NCBI GenBank assembly: GCA_977030845.1
Contig: OZ365118.1
Coordinates: forward strand, 19,592,001-19,656,000
DNA: 64,000 bases
Origin: Fimbriosthenelais zetlandica
Lineage: Eukaryota
Reading direction: 5' to 3'
Positions 1-64,000 of this stretch are shown here, one piece after another. The notes beneath the pieces are model-generated. The model made no database searches. It worked only from the letters and a program-made list of their open reading frames with translations, and was not told where the DNA came from. How positions within the stretch are numbered: the stretch's first letter is position 1; each line of letters begins with the position of its first letter. The position numbers and the translations under genes are program-made.

Positions 1-1276
1 ATTTCTCATTCCATGGCCGAGGAACAGGGCTTTACAGTAACTGATATCCTTCATTAGTCCTGCGCTTTTTTCAGTGTATCAGCCAGGAATTCCTATCTAG
101 TATCTATTCCTAAAAAACAAACCAAAAACATCCAAAACTCTCCTAAGAAATGGTCAGATTTCCTGTATATTTTTGAGAGATATTCCCAGGGCAGCGATAA
201 AAATAATAGAGGAAATATTCTGGCCCACGTATCACGACTCTGTTACCATGAGGGAGTGAGAGCTGGGAGTTCTTGTGACATGTTGTTACCAGGTCGTGGT
301 TAGAGATAAGGTGGAGGCTTATTGGTAATGACATGTAGAAGGACAACTCCTCCCCCACTATATACCCCCATATATTCACCCCAAACCCTTCACTGGTCCG
401 TGTCTCTGCCTCATTGGTCCTGTCTTGAGACTCCTATGTTCAGAAATAGGAAATTCTCCAAATGATAACTGAATAGCTTCTATTACTGACAGAAATTCAC
501 TCGAGGTAGATCTATTTAGTCTTTTCATATTGAAGATGTCCATAGCTTAGTTGACCCATGAATATATTTCATTTTTTCAATTCCACTTTAGCGTGAACCA
601 AACATGACCTTTGAGTCTTACAGGCCACTTGTAAGCCTTTGACCACCTCCTTCACAGCCCGCTCTCCACTTGTAATAGATATCACAAAGAGACATAATGA
701 CATAGGGGAGAAACTGCCTCACTGTGTGACGAGGGGACGAGGGAAGGAGAGAGGAGAGAATGTGAGAAGGGCAATGGTCAAGATGCCCGGGGGTGAGACG
801 TCCCTCTCAGGTGGTGAGGTGGTCAGTGCACAGACTGACCACTAGATGATTATCTCATACCCCCGGGGTCCTGGTCACGCCCATATTGACCAGTCTTTTC
901 ATCAGGTAACTATATTGGTTTTTGACCCAAAGGTGTGACCGAGTGATCCCCCAAAGTCATTATGGGTCAGCTTTCTTTAACCATAGGTGCTATTTATATA
1001 TGGAATAGTGGCATTCACATCCAGAATTGGAAACAAATTATCAGTGGGTTGGATGGAGCATATACAATAAAACTTATATTGCCCATTAAGGTAGGGAAAT
1101 ATAGTGAGGTATTATTAACAATTTTACATGAAATTTGTCCATGACACCATGCAAAATGTTGATAACTTCATCAAGTATTGAAATGTTATATAATTGATGA
1201 AAGGAAGGGTTATCTTCTGGTAAGATAAGCAGTTCATCTGGTAAGAGTAACTGTGTGAGAGTTGAGGTAAATTAAG

Positions 1277-1568
1277 TCATACAGATGGTATGAAATGTGG
1301 TATATGGCACATAGAGAAAAACCAATCGGTAAAACACATTTTCTCTCTGTGCTCCACTCGGGGCGGGGGCACCATTTCCATTTCCTGGTCAGTGTAGGCA
1401 TGCGGTAAGCAATCTGCCAGCTCTGTGATTATGGTAGATGGTGGGTGGGGGAGGGGTGGTAACAACCTCATCTGGGGAGAGGTGAGGGTAACAGATGGAG
1501 TAATATAAGGTACACACCTATTGTGGCCTGGCATTAGGTGGTAATGTATAATGCCTATGTGGGCCTCG
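1277..1568 (-). CDS. Candidate downstream exon of the acidic low-complexity gene (terminal exon, or 51-nt cassette ending at AG|GTGTGT)
   Basis: Acceptor tgtgtccatttttag|C at 1569-1570 takes the phase-2 end of the 1880 exon (AG+C=Ser) and stays open for about 97 codons (SEAHIGIIHYHLMPGHNR...CFTDWFFSMCHIPHFIPSV*). No family recognised. Confidence 0.35.
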
Positions 1569-1879
1569 CTAAAAATGGACACAGTAATCATCTCTTTATT
1601 CTGCTTCAATATACCTATACTTTACTTCTGTTTAGACAGTCTGATACATTACAAGATATAATTTTAGGTATTTTATTTGTAGTTTAGTGCTCAGTGGAAA
1701 TAGGCTTATATGGAAATACCTGTTCTCTTGGTCGTATTTATGATATCAATGATGGAATTATAACTCTTATTTGTACTAAAAGCAAAATATTGCTTTGATT
1801 AAATTTGAGTGGATTTATGAAGTTTTGACCTTTGATTGTTTGTAAACTGTAGAGTAAAGTAGACATTTAGTCAGCTCAC

Positions 1880-2631
1880 CTGGCTGGTACCTCGTCCACC
1901 TTCCTGTACTGTACCGTTGCTGTAGTCGCCAGGGAATCAACCACTGACAGTTTCCTGGTAGATGACGCCGCGTCCCCACCCCCCACCTCCAGGGTGTGGG
2001 GGTGGGGGTGGTGGGGGGTATGGTTATCGTCCATTACAGATGATACCAGGATGACAGGATCATCCATGGCCTGATCTCCAACATTACTCCTGTCCTCATA
2101 GTCCTCCCTGTCGTCCCTGTCTGAGTTGGAGTGTACACTGTGGTGTTTGGGTGTGTGAGGGTGGTGTGTTGGGGTAGGTGGGGGCTCCCGTCTAGTCACC
2201 CCTCCACGGTGGGGGAAGGCAGGAGGAGGCTGCAGCTGTTGATTTTCATCCTCCTCCTCCACCTCCTCCTCGTCGTCCTCTATTTCTGATGAGGATGGTC
2301 TGGGATGGTGTGTAGGAGGGGGGAGGGATGAGAGACCGGGTAAAGGGTGACCAAACTGATGTTTGTATCCAGCATGATGTCCATTATGAAGCCCCTCGTC
2401 TTTACCTTTCATTGAGTCACTTTGTTCAGGTCGTATAGGACTGGGAGGCGGTCTGTGGTAGATAATACCCAGCTTCTCCTTATCATGAAGATGGTCCTCG
2501 TCCTGCTCCTCTTCCCTGTCTTCCTCCTCTTCCTCCAGGTCCTCCTCCTCTTCCTCCTCCTCTATGGGGACGGGAACCACCTCTGATTCCTCGCCAGAAG
2601 TTGATCGTTGATCGTGGCTGGTCTCCATGGT
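1880..2631 (-). CDS. Large coding exon, Glu/Pro/His-rich intrinsically disordered protein (unassigned; possibly otopetrin-like N-terminus)
   Basis: About 250 open codons with poly-Glu, Pro and His tracts. Acceptor attatattaatag|ACC ATG at 2632-2633. Strong donor GCC AG|GTGAGC at 1879 (phase 2); the ORF stop codon falls inside the donor. Confidence 0.85.
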
Positions 2632-2674
2632 CTATTAATATAATGTGATAATAATGTTGATACAGTTAACTTAC

Positions 2675-2851
2675 TGTGCCAGTCTCCTGTGATTCTTGAG
2701 TAATATCCAGAACTGATTTCCTTCCGCTCATGAATTGCCCCACCAGCTCAGAGCTACTCCTGGAATTTATCCGTACTAAATCTGTGAATGAAACAAAGAA
2801 GTTTTCGCGGTGAATACCGCCCGTGCATCCATATGAAAAGCCACGCACCGC
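2675..2851 (-). CDS. Candidate upstream exon of the acidic gene (AVRGFSYGCTGG...QESQETGT)
   Basis: Donor ACA|GTAAGT at 2674 (phase 0) joins in frame to 2631 across a 43-nt intron. Possible acceptors at 2852 (cacag|GCG, phase 0) or 2782 (tttcattcacag|AT, phase 1). Confidence 0.5.
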
Positions 2852-2869
2852 CTGTGATATTCAACTCAC

Positions 2870-2936
2870 ATGGGACTGACTTTTGAGGCTCGGTCTGGAG
2901 CCGAGCATGGTACTCAATGATCGGTCAATGAAAGGC
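2870..2936 (-). CDS. Candidate exon of the acidic gene (PFIDRSLSTMLGSRPSLKSQSH)
   Basis: Acceptor ttttgattcag|G (phase 2), donor CAT|GTGAGT (phase 0), open frame. Phase-compatible with 3510 upstream and 2631 downstream. Confidence 0.5.
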
Positions 2937-3509
2937 CTGAATCAAAACCACTGCTTGTCTGTTTTTGTATTGCATTCACTGGTCCCAAAGCTGGAAATGT
3001 CAGGGGGTTGGATTTGGGACTGGATTATTTTCCTCCGTCCATCTACCGCCAGCAGTTTGCCAAACCAACAACTAACTCCCTTCACCAGCCAGCGAGGAAG
3101 TGTACCACACTTTTACTAGCTGACTTGTCAGCCCTTTCAGCTAGGATGAATCACAAGGCCAAATGTCGGTAGACTAATGTTTCCCACATGTACCGGACTC
3201 CTCCAACCTTTAGCCCCACTTTTGCACCTGTAAGATAATCCAAGGAAACAAAAAAACTCCCGGCCAGGCCTGGAGTAGATCCAGGTTGACTGTGGTGGGG
3301 GGGGGAGATTGGTCAGGAGATGAGAATGTAAGGTGCTGGGAAGTGAAAAGACTGAATCAGAAGATAAGAACTTGGGAGGTTAGAGATGCGGGTGGTAGAG
3401 CCTGGGGACTTCCTTGCTCCCTCACGCTCCGATGCTCCCCACGCTCACACTGGAACCTGTCTCACTTGTCTTCAGGGCTTTTGGCCTTCAGCGTCCCCCC
3501 TAAACTTAC

Positions 3510-3578
3510 CCGAGCCTTGTTTGAAACATCCGAGAAAATCTCTTAAAAAAGCTCTGCACAAAACTATTTCTAGGATGG
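3510..3578 (-). CDS. Candidate exon of the acidic gene (HPRNSFVQSFFKRFSRMFQTRLG)
   Basis: Donor CGG|GTAAGT at 3509 (phase 2), acceptor ggttatag|C (phase 2), 69 nt open, with an internal ATG at 3529. Confidence 0.45.
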
Positions 3579-4992
3579 CTATAACCAATTGATGAACTGA
3601 AAACCACTGAAATTTTTTCATTCACAAATTAAATTATAGAACCATTGGAACAGAATTATTAAACATTGTTTAATAAATTGAACAAAACCTTCACCTCCAG
3701 ACCTGGGAGTGGAGCATGTCTATTTGCTCGCGTCCCATCTCACTTCCTCCTTCCTCCTATAGCAGCGTCTTTGATGCCAGAGTAAGGGGGGAGGACCCAC
3801 TCCTCCCACTCCTCTTACCTCCATCTGCTATATAAACTCCCCACCCCCCGTCCGAGCAGATGGTGAGCAGATGTATGTGCTACTGTTTCACCCCTCTATC
3901 TGCTCATACAACCCTTGTATATATACAAGCATGCCCTCAACCCTCACACTCTAGATAAAGTCTCCAGACTGGAGACAATGCTGTAACCTTCAATATATTC
4001 ACAAACATTGAAGTATGTATCTTGTCCATAGTTGTACTTATATACTCAATACTGAAGTATTGTTCTGATACTGACAACAGAAACAACTAATTTTTCACCC
4101 AATTTCCTTTCCAACCCAGCCCTGGCCCACAGACTGTATGTGCCATTGCCCCTTGTACATGGACACAGATTTAGCATTACCATCTTGCTGTAAATGCTTT
4201 AGTTTACCCTCTCTCTACTTTCTCAGCCCATTATCTTATCGCAGTCTGGCATGTGTTGGTGTTGTTGTTGGATCTTCATTTCTGGCTTCCATCCTCCTGT
4301 GTTAATGTATGTTAACTATGGCCTGATGAGCGACAAAATCCCCCTGCTACATATCTACATATAAACCCCCCGACCCCAGCCCACCAGCCAGCCAGGATCA
4401 ACTCCTACCACACTCTCAACCTCTCACTCCCAGAACTTCTCATAGAATTACCGTATAGCCCATTAAAAACTCTCTTACCCATCCTGATATTACTATGCGA
4501 ACTGGTAAAAAATGTCACTTCAATCCTATGTGCAATAATGGCTTTTGAATGCCCCTGAAAAGTGACCAACTTTGCAAAGTTTACATTCAAAAATGAAACT
4601 AAACTCTTGGGTAAATCATCAGGTACATTACGGTAATGTAAAGTTGGGGAGAGCAGCTCTGACTGGGTGACACTTTGTGTACTGAGCTGTCGGGAGCTGC
4701 TCGCCCTCCTGGCCTCCACTCAATGCTAACTTACTGACTTTGATACAGAAGTTAAGTAATCTAAATAAACACCACCATAGTAAATCCATCCACAACCACA
4801 TAGTTAATCGGCCTGCTTGTAGCTTCTTCCTATTTTAGACTAAACACCCTTGTATTTTGTCCTATTTTACCCCATGTTTAAGTTGTTTATTTTTTCCACC
4901 ATTCATGTTTTACCCGCAGTAAGAATAACTGACTGTTTACACCAGTCAACAGCTTTGTCTGCCAGTCAAGTATTTTATTTATTTTTTCTCAC

Positions 4993-5048
4993 CGCTCCTG
5001 GGGGTGAATAAATAGCTCTGGGGCGTCCCACACGTCTATTCTGAGCGC
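4993..5048 (-). CDS. Weak candidate exon of the acidic gene (ALRIDVWDAPELFIHPQER)
   Basis: Donor GCG|GTGAGA at 4992 is phase 2 and matches 3578. The acceptor (ttccag at 5049) has a poor pyrimidine tract. Confidence 0.3.
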
Positions 5049-5189
5049 CTGGAACCTGCTCCGAGCACCTCAGGGAGGTGAATAGGGTTTTTTTCTGGCA
5101 TCATGATGGTTTTTGTGGTTTCCCTGGTTCGCCACATTCCCATGTGTTGGCCTCATATTTAATATCTGACTCGTCTTCCTTGTTCTCAC

Positions 5190-5279
5190 CCGCTGGGCAG
5201 TGTACACGGCATGAGGACAATGTGGTGACTGGGGAGGGAAATGTCTCAATCTTGTATGTTCATGTTTTACAAATGTGAA
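5190..5279 (-). CDS. Weak candidate exon of the acidic gene (FTFVKHEH...AVYTAQR)
   Basis: Acceptor ttattatctcag|, donor CGG|GTGAGA, 90 nt open, phase 0/0. Confidence 0.25.
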
Positions 5280-7726
5280 CTGAGATAATAAACTCAGATT
5301 ATATGTCAATCTGAACTTAATATTCGACTTCTAAATCTGATATCATTTTCAAACTTAATGCATCATATGGCCTTGTAGGATTCCCTGGTGCATTTTACAG
5401 CATGATGACTTAGTTAACATAAATCATATTTCCATGTTTCACTCAGTGTTGCACTGAGTATTGAATGACCAAAGGCCACTGTTTGAACTGATTGAAAGAC
5501 CTCTGGTTTTGACAGCGAGAGTAAGTGATTGGAAGCTGATAGAGAAGTATGACCTGGCTGTAAAGTTAGGTTGTAACCCGGGAGGTTGATCCTGTTATAA
5601 TATATTACATGTTAGACGCGCCCATCATCTGTAATTAGCTGATCTATTCATCCCACTGAGACCATGTCCCCCGCTACATTACCTCCCCTCTGGTGGCCAT
5701 GTGGCTAACTAATATAGGGTCCTCTATGATTCATAATGCATACTGTGCCTGGGGTGGTAGCGGGCATTGCTGGTCAGGGTAGGGAGGTAGAATAATATGG
5801 GGGTTGAGGGTGTGGTAGATGGTATATATACCCCCCAGGTTTTGCCCCATATATGCCTAGGGGGTTAAATTAGAAATCCTACGCGCAGACCCAAGTTATG
5901 AGGTAAGAGTACCCCCCAAGTTATGTATTTTTTACTCTATATGAGGCTTATGGAATCATAAGAAAATTTATGAGGCAGACCAAGACTTCTGGTTCTCACT
6001 CATACAAGAATTGACCCGAAGGTTCCTTATTCTCCCCTAAGGTCAGAGCAGGCAGGAAGAAGTGGTGTGAAGGAAGAAGTGAGGGGGAATAAGGGGATGG
6101 GGAAGTAGGAGGGAGGGAGGTGAGAGTTCTATTAGAACAAGCATCGAGGGAAATCATGGTATGGAAAGTATTACTTAGCACCCGGGGTCTTCTGACAAAA
6201 TGTATGGCCAGTTCTAGAGGACGGCACTGCAGGCAGTATTATTACTAATATTACTACAGGAATTTTAGTTTAATAATTCATATAGTTCCCCTGTTATTAA
6301 TAGCTTGAATATTTCCTGCAGTTCCAATTATATTGATAGTTTGAAATTTTTAGCTAAACTTATACTTTATTATTGGGTTTAATAATGTTTATATGGAGCT
6401 GTATATATATCAGATACCTGGTAGAGAGAGGTTAGAGAGTGGAGGGTTCCAGGCCTGTCTATATTAATGATTGACTCCGTCATTAAGCCAGCCTCTAATG
6501 GAGTCTGCTATGTTTTACCAGGCTCTAACTTTAATGAGCTACTCTGATTAAGTGCACCTTCCACTCTTATCTCTCACTGCTCTCACTCTGCCCACAGCAT
6601 CTCTGCTCTGCCTCATTTAGGCCTGGCTTCATGTAGGCCTACATGCTGCCCTTCTACCGGTCAGCGGATATTAGACAGACATGTCGCAGTATTCTAAAAG
6701 CATTAATACCTGATGAATATATTATATATAGAGGACATTCATCTATCACACAATTCCCCAAGAACCAGGGACTTAACATTAATAGGCTTGGTAAATGTAT
6801 ATCCCTTAATGTTCTATATAGATTTGGCCATATCCACATTATAAATGCAGGGCCTGGTAAAAAAAATCATGACAGCAAAATTTATTTTCATTCAGGAGAT
6901 CCTTTGGCGTTAAGCCCCATAGGAGCACAGTAAAATCTATAGATGTATATCTATGTGTGAATGTACCCATCCCATGCTTTATGTGATATGAAGGCCCATA
7001 CATCCGTCTGTTTTCAGTCTATGTATTTTCCGGCCCATTTCAGCAGGTCTATGGCTGACTGGGTGCGTTTAGCGGTGAGGTGGGCGTGTACCGACCAGGT
7101 TGGCAGGTAACCAGGCAAAACCTGGACCGTCAGGTTTACTGGGCTATAATAATGTTATAATAATATCACAGCATTAGCTTATCCAACTCTAACAGTACTC
7201 CAACCCCCACCTTCCCTCCACCCAAACTTCAAACTCCATCCCCCAATTCCATCTCCCATCCCCCCAATTCCTAACCCAAGCTCAACCCCCAACCCCTCCT
7301 GACACACCCTGGAATCCCTCTTCCCCCTGGCAGAACATTTTACTCGTTCCATATTATAGATCTTTAAAATGGTTCTTTTTAATTATTTAAAGAATTCCAG
7401 CAACTATAAGATGAGCTATTGCCCTGTTGAAATGCACCCAAGTACTTTCTACCCTGCCATAACATTTTACTTGTTGAAATGGCATTATTTTAATGGAATT
7501 ACTTCCACCAGCTATGAATTGTTTGAAAGGTCAATTTGACTATAAATAATAAGGAGAAGGCGGTGTGAATAAGATACATTTATTCATTATTTAATTGAAG
7601 CACGTGCAAGCACACAGGGCGCACAAACCGCTGAGGCGGGCGACTGCCACTGGTGCCCCCTACCAGGCCTGGTCAACATTAAACATGCTGAGTTATACAC
7701 CTAGGTAGATATAGCCAACATTTCAT

Positions 7727-7800
7727 ACGTCACACGTCAAACAGCTGCTGTTACGTCATCATAATGATGTCATCAAGAATCACAATCAGAATGACGTCAT
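7727..7800. promoter_or_regulatory. Cluster of CRE/ATF-type sites
   Basis: ACGTCA at 7727, 7734 and 7753, TGATGTCAT at 7765 and a perfect ATGACGTCAT palindrome at 7791-7800. A CACGTG E-box (7591) and GGCGGG (7635) are nearby. Confidence 0.55.
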
Positions 7801-9982
7801 AATTCACCCCCTTGTCAAGGAAACCCCCTAATGGTCATTTTCTAAAACAATACTGTCAGCTCTTTCAGCAGCATTTCAGTCAGAAGAAAATATAATTTAT
7901 CTTTCCACAATTCGTACAAGGTAAATTTGCCTTGTATGAAATTTCAGTTCAAATCCTTGGTGCAATTTGTATATCAGGGTACAACTGTCCATCCCAGGGG
8001 GAGGCCCCCCCCAGGCGTTAATGTGCTCCTCTAGGAACTTTCCCTGACAATGGGGGATATGACTTTGTGTTCCATATATGCTTCACAAAACAGCATGAAG
8101 AGAGAGATGAGACAGTCCTGATTCAGCACAACACAACACTCGTATATTGAACCACATTCATTGAAATCTTGTGACACTTATATATAGTATAATAATCTAT
8201 AGAAAGTCAATCTATTATTTCTTTCTAAAATGAAATACTCTCACCAAAGTGAAATTATTACCTGTGGGAATGGAATTCATTTTGAAGTGATTAAAATACA
8301 TAAATATTAAATCAATTTATGACGTAAACTCTTAATAAATAACGAATATATTAAAGTGAATAAATCTAGTAAATTTGTGTAAACATGATAAAAGGTTATG
8401 ATTAAAAGGTGGACTAACACCTATAGGTAACTCCTGATATTGGTAATCTAGCATCTTTTGTCCCAGTCATTTCTTTTGTGAATTTCACGTTTGTCCACAT
8501 CATTCTAGTTATATAAAATCAGGCCGTAAAACCTCAAGATATACACATATAAAAGTATAATATTATCCTCGGGCAAAAAGGGTGAGGTTTAGAGAGTAGC
8601 CTACTCCATCTGTACCGACTATCGTAAGTTCATGGCAACTGTACTGGTTAAGTAATAATTAGTAAAATGTACACCATTTATATTATTTACATCTTTACTT
8701 ATGTTTACACTACTCTATATGAACGACTAACACGAGACCTAAAACGGGATGGTTACAACAACCTACTGTAGGGGGCGACACCTTTGCGAGATTCCAATGG
8801 GTTAGGTTGGGTAGACGCGGCCAAAGAGAGCCAGGTCTGTTCAGGGTATAATAGAATATGAGAACTCTTGTATGGTAGAAATCATGGTTAGCCATGGTTC
8901 AGTCAAAACGCATGTCAAACTACTGACGTTTCTCTTTCAGTAATTCTCAATCATGGCACACTTTTTCATGAATCAACGAAACAAAACCTTGTGAAAAAGT
9001 TGTATACAAAAAACGACAGGATCCATAGAAAAATATATGACAAAGTAGCACATGACTCTGACATGGGCAAATCACATTTGTTTTCTCAGTTCTTTTCTCA
9101 ATCTTTTGTGTTGTCTGGAAAATAACGATCAGAGTACAACGGATTTGCATGTCGTTTTTGTTAGGAAGAGATCCGAATGCTGCCCAGTAAGAGAGTACAC
9201 GGATAAGGGATGAGTGCAATGGTTCCTCTTGTAGCAATATTTACCACAATAAACATAAAGCTGTGTGAGAGGAGGAGGATACTGGAGTCTCCAGTCATGA
9301 TCCTGTGGTGGGAACATCTATTACTGAATTGACGGTCTATACGTGTATGATATACCACACACAGACCTGGTAATAAGATCCAGTCATCATCTAGTGAAAT
9401 ATGATCCGGGGTAATAACACATACGTTACGTTAAGGGTGCAGATCTTGTGCTCACATCTTGAGGCATGAGAAAGGCGCCACCAATTACCATGACAAGAAG
9501 CGGCCTATAGCAGGGACATACAGACAGACTGACCAGAGCTATAACGGCCAGCCCGCGTCCTAACCTACACCAACTACATTATCAGAAACAACTCCACGCA
9601 GAAAGGAAAATCTGTCACTACGAGGCGAGAGGTGTGCCGTGTAGGCGTGAGTAGAGTACATACTCTCCTCTCTCACTCTCAAGCCTCTTAACTCTGATCG
9701 TTGGTGAATGCAGTTCCTGCATCCCTCACTTTGATCTGTAGCCACTGGGCCTCTCATTTACCTGTTAATTAACAGGGTAGGCCATCATTTCTTACTTCAA
9801 GCCTACGGGAGGCCTTTTCACCTTGATATTCCCGGCTATATTTGGTGTTCACTTTCATCTTTTCGAGGGTAGATCCATTGACGTTCTGTCTTCTCTGACT
9901 TAGGTCAACATTGTAGTTGATTTCAAGCCGAATTCTTGTTTCCCTTTTACATTTTGAAATTCCTTTGCACTAAAACGGCACC

Positions 9983-10032
9983 TTTATTTAATGTGGATAT
10001 TCCAATAGGAGCTTGCTTGGTGGATTTTTATT
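9983..10032 (-). terminator. Candidate poly(A) signals of the otopetrin mRNA
   Basis: Two minus-strand AATAAA hexamers (9988-9983 and 10032-10027), about 140-190 nt past the stop codon. Confidence 0.35.
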
Positions 10033-10174
10033 CAACACATACTGATCAAAATCGGGGCTTTTTTTCACTTTTTCAACGCCCCATTCCAGGTGCATGCACC
10101 TGTACCCAAATTTCTACGAAGGCCATGCGATCTTTGGTGGCATCTGCGCATGCGTAGCGTTTGAGATGGAAACG

Positions 10175-10936
10175 TCACAACTCCTTACGTTTGATGATGT
10201 ATGCGTTGATCCAGATATCAGAGAGACAGACCGTCGAGTGGAAGCGGAAGAAGATGATGAGAGGGATGCAGATGTGGGCGATGATGTTCCACGGCATGAA
10301 GCCGTAGAACCTGCTATGTAGAGGCATGGTCTCAGCCTTCTTCACCTCAAACGTGTTGATCACCCAGAGTGAGAGGTTACATAGCAGAAGGAAGGTGACG
10401 AGTGTACGGCCCGGTTTGTGGTTGACATGCTCGTCGTGTTCGGCACAGCGTCTGAGCCCATCCAGGATGAAGATGGTCTGTATGGCCGCCTGGATGAATG
10501 CCAGGGCGCTGGTCCCTAGCGACAGGATCCCGATCAAGCCGTACTCCTCCATGGTGGACACGGAGGAGACTACGAGGAAAGCGTTGAACGTGCATAGGCC
10601 GAACAGGGCGATCACCAGCAAAACCGTGTCATAACTCCCCTCCTCCGGCATGGAGAAGCGCAACTGCTGCAGCTTGAAGAACCCAATGATGACTATGACA
10701 CAGCTGAGGAAGAGGAGAGTGATCTCGGTGATGTAGAAGATCAAACTGGCCGTGTCGCGATTCTCAAGCTTCTCGTCAAAGACAAAGAAGCTGCTGACGG
10801 ACACGAGGGTGAGGATGGTGACAAAGAGACCCAGGAAGAGTCCCTTGTTGGCCTTGTCACAGTCAGTCTGGTTGCTGCTGCTGTCTCCAGTGATGGTCAA
10901 TACTTGCTTCCCAGTACGGCCAACGCACTGGTACAT
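10175..10936 (-). CDS. Otop: Otopetrin proton channel, last coding exon (C-terminal TM helices)
   Basis: Family motifs DCDKANKGLFLG, KPGRTLVTFLLLCNLSLW and FYGFMPWNII...PLIIFFRFHSTVCLSDIW. Acceptor tttttctttgacag| at 10937-10938 (phase 0); TGA at 10177-10175. Confidence 0.98.
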   Translation of the reverse strand: MYQCVGRTGKQVLTITGDSSSNQTDCDKANKGLFLGLFVTILTLVSVSSFFVFDEKLENRDTASLIFYITEITLLFLSCVIVIIGFFKLQQLRFSMPEEGSYDTVLLVIALFGLCTFNAFLVVSSVSTMEEYGLIGILSLGTSALAFIQAAIQTIFILDGLRRCAEHDEHVNHKPGRTLVTFLLLCNLSLWVINTFEVKKAETMPLHSRFYGFMPWNIIAHICIPLIIFFRFHSTVCLSDIWINAYIIKRKEL

Positions 10937-11338
10937 CTGTCAAAGAAAAATAATCACTAACTTAGCAACAATTCTACTAGAATTGATCTATTTCATTACC
11001 AACTGCATGGAGTGAACTCCCCGCAAGTTATACAGTCCATATAGGCAACATCATTCTATAAGCTCTTGTGCTTCTTGTGCCTTTTCATATAATCTGTTCA
11101 AGACCAATCTATTCAATTTATAGGTCTCTGTGCAGCACATAGAAATTTATAATGGACATGTGTTGAACTAATTAACTTTACAGAAATACATCTTATTTAG
11201 GCTTTCGAAATAAGGTTGTAGTATATGACTTTGTAAGTAAGGTATGGTTTAAGTTGGGGTGATTCTTGCTCAGATTAAAGTATTTAGTAAGCTGACTGAC
11301 TGTCACATTAAAGTACTCAGTAGACGTATAGAGCTTAC

Positions 11339-11487
11339 CTTGAAGACAATAGCGGCAGCAATGAGACTGTACTCAATAGTACAAGGATAGAGGTAGGGAG
11401 CTGAGCGTCTGGCCAGCGTGTCCTCATTAGTGCACACATCCTCCATGAGCGACGTCACATTCATGTGCACGGTCGGCCCAGTTGTCA
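11339..11487 (-). CDS. Otop: Otopetrin exon (end of TM5-6 loop and TM6: SAPYLYPCTIEYSLIAAAIVFK)
   Basis: Hallmark P-x-LYPCTIEYSLI motif. Acceptor ttttctctcag| (phase 1), donor AAG|GTAAGC (phase 0). Confidence 0.97.
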
Positions 11488-12218
11488 CTGAGAGAAAAAT
11501 CACAATCTTAATATTCAGCTCAAATTTATTACAAAACATTCATTTTTCACCTAGCGTGAAAGGTTAAAGACACCATTTCTACGATTCCATTTCGAGACAT
11601 TCTAGTTTGAAATGGCTAATATTAATTTGCTGTGCTACTTTCTTGATTATCATCTACCTTATGTGAAGGGAAAACTAGTTCAAACTTTATACTAACAAAG
11701 AGATGAATTAATACTGCATTCCTATATGTTATCTACCTATGAGTATTCTATTCACTTAAAATTACTTTGCCTTGAAATATGGAATTGAAGTTTTTTTATC
11801 CTTTGAAATCTTAAGGATGAATAGAATGAGTTAATCCATGGGCACATGATAAAAAATAGCACTATATGGACAAAACCTAAAAGGCTTGACGCGAGCACCA
11901 AAGCTTATTATCATGCCTTCATTCCATTATATGATCAACATTCAACTGACCCTCCTCACTCTGTCCTTATACATGCTTATCACACTCTAACACTTTATGA
12001 ACTACACCACCATAAAATCTACTGCTACATGAATTATGCATCATTAAACACATATATGTATATATAACCACCATAATATTGAACAAGAGGACAAGAAAAT
12101 ATGCAATCATATATATAAAAAAAACAACTGCAACATTGACTGAGAAATCCATTGTCAGGATCATGAAATGCGCCCTAGTAGATTTCCTAAATCTCATTTT
12201 TGTATTTCTCTTCCACAG

Positions 12219-12303
12219 GGAATCACCTGAGCGTGAGCTGCTCCTATCTGTTGCCATAGAAACAGAGGACCTGAGCAGGTCAGAGATGGACGATATTAAC
12301 AAG
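12219..12303 (+). other. Antisense exon-like segment inside the otopetrin intron
   Basis: Strong acceptor ttttgtatttctcttccacag| and donor AAG|GTAAGC on the + strand. No recognisable protein; contains an X-box. Confidence 0.4.
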
Positions 12304-12523
12304 GTAAGCGTTATATCACTATTGTTACCAAGGTAAGCGTTCTATCACTATTGTTACCAAGGTAAGCGTTCTATCACTATTGTTACTATTGTTACATCTC
12401 GCCACTTGTCTGTCACTATTGTCACCAGACTATTGTTACATCGTGCCACCTTTTGCTCGCTATAATGCTCACATCTAAAGCTGTTTATGTTACTATGGTG
12501 ACCCGTTATGTTACCATGGTGAC
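12250..12523. promoter_or_regulatory. Intronic RFX X-box cluster
   Basis: GTTGCCATAGAAAC (12250-12263), GTTACTATGGTGAC (12489-12502) and GTTACCATGGTGAC (12510-12523; these last two form a 21-bp tandem repeat). Confidence 0.6.
12301..12385 (+). repeat. 29-bp tandem repeat x3 carrying AAG|GTAAGC
   Basis: aaggtaagcgtt(a/c)tatcactattgttacc units, followed by degenerate ctattgttac copies to about 12440. Confidence 0.9.
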
Positions 12524-14318
12524 CCGTTATGAGACGCTCACAATGAGCTGCTCCTGACCTGCTCATACGTCACTCTGTGATACATACAGAGGGGAACAGT
12601 AGTGAAGAATAGACCAGAGATAAAAGGACTGGGATCAATAGAAATATGCTGTCGGTGGTCCTACATGATGGGGCAGTATGAAAGATGGTAGATTATACCA
12701 CAGTTTGTATACACCATATTATAACACTATATAATACATGCTCAATACCATCAAAGACAAGCCATTCTACCTCCAACATCCATGGGGTAACCTTTATAGA
12801 ATGCCTTTCATTTCTCTGCAATTTGCTTTACCAAAACTGAGCAATTTAGTCTTCTTAACAAGGTATCTTGTTGCTTCTTGAAATGCATAACGAAATTCAC
12901 AATAATCATGATGCTCTATCAGAGCCACTGCTATAGACTTAGCGTAGATTCAGTTTCAAAGGCTTAGCTAGTATCTAATATCACTGAACATTCACATACA
13001 TTCGGCTGTCGAGACAAGCTAAACAACATATTTTCAGTAGCGTTTCATGTCTTAATGATCATATATACTGTAGACAAGCATGCTAATTAACCATGCAAAC
13101 ATCACACAGAGCTAGAGATCTCCAACGTACTTGTCGCTGCGGGCAAAAATATAATGACAGAAGAGTCTCACATACAGAGCTATGTCTTCACATTATAGCT
13201 AATATCCAATTAACTTTCCTTTACAGTTCTCAGTATTACAAGTTACTACTATTATAATTGAAACATACGTGATGAGACTTCTACTGTGTAGGATATTAAC
13301 ACTACACTATGAACGTTCTGTATTTAGCACAACATCCAAATGTTCGAAAGTGACATTTATTTCCTTAACGATCAAAATTGAAATAGTGTTCTGGCTGTTT
13401 TACATTTGTTAGCGGGATAAATTTTTAGCTGAGGCAACCGGATTAAACCTGATAAATTAAATCAGGATATTTTAAAGATATTTTAGTTTGTTTGATGGTA
13501 CTTTAGTCCACCCCGCTTCCAGGTTAGGTTTGATGAGGTAAATTACATTAGTTCCTCCAACTTAATGTTTCAAACGATGAGCCGAGATGAGTCAAAGTGA
13601 GAAAAAATGGTTTTTAATTCCAAGCAAGAAAATGAAGAAAATTGAGATTTCTTCAGGGATAGGAGGTGAGCTGGGCTGTCATGCGTGGTCGTTTATTTGG
13701 GAGTGCTTCCTCGTGATTCAATTAAACTTAATGGATTCAATGGATTGTAACAGATCATGAATTATCCTCAACCTTTGTGGGTAAGATGGAGATTGGGGGG
13801 GAAGGAGCCTTTACACTTTACAGGCCATGCTCTCCTGATGAGAGATTATATCATGTTGAAACTTAAGTTTTATTATATATAGGCTGACATTTTAGACGAG
13901 ACTTGAGACCTTTTGAGACCCAATCCCTTGGCCATACTATGGACTTACATATATAATACGTTCTGGCAGTTAAGGACAGTTTTACAAACCTCCCCCAGGT
14001 TAGGCCATGTCTGCTGCCAAGGCTTTAATCATAGTGAGATTATGAAAGATTGTTGCGCTAGTTACCATGTTGACACCTACTTAATCTCCAACTATGTCTG
14101 AGATTAATGTGATTTATGACATTAATATCTCCTCACATGTTATATAGACTCATGTCAAACTGAGGGCATCGATAGGCCGACTATTTTGCCTGGCAATTAT
14201 ATGCACTCTTTTTTGATCAATATTTCTATCTAATATTTTTGTCAATATTTCTATCAATGAATTCTCAATGCTACCTTGGTATTCAGTACCTCCCAGAGGT
14301 GTAACAAAACATTTATAT

Positions 14319-14400
14319 CTCACCTACTGTGCCATATATAACATTAAATCTCTAATTTTCACCTGCTGTGCTATATAACATTAATACCTCACCTGCTGTG
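14319..14400 (-). repeat. Degenerate 30-39-bp tandem repeat that duplicates the exon donor
   Basis: tcacct(g/a)ctgtg at about 14320, 14359 and 14389 on the + strand, each followed in the first two copies by tatataacattaa. Confidence 0.8.
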
Positions 14401-14588
14401 GTGCTGATGTTGAGCAGGTCGTCGCCGGCAGCCAGGGTGGTGAGGGCGAGCGGCTCGTCATCGTTCTTCATGTTGCGGAAGTCCTCCGCGGTCTCCATGA
14501 TAGTGGTGAGGAACCACACACAGATGTTACTGGCCACGATGTGGGTGAGGCCAAAACGCACAAACGCCTTGTGCTTGTTGATCGTGAT
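14393..14588 (-). CDS. Otop: Otopetrin exon (TM5 and extracellular loop: FVRFGLTHIVASNICVWF)
   Basis: Matches the family FGLMH-x-x-ATN-x-CVW motif. Acceptor tgtttttctcacag| (phase 0), donor GCA G|GTGAGG (phase 1). Confidence 0.97.
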
Positions 14589-15703
14589 CTGTGAGAAAAA
14601 CAGGTGACATTTTATAATGAATACTTCAATTAATATCATGACAATGTCATTTTATTTCATAATGAGTACTTCAATTCTGAGGAAGGCTAACGTCAGAAAG
14701 CTTCATTGGACATAGGTAGCTCTGATGAAACTTCATCATGAGATTTCTTACTAAACATATATAGATTCACCCACAATATAATGTCCAGACTACTTGGAAC
14801 ATCTGGTTGACATCTGGTAAGGTACTTTAAGAAGAGATTATGGAATCTGCTGTTCACATCCCCTACACAGATGTACATCACTGAGTCCCCCCACCCCCAG
14901 GTCCCACACCCATCATGGCCTATAGACCCATATAGATGATGATAGTAAAGATGAGACCTGTAGACCACCAGATGGTGCTACACGTGTCTGCTACATCTCA
15001 TATAGACCTGGTATTATATATATACCTGATGAAGCTACATCAGACCTGGCCTCATGAAATAGACAGTACCCCCACCCACCCCCACCCCCACCACCCACCA
15101 CTCCGGTGACATATGTCTCCTCTCATTTCCCTCAGTAAACCGTTCCTCCTGCTCGCTCCCATTAAATGTTGCCCGGCTCTGGGAACATGACCATACCTCG
15201 TCCTCTTCTGTCTGCATTTTTCCTGGGGATTAATTGGTCCTGATTGCTAATAAAGATTGTCGCTGTTTGTCTGGACAAATACACACCCACTAATTGCCAA
15301 TAATAACTCCCAAAAACTCCCAATACAGAACCAAACTCTCTCACAAATACACTAAAAGTCATTAGCCGACTACTTTACCTCTCAGTACTGTGTGCTATTG
15401 TATCAACTTTCATTCATTGAAATAACTAATCTTTTAAAAGTTCCCATTGTCCATTCCATATAGTTTTTAACATCGTAATTTGTGATGTCGTAGCCCAACA
15501 GAATGTTGTACGTAAAGCAAAAAAAAAGAGTTTCTTTATTCGTGATATAATTCTGTACACTGCCGGGCTATGAAAGTTTTGATCACTAATGATCTGTAAG
15601 GCCCTCTTAATTCAGTCTAGAACAGGGGGTGGGGCCATGATGGGTTATGATGGTTATGGCCCGCCTTAGTTCAGCCATGTCTTATATTGTACATGGTCCT
15701 TAC

Positions 15704-15864
15704 CTTATGGCTCTTGAAGAGGAAGTAGGTCTGGAAGAAGCAGAAGAGCAGGTGCATGACAGCCACCACGATGCTGATGGGGCCAAAGCAGTCGAGAGAC
15801 ATGCCATTCTCAAAGACCTGGGCGATTTTGAAGCCATCATGAATCATACTCCCTGTCCCGAAGC
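15704..15864 (-). CDS. Otop: Otopetrin exon (TM3-TM4: GFGTGSMIHDG...FFQTYFLFKSHK)
   Basis: Family FG-x-GSM and FQ-x-YF-x-F motifs. Acceptor tgttttcttccag| (phase 1), donor AAG|GTAAGG (phase 0). Confidence 0.97.
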
Positions 15865-15989
15865 CTGGAAGAAAACACAAATGTCACCTCCATCATATAT
15901 TGTCAGAAAGATGTTAGCTGAAGTGAGAGGCATTCATAGCGCTGTGAATAGGGCAGATAGGAATATAACATTAGACAAGATAATATATC

Positions 15990-16063
15990 CCTCAAGCTAT
16001 ACAGCCTCAAGCTATACAGCCTCAAGCTATACAGCCTCAAGCTATAGAGCCTGAAGCCATCAG
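15990..16063 (+). repeat. 15-bp minisatellite (cctcaagctatacag) x4-5
   Basis: Direct reading: three exact copies, then degenerate ones. Confidence 0.95.
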
Positions 16064-19000
16064 GCTGGGCGGTGTTTGCCTGGTACATTCTATAATAAAG
16101 TATGAATGGGAGGGAGGAGACAGGTCCATTGCTGACTCTGCTATTTATAAGACCATAATCTCAGGTCTCCAAACACAGTAAGATAAGGCTGATACCAGCT
16201 TCCTCCAGCCTCCTCCATGGTGGACGATCAATAGTATAGAACAGATGGGTCCTGCCAAGCCGGCCAGCAATGGCCAGTACTTAAATGGAATCCAATCCAG
16301 CCACTCTTTAACTCAGAGCACTGACGCCAAACTAAAAGACATTACTCTCACGATACCTGGCTCTGCCGAGCAGAAAACTCCCCCAGTAAATCAAGAGATG
16401 GGGCAGATGTATGGAGGGTTCATTTTACTGTCAGTGTGTATGTTGGACGGCCTAGCATATCTCATCATTCTGCTGGACAAGATGAAATCTCTCCACCTTT
16501 CCTGAATTAATCGGACATATTAACTCCCCTCCTCCAAGTTTTTACATTGTGTTTCCAGATATAACATATTTTTTCCACCAGAAAAACAGATTGCCTTACT
16601 ATCTGACTGTCTGCCCCTGTAACCTAGCCATTCTATCCGCCCCAATATACACCAGTGTGCAGGGTTTAGTATTTTAATGTGTGCGTCCTCCTGTAAGGTA
16701 ATCGCTATACTTGATTCACTGAGGTTGTCTTACTCAGTAGGATTTTTACACCCGGCCATGGTACAGAGAAAATCTTTTCGCTTAAAAAGCCTGGTTCAAT
16801 ATGGTGGAGTGTGACAGGAACACAAATGGCATCTTTACTGTGCTGGCTTTATCCATCAAGTGAACCAACCCTCCACTATTTTCACAGCCCATCTCTAGTG
16901 CTAGTATTTTTGCCACTCCAGCATTTTACATTTCACCAAGTACCTTAAACATTAAAGCAACTTGGATATGAAGCTATAAGAGCATAAGCCAGATGGACTG
17001 AGCTCCCGCGAGGCACATTATAACTAAGTAGAGGCAGGATTTCCCCCGGAAAATGTCCTTACTACAAAGAATAAGCAGCATCAATGTATATTTGACGTCC
17101 ATACAATATTACATTAGCTCTGTGTCCCTGCAATGATCTTCATCTTTCATCTCGGAGATATCTGATTTAAAGTTAGATCTTAAGCCAAGGTTATCATGGA
17201 AAGAGCCTCCATCCATTCTCAGAACCTCTGTCCCTACACCCAGAACTGACAGGCAGGCATATTGCCATCGGTGCCGTGTCTTAAAATGGAAATACTCTAT
17301 CGTTTTTAATCTTTAGTGGAATTGATATTCCTGGTGCCTGAGGCATGGCCATGGAGTCTGTATGTGATCTATGGTAGGCCTGGTAGGAGCAGGGTAAAGT
17401 AAGCTTCTATTATAATTGATGGATCAGGAGTGTAATCTAATGCTTCCACTTGGATGCCACTCAGTCTCCTATACTTCATCCTGAGACAAGTCAATGTACT
17501 TATTTTACTGCTGCAGTTACTTCTCTTCTATTCATGCATTGCAGTGATAACCCAAGGCACTCAAAGTTTGTGAGGACCAAGAGACAGAAGCGCTGCTTGA
17601 AAAGCTATTGTTCAAATGCCAACTTTATAGTGGAAGAGATTTTTATCTGATCTACATCCATGTTCACTGTACTTAAGTTGTGCTTTTCTTCCATCTCTAA
17701 ATCGTTGCCGCCTGTTTAAAAATTGGAATACAAATTCTCTGAATGTCATTTTACATCCAGCATTCCCTCCCCACTATGAGCCTTCCTCCTATAAGTTGAT
17801 ATAAGCTGGGAGCATCCGGGAGCACCTCATATTAGCTCTAGCCAATCTAAGTCCTTGACGACTAATATCTTTTTCTCAGTGACGGTCAGAATGAGGTTAG
17901 ACCAGATCAATGGTTGTCTAAGACCGTCAAGGCTACACACCACGAATCACTTCTTACACCCTCCATCTCTCATTACCTATTCCCACTCAAACTTGCTTTG
18001 AAAACTTTGCTTTTCTGTTTGATCAATAATTCAGTGCCTCTGGAGCATTCACCTGTTGGTGATTTAATGTCGGCAAAAAGGTTAGAAGAAGCCTCATCCA
18101 GGGCTGAGCTTCTGTAGGCTCCATCCCAGGCCTCTACATTGATTTGCTTCATTGTGAAGGAAGCATTTGCCATGTTTTTACAGTAGAGATTTCTTACTAG
18201 TACTGACCCTATAGTTGATGTATAATATAACCGGAGAGTGCTCTCACCAGTGTCAACTATTGTTATGACAAAACTTATTGTAACTGAAGGTCTCTAGTTT
18301 ATTATCATCTACAGGATATTAATGTGGAAGGAGTGAAAGTAACGATACAAGGCTTTCATAAGGAACTGGACCTCGGTGAATGAAACACATAAAGGATATA
18401 TATCAATCAGTATATATATATCCACGAGCTATGTACTGTAGTAGTTGAGGTTTTATGAAGGCTGATTTTGAGGTGAGCCAATATACAGGTAGAACTCTGT
18501 CTGATGGTAAAATGAACAGCTCACACATGCATAATTAAAGCCGGACCCAGCTGGATGTATTGAGAAGTAAAGCAGGGCTGGCTGCAGACTATTATTCTTC
18601 ATTTTCCTTCACATATACTTGGCTGCAGGTCACTAGATTCTGACATTTATACCTCGCCAAATCTCGGTGCCAACGAGGTAAAACGTGAAGCCACGAGATG
18701 TCTTATGTAACTGCCAGGGGTGGGAAAAAGGGAAGTATTTTTCAATACAATGCCATGCCAATGGTGAAGTTTGTTTGAAGGAATTTGGCAGAGCTCCCAG
18801 ACAAATCTAGCTTTAGTGGTGTTCACCGCACCTTGCTTCACTTGATTACCTCGTTTTGTTTGGAGCTGTAGATAGGAATGAGAGAATCTGACAAGGGATG
18901 AGAAACGCTGTAAGACCACAGTCCCCCACTTTCCCACGATAGAAGCCTTAACATTTCTTTCAATCATTTCAAAATTAAAAAGATTTTGGCTTAAATTCCA

Positions 19001-20296
19001 TCCCAAGTCACATGATGTGAAGGGCATTTTAGGAAATGACAACTCATGATAGGTTCTCTCGATTTTCAATTATTTTTTCATTTTCAATTACTAAAAGTGA
19101 GAGGATCTCCGCGCTGTATTCAGTGACATGATTATTTAATGCGTCACATGGAAGCTAGCTTCCTCAATGGGCCTATTCCAATATCAAACTTGATAGCAAC
19201 TCCGAATTAAATAGCAAATATTCCCACTATCTTCTGATCATGAAAAAATTGATGGCCATGGTTCATAGATATCCATTTAATTTATTGGTCCATCGCCTGG
19301 CTATTGTCCAAGGCCTATAGATGTGACTATCATTTGTCATATGTGAGAGGATATTTGGATTGCCATTGAGTTGCCAGATTAAACCTAAATATCCTGACTC
19401 AGCATGTTTGTGCCAGTAGCACCATAGCTATAGCCAGCCTGCTGCTTCCCCGGAGTAAAGCCCTGAGATAGGCATCACTTTACTCGCCATCTAGGATGAG
19501 GATGGCCTTTAGCCTGACAGTGGGGCTTCACGTGTAGGGACAGTAGCAGGGATGAGGGGCTGGCCTGACGTGGGTCTATAGTAGGTGGCCAGCACGGGAT
19601 CCAGGCATTAAGTAGGCTAACCCTCCCATGAGACATGATCTAAGACACAAGGCCATATGTGACCACCTCCAAACAATGCCCACTCTATAAATAAACCCCC
19701 TCATGTCATCTTAAAACCTCCTTCCTTCTATTCTCATTTCAACATTTGTTATTAATGAAAGCAGTGAATTCTGCCGTGAATTGCCAAAAGCAAAAGTAGC
19801 TTTTCCTTCCTTCAGGAAGTATTTGGTTGCCGCTCGGCTGCTTGCAGGAGCTCTGGTTGTCAGCTGCTATTAATTTAGTAAATCCTTCTGGAAGGATTAA
19901 CATGGCTGATCCGTGAGTTAACTTCAGCTGCTAATCTGAGGATTATCTCTACTTGTGGATCTCATTATCAGGAAATCTTCACAGAGATGGCATTAATTAC
20001 AGCTTAGGCAATATGGTGCTGCCTTCAATAATATATTCAGTTTAAATGTATTCAGAATAAGTTCTCTACAATGAATGCAATGTTATGTTAAGCTTGTATA
20101 AATGGGTCTCAAAATCACCCAAAATGACCTTGAAAATAGCTGAGAATGAGAAGTCAAAGTCAGGTCCTTCTAAGGTCCCATTAAGCCCTCGTGTGCTGCC
20201 TCATCCCTGCTGTCTTGTACCAGTAAATGAGACCTTCATTCTACCATACCCCCCTGAGACAAGCCTGACCAGCTCGTCTTGTATAAATCTACATAC

Positions 20297-20606
20297 CGAT
20301 GGCTCCAAGGCGCAAGTAGAAGTTGACCCCTTCGGAATCATGTGTCACTGCGCGCGTGGGCTGGTAGGGTTCCAGGTCCACGTCGCTGGGGGTACGGGAC
20401 CGGGACCTGTTCTCCTTGGAGTGTGAGCTGGAGATCTCACTGCTCTCCTGGACAGCGAAGGCGGACTTGTCCGGGCTGTCCAGCTGGTTGTTGGACACGA
20501 GCCGGATGTTACGGACCACCTTCTGGTCATCTCGATACCTCAGCAGGAAGGCGTGAAGGTAAATGAGGAAGAGCAGAGACACCAGGTAGATGTAGAGGTG
20601 GAATAC
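20297..20606 (-). CDS. Otop: Otopetrin exon (TM2, long cytosolic loop, start of TM3: NFYLRLGAIG)
   Basis: Family FYLRLGA motif. Acceptor tgttttatcaccag| (phase 0), donor ATC G|GTATGT (phase 1). Confidence 0.97.
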
Positions 20607-21230
20607 CTGGTGATAAAACAGGAGATGTGAGGGGTGGAGGTGGGCAGGGGTAGTAGTATAGACATGGGTCATTGATGCAGGCAACATTCTTATTGACAAT
20701 ATATTACTTACATTCATAATATCATCAAGTAGTAGAGAAATGGTTCATTGGTGCAGGCAATATTGTCTTATTGACATATCAACATAGAAAGTAACTATTC
20801 TTTACTTTTAATCAGTGAAGCATTTGTTTATAATATCAAATAATTGATTGATATTTTCTAGATATGATATCTATTGAACATTGCAAATATTGATATAAAT
20901 TGATTGGTTATGAGCAATGGGCAATAACAATTGGGCTGAGCACCCACTAGATCCTTATTATGGAGCAAAGTGGGAACATGAAGTGAATGAAGGGGTTTTT
21001 GTATGTGAACCATGAGGACCTGAGGCAGTGATATGAAGGGGAGGTAGAGCTATTAGACGGCCACATGATGGATGGAGATGTGAGGAGGGGAGGCTAAGTG
21101 TTACTAGTTAAGTGCAGGATCTATTTCTGGAGACGGGGGAATGTGTCTCCTGAATGAAAATGAGATGGAAATGTGGAGGTCGGGTGTACTAGACTATACA
21201 TCAATGGTACGAGTCGCCGCGAGGCGGGTC

Positions 21231-21247
21231 GGGGGGGGGGGGGGGGG
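21231..21247 (+). repeat. G17 homopolymer
   Basis: Direct reading. Similar G/C runs at about 33354, 34034, 47422, 51267 and 60655. Confidence 0.95.
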
Positions 21248-22020
21248 TACTATACAATATTCACATGGTATACGTGGAAATGTGAGCACACAATACAACA
21301 CTCCTGCTGGGTAAAGTAGTTATTAAACATATATAAATGACAACATATGTATATAAAGATACAACACAATAAAGGGAAAATTGAGTCAGTGAGAGACGGA
21401 TAGAAAGATAGATGGAGAAAGAAAACAAAATAATAATCAGGATTTTGAACACCAATCTTAATCATTGAAATGAATATTTGTAATAAATATAAAACATGTA
21501 GTGAAATGATGAGAGAGATTAGAGAGAGAAGAGAAGAGAGCAGTAGACATCATGCAGTGAGGGAACATTGAGGGATTATAAGGAAAATGCCGGTTATTTA
21601 CCTCCCAGATGGTGATTGTGAGGGACTAGATAATTGAGAGTAACCATTATCAACTACTCCTAAATCTCTTAAAATTACATCCAATTAAAATACAAATATT
21701 TGAAATAAATCTTTTAAATAATTGATCTTATTAATTCAAATTAAGCAGATACTATTCAATATGACTATTCAAAGTATTGACTTGCTAAATTTTGTTTTAA
21801 TCATTATCAATCCTTCACATGAAATTAATCTACCAGAGATTTAATTTTTATAATATTTTGATTGGAGTTTGGTATATTTTCTAACATCTACTCCAAATAA
21901 AGCGCAGTTTATGACTGGCTCGGTGTAAAGCTTTAAGTCTATGAGAGAGTGGAGGTATAGAGGGTCTATAGAGGGTTAGTAAGGAGGACTTACATGGGCT
22001 GTGTCATGCTGTAGTCTTAC

Positions 22021-22144
22021 CTCCACGTAGAACGTGGGTCTACGTGCCATGTCATGAGTGAGAGCATCACTCATGGGTAGAACCAGACCCAGCACGATGA
22101 GCACCAAGGCGTAGATCCCACACAGTAGGTGTGTGATGGCCGAC
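22021..22144 (-). CDS. Otop: Otopetrin first common exon (TM1: SAITHLLCGIYALVLIVLGLVLPM...FYVE)
   Basis: Acceptor ctctcttatcttgtccag|G (phase 2), donor GAG|GTAAGA (phase 0). The hydrophobic helix joins in frame to the TM2 exon. Too short for the ORF track. Confidence 0.95.
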
Positions 22145-22519
22145 CTGGACAAGATAAGAGAGAGAAATATAAGATATTGAACAGAACTAAACTGATAACG
22201 GAAATAAATGTGAATTTAATAATGCATTTATTTCTTTAAAACCTATTCATGTCGGAAGCTTCAGTGGCATAACCAGAAGTATATGGATCAAAATTATCGG
22301 CATACTGTAGACCTCATGTATGCCTGCTGTGTATAATCCATGCTAATCCATCACCTATATTGAGATAATGATAAACCTAGCCCTCTTATAACACCCAATC
22401 TGTGACAGTTGTAGAGATGTAGCACCTACAGAGATAGCTGAGGACGCTAGATGTGGTATCCAATTATAGCCCCCTCCCACAGTAATAACATTCACTCTGA
22501 TGTACCACCAGCCAGCCTG

Positions 22520-22612
22520 GATATTACAGGCTATACTTCCTGATATTACAGGCTATACTTCATCCTATAACAGGCCATACTTCCTGATATTATAGGCTAT
22601 ACTTCCTGCTAT
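22520..22612 (+). repeat. 22-bp minisatellite (gatattacaggctatacttcct) about x4
   Basis: Direct reading; one copy is degenerate. Confidence 0.9.
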
Positions 22613-25600
22613 ACTGATCATAGACAGGGACAGTTAGTTAGTCGCTCATCGCCACTCTTTATTCCCACCTTTCCACGCGTCTAACTTGATATACTTTCTT
22701 GTGACTTTTAGATACAAAAATAATATACACTGTAGCCCTTAATGATGTGCCAATATCGTTTAACAAACCGCCCGTGTTCAATTAATGCAATGCTATAGAC
22801 TTGACAATGTTATAGCTGTGAAGATACCCTATGACTGAATGGCACATGGGTGAAGTTATAAGAATGCAGTTTCAATTGAACAACAGTAAGATATGTGTCA
22901 AAAATGGCATCCTTGATGAATATGGAATTGTATTGTCATTTTCTATTAGATGGAGTGGCGTTTAATCAATGTTAGAGGAGATAGTTCTGTAACTAGTCTG
23001 TAGGAGTTCCTCCTCCAGCCTTTCACTGTAAGAAAGTACTGTAATGGAGGTCACAGCTCCACTATAGTTTAACATGGACAGCACGTCGGTGGTCAGCGAA
23101 CAAAGATTACACCTCCACCCCTGAGACCTGAGGTCAAGAGAAGCTTGTCATAAACAATCCACTGACCAATCTGCCTCCACAACAAACCTTATTATTGTCT
23201 TATATATGCTGCACGACTTATTGGCCCTGCCTTTTATTGCTATGGAACAATGCCAATACAATTGTATCTCCCAGAAATATTGAGTTTTTTGATAACAGAC
23301 CTTGTTAAATTTGTTCAAATTGAATGTAGCATTCTCAGTACACTAAGGTCCTGTCCTTGGGTTCGTCCACCAAGCACTCTAACTCATTCCCTGGTGGCCA
23401 GTTGTGCCTGCCTCAGGAATCATGACCTAACTTTCCAAGCACGATTTTGTCTGCGCATACTGGAGAGAATCTTTTTTCTTGTCCTTCCCAATCTTTTAAG
23501 CCAGACAAATCTGTGCTGGTCCGGCGCGGGAGCACCCGTTATAATTGTGTATTCAGGGGGCGTTCTCAGGGGTCAATATTCAAAGAAGATTGTGGTATAA
23601 AGAAGTGAACGTGGTGCGTTACCATGCTGTATTAGAGGGCTATATTTATCACGGTATCACATCGCCTACAACCACATCCCCAACCCTCCAGTACTTCTAC
23701 CACCAGCATCATTATGTCTCCTATACCCCTCACTGACAGCTCGCGTCTTTACAGTGGTTGAGGGTAGAGGGTTTAGGCCTGCTTTATGAGCATGTAGTTT
23801 AGCCTGTAGCTATACAATCACAGAGCCCCAGCTTGAGACGCGGTGATTGAAGCCAGGACTCCACTATACCACCATAGAATGAGGTTAAACGATGGGGGCT
23901 TCCCTCTCACTAACATGATGGACCCCTGACCTTTACTGAGGGCTTTAGAGAGGGCCTGTAGATATATGGTCACCAAGGAGGAGTGGGTATTTATCATACT
24001 AATACTACATGAAGCTAGGACAGCCTGGGCAAAGTGACCTACCACGACTACTCCTATAAAGGTCATTTAGTTTTATGGCTTTTGTTTTTGCATTTTCTAA
24101 AATTTGACCTTAAATCCTGAGTGTCTTGATAGTTGATAATCAATTTTTAGAGTGGGTGGTAATGTCTTATGGATTTTGGTAAAACACTAAACATACTATG
24201 GAGGGTCTATGTTCGTCGTGGGAATAGACATATACTTGTTTACTGCTGAGCGGGATGTAGAGAAGGGAAACACTCCAATATCTCTTATATTACCGTCCAT
24301 TAGCTGAGATGCTAATACGGTAAGAGCCATCAGTGGTTGTCAATCTGTGACTATCTCTGAGACTTACACAACCCTAAGCTGAGAGAATCAGGAAGCTGGA
24401 TCCATCCTAGATGAGAGAAATAAACCAGGTCAACTCACAAACCCACCAAATGTGTGTCCCGGGGGAGGCTTCTTCCCCTTATACTCCCCAGGGACGCCTC
24501 ATTCCCGCTCATTCCACCAATCAGGGTATTAAGGTGGAGTGGTCTATATCAGGGAGATGGCCTGGCTGTTGACACACACACACTCCGCACCACCTAAATT
24601 ACCGAGCTCAGCTTTCCGCCGAGACCAATGTCTGTATAGACGGGAGAATAGCCCCACCTCCAGGCTGCCTCTCTACCCTGACCGTTTAATTGGCAGTGTG
24701 AGAATACTGGCTGATGATTTGATGTATATCGGCGTCTTTCATCATCCCTCCTGACTGTGTAGTGGGTGTTTTACACCGTCACAGCTGCCTCTCACACCCA
24801 TCACAGGGCTATGTAGAACACGGGCAAATTTCAATGTAATTTGTGACAGAAACACATTTCTGTGTTCCCTTAAACTGCCTCGGGGGATTTAGCGGCGGGG
24901 AAGGTGTGAGCGTCTAGAACAATGGTGGTAATTACTGCATTGTTAACGTGGGTGGTGGTGGGGGGTTCTACCAGCGGCCTGAGTATACTCTCACTCTCCC
25001 TATACTACTCACAGTGTAGTCGTATGAGGCTCATACTGTACCTTTCTGCTTTAAATGCCATTTTCATTCACTGCAGAATCCAACCTAACATCAACTGTAT
25101 CGCATTAGGGACATTTATGGGTACATGAGTGGAACCATCAGGGCCAAGAAGCCCCAGCTCTTTCGCTTTTGTATGACTATTCATTAGATTTTTTTCTTCT
25201 GGAATCTATTGTGCAAAGGCCAAGGGTGCACTCATCCAATATGCCCATTAACATAATTAAAAATTGATTATTAAATGGTAAAATTTAGGTTAGCTTTTCC
25301 ATTGTCTTCAAATGTTGCAGTCGGTGAGAATAATGTGAAAATATGGAGAGGCAAGGACAAAGGCAAATCAATGGAAATACTGGCGAGTGCAGCCTAATCT
25401 TGAATGCCTCCTGTTCATCTAAATCACACCCTCTTTGCTCTGCCCTCAATTTGTCATACTTGTCAGCTAAATTTTCCAAAATGGCGTGACAACAGAATGA
25501 TGTGGTTTTAGGGGGAGAATGGGGGAGGGGTGGAGTGGTGACGGGAAGGAGTATGATGGGATGGGTGGAGGGGAAGGAGGGGGAGATGGGATGGGTGGAG

Positions 25601-28600
25601 GGGAAGGACGAATTGACCAGAGGCATGCTATGGTTGTGTTGGGTGGGGGGATGGTGAAGGTGGGCTGGAGTGGTGATTGTAAAATCGATGCTTGATGGTG
25701 GGAAACAGTGCACTCAGCCTGCCTATATATTAACTGGCCATCCAGGCCACCATGTACATGGCTTACTTGTTGAATGTTGCTCATTCTACAGCTGATATTA
25801 CCGTCAAACAATGGACATAAAATGGCAATCTTTGCTTTGTTCAAAATATCATTATTCTAACTCCAAAATGATGCATTTTCACTATGTTTGGACTAGTTAT
25901 TTCTGTGAGTAAAACAAAGGATACTGTACTTAATATCCTTAGTAAAACTGTCAGATTGTATGGATGAAATGACACTCTTTGCTTCGTAAAATTACTCATA
26001 TTTTTCTAGATGATACATTTACATGGATGTACTATATGTATAATAATGGTCCGTGTATGGAGTAATATATAGGCGTGTATGAATACATTGTGATGCATTA
26101 TGTCCATTAGGAGTATGGTCCACATAACGACCCACCATAGAGTGGGCGGGTGAGTGTAGCATATGTTAGCGTGTAATGACCAGCTGATGTATATGAGAGT
26201 CACTGTCCATTAATCATTACATCTCTCATGAATAGATCAATAGGCTCTACAATAGCTGGAGGAAATGGCCACCTATTGACGGGCTCTGAACCCGGGCAGG
26301 ACTGAGAGAGGGTCAGGTGGTTTAGTAATGCATGGCTGGGTGGAGGCATGGAGGCTGGGAGAATCAATGTGTCTCTTATCAATGTTAGATGAATAACTCC
26401 TCATGGCCGTGCAGATGTATGCATGCATGAGGTAAACAATACCAAGATGGAATATTAAATCATCTCTACCTTCATATATTATTCCTTAGGATCTCTAGCT
26501 TTAATTTCAATTGCAGTTTGTGGATTTGAAGAAGGGAGAATGTTAACACATAACAGCATAACATTCAGACAATTGTTGACAATTTTTGTCTGCAGTACAT
26601 GGATAATGTATACGTTCTCTTCTTAAAATTGAATTTGAATGAGAACAGCATTGAGACACATGATAATGGGAAAAAATTTGTAAGAAACTTGCTATATTTT
26701 ACAGCCTGATCATTGAATGATTTAGAGAGAGTATCCACTATTAAACACTTGTCAGTATTTAAGTAGATATGGATCAATAGCGGTGATGGTAGGGTTGGTT
26801 GGTGGGTGGGAGGTGGAGGTACAGCTGCTCGGATCACAGTATCTGATGGTAGTTTGAACCCAGGCCACCATCAACAGGTGTTAGGCTTGTTTAATCCTCG
26901 TCCAGCTGTACGAGTAAAGCTGGCAGACCCGCGGGGCAAGGTGTGAATATAAAACATATGTTACCTCCCCCTCTACATGTACTCCCACTCCCTGCTTCAC
27001 TTACAGGTGTTAGATCCTATAATCCCCTAGATTCAAATAATCCTTTCTTGATTATTAACTCAAGAAAGCTTTGTAAGATCATTAATAAAATGGGGAATAT
27101 TATATTTTTGATCCCACGATAAAAATAATATAGATTCTAATATCTCTGAGATATTTGTAATTTGTCTTTAGAGAGATTGACCATTGCATAGCCAAATGAT
27201 TGTTGTACACTGGTTCTATTGTGTGTTTGTGAAGTGAACAAGTCTCCATTTTCACCGACCTGTCCATTATAGTGTTAGACATGACAGGAACCACTACCAA
27301 CATGCACGCTGCACCTTTAACACAGGATCAAGTGTTAACCACTGAACGATCACAAACCATCTTATAGCGTGCTGAACTTTATTACAAGCCTTAACGTGGT
27401 GAATCACATCACGAGGCTGACATGCATGGTGGTGGTGGAGCTCTTATACTAAATTAATGCCATAGTCAGTGCTTAAATAAAATTATAAAGTGGGTTAAGA
27501 AAGTAGCATAATGATCTTGGATCTGTTTTATAGTAGATCCAGTAGGAAGTAAAGCGTATTAAAGTAAATATAATGAGTATTAGTTTGGATGGATGACTGA
27601 TTGGAGGCTGTGATTGAGCGTGAACGTGCCCAACCACCGACTAATGACATGCTGTATCACGTGATGGTCATGTGATAGAGACCCACACATGGTCAGTACT
27701 AGACATGTCCCACCCACCAACACTCACTGCCTGTCTATTGAATTAAGGCGAGCTGGCAATCAGTTGGGATGCACCCATTCTGCACTGGTTGTTGGTCTGT
27801 GAGTGGGGATGGCAGTAGGAGACTGTATGAGGTATCGTCACTTTAAGCTGGTGGTCGCTGTACATGATGGGGTGGGGTGGGGGACATTAACAAGCCTGTA
27901 TTGACGGATTAGTCAGCTAACTGAACCTCTCATTACCCCTCTATCCCCTCCCTCATCCCACACTCTGCCAACAACAAGGCCAACTTTGATGGTGGAAAAA
28001 AGCAAGAGAAAAAAGTCACCGCATTCCCTGACTCGGTGTGTGGTACTCACTGGTGCCAGGACATGGGAAGGCTTGTATCTCATCCCACATTTCAGGATGG
28101 ATTTTATAACTTGATTCAATGCTTTTATAATATATCAGTGAAGACAGTCCTGCTTTGATATCAGGACAGAAGATTGAAGGTTTTATACTTTGACATTTGT
28201 TGAATGTCAGCAGTAAATTTTCTGTATATTTTATTCCCAACTACATCAACACTTCCCCAACACTTCAGTGGAGGTGGAAAGGCCAGTGAAGTGGTTTTTA
28301 CTTCTCCTTCCATCTTTTCCTCCATAAATGCATTTTCCAAGCTTGACTTGCCAGAAGGTTCCCATCTCAAGCCTCGTAGGTGAATAAAATATGTGGGGAA
28401 TGCAGCATATAAACGGTGGTGAATTGTGAGAGGCATTCTCCAGGCTAACTGATAGCTGTATTATCAAACACCTACCACTATCACCCTGATCCCACAGGCC
28501 TGATTTAGGTGAAATATGACAGTGAGACCAATAGGTGATTTACAGATTCACATTTCAATGATGTGTGAAATATAGACGCCTCCAGTACTGGGTCAGGGCA

Positions 28601-31600
28601 GGCACAGCTAGAGCTGACCTGATCAAGTTAACAGTGGCTTCCCTAAGGAAGACTGGGCTGGCCCTCATCTTATTTGAGATGACAGGCTAATGTAATCTTC
28701 CCACTTATAGTGTGTGTTGGGGGTATTTATGGCTGCTTCTACCATGCCGTGAGGGACGACCATATACACTGTCAAAAATAGATGTAGGCCTATAGGCAAC
28801 TACGATTTTCATGAGTGTATGATTAAGATGCCATCAATAAACTGGTGTGAGAATTCATGACAAATTTGGGATTAGAGAATTAAATCAGGAAATAAATATT
28901 CCCACATTTTGCGTACAAGAACAGACTCTGATGAGTTTAGTTTTAGAGTGTATGATATTGACATGAGAGCCCCTGTTAGGCTGAGGGCCATTCATCGTAC
29001 AGTGTTAGGGTGACTGGCATATCACACTCCGCCTGCTCCGTCTATAATGGTAGTCTACGTGCCATGTAAACACCATCTCTCCCGGCCAGCCATGGACCTA
29101 ACAGCCCTGACTCTCACCCATATTCTTATTCCATACAATCACCATACAATTGACCAATATAGGCGTATATATGGCAAGGGCCATATATACGCCTCATTCT
29201 GTGGTCAGTCGAGTGGCTATTTCTACCTCTGAGGGCCATATAGCCCGGGATTGTACCATATATATTGTGAAGAGCCAGCCTTATTGTTATCATTCAGATT
29301 CACCCATTGTAATGTTGATCTGATAGTATTAGAATCGACATTAGAAGGATTCGCTTCATTGTTGAAAAGACTATACCCTCAACAGCCATGGATGCAATCA
29401 CTTGTTAGATCACTAATCTCTGAAAGAAAAAATGAAACCTTAACTAGAGTTTATTCTTCCTTTGTGCCTCCTCCTCCCCAGCATTACAGTGATCTGTCAC
29501 TGGCATGTTTTTAACCAGGAAGATGTGTAATCTTTATTAGCCTTTTCATGCCAGTGATCGGGTGGCCAAGTCCGCCTTTCTTTCAAGTCATCAGACTATC
29601 TGGCTTATTAGGTCGATGCATGTGAAGTCTTGAAGAGATAAAAAATCTCTTTGTTCGATGGCAATAAGCCGGCAAGATGAGCGGAAGGAATTGGATTGAA
29701 ATGGCTTCCTTTGTCTGTAAACAGTTCACATTTCATTAGTGAGCTTTCTATATGGCTGAAACCCCGGACAGACAGTTATTGAAGAAACTTATTGAAAGTA
29801 GTCTGTCCTGAAGTAAGTCAACTATTCTTCAATCATTCCATTCACAATAGGCCTACCATGATCATTGTATTGAAGGTCATGCATCAGACACACTCGTCTA
29901 TTGTTGACCTGTTCTTCCCACTCATTCGTATTCCCCATCTAGTTTATGAATTGCATTGCCAAAGGTCAATGTTAATAACATTTAGAGATTGTTTCGCATA
30001 AAAGCTGATGAAAAAGTGCTGTTGAATTCAAAGCCGAGCTTCATGTAAAAATACGATCTTCGGGGGTGATCAGAGCTCCCTGCAGGGAAGTATTCACGTA
30101 ACTTGATAATGACCATGGACTCACTCCACTGAACTTAATATGGATGAAAAAATTATCACAACTTTTCACAAAAGCATCTTCAGTGAAATCTGAGCAAAAA
30201 TAACTTCAAACACGCTGAAATCTGGTGATGTTCTTATGATTGCTTACACTTGTTTGGCATCTCTCTGGAGAGGAAGGAAGAATAAAATGCCCAATTACAC
30301 CAGACTTCCCCGACTCTCTCTATTATCATGCTCCCACTACAGCCAACCCTCTGAGCGACTCACAGAGCAGCTCACGGAGGGAGGCAATGTCAGCCAGCCC
30401 CTGCACGCGAGCCATTCACTCAGACTTTGATGTAGCTGAATGCCTATAAAAAAAACTCAACCACATGTACCAGGGAATTTCCTCAGTCTTTTAAAATATT
30501 TTTCATAATTTTTGTCCTATCTATATTCATCCAATATTCCCCATCTAATTCCTTATCGAATTTGAAATATATTACCATTCGAAGATGTACCATTTTGCTC
30601 TCTGATTTAGTTGGAACTATCAAAAATTGATATAGCTAAAAAATGAATATAAATAGAGGGAAGGGAGCTAGTCTATATGTGGCAGTAGAAGGTAGTGATT
30701 GAGGCACTGTATCTGCTCCTGGCCATTGTGGTCTATAATGAGGGATGGGTGGGAATGGACTACAGACAGTAGGAGGAAGTGGTAGGGAAGGATGGGGTAT
30801 AATAGTGTTAATGTACCTCTATAGTACTACATACAGTACCCTCTATACACCTACACACACACTACTGAGACTTACACTATAGTCAATGATCAAACAAAGC
30901 CAGTTACTGTTTTATACTTTACAATCTTTTATCTGTGCATTTGACTTTTCATGGTAATTGTCTGGTAAAGGGGATGAGAAAGCGTAGCGTTATATTAGCT
31001 TTATTCCAGCATATAATATTGCACACATTGCAGACCTGTTCAGCCTCATACATTGCTATTGCTGGCTCGTACGAGTCCTCCATATAAAGGCATGTATAAC
31101 TGTGATTTATCCCGACCACAGCCCCTGATAAATACTCACAGTCCACAGTGGCTTCCAACAGCAATGCAGATTTCAACCATGATTGGGTCTCTTTGGGTCT
31201 CATTCCAATATAGCGGGTGAATATATTGCCTTGCCTTTATTGATCGCACAGCGGGTGGCTACCTCACAGGCACGGACACTCAAAGTAAAGTCACAACCTT
31301 CAAGGTCCCTCAATGGTTACATGGGGTCAAGCCTTGACCCAGTGGTCAAGATGAATTATAGGCACGCTGAGGTGATGCTCCCAGGAGGCTGGACATTCAC
31401 CCATTACCCTTACTCCATGTACTAATTGATATAAAGGTCATTCTGAATCTGTCAGGGCCTCTCCAGACAGAAAAAACTCATGCTTTATTTTCAAACCTCG
31501 ATTTATTTTGCTGATAAACTGATATGAAAATGGACATAATATGTATCTAAGCCCTAGATCATGCTCACTGATGTTGCTCCATTTTTCCAAACCAGTTCTC

Positions 31601-34272
31601 AGAACTAGTCATGCACATTTCAAATAAAACCCCTATACTTTTCACTGAATATGGGGTTAAATTGATATAAATCTATTTCAGTCCGAAATTTACATAATCT
31701 AAACTTCTAATGGAGACATGAAAGCCTCGGATACATGTTACATAATAGCATTAACATGAGCTGAATGCTTCATACATGTAATCAGTGGTGAAGGCATGTC
31801 TGTGAGCCAGGATGTGGAGAAGAGGCGCAAATAGGTGGATCACTTCATACCATCAGATGTTATATAACAATGATCAGTCAATGTTACCTCACTTAAAGGC
31901 CTGCTAAAAGGCAGTGAGGTAATGAAGAGTGTTATGCGCAGTAATCGCTGTTATGGAATGTTATGGTTTGTATTAGCTGGCCTGTCATGTTATGATTTGT
32001 GTTATATCTGGCCTGGGAGATCCAGCCTCCTATCTATAACTTGATAACATGGGAGCTAAGCTTGATCTATCCCAGCACGGTATCTTCTCATCTCTAGACC
32101 ATGAATTTCTAGTTTTCTAGAATGTCTAGTTTTCACGGAACCATATGAACAATGTGTATTGCACAAATAGTAATTATGTAAGCTTGTATGCAGGAGACAC
32201 ATGTACTTGAGATGTCAATTCTTGTCATATGTATCCAAGTTCATCAGTAGTTTATATTAATCTTTTTTCCTATCTCTAGTCTGTCTATTTTTAATTGGAA
32301 AATGTCAGTAAAATATAGCCATGAGCAGCCAGGGTGAGTGCCTGTCATTCATACCCATGGCCTCGTCTCCCTTGTGATTTTGGGGACAGGAATATTTGAT
32401 TTGACTTGGTCAACAGTCACTGAATAGGACGCGGCCAGTTCATGTGCCCTGATTCTATGGTCCATTTCCATATACTACTCTCCCTACCAGTAGGCTGAAC
32501 TACTGGGGTAAAATATTCCAACCATAACGAGTAGACCTAAGAAGCACTGATGAAACTCAAGTCCCTCCAGATATTGGGATAGTTTTACATGTTCCTTTTT
32601 TACCCCATGAAGAAACCAATTGACCTGAAGGTCCCTTGTGTTTCAAAAATCAATAAGTTCAATGTGAGGAAGGCCCATACAGGGGGCAGTGATGGCTGGC
32701 CTAATGAAGAGGCAGGGGATGTGGCTGCAGCCTTCTTATTATCTCCCTGCTTCAAAATCCACCGCCCATCACCTCTGATCCCATTAAACTCCCCGCATCT
32801 CACAATCAACCTTTTCAGTTCGTTTTTTTTTTAATTCAGAGGACCCATTTAAATTCAAATCAACATAATATATTGGCTTGAAATTAGTCTCTGGTTCAAC
32901 AAAAAGCCGTGTTTTCAATTGAACATGAATTGATAGGATCGTAATCGATAAACCGGCGCCGAGGGTTGATGGTTCCCCGGCCGAGGGTGGATGGTTCCCC
33001 GGGAAACCGTATCAACATTGATAATCAGACGATTGGGTTTTACATCAACATTAAAATCCACCTGATGTGAAAATTGAAGTTTAATTTTTGTACTCATAGT
33101 GAGATGAGTGAAATGTGTCCGAGTAATTGGAGAATGTGTTTTCTAACACAGTAACCTGAGGGCCACCCACAGTGGCTGTCCCCGTCCTGCTGATTGCTCT
33201 GCTTCCCTCAGACCTAACATAACAATAGTACATGTTATAGGGGTTAAACATGCCCCCTGCCTCCCTCTCTCACCCCCCGTCACTAGACTGTGTTATGTTT
33301 ATGTAATGAGAACCATTTTGACCTTTTCCCCCGCCGCTTGCCACAGCCGTGTCCCCCCCCCCCCCCCCCAGCACAGCAGGCCCTGCTATTACATCTTGTC
33401 ACAGTGTCGCCTGCTATCCACACACCCATTACTTCTTCCCACCTCTCTTCCCCCTTACTCAGCATATTTTTCACCCTCCTCCCTGTCGGGGCCTGCAGGT
33501 CCCAGCCTAGAACAGATGGCACCGACTCTCGGCCCTTGGCATGTTAAATATTTAATAACACAAATATTCATATGAATTCTCACTCCTTACGACTTGTTTA
33601 CACTCGATGCGCAATAAGAAAGATAAGCTTTAAATAATAATTAATGCGTGTAACTGGGATCCATACTTTAGCCTGGAGCTGTGATAAAAACCAGGTGCTT
33701 TGAATAGTGAGTGGCGGAGCTTAAAGTGCGGAGGAAAAAGCGGTGGATGAGGTGGAAGTCATTAATATTGTCCAGTTTCCTCCTAGCGCCTGCCACCAGC
33801 TCATTACCATCCACCTTATTCATTCCGCTCTACTTCCCTCACCAGATTAGGCAAGAGCAGCTCCCTGAGTCGCTCATCGCTATACTCCGTGACAGCTAGT
33901 CCCACATGTAACGCCCAATCCTTGCCTGTAGATATCTGATATTGAATTGATGTGCTCACAGAGTATAGTTCCAGGTTAGGAGCTGCTCCATGTGGTTACA
34001 TTGCTATGATTCACGCTTCATGGCATGTGCTCTCCCCCCCCCCCCTCCCCCTCCCCCTCCCAATCCCCCACTCGGCCATTTGCTAGCCAGACACAACCCG
34101 TGTTAAAATCAACACATTTAATTTGATCTCATCAAAGTCTGAGTTTCCCTTCACCTCAACACCTTCCCTTACTTCTAATATACTCCTGTATTCCTCTCCT
34201 CTCCCTGTTCTCCCTCTTGCACCATCTGTCCCCTTTCCTTGTATTTATCCCTCCCTCTGTTTTCCCACTCAC

Positions 34273-34293
34273 GCGCCGTTCCCCATCTCTCGC
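34273..34293 (-). CDS. Otop: Candidate 21-nt in-frame otopetrin microexon (REMGNGA) or short ATG exon
   Basis: Long pyrimidine-rich tract upstream, acceptor cctcag|G, donor GC|GTGAGT, phase 2/2. Internal gagATGG at 34286. Confidence 0.45.
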
Positions 34294-37245
34294 CTGAGGC
34301 GCTTTCCGTCAGAAATTAACGTATCAAAGACAGAAAGATGTAAAAATACAAAGCCCCTCCATGTTTTTGCTGGTCCTTCATTGTTTCCCCGTGGATTAGT
34401 AGCTGGGTGGGTTATTTGTGTGTGTGGAGGAGGGGAGGAGGGAAGTATCAAGGCTTCTGGTTGAGCCGGGGAGAGGAAGAGACGGGGTGGATGGGGAAGC
34501 CAGGAACGGCGTTAAGCCAAACAAGCTTAATGACACGCGCAAATGAAGCTAAATTAACTCATAAAACGACACGCGTGTGAAGGTAGCGATAAGGGGACAT
34601 GCTACCTCCTGACCTCAATATCTCACTCAAAAATCACCCAAATCCTCACAAAATCCAACTTTTACATCACTCAATCCTCCCAAAATCCAACCTTTACGTC
34701 ACCAAATGGCACCTAAAAAGCCCATCATCTACTCAAAAAGGTTGAGTGATTCCCATTGTTGATGTTGAAACTGATGCCTCACAGACATTGTATAGGACTG
34801 AAGGGGTACAACACCCAAAGAAATCACATTCATTTTCCTCCCCTCATTCCCTTCCACCCAATGTCACCAAAAAAAGGCTCATCAATTCCCAACTGGGATG
34901 ATTCCCTTTGTTGATTAGGAAAGCGATGCGCTGGGATGTGGCATTGTTTTGGTGAAGAGTTAAGAAGGGAGAGTTTATTCTGGATGTTCAGGGAGGTGGG
35001 GTGAATCATCAGCTGATGTCATTGTGAGAGGTCCCTAGATCTCAGTCCTCTGTCTTAATACCCAGCTCTCTCATATCACACGTTTAACGCATTATGTCAT
35101 TATCTTTATCATGATATCCTCTACATGACAAATCTCACAAAAACCGTAATTAAAAGGCATTTCTTATACTAACTCATTTTCTTTTCTATAGTCGTAAAAG
35201 AATGTCAATTATCTGCTTATTGATGAGATGATTTCACGGGGAAAAGAAGAGAAAAAAAGAGCAGAGATAACAACCAATTATGATGTGAAATATGGCAGTT
35301 TGCTGGTCCAGTTTTGTTGACTATATTGCCTTAATATTGACTGACTGTATCAAAATTCAACTTCTTGGCAACACAGATTGTCTGCTGGGCAACAACACCT
35401 CATAATGTCCTCAGTCAAATCCAAACATTTGCAAAATAAAATGAAAATATTAGTTTTTGTCTGGCCAGGCTGTGGATGGCCACGGGCCTAATTGCCACGT
35501 TTGACGTGATTGCCTCATTTCTGGCTCCGTGAACTCACAATCCGCTAATATTGAATTGTCAGATTGTCATTACCCGAAAAATGTTTATTGGGTGCATACT
35601 GGTTACCAGGGTCAAGAAGCCACTGCTAATCATCCTTAATTAGTGACATGTCTGCATATTATTACTTCTCCAGATGAAATTGTTTTGATGAATAATATTT
35701 TCACCACACACTTCATTCTGAAACACGTTCTGAATGATATTAATATTTATCTGGTGCTTTTCATGGCAGATGATGATGAGCAATAATTTGACTGGTAATG
35801 TTTTTCTGGTCGGTGTAAGCAGCAGACCTCATTTACATGACGGTAATGTAACGTCTATAAGAAGCTCTACCTTAATGTGCGAGCTGAGGAAACATCTCAT
35901 CTCCTCCTCCCATCAAGTCAGTTCCTGCCCAGTCACTCCCACCCAGCCCTCACCCAGCTCTCACACAGCCCATCTAATGCCACACAAACTGTACGTATCC
36001 ATGCTTAATGAATGTTTTCTCCCCTCCCTACCACCCATTAATCGCCTCCCATATTACAACCCTCTATTCTGTCCTCTAAGTACACACAGACACTCATCTG
36101 TCTCCACCAATTGCCTTGCCTTCTTCCCGGGTTCAGTTGTACTGCTTATTGTGCCTCCCTTAATTGCTATGTAGCAATACTTTCTGTTAGGGTGCTGTGT
36201 GTGATTATTTTGCTCTGGGATCTAATGGATTCTCACTGCATAACAACATTGTTATATTGGCTGTATATGATATTGTTATTGCGATAGCGTTTTGCTAAAA
36301 TATTCATTGCACATATATATGCAATACAGTATATATTCCCATGTCTCTTCTATAAGTGATGATGACAACATCTTTATTGTTAGTTAATGGTTTTATGGTC
36401 AGTGTCTGTAGCTTCCATGCAGCTTTTTCCACCATCGATCCATCCTTACAGGTGCAAACCTTGGGTTCCTCTCAATACATCTCTATCCACACAAAGGACC
36501 CGGGTTTGGGTTGTCAGGGGCGTGTCCAATATTCCTGCACTCAGGACATCAATGTGTACTGTGAAAATATTATTAATATTTGAAGGGACTCATTTTCCAT
36601 GATAATTGGACATCCTATAAATAGACATGTGTAACCTAAGATATGGGCATTTTTACTGCACTGGAGCCTGCCACTGATTGTAACGGCTACAATGGCTTCA
36701 CTTTATAAATAGTTTTCGACTTCATCAGTTTGCTAGTAAGGCTCTTGTTCACCTGCCATATCTTGTTTCTTGTAGCTAGCAGTATTGTGACAGTCAATGA
36801 TAATTGTCTAACCCGGTCAGACATGGCCTGCCTTACATGGAGCGTTATTAAAGTCTTCATTATTAATGTATGAAGCATGAAGTTATTACAGCTTCATAAC
36901 TGCCTCACCCAGCCACACACCACATACAGCTTCATATAGAGAGCTTCACTTATAGCCATGACCTGTCTTAATATCCATCCCTCCCACCATGGTTCCCTAT
37001 ATATACCCACTCATTGCTTCACCTTCTCCTGGGCCCTCCCTCATTCCTCCCCTCATTCTTATACACTGTAAACCCAATATGTTTAATTGACAGATCTTTA
37101 AACCAGTATTTTTATCACCCATAAGTATAAGGAGTTTTTCGATATATTTGAATATATTATCGCAGTAGAATTGCAATAGTATCAACCTTACTAGCATCAA
37201 GACTATAGTGAATATGTATAAGTTATCAGCAGGACCTTTCACAGC

Positions 37246-37512
37246 ACCTGGTCTGCTAGTGTAGACGTATTCCACCACTGTTAATTCCCCCTGCTATAAT
37301 TGACCTATAGTAAAGTATGATGACCAGCATTAAGGCTGGAGGACCCATCTTACCTGCCATACTGAGGGTGAGTCTCAGTACCTGGTCTGCTAGTTTAGAC
37401 GTATTCTACCACTGTTAATTCCCCCCGCTATACTTGACCTATAGTACAGTATGATGACCAGCATTAAGCCTGGTGGACCCATCTTACCTGCCATACTGAG
37501 GGTGAGTCTCAG
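37246..37512. repeat. 134-bp tandem duplication covering the 3' end and donor of the MACCC exon
   Basis: Copies start at 37246 and 37380 and differ by only a few substitutions. Confidence 0.95.
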
Positions 37513-37609
37513 CCTCCTCCTGTTCCTGGTCCGGATCATTCTCCTGGAAGTCATTATCATCTAGATTCTCATGGGGCTGGTGGCTACTACCTTTACAACA
37601 ACAAGCCAT
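37488..37609 (-). CDS. Otop: Alternative first coding exon of otopetrin (MACCCKGSSHQPHENLDDNDFQENDPDQEQEEAETHPQYGR)
   Basis: aagATGG Kozak context, 40 open codons, donor GGC AG|GTAAGA (phase 2), in frame with 22144. Confidence 0.75.
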
Positions 37610-38356
37610 CTTCACGTATCTCCTGCTCTAATCGTTATCACGTAGACACGGAGAGCCCGCGGTGTATCACCTCATGTCCACAGTCCTCCTCATTTGTTAG
37701 TCACCTAAAGTGCACCCCTCAGAATCTCTGTCGATATATGCTTATCCCAGGATAACTCCAGACAGGATAATAAAGCAGGATATCACCGCTGGCTGTATAA
37801 AGGTGCCAGTCGTGCCTGCATGTTGTACTGAAGTCAGTCCTTCTGAAGGCTTGTCAAAAGTCCTCACTTGGCGTGAGGTATATTGACAGGCGTATTGATT
37901 AGACTCAATCCTACTATTTCACACATGTAATGAAAGCAGCCACAGCCAGGCCTGATTACATTTAGAGCCAGCCGAATTCCAGCGGAAATTAGAACAGGCG
38001 TGAATTGAGCTTTCACAGCTCCTTTACAAAGGTGGCTTCAAAATCACGGTGCGTGGCTTCAGTAGATTGGTGGTGGACTGAGAAGAAAGCCACATGCACA
38101 CAGAAGGCCCAGACCCTGCTAGCACGTCTGAGGTGGCTGCATTTGTAGCAGGATCCCTTCACAAGATGCGGATTTACCACCAGCTGCTGCTCCTCCCACG
38201 TATAGCATCCACTCTCCTTGTCTTCCCCTCGTAACAAGGCTATTTTGGGTGCCAGCTTCCTTTACCAGCTCCAGTATTAGAGGGGAGGTTGATCTTGTAT
38301 ATGATGTATATAGGCACCTTCACCTCGCACTGCTTGCCCTGCTGTACTCCTCTACC

Positions 38357-38385
38357 CTGTATTCCCTGTATTCCCTGTATTCCCA
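38357..38385 (+). repeat. 9-bp repeat (ccctgtatt) x3
   Basis: Direct reading. Confidence 0.85.
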
Positions 38386-41300
38386 CCAGTTCATTTCTTC
38401 CCTCGGGATGACGCGCCTTTCATTCACTCAGCCCGCAAGACCTAAATGATCCCAGGGGTGGCCTTCTAAATCAATCTTCCCTTCTGAGGAAAAACCCGAG
38501 TTCCTGCCACACAAGGGAATGGTTTCCTCTCCTGCCTTTGTTTGGCGTTAAAGACTGCTTTGATGGAGCTACTCCTGTGTTGAGTGGTCTAAGAATAGCA
38601 GTAAAAGTAGACTAGTAAATACCCTGGAGTGGTAGGATGGTAGAAGTAGATGCTCTATACAACTTTAGATGTGTAGTTGTAACATGGAATGACCCCACCT
38701 CAGTCAGGGGTCATTCAGATGATCCAGGCTCGGATCTCCACTGATCTGTCCAGGCTGAATGTAAAGCCCTGCAGCTACAACACAGCCATGGAGGTCATCT
38801 AGATGTGAAATGCTTCTCCAGGCTAAACATTATTCCCCCGCTGACCTATCTGCTGCCACCTTGTTCTACTGTCGGGGGTTGAGTGGCCATGGCTGGCAGT
38901 CAAAACAACAGCCTGTCACCTCACCACGACGGAAATCTTTATCACACGTGCATAACACGCGCCTCTCACATTATGCTAATACACGCAAATGAAAGGCAAT
39001 CCGTGTTATGGGTTTGTTATAGCCGTGGGGGGAACCCCAGCTTACCTATCTCCTGTATTAATAAAGGTGCTATAGAATAAAGGCTGTGTATACACTGGAG
39101 CGTGTAATGCTATCAGAGATGGCACAACCCCTCCCACTGATTGTCTATAATTACCAGACTACAGGAGCTGCTCCTGGCGGTATGTACTGAGCAATCAGCT
39201 GATCAGAGTAACTCTCTCATCTTCTTATCACCAGCTTTCACTGTCTGGTCAACCAATTGTGCACCAGTCGTAATCAGTGAAGGCGAGACAACAAGCTCAG
39301 CCTCAATATCTGAGAGAGAGCAGAAGCAGAGCAGCTCTCTCCACTCTCCAGGGATGCAAGTATGTGAAGCCTTTTGAGACTGCTACATTTCCTGTATTGT
39401 ATTGACTATACTTCCTGAAGGAACCCCTGGTACTCCTCCTAGCTCAATGAAGCGCACCTAATTCCCACATCCAAACAGTACAGTGATGGAGAGAGAGAAG
39501 AATGGTGTTGGAGAATACGGTTACTGAGGAAATGCAATGGAATGGAGATGCATTGGAGTAGGTTGAGACGGTCCGCTTGCTCTTATGCTGAATAAGGAGG
39601 GGTGTGGGTAGAATGAAGTATACACATTCCTTACAGCTGCACTATACACTCAGCCTGGCTGGATTCACTCAGTGTAATACAGAGCTGCTCATGTGGTATC
39701 CTCAACACCATGAGCTGCTCACTCAAGACCAGGAAGATCTAATGTTGTCACGGCCAGCAAGACAATGTCCTGCCTCCAATGCTTCAGTGTGAGTGAGTGA
39801 GTGTGTGGGGGAGAGAGGCAGTCGATCCCCACCATGGTCCTCCTGAAGCCTGTCACAGGAGGAGGAGGGAGGAGGGAGAGCGGGAGGATGTGGGTCTAGG
39901 CCTCCTCGTCTCCACCTATAGATGGCCAGGCATGGTTAGGCTGCATCACCACAGCTGGGCTCCGTGCTGCTGCTCCTGTCCTGGGTATCAGGGTTGGTAG
40001 TATGGGTACTGCCTTGTCCCCCTCCTCTCCCTCCCAACCTTACATGCCATTCTCATCTACAGACGCATGCCTGCTCTCTCAACAAAAGACATTGATCGCC
40101 TCGCATTCTTGGTTCACTCACCACACATGAACTCAAGCTGTGACATTTTACGACAGTATTTGACATTTATTGTCAGTAAATTGTCCATATATGAATAGAC
40201 ATGAAGCTTGGATATAAGAGACCTATTTTTGCCCTAACAGAGCCTATAGTAACTATTGTCTGATCGTTTGTGGCTGATGTCATGTCTCATCTTTCGTCTG
40301 TAGTTTACCCACTGTTTCAATCCGCGTGTTTGTGTGTGGAGAATGCTGGCTGCTGCCATCAAGTAATGACCTGGTCGACCCCTGGGGAGAGATGGCCGAA
40401 TCTACGTCTCCGCTCCATCCTCAGATCCCAGGAGCGTGAGCCAAGCTCCGACTAGAAGACCAGATTACAACCAGAGCCATGCTTCAAATCCAAACCTTTC
40501 AACCGTGATAGAAGCAGAAGGACAAATAAAGCTTTTGTTGAGGGTGGAGCTTTTTTGTTTGGAGACAAATAAGAGGGCTGGGTAAGAGAGAGAAAGTAAG
40601 GGATCAAAGAATGTGAAGTTCAAAGATAGAGGGCTGAGGGTGATTAACTCCAGCTGGCAAGCTAGGCCAATCCCAGGCATCTCATTTCTCTGCTATTCCA
40701 CCTTTACAGATATCCCCTGGCATTTGGCACATGAGCTAGCTTATTAAGGGTATTTAAACCCTAAAAACCTCATTCATTGCGGACTTTTCTGCATATTTCT
40801 CATGGTGAATTAAGCAGCAATGCCTTACAGGGTATTGAGGCAGTGTTTGGCTGAGCTGCTCAGTCAGCTCACTCAGCTGGCCTCACATTGTTTACAAACA
40901 TGAGCGAGACAGGAGCAAAGTGCCTGCCAGCCAAACGCCAGCCAAACGCTGGAACAAAAGACGAGACATGCAACGCACGTGCTGGCAACTAAAGCATGCC
41001 TCCATGTAGCACGGCAAAAGGCAAATGTGACCAACAATGCAATGATTTAAATGTTCTTAAACACAAAACGCTTTGCCATCCTCACAAGAAGTACATTTAT
41101 TGACGTTTAACATGAATTAAAAGTCCCAACTTCCATGAGAGAAGCTGTTCATAGTCGGTATTTGACTACAGTGAATAGAAACTCTGAACAATATAGGGCG
41201 TGAGCTCCTTGTATGCCCCAGGTGTTCAATACAGGGCAAGAAGCTAGTGTTTCTAGGGTTATGAATGTAGGTTATAAGGTACGCGTGTGGTAGGTGGGGG

Positions 41301-43232
41301 GTGGGGTAGCACCAGGGTAAATGGTTGATATATCAGTGTCAGACACGCACCTGTATCCAATATTTATCACTGGCTCATATTTACTTCATGAAACATTGAG
41401 GCATGTAGTGTGGGGGTGTCCCAGTATTAGGGGTGTGTCCCAGTGTTAGGGCTGTGTACCACTATTAGGTAATCATCTATATGGAGGTCATATCGATCAT
41501 GTGTGACAGCTGACAGTTCCACAGATGTGCCTCAATAAGGCTGTAATAACACCATTACTCTCATTTTTATCACTAGCTGCAAAATTGGGGCATCATGTGA
41601 GCTGCTCTGAGCCTGGGAAATGCTCGGTCAGGGTGGGACCTGCATCACAATGCCAGGAGACTGGTTCCTTTAGTCGCCATAAGGTGGCTTCTACGCCAGG
41701 CCCCGCTCCGCTGCCGCTCACTGTTTTTCTCCCGGAAGCCACATTGCATGGCTTTCATTTGGTAAGAGCCCAAAGAGAGATCCCAAGCCTGAATACATCA
41801 AACAAAAACCCCCACTCCAGGCCTGTTCTCACCGCCCTCCTAGCTGTAATGTGCACGATGAATTAATGTGCTGTCAGTGGTTCCTTGAAACTTTTTATCA
41901 TCAATTTTAAATCTTTATATTCACTTTATAGCATTTTCCCAGTTGTTAAAAAACCCAACAAGAGTCAGCTGGCGTAACTATATCTCATGCAATGGGAGTT
42001 TTAAACTCCATTATTTACACTGAGGGCAACGCTTTCGGTGCTCCAAAAGTTTGCCATCTAATTTTAATCGATAATTACCCCGCACTTTGGCTGGATCCGA
42101 CACGTTTCAGGGCTGTCACATAAATATTTCTGCCCGTTTGGGTTTTTACTTTTTATCCAATGTATCAGACAGACTGATGTATAAGGTTTTTTTACTAGAA
42201 TATAAATGGACTGTTTGAAATTCTCCCCTTTGAGATCGACTGAGTCCAGCAAACATTGAGATTGATTGCCAATATTGGGATCAATTCTCCTCTAGCTACA
42301 AACTCCGCTGAACTTATTGGCTCAGTGTGAGATAAAATGTGGATAGAAATAACTGGGAAACAGGTAGCAGACTAAATGCTGTCTCACCCAAATATGGTTA
42401 AAATGGTGAGCAATCATTGGCCGCAGTTGAGGCATGTTAGACGGCCTTAGAGACAGTGGTGAATTGATGAGGACAGTGAGAGGATTCAGCCACCTCCTCA
42501 TTGATATTCTAGCTGTGAAGCCCTCTACCAGTCAACTATAGCCGCCAGTTTACACACATTCACATTACACATGCCTGTACAATCACCTGATGACCATCTT
42601 ACGTGACAAAAAATAATGTAAATGTAAGCCTACAGGTGGCACTCTGAGTGTGGACAGGAAAATAGCAACATAAAGTATTCATAGTCTCTCCATTTATATA
42701 GCTGCACTCCTCCTTCAAACAGAATTCATCATCACACATTAATTTTTCATATACTTCATCTCCCACAGTCGTATTATTGTCCTGTTGCTATACCCGTACC
42801 TCTCCACTTTTTCATTCCCTTATAAAACGATTTTTAATGCCACTCAAGTGTTTTTTCCAATCACATACATCCCACATGTTCCCTGAAGCATTGTATAATC
42901 CCAGTATGAACCTGTTAATTACCTTGGCACAATGCTGTCTAAACCGATTACAGATACATACATACTTATAAAGAACATTGACCCAAACCCTTCATAATAA
43001 TCTTCACACCGTATACCTCTTCCACATAATTGCTTTAGGAACAAAGGTTAAAGGTGAAACATTGAAGAAATATGATGAAGAATACTAGGTCTAAGGTCCC
43101 GTATGTAATATAAGAAAGATGTATAGATGTATAGGAAGGGGAAGCTGATGCACCAGATGAACATAAGGCGTTATTGAAGCGCAAAAATGGCATTACGCGC
43201 GCTGAATGACTCTACCAAAATAAAGGCACGTG

Positions 43233-43287
43233 GAGCTATAGAAGTGCTAGCTATGGCTATAGAAGTGCTAGCTATAGAAGTGCTACC
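43233..43287 (+). repeat. Short repeat (gctatagaagtgcta) x3
   Basis: Direct reading; lies just inside the intron after the 43320 donor. Confidence 0.85.
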
Positions 43288-43319
43288 ATAGCCCCAGGCT
43301 GTACCCAGCCTATACTCAC

Positions 43320-43417
43320 GCCTCAGACTGCTGGGCCGCCTCAGGAACATACGTATCCTTGTTCATATTGACATTTGACCGTCCTTTAGTCACTAATTGA
43401 TGTTGAGTGGTCGTCAT
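43320..43417 (-). CDS. Otop: Alternative first coding segment of otopetrin (MTTTQHQLVTKGRSNVNMNKDTYVPEAAQQSEA)
   Basis: gaaATG at 43417, 32 open codons, donor GC|GTGAGT (phase 2). Confidence 0.65.
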
Positions 43418-43424
43418 TTCCTAC

Positions 43425-43453
43425 CTGGAGAACCCTCCTCCAGGGCTGCTCAT
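43425..43453 (-). CDS. Otop: Alternative short first coding segment of otopetrin (MSSPGGGFSR), or uORF
   Basis: agtATG 22 nt after the predicted TSS; donor TCC AG|GTAGGA (phase 2). Confidence 0.55.
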
Positions 43454-43470
43454 ACTGCTAGCTGTAAAAG

Positions 43471-43504
43471 ACACTGGAGGAGCCGAGGCCAGCAGTCTTT
43501 TATA
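43471..43504 (-). promoter_or_regulatory. TATA + initiator core promoter inside the large intron
   Basis: TATAAAAG at 43504-43497 and an Inr-like CCAGTGT with its A at 43475, 29 nt downstream of the first T. Confidence 0.7.
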
Positions 43505-46500
43505 TGTTACGGTCTTGGTGCCAATGGCCTATATGGACTGCACCCACTCTCTCCCCTCCCCTCTCTAGCTAGCCCATCCAGGTGATTGGGATGGGTGGCT
43601 TGGTTTGGTTAAATCCTCACATCATGCATGTAAACCTCCCTCCTCCTGTTTTTTCTTCCTCCAGAGCCTATCCAGGTATAACGCGCTCTGGTAGAAAGCA
43701 GGTAGCTCTATATATACTCTACGTCCACCTATAGTCACTGTGGTACAGATTGCCTGTATTGAGCCTGTGGGAGTTGTACTGTATATAAGGTGGTATGGAG
43801 TATAGGTAGCTCTCTCCTCCAGTAGTACAAAGGCGGGAGTTGAAGCACCAGCCCTGCACACATCTGCCTCCAGGGAGTGGGCGCCTGGAGGGATTACATG
43901 CATGTAGAGGGGTGGGGGCGTGGCCTTCACACATGGAGGAACATGGTAGAAAGTACCTCATCAAAATATACACTCATTCCTTTAACATTTCCTTACCAAA
44001 TGTTGGGAAAAAACACTTTTTCCTTTACCATTAGGTTACAAAATGTTGGACAGACATTAGTTCACACTTAAGTCGATTCCGAAAATGAAATTTATGAATC
44101 GATTGACCAGGGCATTAGTTAGAGAGTTATATATTCATATCTCAAGGCCACATTAACTGGAATTTTAATATTTCAAGGTGACATTAGCTGAAATATTCAA
44201 GAACCTAGATGTCTTGTATAATATATGAAATGTTAAAGTGAGTAGAGTTAAAGTGGTGTATAGACCGTGGGAGGGTAGGGTGACGTCTATTGGTTTAGAA
44301 TAGTAAGATGATATATATTATGTAATGTCCTCCACCACCTATCATATGATAAGAGTATAGAAGCGTCCCCCCGCGTCATGTAACCAAGGCCACCATCCCT
44401 GACCTCACCCTCATAAATATCAACATAATAGATCCACCAAGAGATCCCACCCTTCCTCAACTACCCTCCTCAAAACAGGCGGGGGTCACTCCAACATTCC
44501 TTAACTTTAAATCCACACCCTTGCTTGATTTCCTTATCAATTATCAACGAAGAATATATATTTTCAGACTTACATTATATCTATGGGTAGAAACGTTATA
44601 AAGCATCTTTGTGAAAGTTAATATATTAGGGGAAAGTCCCCAAACTGACTCCCTTTTCAGGAAAAAACTAAATGTCCACAAGCCCAGAAGAGTGTCCCCT
44701 CTTCCCCCTACCACTGGTTCCCCATCCTTATCGATCTTACTCTCACAAATGGGTATTTTATATATGGTTTTAGCCGTCCAGTCCTAGCCAACAACCACTG
44801 AGCTGGGGAAGAAAATTTACATAGATTATGCATGTCTGCTCTGAAAAAATCAATATGGGTGCAAAATGGAATGTGATATAGGGAACGGTCTGTTAAAAGA
44901 TTCATCGTGCTGAAAGGATCAATATTGCTGTTCTCCCCCGAGAAAAAATCTATTCACTAAAACCTATAGATGGCAGATCTATAACCTTGCCTCTAAATTT
45001 ACTCGTGGAAATTTCCCAGGGACGGATTTTAATTAGACAGGTCTAGTTTGACATTCTGATTTGAACTGGCTTAACTCAAATAATAAGCCGATATCAAAAA
45101 CGGACCACATCCTAGATAATCAAAGAAAGTGGTCGCCGCAGTCTTTGTTTTCGGTCTGGATAGAGTTACATTAGTTTAGCTCGGGCTCAGAATTGGCTGG
45201 AAAGTTTATTTTATATTCTAGCTGGGTAGTTTTTAGTAAAATCTGCGGTGTTGTTTGCACACGAATCTTGTCAACACTGGGGACGGCGGTGGTAATAATA
45301 AATGAGGCCCTGCCCCGACTAATACCACTAATGGCATGTAATTGATTTAATGTACACCATCCATTTCATTTTGTATTGAACACTCCCAGGTCTAATATCT
45401 GGTTTAAATCTTAATATCCATTACACCGAATGTTGACTTGTGAAATATTTAAGAGATTACGTGCAAGTTGTGTGATAATACTGTACATAAAACCAGAGAA
45501 TGAATCTCATTCTCTCTAATGATCAAAATCAACTGAATACATATGGCTGAATTATTACCCCTCAAAACTTATTGAACCATAGATCAGACATTTGTATATA
45601 GTCCAGATTGTCGCCCATCCTTACCATATCTCAATCGCCTCACTTCAATCCCTGAAAGTGACGGAGGTCCCATCAGACAGGGGGAAGGACAGAGTAGCAG
45701 TGACTGGGGGATAGAGAGAGAGACAGTGAGATAGTGGGTAAGGGGTACTTGACTGGCATCAAGACTCTAGAGACTGACATGAGAGGAGCCTTCTTGAGGT
45801 AACATCACATGTCCTGATAAAAAGGCCCTCTGCCAATGACCTCTACCTACATACTATCAAAGGGCCTCAATATGAGGCCTTTGGGGGCAGAATCAGGGGT
45901 TTGGGGGCGATGGGAGGGGAGTTTGGGGGCGAGGGGAGGAGGATAAATATGGAGAGAGAGTTCTGTCAATCGAACATACTTTCTTTGATCCCCTGAGATA
46001 GTTTCCGCCTCTGGGTCAGCGCCTCTAGATAACAGACATAGCTAGTAGTTGTAGGACCCACATTGCTTATTCATCGACATAAGTGACCCCCAAGGACATC
46101 TCTATCTCTGTCCTCCTCTCTCTCTCTAAAGAATAATATCTCTGACCAAGCAAACCTCTCTAAGGTGCGTGCAAATATTCAAGACTTGTCAGAGTAATAG
46201 TTTAAGGACACGAGCTTTTGATTCCTGTGACCAAAGATGCCTTAGGATTCAGTGATTGTACTTTGATGCACACTGTTCAAGAGTATAGATGAGAGATGAC
46301 GGGTTGTCGTGGAGTATAGTTAAGATAGATATGAGCCTATTTGTCTTTATCGTAATGACTTCCTGCTATGTTCACCACGCACCTCCACCCCTCTACCTGG
46401 CTTCCTCTCCCATCTGCTTCACCTTTTTTCCTCACATCAGTCAGTCTGATGTTTTACCTTCATATTTCATGCTCTTTGTAGACCCCACCTTCACTCAAGT

Positions 46501-46589
46501 GGTGCTCGACAATGTTTAATGCATAAAGGCTGTTCTCTATACTGCCTCTACTCCTAGCAGCGTGAGATAGACAGAAGACGATGGCTCAA

Positions 46590-46782
46590 TCCACCAGCCA
46601 TCTTTTTGGCTAAATCCATTAGCCATCTTTTGGCTGAATTCACCAGCCATCTTTTGGCTGAATTCCCCAACCATCATTTTGGCTTTATTCACCAGCCATC
46701 TTTAGGAGGCTGAAGTCACCAGCCATCTTTAGGCTGAATCCATCAGCCATCTTTTTGGCTGAATCAGCCATCTTTTTGCCTG
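46590..46782 (+). repeat. About 24-bp tandem array x8 of cagccatcttt(t)ggctg (hairpin; YY1/PHO-type GCCATCTT)
   Basis: Eight units; seven keep GCCATCTTT. Each unit is an inverted repeat CAGCCA...TGGCTG, imperfect in several units. Confidence 0.9.
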
Positions 46783-48118
46783 CAGACATTGACCTAGATC
46801 ATGCTGATTTCTGATGAGTCCTCATTAGCAGAAATAGCAAAGAGCAGACTCAGATGTGGCCCTAGTTGAATGGTCATTCACGTGGAAAATCTATTAACCA
46901 TAGTGAACCCTGAAGCCAGGCCAATAATTAGATTACAATTCCTATCACTCACACTGGAGGCGGCCGCTAATTCCAATCACCCGGTCCACCCTAACACCCC
47001 TCTCACTCTCCACGGCCCCCTTAACACGCCTAGAAATAGCTGAATGGCCCTCACAGGGCACACTCTCATAGTCTGAAGTGTAGAGCAATGGACTGCACTC
47101 ATGACTATTGTTTCTATTGTCCCCAGGAGGAAGAGTGCTTGGCTGAAATGGCAACAATCAGATTGAATCTCAGAATATTCCCCCAAAAAATATCCATCAT
47201 GGAATTCAGCTGACTATATTTAGCTGTAAAATTCCCCCGAATATAGGCCTGTCATTATATGAACGATGTTAGATATATTTGTATCTTAATTGATATATTT
47301 GAGTGATTGCTTTTTGCTGCTGTTAATGCACATTGCTGGAGATATTCCCGACAAGGGAATACCAAGCATTAAGGGACATTCTATCAGGGGTAGGGTGAAT
47401 ACATGATGAGTCAGGGGGACAGGGGGGGGGGGGGTGTGTCGGCACCCCATGACAGGGGGCTAATTGGTGGGTGTGGGGGGAGGGGGGACATGCTGGAGGG
47501 TGAATCGTTTGGGAGGGTGACTGAAGGAAGGCACAGTATTGTTGGAATCTAATGAATGGTAAGAATTAAGGGAGCCGTACTCTCCACTAATTCACCCCCG
47601 TTTACAATAATTGCTTTTACTTTCGGTTTAACTTGCAGCTGGGGATTTGGGAAAGTAATGAAGTCCTAGGAATGGCTGAGGCTGAGTGCAGTACCAGTAA
47701 TAGTATTGGTTTAAGACTGATTCTAAATTATTGATAATACCTCCACATTAAATATGCTCTGAACCACTTTAACAGTCGTTAATTGAATAATGACTTAATC
47801 TGCGGAGTCATCATCATTACCATTAGCCTCATCTCATCCAACCAGATCTCTCATCTCAAACTTTTCCAATTTTTAATATTTCACTCTAAATTTTAACATT
47901 TCCCCTCGGGAGATCAGCCTGGATCCGTCTAGAGCTGACAGTGCCTGAGACTGACACCTGAACACCTCTGAGTCCAGCAGTTGGCACATTGCCGTACTGA
48001 CTGTTACACTCTCTGTATAGGGCAATATGATCCCGCGAAAAGGTCAGTCGGCGAGATGCTTGACCACCAACTGACCCTGACTGACCTTCACAGTAAGGGT
48101 CAAGGCCTGGACGCCGCC

Positions 48119-48132
48119 GTTACCATGGCAAC
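48119..48132. promoter_or_regulatory. RFX X-box
   Basis: GTTACCATGGCAAC, a near-perfect palindromic X-box. Confidence 0.7.
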
Positions 48133-50917
48133 GTCTGACCTTCAAATAGAGATGGGTCAGGCATGTTCTGGGCCTCCTCCAATCCGCCTCCCCACTATTT
48201 TGGTTTAAGGTTACATTATTTTGTGACCGGGTGACTGGAAGTTACTATGAAAAAAGATCACATTGGCCAGGTCCATGTGAATGCTATCAGACTAGCCATC
48301 TGTTCACGGCTAGAGCAAATATAGAACAAGACACACACATGGAGGGCCATTCCATCTCATTGATCTGAATAAACGTGAACATGTTAGTCTTTGCAACCAC
48401 TATAGACTGGTCCCTGGTGTGTAGTTATAGAATGGATGGGTGGCTGGATTGAAGACTGGAATAATTCTGGGGAATTCATAGAATCATCACGACTTTCAAT
48501 GTTGAAATGAATTGCTTTTCAGTACATTTTCAGTCTCTTTCTTCACATTAAATGCATTTTAACCTGCGATATATTTGTCGATTTAAGGAGATAAATAGTT
48601 TGGTGGCCTGTCCCAGATGTTGGTGGGAGCTGGGGATGGATTAAACATGAGATGGAGAGAGGAGGGAGAGGAGGAGATGGAGAGGAGGAGATGGAGAGGG
48701 ATGGAGTGGGTGATGGGGGATTAGATCCATGTTCTGCCTCCCTCTTGAGGGTTTGTGGGGGTGGGGGTGGGTGCTGATGGAGGCAGTGAGGTGGAGTAGA
48801 ATGATGGAAGACAAGGACTCTCACATTAATCAAGTCTAGCCCCTCTACTACCCTCCATATATACTTGTATACCATCCTTAAACTTTGGCAAATAGCTCAT
48901 TATATAACTTTAATCTGTGCTATTTTGGCTCTTTATTTAATTTTGATTGTGCTATATGTCAATCTAAAACCCAGCTGTTTGATACAATTATCTCAGACTT
49001 CTCAAAGTATAATGTTTGGGAAATATGCACGCACATTTTACCTCTGTATCTTAGCTGTTATTCAACCAAAACTTAAGTCGTACCCTAACCCTCCCAGTTC
49101 CTAGGGGAACTGTAGGTAAATTGATCTGTACATTTTATATTTCCATTCAATGACATGGAATGACCAGCGAGTTTAACCTCTGGCGTCCCTGTGTGGCGGT
49201 GTGAGGCAGACACGGACGCCCTCTGGTGATTCATGTCTGAGTGATGAGCTGCTCCGAGCAAATGGCTATCACACTGACATCTAGCGGTAAACGTGAGAAC
49301 CCCCGGCCTGGCCTGGCAGCTTTATTATCCTCTGACAAATAGCCCTATATATCATATTCTGATGATTACTTCTATAGCTGAAGGCTAATATGTCGGACAG
49401 AAATGTAAAATAGAATAGCACGTACCAGTGCCCCAGAACTCTCAACCCTCTGCCTTTATATTGGGTTACCATCCCATGAGGAAAATCAATCTTGGAAAAT
49501 CAATATATTCTGATATTATTCCTCCCTGACTCCTCCAAGGAGTGGTATATTAAATTGAGCTTCCTTTCCCCACCCTTCCCTCATTCCCTTTTCCCACCCT
49601 TCCTTCATCTTTTTCCCCGCCCCATCCCCGTCCCTTTCCCCTCCCTATCCTCCTCCCCTTGCCCATAAAGTGAGCATTAAATCAGTAGGTAAGCCGGGGC
49701 CAGGTTTGCCCCTCACCACCCTCTATGTGTGATATGTCGCCGTTACTCGCCGCGTCTCTGGCTGGTGTAGTCGCCTGAGAATAGCGCCATGCTTTATATA
49801 CTACTCCTGGTTATCAGGGCACCTACAGGCATGGAATTACAGGCCAGGCGAGCGCCGCTACAGCCATAACTCCCCCACCTACCACTCCACCTATAATATC
49901 TGCTTCTCCACCTACCTCCTATCAACATGTAGCCATTTTCTTGGCCTGATCTTTTTTGTTTCATGACAAATATTCACTACCTTTCAAATGGTCAATCTAT
50001 GGGCTAGTTTAGAGGGTTTTCCTCTGCTAGAAATACACCGGAGATGCCAATTTAAAGTCCTAAGTTATTTCTTATTATCAAATACATGTAATTGAGATTC
50101 TAACAAAAAGAGTCCTTTATCATATTGAATCGCCATGAATCTCAATTGTCACATAAGTGACATTTTCCCATGCATTAACTATTGACATCTGTGAGCCATG
50201 GCTGTTATTTTCTCGGCCTATATAACCACCCATTGCCTGTCACAATGAGCCCATGATGAGTGGCTCCAGGTCGAGTAACTCGCCCTCACCCCGCCTGACT
50301 GACGTATAGGTATCAATAAAGACCAGTGATAGGTGGACATTCATTAAAGGTAACAACGAGGCTATAGTCGTACATCATTTACTGGGTCTGAGAGGGGGTG
50401 AGGGGGCGGGGGAAATACGCCAATCACGGGGTAGTCAATGGTCACATAGGGCTAGGTTACCAACCATTTTTTACCAACAATGGCTTCAAATTGATTTTAA
50501 TGATTTTAAATGAATTAATAGGCCTTATGTTATCAATTACAAGTCATTAGACAATTATTAGTCTTGTAATCTGTGACTAGTTGATGACATTATGAGTGGT
50601 AGGCTGGGTGATTACTAATATAAAGGTCCTCCAGGCCTGCTGCTCTCAGCCCATCCTTCACCGCCATCTTATACCCAGACATCAGGCCTCAAGGGATCTA
50701 ACCTGTCCTCTCTACTCCCTCCACCTCTCTCTCTCTTTCTCTTTCTCTCTTTTCCTCTCGCTCTCCGCCTTCCCTCACATCCACCTTCTATAAGCCAACA
50801 AGTTGACTCAGACTGCAAACTCCCTTTTACATATCTTATCCCTTTATACCTTGAATAGTAAGGTATGGTTAAAATGTATTACAATAATTTAAATACATGT
50901 CCGGTATTAGATCTCAC

Positions 50918-51021
50918 CTGAGCATGGAGCTATCATCAGTACACACATCCCCAGTGTTAATGTCGGTGGATGTATCCAGCCACCTGTACTGTAGATTATC
51001 GTTATCCCTCTGTGTACTCAT
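50918..51021 (-). CDS. Otop: Alternative first coding exon of otopetrin (MSTQRDNDNLQYRWLDTSTDINTGDVCTDDSSMLR)
   Basis: attATG, 34 open codons with an in-frame stop upstream, donor CTC AG|GTGAGA (phase 2). Confidence 0.6.
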
Positions 51022-51820
51022 AATGCCTTTGTCATAATCCACTATTCATCCCTAGTGACCTGTACAGTATGCCTCCGTACCAAACGCACAAATACATGTA
51101 CACGTATGCCATAAGTCCAGCTTAATGATGACATATAGCTGCTATATAGTTCCCATGGTTTTAAGCTGAGTGAGGTCTTCCCCGTCCATGAGGTTATATG
51201 TAATGGAGGCTCGCATGTATACGCCCTTCCCCCTGTCCTTCCCTCATTGTGTGTTCTGTATAAATACCCCCCCCCCCGCCCCCCAGTATTGTCAAGCCCT
51301 GGTTAGCTTTAAATGTTGACCTGGGACCTCTGAACCACGGTCTGGGGGGATTACTTGACTGGTGTTGACAAAAGGGCTAACGTGTATACACATAAGGTTC
51401 CCACGTTAGAATGCTATTTATATATTGTGGATTTCTGTACTCAACATCCTAGCTTCTAAACTACCGAACAAACAGCAGACTCCAGGGCACGTTTCATAAG
51501 CCTTTGTTAAATCATGCACAAATGTATAATGAAAAAGGCCCTTGGACTTGGACTGTTTACTAAGCTTTGCTTTGTAGCAGGGCTTAGATCTTGTGGATGT
51601 TTCAAAAGCTTTGAACTTATGATTATATAATCTTGACACATATCATATTGAATGTAGACCTTTAGATTTCCCTTGGATTGTTTCAAGAGCCTATATGGTT
51701 AAATGGTAAATTTCTCACCAATCTTTGTTATGAAACATGCCCCTGGATGTCTCATAACATTACGCATATGGCATGTTATGTCCAGTATATAGTACGCAGT
51801 GTAAGTGTATATAAACTGAC

Positions 51821-51996
51821 CTGAAGGCTGATGACTTGTCTGGCTGTACGGCCTCCAGCACCTCTGGGGGTGGGGGAGGCGGCATGATGGCTGTGGCCTC
51901 TGATTGCTGGATGTTATATTTTTTGGGCGTCTGCTCAATAACGGGCGAGCCCTTCTCATCCTCTGACGCTCTCATCTTGCGTAGAACGTTGAGAAC
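51821..51996 (-). CDS. Otop: Otopetrin N-terminal exon of the long isoform (VLNVLRKMRASEDEK...PPPPPPEVLEAVQPDKSSAFR)
   Basis: Acceptor tctggttttaacag| (phase 0), donor TTC AG|GTCAGT (phase 2). Joins 22144 across a 29.7-kb intron. Confidence 0.8.
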
Positions 51997-52828
51997 CTGT
52001 TAAAACCAGATATTCATTATTTTTGATAATTTATTCAGGTGTTACCTCACATATTACGTTGAGAAAGTAATTATTTTTCATAAAAAGTCAATTCCCAGCT
52101 AATGTACATTTTTATTGCGTTTATTAAGTAATCTGCAATATTAATTATCTCTCCTAATTATATAAAACATGTCCATTTGCCACCCAGCTTCTATCTGGAC
52201 GCGTTAAAGCTGTGGTATGTATTTATTCAGATGTTCTTCCCTCACCACTGGTACTCCACTCAGCCCTGGAGGAGGAGGAAGGGGGAGAGGGGAGGAGGAG
52301 GTGGGAGAGGGAGGAGGAAAGGAGAAGAGGCTGGTATAAAGCCCCTAAAACACGCAGCCACGCGGCGATAAATTGAATATTGTTTTGTGCTGAGCCTCTC
52401 CAACCATTAATCATTTTAAATTGATTTAAGAATGATAAACCTGGGCTTGAGCTGCATGGGAATGACTGCCATCAGACTGATGCTACTGTCATCTTAAACC
52501 TCACAGATATGCCTAAACACTGCACTATTTCCCCCCAAATTGCCTTATTTCCATCACAGTAAAAACGGACAAAAACTTTGATGCGAATATCTGATTTAAT
52601 ATGGCGAACAGCAAATTAGTTTCTTTTACAGAAAAAGTAGCTAACTTCATGCTACTTTATTAATTGTAATACACTTAATATAAGAGTGTATTATTCCTAA
52701 ATTTACCGAAATACTTGGACAGGAAAGTAATATTATTGATTATAGTGCAATCCACTTTAATTGTTTGAGGTTTACTTGAGTCCCCCTATTAATTACTGCT
52801 CCATTATGATATTGTTCCTCTCTCTCAC

Positions 52829-52919
52829 CTTTTTCGATGCGGAAGGCTTGTCGTCCCCTCGCGATGAGTTGATCACCAGGCGCCCAGTGCGCATGCCCGC
52901 AATGAATCCGTCTCCGGAC
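52829..52919 (-). CDS. Otop: Otopetrin N-terminal exon (SGDGFIAG-MRTGRLVINSSRGDDKPSASKK); probable start ATG at 52894
   Basis: Acceptor ttttgtttccatgattag|, donor AAG|GTGAGA (phase 0), in frame with 51996. GC/CpG-rich coding-like composition. Confidence 0.78.
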
Positions 52920-55900
52920 CTAATCATGGAAACAAAAAAATATATTCAATTTTCTAATTAGAAGCCATCTTCAAAGTGGATTTAACTCTGACAATAATAT
53001 CAGCAAGAATGCTTGATTGACAGGGTTATACTTGTATAAATATTGGCCAAAAGATATTTATATTTATTCAAAATAATAAACCATTAAATGCCCAGTTCAT
53101 CTTTTCCTATAGAAAAGTTATTTTACTATGTTTTCAGTGTATGTACATGTATATATAACTGGGCTCGAAAATCACTAAATGCACAAATATTTAGCTGCAC
53201 TAAAATAAGTGTTGAGTAGGACTGAGTGAGTGATAACTGTTGGGGGATCGACTACCTGCCTCTCTAGTGAGGTGTAGAGATCCCCTACTCTCTAATTACT
53301 ACCTAATTAACACGCCTCTATATCTATAATCCATCCACTCCTGGATTAGATCCCGGCGAGGCTTACTGTAAATTACTCTACTTTATTGCTGAAACTTGTA
53401 TCAAAAATATGATGCCAACTCACTACCACATCATGGTGCTTGTACCCCAACAGCCTTGAGCTTTTTTATCTGTGAAATATTACAATCTTTAAAGAGTGGA
53501 AGAACCCCTGCCCGTTGGGACTTAGAACAAGGCAGTATAGAAGGAAGGCAGTTGCTCTTTCATATATCATATATGGATGAGGATAATATTTTTATATTGC
53601 ACGCCATAATAGAGAAACACAAGAAGGTCCACAAAGTATTGTCTCATACAGAAGGGACAACATAGTCAGTCAGTCTGTATGGGGATTACTACAGGCCCTA
53701 CACAGCCAGATGAAGATTAGAAAAAACTCCCATATATACAGCACAACAATGGCGTACCCACATAGATGGTGGCTAACCGAGCGGATAACTTCACTTTCAT
53801 TGTGTTATCCTCCATTTGGCCGCGCCTGTAATGGTGGTCTAGTTCAGTGCTGGACATATATCATTGTATGGGCGGTATGTAATAGTGAAATAGCTCCCAG
53901 GGTAATAGCATGGGCCATCATGGAAATAAGATTTTGATATGAGAGATCACGTCCATGGGATGAGCAGGATCGCATGTGATCGGCCACAGGCCAACTGTTG
54001 CACACTGCAGACACTTTTGACTAGAAATGACTAGATATCCTTGAGAGTTCATATCTTAAACATATCTTAAATATCTGTCGATTCATTGAGTTAATATTGC
54101 TATTTATATGAGGAGAAAGTGACAATGTCATCTTACTGAGAACAATAAAATGATTGAATGCCTCAGGGTAGATTAGTGGTGAGGCATGTAGGTATGAATG
54201 ATACCACAAGGCATTAAAGTCTACAGCCTGGTGTAGTGAGGATGTGTAAGATGGCTGTCTGGTCGGCTAGCTTATACTTACACCACCATGATCGATCACT
54301 GGCTTCATATAGGAGGGAGAGGAGACAGAGGGAGACATGCTAGTAATGGGGTATAATGGGTATAATATGTCAACCCTTGATAGACTGACAGATATGGTGA
54401 CAAGCGTGGGTTATTTAGTGTGACATTCAACCCTCTAGTTCATAGCTTCAGTTCAAATCATCCTTCATTGACAATATGATTTAGTATCGTCAATTGGTCT
54501 GGGTTTATGAGATGATTTGGGTCTAGTATGTCTGGACAACGCCGGAGCCCTTGGATGGGAAGGATATACTAAATCGGACCTAAGATAAGAGGGAAATAAC
54601 TAATATATTTATTATAATTGAACAAATATTAATGTATAAAATGTGGAGTGTCGTCAATAGACATTAGATACATGTATGAGTTTAGTATTAGAGTGCCTGG
54701 CAGGTGGGATGAGCTGAGTCAGCAGATTTCACATGATACCCACAGCCTGCTTGTAACACGAGTTATAATCCACCTCCCTCATCCCGCGCCCCTCAATATC
54801 ATCTTAACTTCATTTATATTAGATGGAGTGATGTTATGTCATTAAAGCTCAAAGGCCCAGCCCTGCCATAGATGAATCTAGAAAGGTCCTCGCCACGGCA
54901 AGCGAGCAAACAAACATTACTTGGTTTTTGCAGTATTTTTTGAGGACCTTCAATGTTTGTTTTTCTCATGATGAAAGATTGTCAAAGTGCAGACATGTTG
55001 AGAACTATTACATGAAAAAGTTGTCCTGAAATGCTGACGGTAGAACACGCAATGATTCCAGTATAAAATGGAATGTGTGTATGTACATGCTTATACGTCT
55101 GTTGGTTTTCAACCATGACTTTCTTCCTGTGAAGCATGCACCTTGGTATGAAATAATAAGCCTCTAGAGTAGGCAGGTGATACCTGTGTATATTTATGAG
55201 AGCATTAGTCTGGTATTCCCATCTTAATGTGGATTCTGATTTCCCCAGGTGGGAGTATACACCTCTCACCACCATCTACTATTGTCTTATACTTTGTTTT
55301 TATCACTCTTTACTACATCAGTGGAACACACGTAAAGCTGGGGAGGTGGGCAGTGATATCTAGTTGTCTGGCAGACAGCATTGTCCACCTTCACACAGCC
55401 TTTGTGTGGTATACCATTTAGATGGATGCCCGGTACTTTTACTGATATAGAATAGCCCGTCAAGACTGGCCCTTTCCCACGTGTCTCCTACAAACAGCTC
55501 CACCATCTACACGTGTAGAAGACCAGACGTGGAGAATGATCATAAATGATGTGTGTTAGTCTGTCATATGTAAATATGTGTAATGAAGGATAGAGACAGA
55601 GCGCTGGTCGGTAGATATTGTATGACATTATTCCACTGTTTCATATTCTATATTCTGAATATGCCCCAGCCTTGTGTTATATATATACCGTCTACGGATG
55701 CACTTGGTCCTGATATTTCTATGATAAAATCCATATAAATAAGAGATATTAAAGATTGCCTGTAGATTGTAGACCAGCAGGTCATTGGGCTGGCGTTGGG
55801 AGGCCTATATGAGGTGATTGGTATGCTGGGAGGGGCCTGGAGGTGCCTGCTCATGTCCAGCCTATATCTGTCACACCTGCGACCTGCCTCATTCCACCTT

Positions 55901-56166
55901 ATATATCACCTCTTATCTCTCAACATCTCCATATCCCACAAATCAGAGCTAGAGATAGCAGAGATATTCTCTATGTATCTCTCTATTCTCTCTCTATTCC
56001 ACCATAATCGACTAAGCTCGACCTATCTCGATATTAATTGGCTTATTTTGCCTTTACTCCTCACATCTCCTTGCATGATATTTTGTTGATATTTTTGCCA
56101 CAATTCCGCCAATAATTTTAACGTTTCCTTCCCGATAAAAGTTTCTGACGCTATTTTGTGCCTCAC

Positions 56167-56268
56167 CTGTGATAATTAGTGAGCGGAGAGACCGAGGCCC
56201 CCCGAGTGCCATCTCACGGCTCCACAATCACTGATTGCCTCGAGAAAATCTCAGTGGAACACTTTGAG
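56167..56268 (-). other. Candidate 5'UTR exon of otopetrin, carrying an upstream ATG
   Basis: Acceptor ttttcaaccag|, donor CAG|GTGAGG. Stops occur in all three frames near the 5' part; ATG at 56212. Confidence 0.4.
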
Positions 56269-57335
56269 CTGGTTGAAAATTTAATCAGCCATAGAAGCTG
56301 CTAGTGCCTTCACTCCGCTCTCTGAAGGAAGAGTCATCCATTCCAGCCACATGTAGTATTAAACAGCAGCTGTTGAAAATCCCAAAACAAATACACTCAT
56401 AATGTGTTTGAAAAAGCCCACATCTATGATTCACTATTAGGGATATATTGATGTATCTTTTGATATACAAATGTATGTAGATACATACCCATGCATTTTA
56501 ACAATATTGAATATATACCGAATGCTTATATGATCAAAAGAGATTATCTTCTTTCCCTTTAGAAAGATACGGGGTATGCAGCTAGAGATAAAAACCCTCT
56601 AAGCTATAGGGTATTCCCAATCCAATCAGCCTCAGTCTTTCCAGCCACTAACTCTTCAACAACCCCGATTAGCAGACCTAAATAAAGCTAAGTGCCATTG
56701 GCAGGGATATTGGCGAAGTGGAAAAAACATTAGTAATGAAGTAAGTTTATAATAGAGTGGAGGAGACAGTGGTAGTGTCTGGGAGGCTTGCCGTGCCATC
56801 GATTAAGCGGGAGATACGTGTCGCAAGCTGTGCTGTCGTCCTGTATTCTTCCGCCATGCAATAAGGCCGTACTATAAATAGACAAGTGTACAGCGCAGAG
56901 CCCTCAGGGAAAAGGGCATTGGGCAGGAATCCTGTAAGGTCCTGGAGGCGTATATAGTGCAGCCTTCACGTGCCTATTGTGTGTGATGAATCTGTAATGG
57001 TTTCATCACTAGAGAAGCGCCGACTGATAAGGCAAGACTGGCATTTACATCTCAATCTCTATACAAAACCTACTGTTGATATCTCCATTATATATGGCTT
57101 ATTCTCAGATAGGGTGGCAATGACAATACAACAGGCAGATAAATGACATGATTCGTCATGAAAAATAGTCAATCTGCAAAATAGTGAATATCTAAATTTT
57201 ATCTTTGAACATTAGTGGTCATGATGGAAAGTAATGGTCTTTTAGAAGTGATTTTTACCCTGTTATTTGGTCCAGTGAAGTCCATGATTAGATTGGTATG
57301 TCGGGTTATGGAGACATGGGTTTATCTTCACTTAC

Positions 57336-57471
57336 CTTCTATGGTTTTGGTGGGCGGCTTTAGCAGCCTGACCCTAGCTGTAATGATAAAGTTGTAAGCT
57401 TGATGGGCTGACGTGTAAATCCATAACCTAGCACCGTCAGATAGCCTCAGCTTCCTCTAATGATCACTCAG
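57336..57471 (-). other. Candidate upstream non-coding exon
   Basis: Consensus donor AAG|GTAAGT at 57335; possible acceptors at 57457 and 57472. Confidence 0.3.
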
Positions 57472-57886
57472 CTAAACCAGAAATCATCCATGTGTGGAAT
57501 TATGCTTCCTCAAAGAAGTCCGACTAGGGCTGCACACTTCACCGCTAACAAATCACTCCACTTTGATTCCTACACTATTTACCACTCCAGGAATTCCTCT
57601 CTCTCTATTCAAGCATTAGAATGGCCTATATATTATATGTCCGTCCTTTGTCCACTGTTGAATGAATGATGCTAGTAGAATAGGCTTGGTGTTAAATCCA
57701 GACTGTAGTGCTTTAATCTGATAACTTTAAATGTGTTTTTTTTTCTATATGTTATTCACATGGCAGATGTTTTGTGGTAAAAATTGGTGCCTCAAACACT
57801 TGAGTGCTTTAAGTGTTATAGGTGTCAATGAGCAGGCTGATATTTTGTGTCGCGCAGACTCAGACTTAGGTTTAGACAGGATCTCT

Positions 57887-57900
57887 GTTACCATAGCAAC
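57887..57900. promoter_or_regulatory. RFX X-box
   Basis: GTTACCATAGCAAC. Confidence 0.7.
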
Positions 57901-58262
57901 CGTTATAGCCAACCAGTGGACTTAGAGCAAAAAGGAGAAGCAATATGGCGTGAGAGAGCAGAGTATATTGGGCGGGCTGGAGTCCAGAATGGGGCCATGG
58001 AAAAGGACAAACACATGGACCCAGAGTTCCAACAGCTGTCACTCACAAAATAAGCATCATGTCCACACAATGTCCACACCAGTCCTCAACCCAATTACTA
58101 CTGCTCTACTCCCAGCAGAAATACTCCAACCTCCTATCACTACTTGTCATTTCATTGAATTGTCGCAGCTTCTATGAGACCGTTTTCAGGGCGACCATTT
58201 AGTAGTTTGTAACATTATGTATGGCTATTTTCTACTGATGGTCGCGGGGATTGATCTCAGGT

Positions 58263-58278
58263 CGTTACCATGGTAACG
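58263..58278. promoter_or_regulatory. Perfect palindromic RFX X-box; YY1-like AAAATGGCG at about 58319
   Basis: CGTTACCATGGTAACG is a 16-bp perfect palindrome. Confidence 0.75.
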
Positions 58279-61200
58279 GTCACATTCTTGCCCAGACACC
58301 ACCTGGCGGTGGACAGTGAAAATGGCGCCTTTTTAAAGACCATAGCTCCAGGCTGACTCGTCTCCAAGATGGTTTTATCAAAATTCCTCCGCCTCAAATG
58401 ACCAGAAGAATTAAACCGTTTCTGTCAATTCTTTTTAAGTTGCAAAGGAAAAACCAAGCAATCAGTGTCAAGAAAATGGAAAATTAATCCAACATTGGGA
58501 AATGTAAATAAATCATTTATTTGAAGGCAATTTCAATCTCCACAATCCCTGTAAATCCCCAAGTGCATCTTGTCAATATTTTAATGTAAAACAAGCATTA
58601 GACATGTCTGCCACCATCTTCTCTCTAGGCCCCATGCCCATGTTTTGACTCAATCATTTTCTATAGACCTTCTCCCCCAGGATCGATGCTGGGATGTTTG
58701 TTTTCCCAGAACCTCATGTCCCACAATCGTCCATAGAAATGATGCCGGGCTAATTATATCCCTTCAACATCTGGCTTACCGAGCTGAAAATTCCCATGTT
58801 AAAATACAGCAAGGAGTTAGTGAGTGGAGAGGGAGCGGTTTGCCTGGTTACTTTATTGACTAAAACATGGAGTAAAAGTTGGGTGTGGGGAATAATTAGG
58901 GTAATGATGATTGGGGCTAATGGGGCGGCAGATGGGTAGTGTACATGTATAGCTGTGTTTAGTGTTAGAGGGAGGGTGGGGATTTGTACCAATATAAACT
59001 AAAGCATCTGGAGCCGACGTCAGGTTTTTGTCCTCAAATTAATAAATTTGATTATGTCGTTATCCACTGAAACGACTTGTGTCATGGAGGAATCTCCAAG
59101 TGTCTGGAATGCCAACCTTCCATTGTTTTCCTCAACATCTTATGAAATGAAATGACATTTTAAAGGTTTCATAATGTATTTCAATAATTCCCTGACTCAG
59201 CAAATGAAAACTACGTTGTGAGACCTATCACGCACGTGTTTATCAGATTGTAGAAGGTCCATGACTAACACGGTAAGGGTGCGGGGGTCGACCTGCACAT
59301 TAAGATAACCTGCTCTTGTATGACCTACCTTTATTAATTATTACTCGCCTGCCTCTGGAGCGGGTCTCGGTGAAGGAGCTAGCTTTAAGACCTCATTGTA
59401 AACAGTCAACTCGCCCGTCTTTATGTCTGCCATAATGCTGCTCCTTAACAAGGCGACTCACTGTTAGCCTCGCCATGATTTAAACACGTACACACTTTAA
59501 TGCTTCTTTGTTATTACACTCTTCTTATGACCTCCTGTACATCGATAACACAATAAGAATGTTTTTACAACCTTTGCTCGTATAAATTACTATAGCATTA
59601 TTGTTTATTTCAGGCTCATTGCGTCCTCTGCCTCTCGTCTCTGCCTCCTCTTGTAAGTCCTCCATCTTTACTTTACGTTTCTATGTTTATCTCTTATATT
59701 GTATGATTTGATGGCTTGATTGATGTGCATTATGTTTTTATAATGATTATTTCATCATGTTATCATATATGTATGTGTGTCATACGTAATCCCTACATAT
59801 TTTTGTATACATGCTGCCTTCCCTGGGGTGCCTTATTCCAAGGGGAGGCTTCCTTCCCTTCCCCCTCTATGATTATGAATGATGCCCGGCACAGAAACGA
59901 ATGAATGATTAATAGGTGAATGTTTTCTCAATGAATACATAAAGGGATTAGCTTAATCTGGGTGGATTAGGCGGGTCTGATGGCAGCAGGGATCTGCCAG
60001 GGCCATGTGTACTGAATGTCAAGTACAGTAACATCCCACCAACTCTGTTAATCCCTCATTCACGTCACATGATGACAAGTGGCCACCAGCATTATAACTG
60101 ATCCCTTGTCTTCTGAAGGAGGGATTTAAAAAATAATTGCTTTGTTTTAATGTGACATAAGATACATAGAAGAGATGGTTTGTTCATGCTACCTCTGATA
60201 TTAGCAGTGCCACGAAAGGGGGTTATACTCCAAGAAATTGATTCAGTATATGGAAAATTGTCTTTGATTTCCGATTAATTGATTTGGCAGTAATATATGA
60301 TCTAGCTGGCCATGCAGCATCCTACACGACACTGTATTCATATTGATTCCCAGTACAAACTCCTCCTCATCCCGTCTATATTGAGTGTGAGAGGTCCCCT
60401 GAATCCCACCTATAAGAACCACATCCCCGCCTCCCGCTTTAACAAATGAAGAAACAATTACTAACAAATGCCAGAGCTTCCTCCCCGGCTCCATTAGGCG
60501 GCCTGGCCGGGTATTTCATTAACAGGCCGTATTGGCTTTAATTTTAACCTGATTCTAATCGCGTTAAGGTATTGCAGGCATCGATTAGTGACAGCCGTGT
60601 AATTGTTACACACAAATACCGCCACACCACTCCACCTTATTACACCTTAACTACCCCCCCCCCCCCCCCCACCAATCCTTCATAATCATTCCCCAGCTAA
60701 ATATCATATTGAGTAATATTTGATATTATCCTATTGAATATCTTGAATTTCTTATTATAACTGAAAGCTCCTATTGTAAGTGAAGGGGTTTCAAATGTAT
60801 GAAATATTTATCATGAATATTCTTATAGATATGGTAGGGAGAGAATGTTACCTTGAGCTATTTTAGGCTGTATGAACACATTGTACATGGACATTATGGA
60901 GAATGCGATACAAAGGCGACATAGCGTGAGAAGAGATTGTAAAATGAAGCTTGTATCGTCCATTAGATTTTATAATGCTTACATTCTACCTGGAGGGGAC
61001 GTGGCAAATATCCTCTTCCTTTCTCTCCCCCTCTCTCTTATGTCTCTCTCTCTCTCTCTACTTCCATCTACCCAAGGCCCTCTCTCCCTCCCTCTCTCAT
61101 TCCTCAACCACTCATTTGAATAGCACCATATAAGGCAGTATCTAGCATGTTAAAGTCTAGCTAAGGGCGGAAGCTCTCTGTAAAGCTATCAGTTGTAGGA

Positions 61201-62150
61201 GGTTTTTCTACTGTTCTTTATTAGCTCTGCGTGCTGGAGGCCATTAGAGTGGTGGATTGAGGGAATATATTGATGTTCAATGTTTTATCCCGCTTTACTC
61301 GCCCACCCTTTCCCTATACTACTCCACCTAGGAGCAGCTCAGATGGGTGATTAGCTCCCACCATAACCTCCACACATATATACCTCTCAACTAAGAGGAA
61401 GAGATTTTCAGCTCATTCTTATCCCCTGCCAGAAATATCAGCAGATTTTAATCAGGGGAATATATGGAATATAATGACCTTAATACTCTTAACAGCAATA
61501 GACCTTTCCTACATGCTCGTTATATATGTGGAACGAGGCATCTAAGACGAAGATATTTTCAAGTCATATATTTTTCCTGTCAGAAATATTTACTTTCAAG
61601 CCATGAGAATGATGCAACAAGTCTGAAATGCAATGGTGTTTATTCATCTAAAAGCAGTAGAGACTTCCATATATAGATTAGTTTTTCATTGAATGATTGA
61701 ATCAGTATTAACAGTAGATGGTTTGTATTTGTGGTGGGATTCAGTGATTGATTGATATGAACAATAAGTGGATGGTTGAAGCTTGTTTTTGTGCACCATG
61801 ATATATGGGTGTGTGAGGGAGGTGTGTGAGGGAGGTATCTCATACCCGACTATTTCCCCCATTTCCCTGCACTACTGATCGCACCTCCTTCCTCACCCCT
61901 CCTCCTATCCCAACGACCACCTAGAGCACCCCCTTCAGTGGTAACAGAAAATCTAGGCCATTTATTGATTTCTTCCCAGTGAGGGGTATAGAGGGTGAGG
62001 GAGGGTAGAGAGAGGAGCAGGTTCAATAGATAAATCCTGGGCCTTCTTTTTTCTACCTTCACTCTCAATAACATTTAGCTTGGCAGATAGAATCTGAGGC
62101 CGGGACCGGACCTGTTTAGAGGGCTGCCATTTATGGCCAGTCTCCGAGCC

Positions 62151-62248
62151 GAACCCCGACCCCCCACCATACACCCCGCCCCCCCCCCCCCCACCATACA
62201 CCCCGCCCCCCCCCCCCCCACCATGCACCCCGACCCCCCACCATGCAT
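62151..62248 (+). repeat. C-rich degenerate repeat (ccccccaccat(a/g)caccccg), about x4
   Basis: Direct reading; G-quadruplex-prone on the minus strand. Confidence 0.85.
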
Positions 62249-64000
62249 GGTCTATTAACTCCCATTATGAAAACATTACCCCCTGCTTCATCACAAACCA
62301 ACCACTTGTTTACATTCTACATTTTATAAAGACAGATTTCAACTGTCATTTGATGGAAAAGCCAACTAAACATTGAGCATCTTTCCTATCATCGACCAAC
62401 AAAAACATTTTATGAAGGTTTGACCATATGATAGAGCCCTGGGCTATATATAGATACTTCTGTCATGTTTCAAACCTGTCTTGCTCGCGAGGAAGTTTTT
62501 TAATCTGCACACAGGGAGAGTTGCCTTTGTGGTGAAATCTGCTCCTGAACCTAACGAGCTTTATGTCTGGTACTGACCTGTTTTTATTACAAATTATCAT
62601 CCAGTACAAAGGTTGGCAGAGCAGCTCACAAAAGCTGGCAGATCTGCTCAAAAAAGCTGACGCTATGAGGGGATTAGATTCCCCATTATAAAGGTTCAGA
62701 ATTCTTATAAAAGATTCATCATTCATAGTTCATAGGAATAATAAAACAGATCTAATCCAAGTGATGTAGTGGAGAAAGATTGGACCAATTTGGTGAGCAC
62801 TATGTTGGTATATTGGAGGGCCTGGCTGACCTGTGAGCACGTACTGCTATACCAGACCTGGCCATGGTCAGGTCTAGATGTAATGGTTACAGTCACAGGC
62901 CATACAATAATGTCCATGGTATAAACCGTGAGACCATGACCCTAAACTTCTCATTCATGGGTCCCCATCCAGGTCTTTATGGACGATAATGGGGGATTTT
63001 ACATGCTCTTCTACTGCACTCTCTTATCAATGTTCTGATATGGCGGCCCCATGCTGGATTTAACCGGGCCATACTGGTTAAATCGCCTGGACTAAAAGCA
63101 CGAGTCGAGCTTATTTAACTCAGCTAATCAATGAATGCCGCCCGGAGAAAGATGCCTCACTCAAAGATGCAGAATACCTGAGTCGGTGGGAAAGCCAGGC
63201 GCCATAAAGCCAATTGTAGAGCGCTTTATGTCTGTCCAGGCTTGCTGCTTCCTCCTGTCATCAGGGCCAGGCTTTTTATACCCAGCACCACGCTTTGATT
63301 GCAGTGATTTATGTCCAGGCCATGGCTATAACTGAAGCCTACCTTTTTTTTCATTACAATTAAAGATTATTTACTCCACTATCCAGAGCTATCCACAGCT
63401 CATAGCAGGTGCATTGCACTATGGCGATGTGGATTTTATTAGTCTTTTTGGAACATTTTCCTAATCATACAAATGCCTTGATTGTAATTTATGTCGCCCA
63501 TATCCCATTTCCAGCTGGAAGATTTACAATTACCAAATGGCCATTCATTATTTCCTCCTCATTTGACTGGGAGGAAAAGATTAAGCCTTTTCCATCCAGA
63601 TGACTGCTTTTCATTGTCCATAATCCTGAATGATAATCCGTGATATTAGCTACCTACAGTTAATCCTGTAGCAGGGGAAGTGTGAGGGGCGCTGAGGGAA
63701 TCTATAATTACCATTGTCTAATACAGCACACTCAGCTATAGATGTATACTTCATGTGGGCAAGAAATAGATTTGATTGCAGCAGGAGGCGGGAGGGCTTC
63801 CCCGGACTGGAGGGCAGGTGGTGGAGAATGCCGAGTCAGCAGAAATGTAGCTATAACTGGAGGAGAGGCGCCAGACGCAGAAAGACGCGTTAATATTACC
63901 CCATGCTGAGAGATTTAACAGGAAATTCAGTCAGAACTGTTAATATTCCTCAACACCTCAAAAGCAGCTCTTGTCTCCATGACCTTTTATGGCTTTGACA

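Follow-up and report, generated by a model that had tools for sequence, protein, structure and literature searches.

The otopetrin gene and its exons

The window, meaning the whole 64,000-nucleotide stretch of DNA that was analysed, carries on its minus strand an otopetrin gene that is probably to be read as an OtopLc-like gene of seven coding exons, in which a first coding exon for an acidic tail with putative acylation of its cysteines is spliced to position 22144. Exons 2 to 7 of this model were placed by tblastn with an orthologue, P0151, together with inspection of splice sites. Exon 2 (22021-22144, 124 nt), which follows the acceptor ttgtccag|G and encodes (R)SAITHLLCGIYALVLIVLGLVLPMSDALTHDMARRPTFYVE, contains the first transmembrane segment (TM1) and has homologous segments in Dimorphilus, P0151 and two further relatives, L009 and L015. 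Exon 3 (20297-20606, VFHLYIYLVSLLF ... GVNFYLRLGAIG), which is entered in phase 0 and left in phase 1, and exon 4 (15704-15864, FGTGSMIHDGFKIAQVF ... FLFKSHK) were located by tblastn with P0151 and by their splice sites. Exon 5 (14463-14588, ITINKHKAFVRFGLTHIVASN..., with an approximate 3' boundary) and exon 6 (11339-11434, ...LARRSAPYLYPCTIEYSLIAAAIVFK, with an approximate 5' boundary) were located by matches to the Pfam Otopetrin domain and by tblastn with P0151. The last exon (10175-10936) comprises 253 codons and a stop codon and encodes the C-terminal half of the Otopetrin domain (PF03189, E 1e-63). The PF03189 scores are 216 bits for the last exon and 44.5 and 34 bits for the exons at 14.5 kb and 11.4 kb, against a gathering cut-off of 27.8, and exon 2 aligns to TM1 of P0151, P0013 and the Dimorphilus protein, in a family whose members have a tail ahead of TM1. 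When the last exon was compared with 1.8 billion representative proteins, 1415 otopetrin matches were obtained, the best being DgyrCDS8062 of Dimorphilus gyrociliatus with 64% identity; matches from Pecten, Lingula, Tubulanus and others carry the source name 'proton channel OtopLc-like'.

There is no in-frame ATG in exon 2 ahead of TM1, and thus the gene must have a further coding exon upstream that ends in a phase-2 donor; the TM1 exon is not sufficient by itself. The stretch 37488-37609 is very likely to be the exon in which the coding sequence of the otopetrin gene begins, and reading frames are consistent from its ATG at 37609 through exons 2 to 4. For annotation, the gain would be a start codon for the otopetrin gene and the coding exon that holds it, which ORF-based tracks missed. 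Pfam searches of ten larger ORFs in and near the big intron detected no other gene (a match to Herpes_UL95 was ignored because its 15.8 bits fall below the cut-off of 24), and an Rfam search of 36500-38500 gave no match. Downstream of the otopetrin gene, a 250-codon ORF at 1876-2628 on the minus strand, rich in Glu/Asp, His and Pro (METSHDQRSTSGEESE...) and with no Pfam match, is a possible exon of a neighbouring gene.

Sequence features of the first coding exon

The coding part of the exon is 122 bases long, which is 40 codons plus two bases, and its peptide is MACCCKGSSHQPHENLDDNDFQENDPDQEQEEAETHPQYG(R), with an opening of MACCCKGSS followed by an acidic run. The start codon occupies 37609-37607 on the minus strand in the context gtgaagATGGct (aagATGG, with A at -3 and G at +4). 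Codons 3 to 5 (37595-37603, TGT TGT TGT) encode three consecutive cysteines that are followed by Lys6 and form a candidate S-acylation site, with His10 and His13 nearby in the same peptide; residues 14-34 include 11 Asp/Glu and no basic residue. The exon ends in phase 2 at base 37488 with the donor CAG|GTAAGA, beyond which read-through would meet an immediate stop codon (AGG TAA), and the first eight bases of the intron (37480-37487) are GTAAGATG, where the likeness to the related species treated below as organism A comes to an end. The Kozak context, the cysteines at positions 3-5 and the acidic stretch all lie on the minus strand where the original prediction had placed them, and both the phase-2 donor and the acceptor that it had proposed are present: the exon ends on AG, the acceptor at 22144 would supply G to complete a codon for Arg, and SAITHLLCGIYAL follows. 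Translation would start at 37609, the exon would encode a 40-residue, probably disordered and strongly acidic cytosolic tail, and a phase-2 splice (AG|G) would carry the frame over a 15.3-kb intron onto the TM1 exon.

Upstream of exon 2, every minus-strand ATG frame that ends at a phase-2 GT was scanned with a simple donor score. There were 853 such ATG/phase-2-GT pairs, of which 23 had a donor score of at least 5.5, and the MACCC exon was the only one of the 853 to combine a full Kozak context with the top donor score of 7.0 and a long open frame; the score of 7.0 was shared by two Kozak-poor candidates with a common donor at 50918. This ranking favours more than chance in a way that is suggestive, not decisive.

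A tandem duplication spans 37239-37506 as two copies of a 134-nt unit (37373-37506 and 37239-37372) that are 93% identical, and the first copy takes in the final 19 nt of the exon together with its GTAAGA donor. Except for this duplicated end and donor, the exon occurs once in its own genome, where a search with the exon peptide found no second copy. The duplication leaves a decoy exon end and donor after 37354, inside the intron, and use of this donor would add 134 nt including an in-frame stop. No further copy of the 134-nt unit was found in the genome, and the intron of organism A is unlike it. The 40-residue peptide matched none of the proteins of 22-70 residues against which it was compared, longer proteins being outside that search, and a degenerate DNA pattern for DDNDFQEND had no match in JGI metagenome contigs.

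Conservation of the exon in organism A

Contigs of organism A from runs X1-X3 were aligned to window positions 37470-43469 with a likeness of at least 80%. Each of these three runs has one contig (5.7, 19.5 and 4.2 kb long, each at the single-copy depth of its run) whose alignment is confined to 37480-37609, and run X5 had no contig that aligned to 37470-43469. The conserved block is 130 nt long with 25 differences and no gaps, runs from the A of the ATG to position +8 of the donor, and has at least 255 unlike letters on each side. The organism A contigs are genomic, and thus the alignment is evidence of conservation, not of splicing. The 13 differences that could be listed individually are those more than 31 nt from the ends of the alignment; the other 12 fall within 37480-37510 and 37579-37609, the second of which includes the cysteine codons. 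Third codon positions take nine of the 13 listed differences (binomial P = 0.009); the 13 together change seven codons synonymously and replace four residues, two of them conservatively, such that codons 12-33 read PHENLDDNDFQENDPDQEQEEA in the window and PHENLDDNDFQENDQDQDEEEI in organism A. For the same 13 differences, the Nei-Gojobori pN/pS ratio is 0.11 (pS 0.81, pN 0.09; Fisher 8.6e-6). Conservation is therefore limited to the ORF, with the frame kept and an excess of synonymous change, and the block, its third-position bias and its low pN/pS together imply a real coding exon under purifying selection in the proposed frame. Coding on the opposite strand of the block was rejected, because the changes would fall on its second codon positions and no splice sites flank the block. 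Pieces of about 35 nt at 39782-39893, 41178-41214 and 42948-42982 match many different contigs of organism A and are probably dispersed repeats or fragments of low complexity rather than conserved elements.

Orthologous genes and their cytosolic tails

The orthologue of Dimorphilus gyrociliatus has the layout of the window gene: a single 55-codon 5' coding exon (MLSTIRNKWHNVRVVGASDD...) ends at the phase-2 donor GA|GTAAGC, and the acceptor cag|A, about 800 nt downstream, opens on the same SAITHLLCGIYAL as exon 2 of the window; its tail is unrelated in sequence and has no cysteine. At this locus (L005:4304-11654, GCA_904063045.1), a single otopetrin gene is divided in the public annotation between two models: one of 271 residues covers the 5' half and runs on into an intron, the other, DgyrCDS8062, covers the 3' half from an artificial start, and a repeat-rich intron of about 4.5 kb separates them. 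P0151 (L007:335-2299) is an uninterrupted CDS of 654 codons on a 4.2-kb JGI contig and, since its relatives have introns, must derive from a spliced transcript; its last exon is 69% identical to that of the window gene. Its tail of 78 residues begins MGNRQSGNYQ, from an ATG in the context accATGG with an in-frame stop upstream, and continues with RSAITYLLCGIYAL.

A metagenome scaffold of another relative (L009), with a last exon 74% identical to that of the window gene, has exon 2 at 6817-6939 in the same phase as the window gene. Upstream of it there is nothing similar to the MACCC exon, and the only strong phase-2 first-exon candidate, recognised from sequence features, is L009:2863-2993, with 43 codons, an acidic run and CCVRFCCRC adjoining the junction; a search for homologues of its peptide gave none. 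In the relative L015, exon 2 was located and a walk upstream gave no convincing first exon.

Lophotrochozoan otopetrins of the OtopLc-like kind (Dimorphilus, P0151, Pecten, Lingula, Tubulanus) resemble the window gene in the Otopetrin domain, in the near-identical opening of the TM1 exon, (R)SAITHLLCGIYAL, in a last exon that is 61-69% identical and in a short tail exon that joins the TM1 exon in phase 2, but they differ in the tail itself, which begins MLSTIRNKWHN... in Dimorphilus and MGNRQSGNYQ... in P0151 and in none of them MACCC. The tail of the MACCC exon has no recognisable similarity to the tails of Dimorphilus, P0151 or L009, and a pair of cysteines within the first 20 residues was found in none of 199 retrieved homologues. 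In homologues, the cytosolic tail ahead of TM1 is anything from 3 to 390 residues long, and this variable N-terminal region of otopetrins has mostly been ignored. The relative L006 (Logan accession ERR14368249), compared with window positions 10075-10952, is 92% identical in nucleotides and 99.6% identical in amino acids over the last exon and 68-88% identical over the 3' flank, whereas the tail exon is 81% identical in nucleotides in organism A. From these sequence comparisons, the channel core appears to be under very strong purifying selection, in contrast to the tail, which on account of its lower nucleotide identity and the unrelatedness of the orthologous tails is a fast-evolving, lineage-specific region.

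The claim that the exon is an otopetrin first exon thus holds insofar as a real 5' coding exon, conserved in organism A between its ATG and its donor, has a phase-2 donor that fits 22144 and an architecture shared with Dimorphilus. Conservation in relatives, which the original prediction had tied to both the frame and the cysteine cluster, extends to the frame in organism A; the cysteine cluster is absent from Dimorphilus and P0151, and the candidate first exon of L009 carries CCVRFCCRC.

Principal or alternative first exon

The exon was originally described as an alternative first exon, and it may well be the principal one instead. It is improbable that MACCC is one of several mutually exclusive first exons, with a canonical start elsewhere, such as MSSPGGGFS (43453-43425, with a TATA box ahead of it), and with MACCC confined to a specialised palmitoylated isoform. 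MSSPGGGFS ends CAG|GTAGGA in phase 2, and it is accompanied by further upstream combinations of an ATG with a phase-2 donor at 51021-50918, 51975-51821 and 35973-35954, but sequence alone would be expected to yield about 20 such first-exon candidates in 42 kb, and the Dimorphilus orthologue and the P0151 transcript have a single tail each. The MACCC block is also the only conserved candidate within 37470-43469, a point of little weight because the 29-nt coding part at 43453-43425 is probably too short to be detected; the candidates at 51 kb and 35.97 kb lie outside the stretch that was compared.

It is less likely still that the exon is real but belongs to another transcript or is internal, whether because transcription begins farther upstream (at 43.5 kb, say), because a non-coding exon is spliced in ahead of the ATG or because the exon joins a partner other than 22144. 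For an internal exon, there are AG sites upstream of the ATG (tag|AGCAGG at about 21 nt and tttag|GTGACT at about 100 nt) and one X2 contig that joins 37609 to 43347, but these sites are weak, inspection of the 5' flank of 37609 revealed no good polypyrimidine acceptor, and the flank is not conserved in organism A. The joint itself was rejected because its second side is only 26 nt long at 80% likeness in a genomic contig, where such joints are unreliable. Membership in another transcript is opposed by the want of any other gene signal in the 15-kb intron or nearby, and a different partner by the phase and Arg codon, which match the junctions of orthologues. That the exon is only a chance ORF in intronic or intergenic DNA is very unlikely, for although an open frame of 40 codons has by itself a likelihood of about 15%, chance would not account for a block bounded by ATG and donor that has no indels, a third-position bias and a pN/pS of 0.11.

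The candidate at 35973-35954 is a mini-ORF of 20 nt on the minus strand, known from its letters only, that encodes MGCVRA in the context tagATGG and ends TGG|GTGAGG in phase 2. If joined to 22144, it would read MGCVRAG-SAITH..., with a dual acylation motif of the Src/G-alpha-i type (Gly2, Cys3), and it may be due to chance.

A putative lipid anchor on the tail

Judged by its sequence, the MACCC exon seems to be mostly a matter of ordinary gene structure, to which a plausible motif adds a modest, testable hypothesis. Clusters of cysteines at the N-termini of GAP-43 (MLCCMRR), G-alpha q/11/14 (MACC/MAGCCC) and PSD-95 (MDCLC) are S-palmitoylation signals, and where a membrane protein has a cytosolic tail with clustered cysteines in its first five residues and a basic residue behind them, the setting is typical of S-acylation. 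The tail encoded in the window opens M-A-C-C-C-K, with cysteines in the first ten or so residues beside a basic residue, and shares with those proteins the presence of two or three cysteines in the first five residues, the lack of Gly2, the basic residue that follows and a cytosolic N-terminus. It differs in that GAP-43, the G-alpha proteins and PSD-95 are peripheral proteins that owe their membrane binding to the lipid, whereas an otopetrin is a channel of 12 transmembrane segments, in which the possible effects of acylation are limited to tethering or shaping the tail or to sorting of the protein. The N-terminus of otopetrins is cytosolic (PMC6483595), and from this topology Cys3-5 should be exposed to the cytosol. 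Provided that the exon is the real first coding exon, S-palmitoylation of Cys3-5 is a distinct possibility that falls somewhat short of being probable. A DHHC enzyme would S-acylate these cysteines, the end of the tail would be held at the inner leaflet, and the acidic remainder of about 35 residues would become a membrane-tethered loop ahead of TM1 that could affect sorting or gating. Targeting of the MACCC form to rafts or cilia, which had also been proposed, is pure speculation. Searches of the literature found no link of otopetrins to palmitoylation and no lipidation of an otopetrin.

The three cysteines might otherwise, with His10 and His13, form a metal-binding or redox-sensitive motif, or they might be a functionless, lineage-specific feature of a disordered tail, with no lipid in either case. 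This explanation, which is rather unlikely, agrees with the unrelated and mostly cysteine-free tails of orthologues and with the much faster evolution of the tail than of the core, but it is opposed by the fit of a cysteine cluster followed by lysine to the S-acylation context of GAP-43 and G-alpha, and by the purifying selection on the tail as a whole.

Returning to a lipid anchor, the start of P0151, MGNRQSGN, fits the N-myristoylation consensus G-{EDRKHPFYW}-x-x-[STAGCN]-{P}, and such a start would make a lipid-anchored tail somewhat more credible; the Dimorphilus tail has no motif of this kind. It is a tentative and on the whole unlikely extension that the annelid-type OtopLc tail is lipid-anchored in general, with the anchor re-invented in each lineage: as S-acylated MACCC in the window gene, as N-myristoylated MGNRQS in P0151 and possibly as a juxtamembrane CCxxxCCxC cluster in L009. 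On this view, the acidic tail, held to the membrane as a loop, would control sorting or gating.

In CeOTOP8, an N-terminal segment inhibits the channel (PMC11343839), and the likeness to the window gene is that a cytosolic segment ahead of TM1 regulates the activity of an invertebrate otopetrin (PMC11343839). The inhibitory element of CeOTOP8 differs in being a structured loop beside TM1 (residues 50-57, with Trp54), with no sequence similarity to the MACCC tail and no lipid (PMC11343839). CeOTOP8 nevertheless shows that otopetrin tails ahead of TM1 can matter, and a lipid-anchored tail, if true, would be a new regulatory feature for a small family of proton channels.

Follow-up and report, generated by a model that had tools for sequence, protein, structure and literature searches.

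A promoter-like cluster with two in-frame ATG/donor pairs lies upstream of the probable first coding exon of an OtopLc-like otopetrin gene

Introduction

N-terminal proteoforms that arise from the use of alternative promoters and first exons are described in the excerpts of PMC13082882 drawn on here. The locus studied in the present work would likewise offer two or three 5′ exons, used one at a time and each starting from an ATG of its own, that lead to one phase-2 acceptor, and, as in the proteoform systems of those excerpts, its candidate first exons would alter only the cytosolic N-terminus before TM1. In contrast to the alternative first-exon systems covered there, comparative support at this locus exists for one exon only, i.e., the one at 37.5 kb (referred to as the MACCC exon), while the exon at 43.4 kb is a candidate.

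A second group of related systems comprises upstream open reading frames (uORFs) and leaky scanning, the latter being described for very short 5′UTRs in the excerpted part of PMC13219423. Judged by the excerpts of PMC13219423 / PMC12871742 and PMC13631847, the present locus is alike in having a predicted leader of 22 nt, a closed upstream ATG, and another ATG that follows in frame after 4 nt. It differs from the uORF systems treated in those same excerpts in that the uORF would arise only when a splice donor is skipped and that its stop codon lies inside this donor (which is automatic in phase-2 introns).

The host gene of the locus matches the otopetrin/OtopL channels (PF03189; OTOP1-3 structures 8ug4, 6nf4, and 6nf6) over its whole length and, like otopetrin homologues, has its TM1 preceded by a basic residue. 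The otopetrin N-terminus before TM1, in contrast, is unconserved and ranges from 0 to about 155 residues in the homologues compared. The original prediction for this locus placed two splice donors behind a single TATA promoter, and proposed that the choice between them decides whether one short ORF serves as the channel N-terminus or as a uORF. Here, we compare this proposal with the gene structure, with chance expectation, and with a contig from a related organism.

Results

Gene model of the otopetrin host

The window (i.e., the whole 64-kb stretch of DNA that was analyzed) carries on its minus strand an OtopLc-like otopetrin gene with seven coding exons. The last exon matched the Pfam Otopetrin profile (PF03189) with an E-value of 1.3e-63 and two further exons did so at about 1e-11, while the closest solved structure was PDB 8ug4 (Otopetrin-2, E = 4e-29), so that membership of the otopetrin family is indicated by a profile match as well as by a match to a solved otopetrin. 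The nearest named proteins came from the annelid Dimorphilus, the brachiopod Lingula, and molluscs, several of them being labelled "OtopLc-like". Judged from these similarities, the host gene encodes an OtopLc-like member of the otopetrin proton-channel family, and the genome is that of a lophotrochozoan and annelid-like.

Exons 2 to 7 were found in the expected order by tblastn with the full-length orthologue P0151, and their placement was guided by the corresponding orthologue transcript (P0151/L002; 69% amino acid identity in the last exon). Exons 3 to 7 are supported, taken together, by PF03189, tblastn with P0151, splice sites, and an open CDS:

22144-22021, minus strand: exon 2 (TM1), reading G + SAITHLLCGIYALVLIVLGLV..., with acceptor cag/G (the slash marks the splice border), common to all three candidate first exons
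20606-20297, minus strand: exon 3
15864-15704, minus strand: exon 4
14588-14393, minus strand: exon 5
11487-11339, minus strand: exon 6
10936-10175, minus strand: exon 7, stop codon included

Every border between these exons follows the GT-AG rule and the pyrimidine tracts are strong, with such a tract present at 6/6 confirmed acceptors. Each of the five confirmed donors carries G at both –1 and +5, and either A or T at +4. The cag/G at 22144, designated as the shared acceptor in the original prediction, is indeed the start of exon 2. Since the first base of exon 2 completes an Arg codon that the intron interrupts, any upstream first exon must end in phase 2. Two loci from the JGI collection (L003 and L004; 63-68% amino acid identity) confirmed exon 2 and its phase-2 acceptor, and the G at this acceptor was also present in L004, a distant relative. 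Exon 1 was not recognizable within 2.4 kb in L003 and L004, and a "GGGFGK" match in these loci was rejected as a poly-G accident. The entry of the species itself in the protein collections (P0156) is a genomic ORF that is 99.6% identical to the last exon, and the collections searched held no spliced or transcript-derived product of this species.

A few further observations concern the gene and its surroundings. At the exon-2 acceptor, reading through into the intron (22145-22152, minus strand; tcc agG) encodes Ser-Arg, as found before SAIT in the orthologue P0151, and the tblastn match therefore runs 5-6 nt into the intron; an extension of exon 2 over 22145-22152 was accordingly rejected as an alignment trap. 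In L004, the counterpart of exon 3 comes in three pieces spaced by about 400 nt (9082-10129 of JAAUXT010011318.1), a split that suggests that introns were gained or lost in the family. On the same strand and downstream of the otopetrin gene, a 251-codon open frame that is very rich in Glu/Asp and Pro (EEEEEEEDLEEEEEDREEEQDED...; 1879-2631, minus strand) is possibly an exon of a neighbouring gene.

Sequence elements of the 43.4-kb cluster

All sequence details and coordinates of the original prediction were recovered on the minus strand. The elements of the cluster, from 43504 to 43320 and into the second donor, are as follows:

43504-43497, minus strand: TATA-box-like TATAAAAG, read in the sequence; one of two exact copies on this strand in the window
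43478-43473, minus strand: Inr-like TCCAGT (fits BBCABW) with its A at 43475, the predicted transcriptional start site (TSS)
43453-43425, minus strand: ATG1 mini-ORF, MSSPGGGFS + AG, phase 2 at donor 1; open CDS of 576 aa when joined to 22144
43424-43419, minus strand: donor-1 candidate GTAGGA in the context CAG/GTAGGA; 7/9 consensus positions
43417-43320, minus strand: ATG2 ORF, MTTTQHQ...QQSE + GC, phase 2 at donor 2; open CDS of 599 aa
43319-43314, minus strand: donor-2 candidate GTGAGT in the context GGC/GTGAGT; 6/9 consensus positions, C at –1, in-frame TGA

The A of the Inr lies 29 nt downstream of the TATA box (counted from its first T), within the 28-33 nt that the core-promoter rule sets for the Inr, and the spacing upstream of ATG1 reads exactly as had been predicted. 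The ATG1 codon (43453-43451) has A at –3, is preceded by a predicted leader of only 22 nt, and is followed by nine more codons (MSSPGGGFSR when spliced at donor 1). At donor 1, the exon ends at 43425, the GT occupies 43424-43423, and a TAG in frame with ATG1 occupies 43423-43421. A single GAA codon separates this TAG from ATG2 (43417-43415), which shares its frame with ATG1 and remains open for 32 codons plus GC up to donor 2. The proposed sequence of events (i.e., ATG1 closed as a 10-codon ORF by the GTAG of donor 1, and ATG2 opening the same frame one GAA codon further on towards a second phase-2 donor) is therefore present as described, and the 10-codon uORF from ATG1 to TAG could form only on an mRNA that does not use donor 1.

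The stop codon itself follows from the phase. Behind a phase-2 exon, the next codon begins at intron position +2, so that donors reading GTAG, GTAA, or GTGA supply an in-frame stop; the TAG is thus automatic for a phase-2 GTAG, and in-frame stops are likewise supplied by donor 2 (as TGA) and by the MACCC donor (as TAA).

Both candidate donors have the phase that exon 2 requires and are of mediocre strength (7/9 for donor 1, 6/9 for donor 2), although the GTGAGT of donor 2 is a perfect intron-side consensus. Neither the G at +4 of donor 1 nor the C at –1 of donor 2 occurs among the five confirmed donors of the gene. By their sequence, donors 1 and 2 are possible weak sites, both atypical for this otopetrin gene.

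The 601-nt region around the cluster, the 5.7-kb interval, and the ATG2 peptide are each single-copy in the genome (447 Mb, 79 contigs), so no internal (paralogue) comparison is available. Behind the TATA box, neither a known RNA gene nor a tRNA was found. A search of sequencing runs listed no RNA run that contains 43300-43520 or 9700-10939 (the latter spanning the last exon), a result that is not to be read as evidence of silence. About 35 nt downstream of donor 2 starts a 15/21-nt tandem repeat (GCTATAGAAGTGCTAGCTATG-like; 43234-43285 of the window).

Three first exons compatible with exon 2

When each candidate first exon was joined to exon 2 and the downstream exons, a stop-free CDS resulted in all three cases, including the two that had been claimed for the 43.4-kb cluster (MSSPGGGFSR joined to the TM1 exon, and the ATG2 frame):

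43453-43425, minus strand: ATG1 / donor 1, CDS of 576 aa
43417-43320, minus strand: ATG2 / donor 2, CDS of 599 aa
37609-37488, minus strand: MACCC exon (MACCCKG...QYGR), CDS of 607 aa

The MACCC exon consists of 40 codons plus AG, has a CAG/GTAAGA donor (8/9), and carries a Kozak context with A at –3 and G at +4. Upstream of exon 2, 123 candidates running from an ATG to a phase-2 GT were counted, against 81±11 in shuffles, so phase compatibility by itself means little; among these 123, the MACCC exon has both the top donor and the top Kozak context.

The residue created at the junction before TM1 is Arg for donor 1 and for the MACCC donor, and Ala for donor 2. In 10/11 full-length homologues, Arg or Lys precedes the conserved S-[AGS]-[ILMT] start of TM1. 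Since any consensus AG/G junction yields Arg, this comparison is a weak argument against donor 2 and offers no support for donor 1. The N-termini ahead of TM1 (0 to about 155 residues in the homologues compared) are unalignable, and with this part unconserved across the family, homology cannot pick the true first exon. Comparison of the three candidate peptides with the N-termini of the 11 full-length homologues gave nothing beyond shuffles, the 5′UTR and N-terminal 80 residues of the orthologue L002 (P0151) had no significant similarity to the window at the DNA or protein level, and a search with the 41-aa MACCC peptide returned no matches. At the locus of P0201, from a closer relative (88% in exon 3; 87-kb contig of ENA sample ERZ26222911), a called gene of 41 aa, the same length as the MACCC ORF, lies 9.9 kb upstream of exon 3, which is only a hint. 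A duplication relationship between the 43.4-kb and 37.6-kb exons was rejected, the similarity being no longer than 7-12-mers.

The MACCC peptide opens with Cys-Cys-Cys followed by an acidic run, a composition that suggests a lipid-anchored cytosolic N-terminus. The end of the exon overlaps a 134-nt tandem duplication (37242-37513; 2.0 copies, 93% match), in which the final ~26 nt of the MACCC exon are repeated along with CAG/GTAAGA, so that a second identical donor stands 134 nt into the intron.

Chance expectation of the cluster

Copies of TATAAAAG number two per strand in the 64 kb, and its combination with an Inr at 43504-43475 is the sole canonical pair on the minus strand. Across the window, TATA-like motifs had an Inr at 28-33 nt in 11/106 cases (about 10% by chance), and only one of these 11 TATAWAWR+Inr sites, i.e., the 43.4-kb cluster, was followed within 100 nt by ATG-ORFs reaching a phase-2 GT. 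When the 42-kb region upstream of exon 2 was simulated with a first-order Markov model, a TATA+Inr pair with one compatible exon appeared in 15% of the runs, while two in-frame ATG/donor pairs behind a TATA+Inr were seen in 0/300 runs. As this simulation was built after the pattern had been seen (i.e., as a post hoc test) and the scan covers many windows, it makes a moderate argument rather than a strong one.

These figures bear on one functional interpretation of the cluster, in which it would provide an alternative promoter together with a first exon that has donor 1 as its sole donor. Transcription would then start at about 43475, and a 22-nt leader with 29 coding nt would be spliced to 22144, giving a 576-aa isoform whose 10-residue cytosolic N-terminus (MSSPGGGFSR) would be without the Cys-rich acidic head of the MACCC form; ATG2 and donor 2 would be intronic coincidences. 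The canonical TATA+Inr spacing and the A at –3 of ATG1 fit this interpretation, as do the CAG at –3 to –1 and the G at +5 (as in all confirmed donors), the open CDS, and an AG/G junction giving Arg where 10/11 homologues have Arg or Lys; its elements, TATA+Inr plus one compatible exon, are expected by chance in about 15% of cases in 42 kb. Yet the Arg is the default of any consensus AG/G phase-2 donor and hence not independent support, the G at +4 is atypical for the gene, the peptide is too short for a homology test, and the stretch 43425-43474 has no alignment in the contig of the relative (see below). We regard exclusive use of donor 1 as unlikely.

Comparison with a related organism

Contigs of four sequencing runs were aligned on 37475-43474, which covers ATG1, ATG2, and both donors, with the TATA box (43504-43497) lying outside. 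Run X2, from a related organism, contributed one 19.5-kb DNA contig, whereas runs X5 and X6 had no contigs aligned on 37475-43474. The X2 contig aligned to 37480-37609, i.e., from the MACCC ATG to 8 nt past its donor, with 25 differences in 130 positions and no gaps. Codon changes in the MACCC exon relative to this contig were synonymous in seven cases and non-synonymous in four (within the 22 codons for which differences were listed), and the PHENLDDNDFQEND segment of the exon encodes an unchanged protein in spite of four base changes in the X2 contig. Gap-free alignment with mostly synonymous change is the signature of a coding exon, and by this sequence comparison the MACCC exon appears to be under purifying selection. 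Among the three candidate first exons, such independent support (from the contig of the relative) exists for the MACCC exon only, and on this basis it is the best-supported protein start and probably the main one.

In the 43.4-kb region, the X2 contig matched a sole block at an identity of at least 82%:

43347-43372, minus strand: 26-nt block within the ATG2 ORF

The next 30 letters of the contig fit 43373-43405 only in a gapped fashion, the best alignment having four gaps that total 11 nt. Its score of 23 falls between the 90th (19) and 99th (24) percentiles of window chunks. Overall, 26 of the 98 nt of the ATG2 ORF were aligned in the relative and no coding-type conservation was found, in contrast to the gap-free MACCC exon that served as control. 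Nothing in the X2 contig aligned over 43405-43474, so ATG1 (29 nt), the TAG, and ATG2 were not covered. Since the 26-nt match is on the same contig as the MACCC exon, a homologous segment exists near the MACCC exon of the relative, and, as far as the alignment goes, this segment does not behave like the coding MACCC exon.

This result weighs on the two-donor switch of the original prediction, by which one TATA promoter would serve both donors: splicing at donor 1 would make ATG1 the channel start, while skipping of donor 1 would turn the same codons into a 10-codon uORF ahead of the 599-aa ATG2 isoform, the output of which would be set by leaky scanning or reinitiation. All sequence elements that such a switch calls for are present and in frame, the double arrangement occurred in 0/300 simulations (post hoc), and both donors are sub-optimal, as is often the case for competing alternative 5′ splice sites. 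The 22-nt leader, moreover, would favour leaky scanning past ATG1, to go by the excerpt of PMC13219423. Against this, the TAG comes automatically with a phase-2 GTAG, donor 2 has C at –1 and creates Ala where the family has Arg or Lys, and the ATG2 ORF is poorly conserved (with gaps totalling 11 nt) where the MACCC exon was kept codon by codon. In addition, a gap of 4 nt between a stop codon and the next ATG, as from the TAG to ATG2, is unfavourable for reinitiation. Taken together, we consider a working two-donor switch quite improbable, and the indirect tests lean against it without refuting it.

The same observations apply to exclusive use of donor 2, in which case ATG1 would be a constitutive 10-codon uORF on every transcript and ATG2 would start the 599-aa isoform. 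The perfect intron-side consensus of GTGAGT and the open CDS agree with such use, and the 26-nt block kept in the relative sits inside the ATG2 ORF. The objections to donor 2 (C at –1, Ala at the junction) and those drawn from the conservation of the ATG2 ORF count equally here, however, and make this arrangement very improbable.

Finally, the X2 alignment shows a joint from 37609 to 43347, although the distance between both pieces in the contig of the relative is not given. This raises the option that the 43.4-kb segment is, or derives from, a non-coding leader or the promoter-side flank at the 5′ end of the MACCC exon. It would either be spliced just upstream of the MACCC ATG, or unique sequence (5.7 kb) would have come between the two in this lineage; the MACCC mRNA would in that event carry both ATG1 and ATG2 as uORFs. 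Should the pieces be neighbours in the relative, the 43.4-kb segment would represent the ancestral 5′ flank of the MACCC exon. Along these lines, the homologue of 43347-43372 may adjoin the MACCC ATG, an AG directly precedes this ATG, and the orthologue transcript L002 has a 334-nt 5′UTR with several upstream ATGs. On the other hand, the skipped part would be TC..AG rather than GT..AG on the gene strand, the pyrimidine tract seen at 6/6 confirmed acceptors is absent before the MACCC ATG, the 26-nt side of the joint is short with its distance to the MACCC piece not given, and the 5.7-kb interval is single-copy, so there is no obvious mobile insertion. An origin of the segment as leader or flank of the MACCC exon is thus highly doubtful.

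Two other features of the alignments were noted. The reading of the shared GATACGT as a target-site duplication was rejected, since the ends of the X2 alignment do not fit. Within the interval, at 39782-39893 and 41178-41214, many short contigs of very high depth from runs X1 and X2 aligned at 83-90% identity; these pile-ups are probably pieces of a dispersed repeat common to both species.

Discussion

The explanation that we favour, at even confidence, is that the cluster at 43504-43320 does not serve the otopetrin gene as a regular coding first exon and that the conserved start is the MACCC exon. In the conserved mRNA, the upstream phase-2 exon that exon 2 requires would be supplied by the MACCC exon (37609-37488). 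The cluster, 5.8 kb further upstream, would be a place where a canonical-looking TATA/Inr pair and two short ORFs that end at GT sites co-occur without the proposed use. The TAG that closes ATG1 is its most striking element, yet a phase-2 GTAG brings such a stop automatically, and it is no designed switch. What was observed directly is the set of motifs, the gene itself, three open CDS models, and the conservation of MACCC coding sequence; that the 43.4-kb cluster is not used is what we infer.

Some observations are at odds with chance co-occurrence. The cluster is statistically unusual (the only one of 11 TATA+Inr sites with phase-2-compatible ATG ORFs behind it; 0/300 simulations, post hoc), both donors are in the phase needed by exon 2 with both CDSs full-length and open, and the MACCC contig of the relative also contains a homologue of a part of the ATG2 ORF. 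Moreover, alternative N-terminal exons often evolve fast, and weak conservation of the cluster is therefore compatible with lineage-specific use.

At its most ambitious, the proposal states that splice choice toggles 10 codons between being the N-terminus of an otopetrin and being a uORF that gates a longer isoform, so that a 135-nt module would couple isoform and yield. We hold this to be very doubtful. If true, it would be a compact case in which the splicing outcome makes an ORF either coding or regulatory, found in the gene of a sensory proton channel and in a little-studied animal group; the ingredients, i.e., alternative first exons, alternative 5′ splice sites, uORFs, and leaky scanning, are already known. 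The practical gain lies in the identification of an OtopLc-like otopetrin with a complete exon model, in which the MACCC exon emerges as the conserved coding start, and it is from the MACCC exon that annotation of this gene should start.
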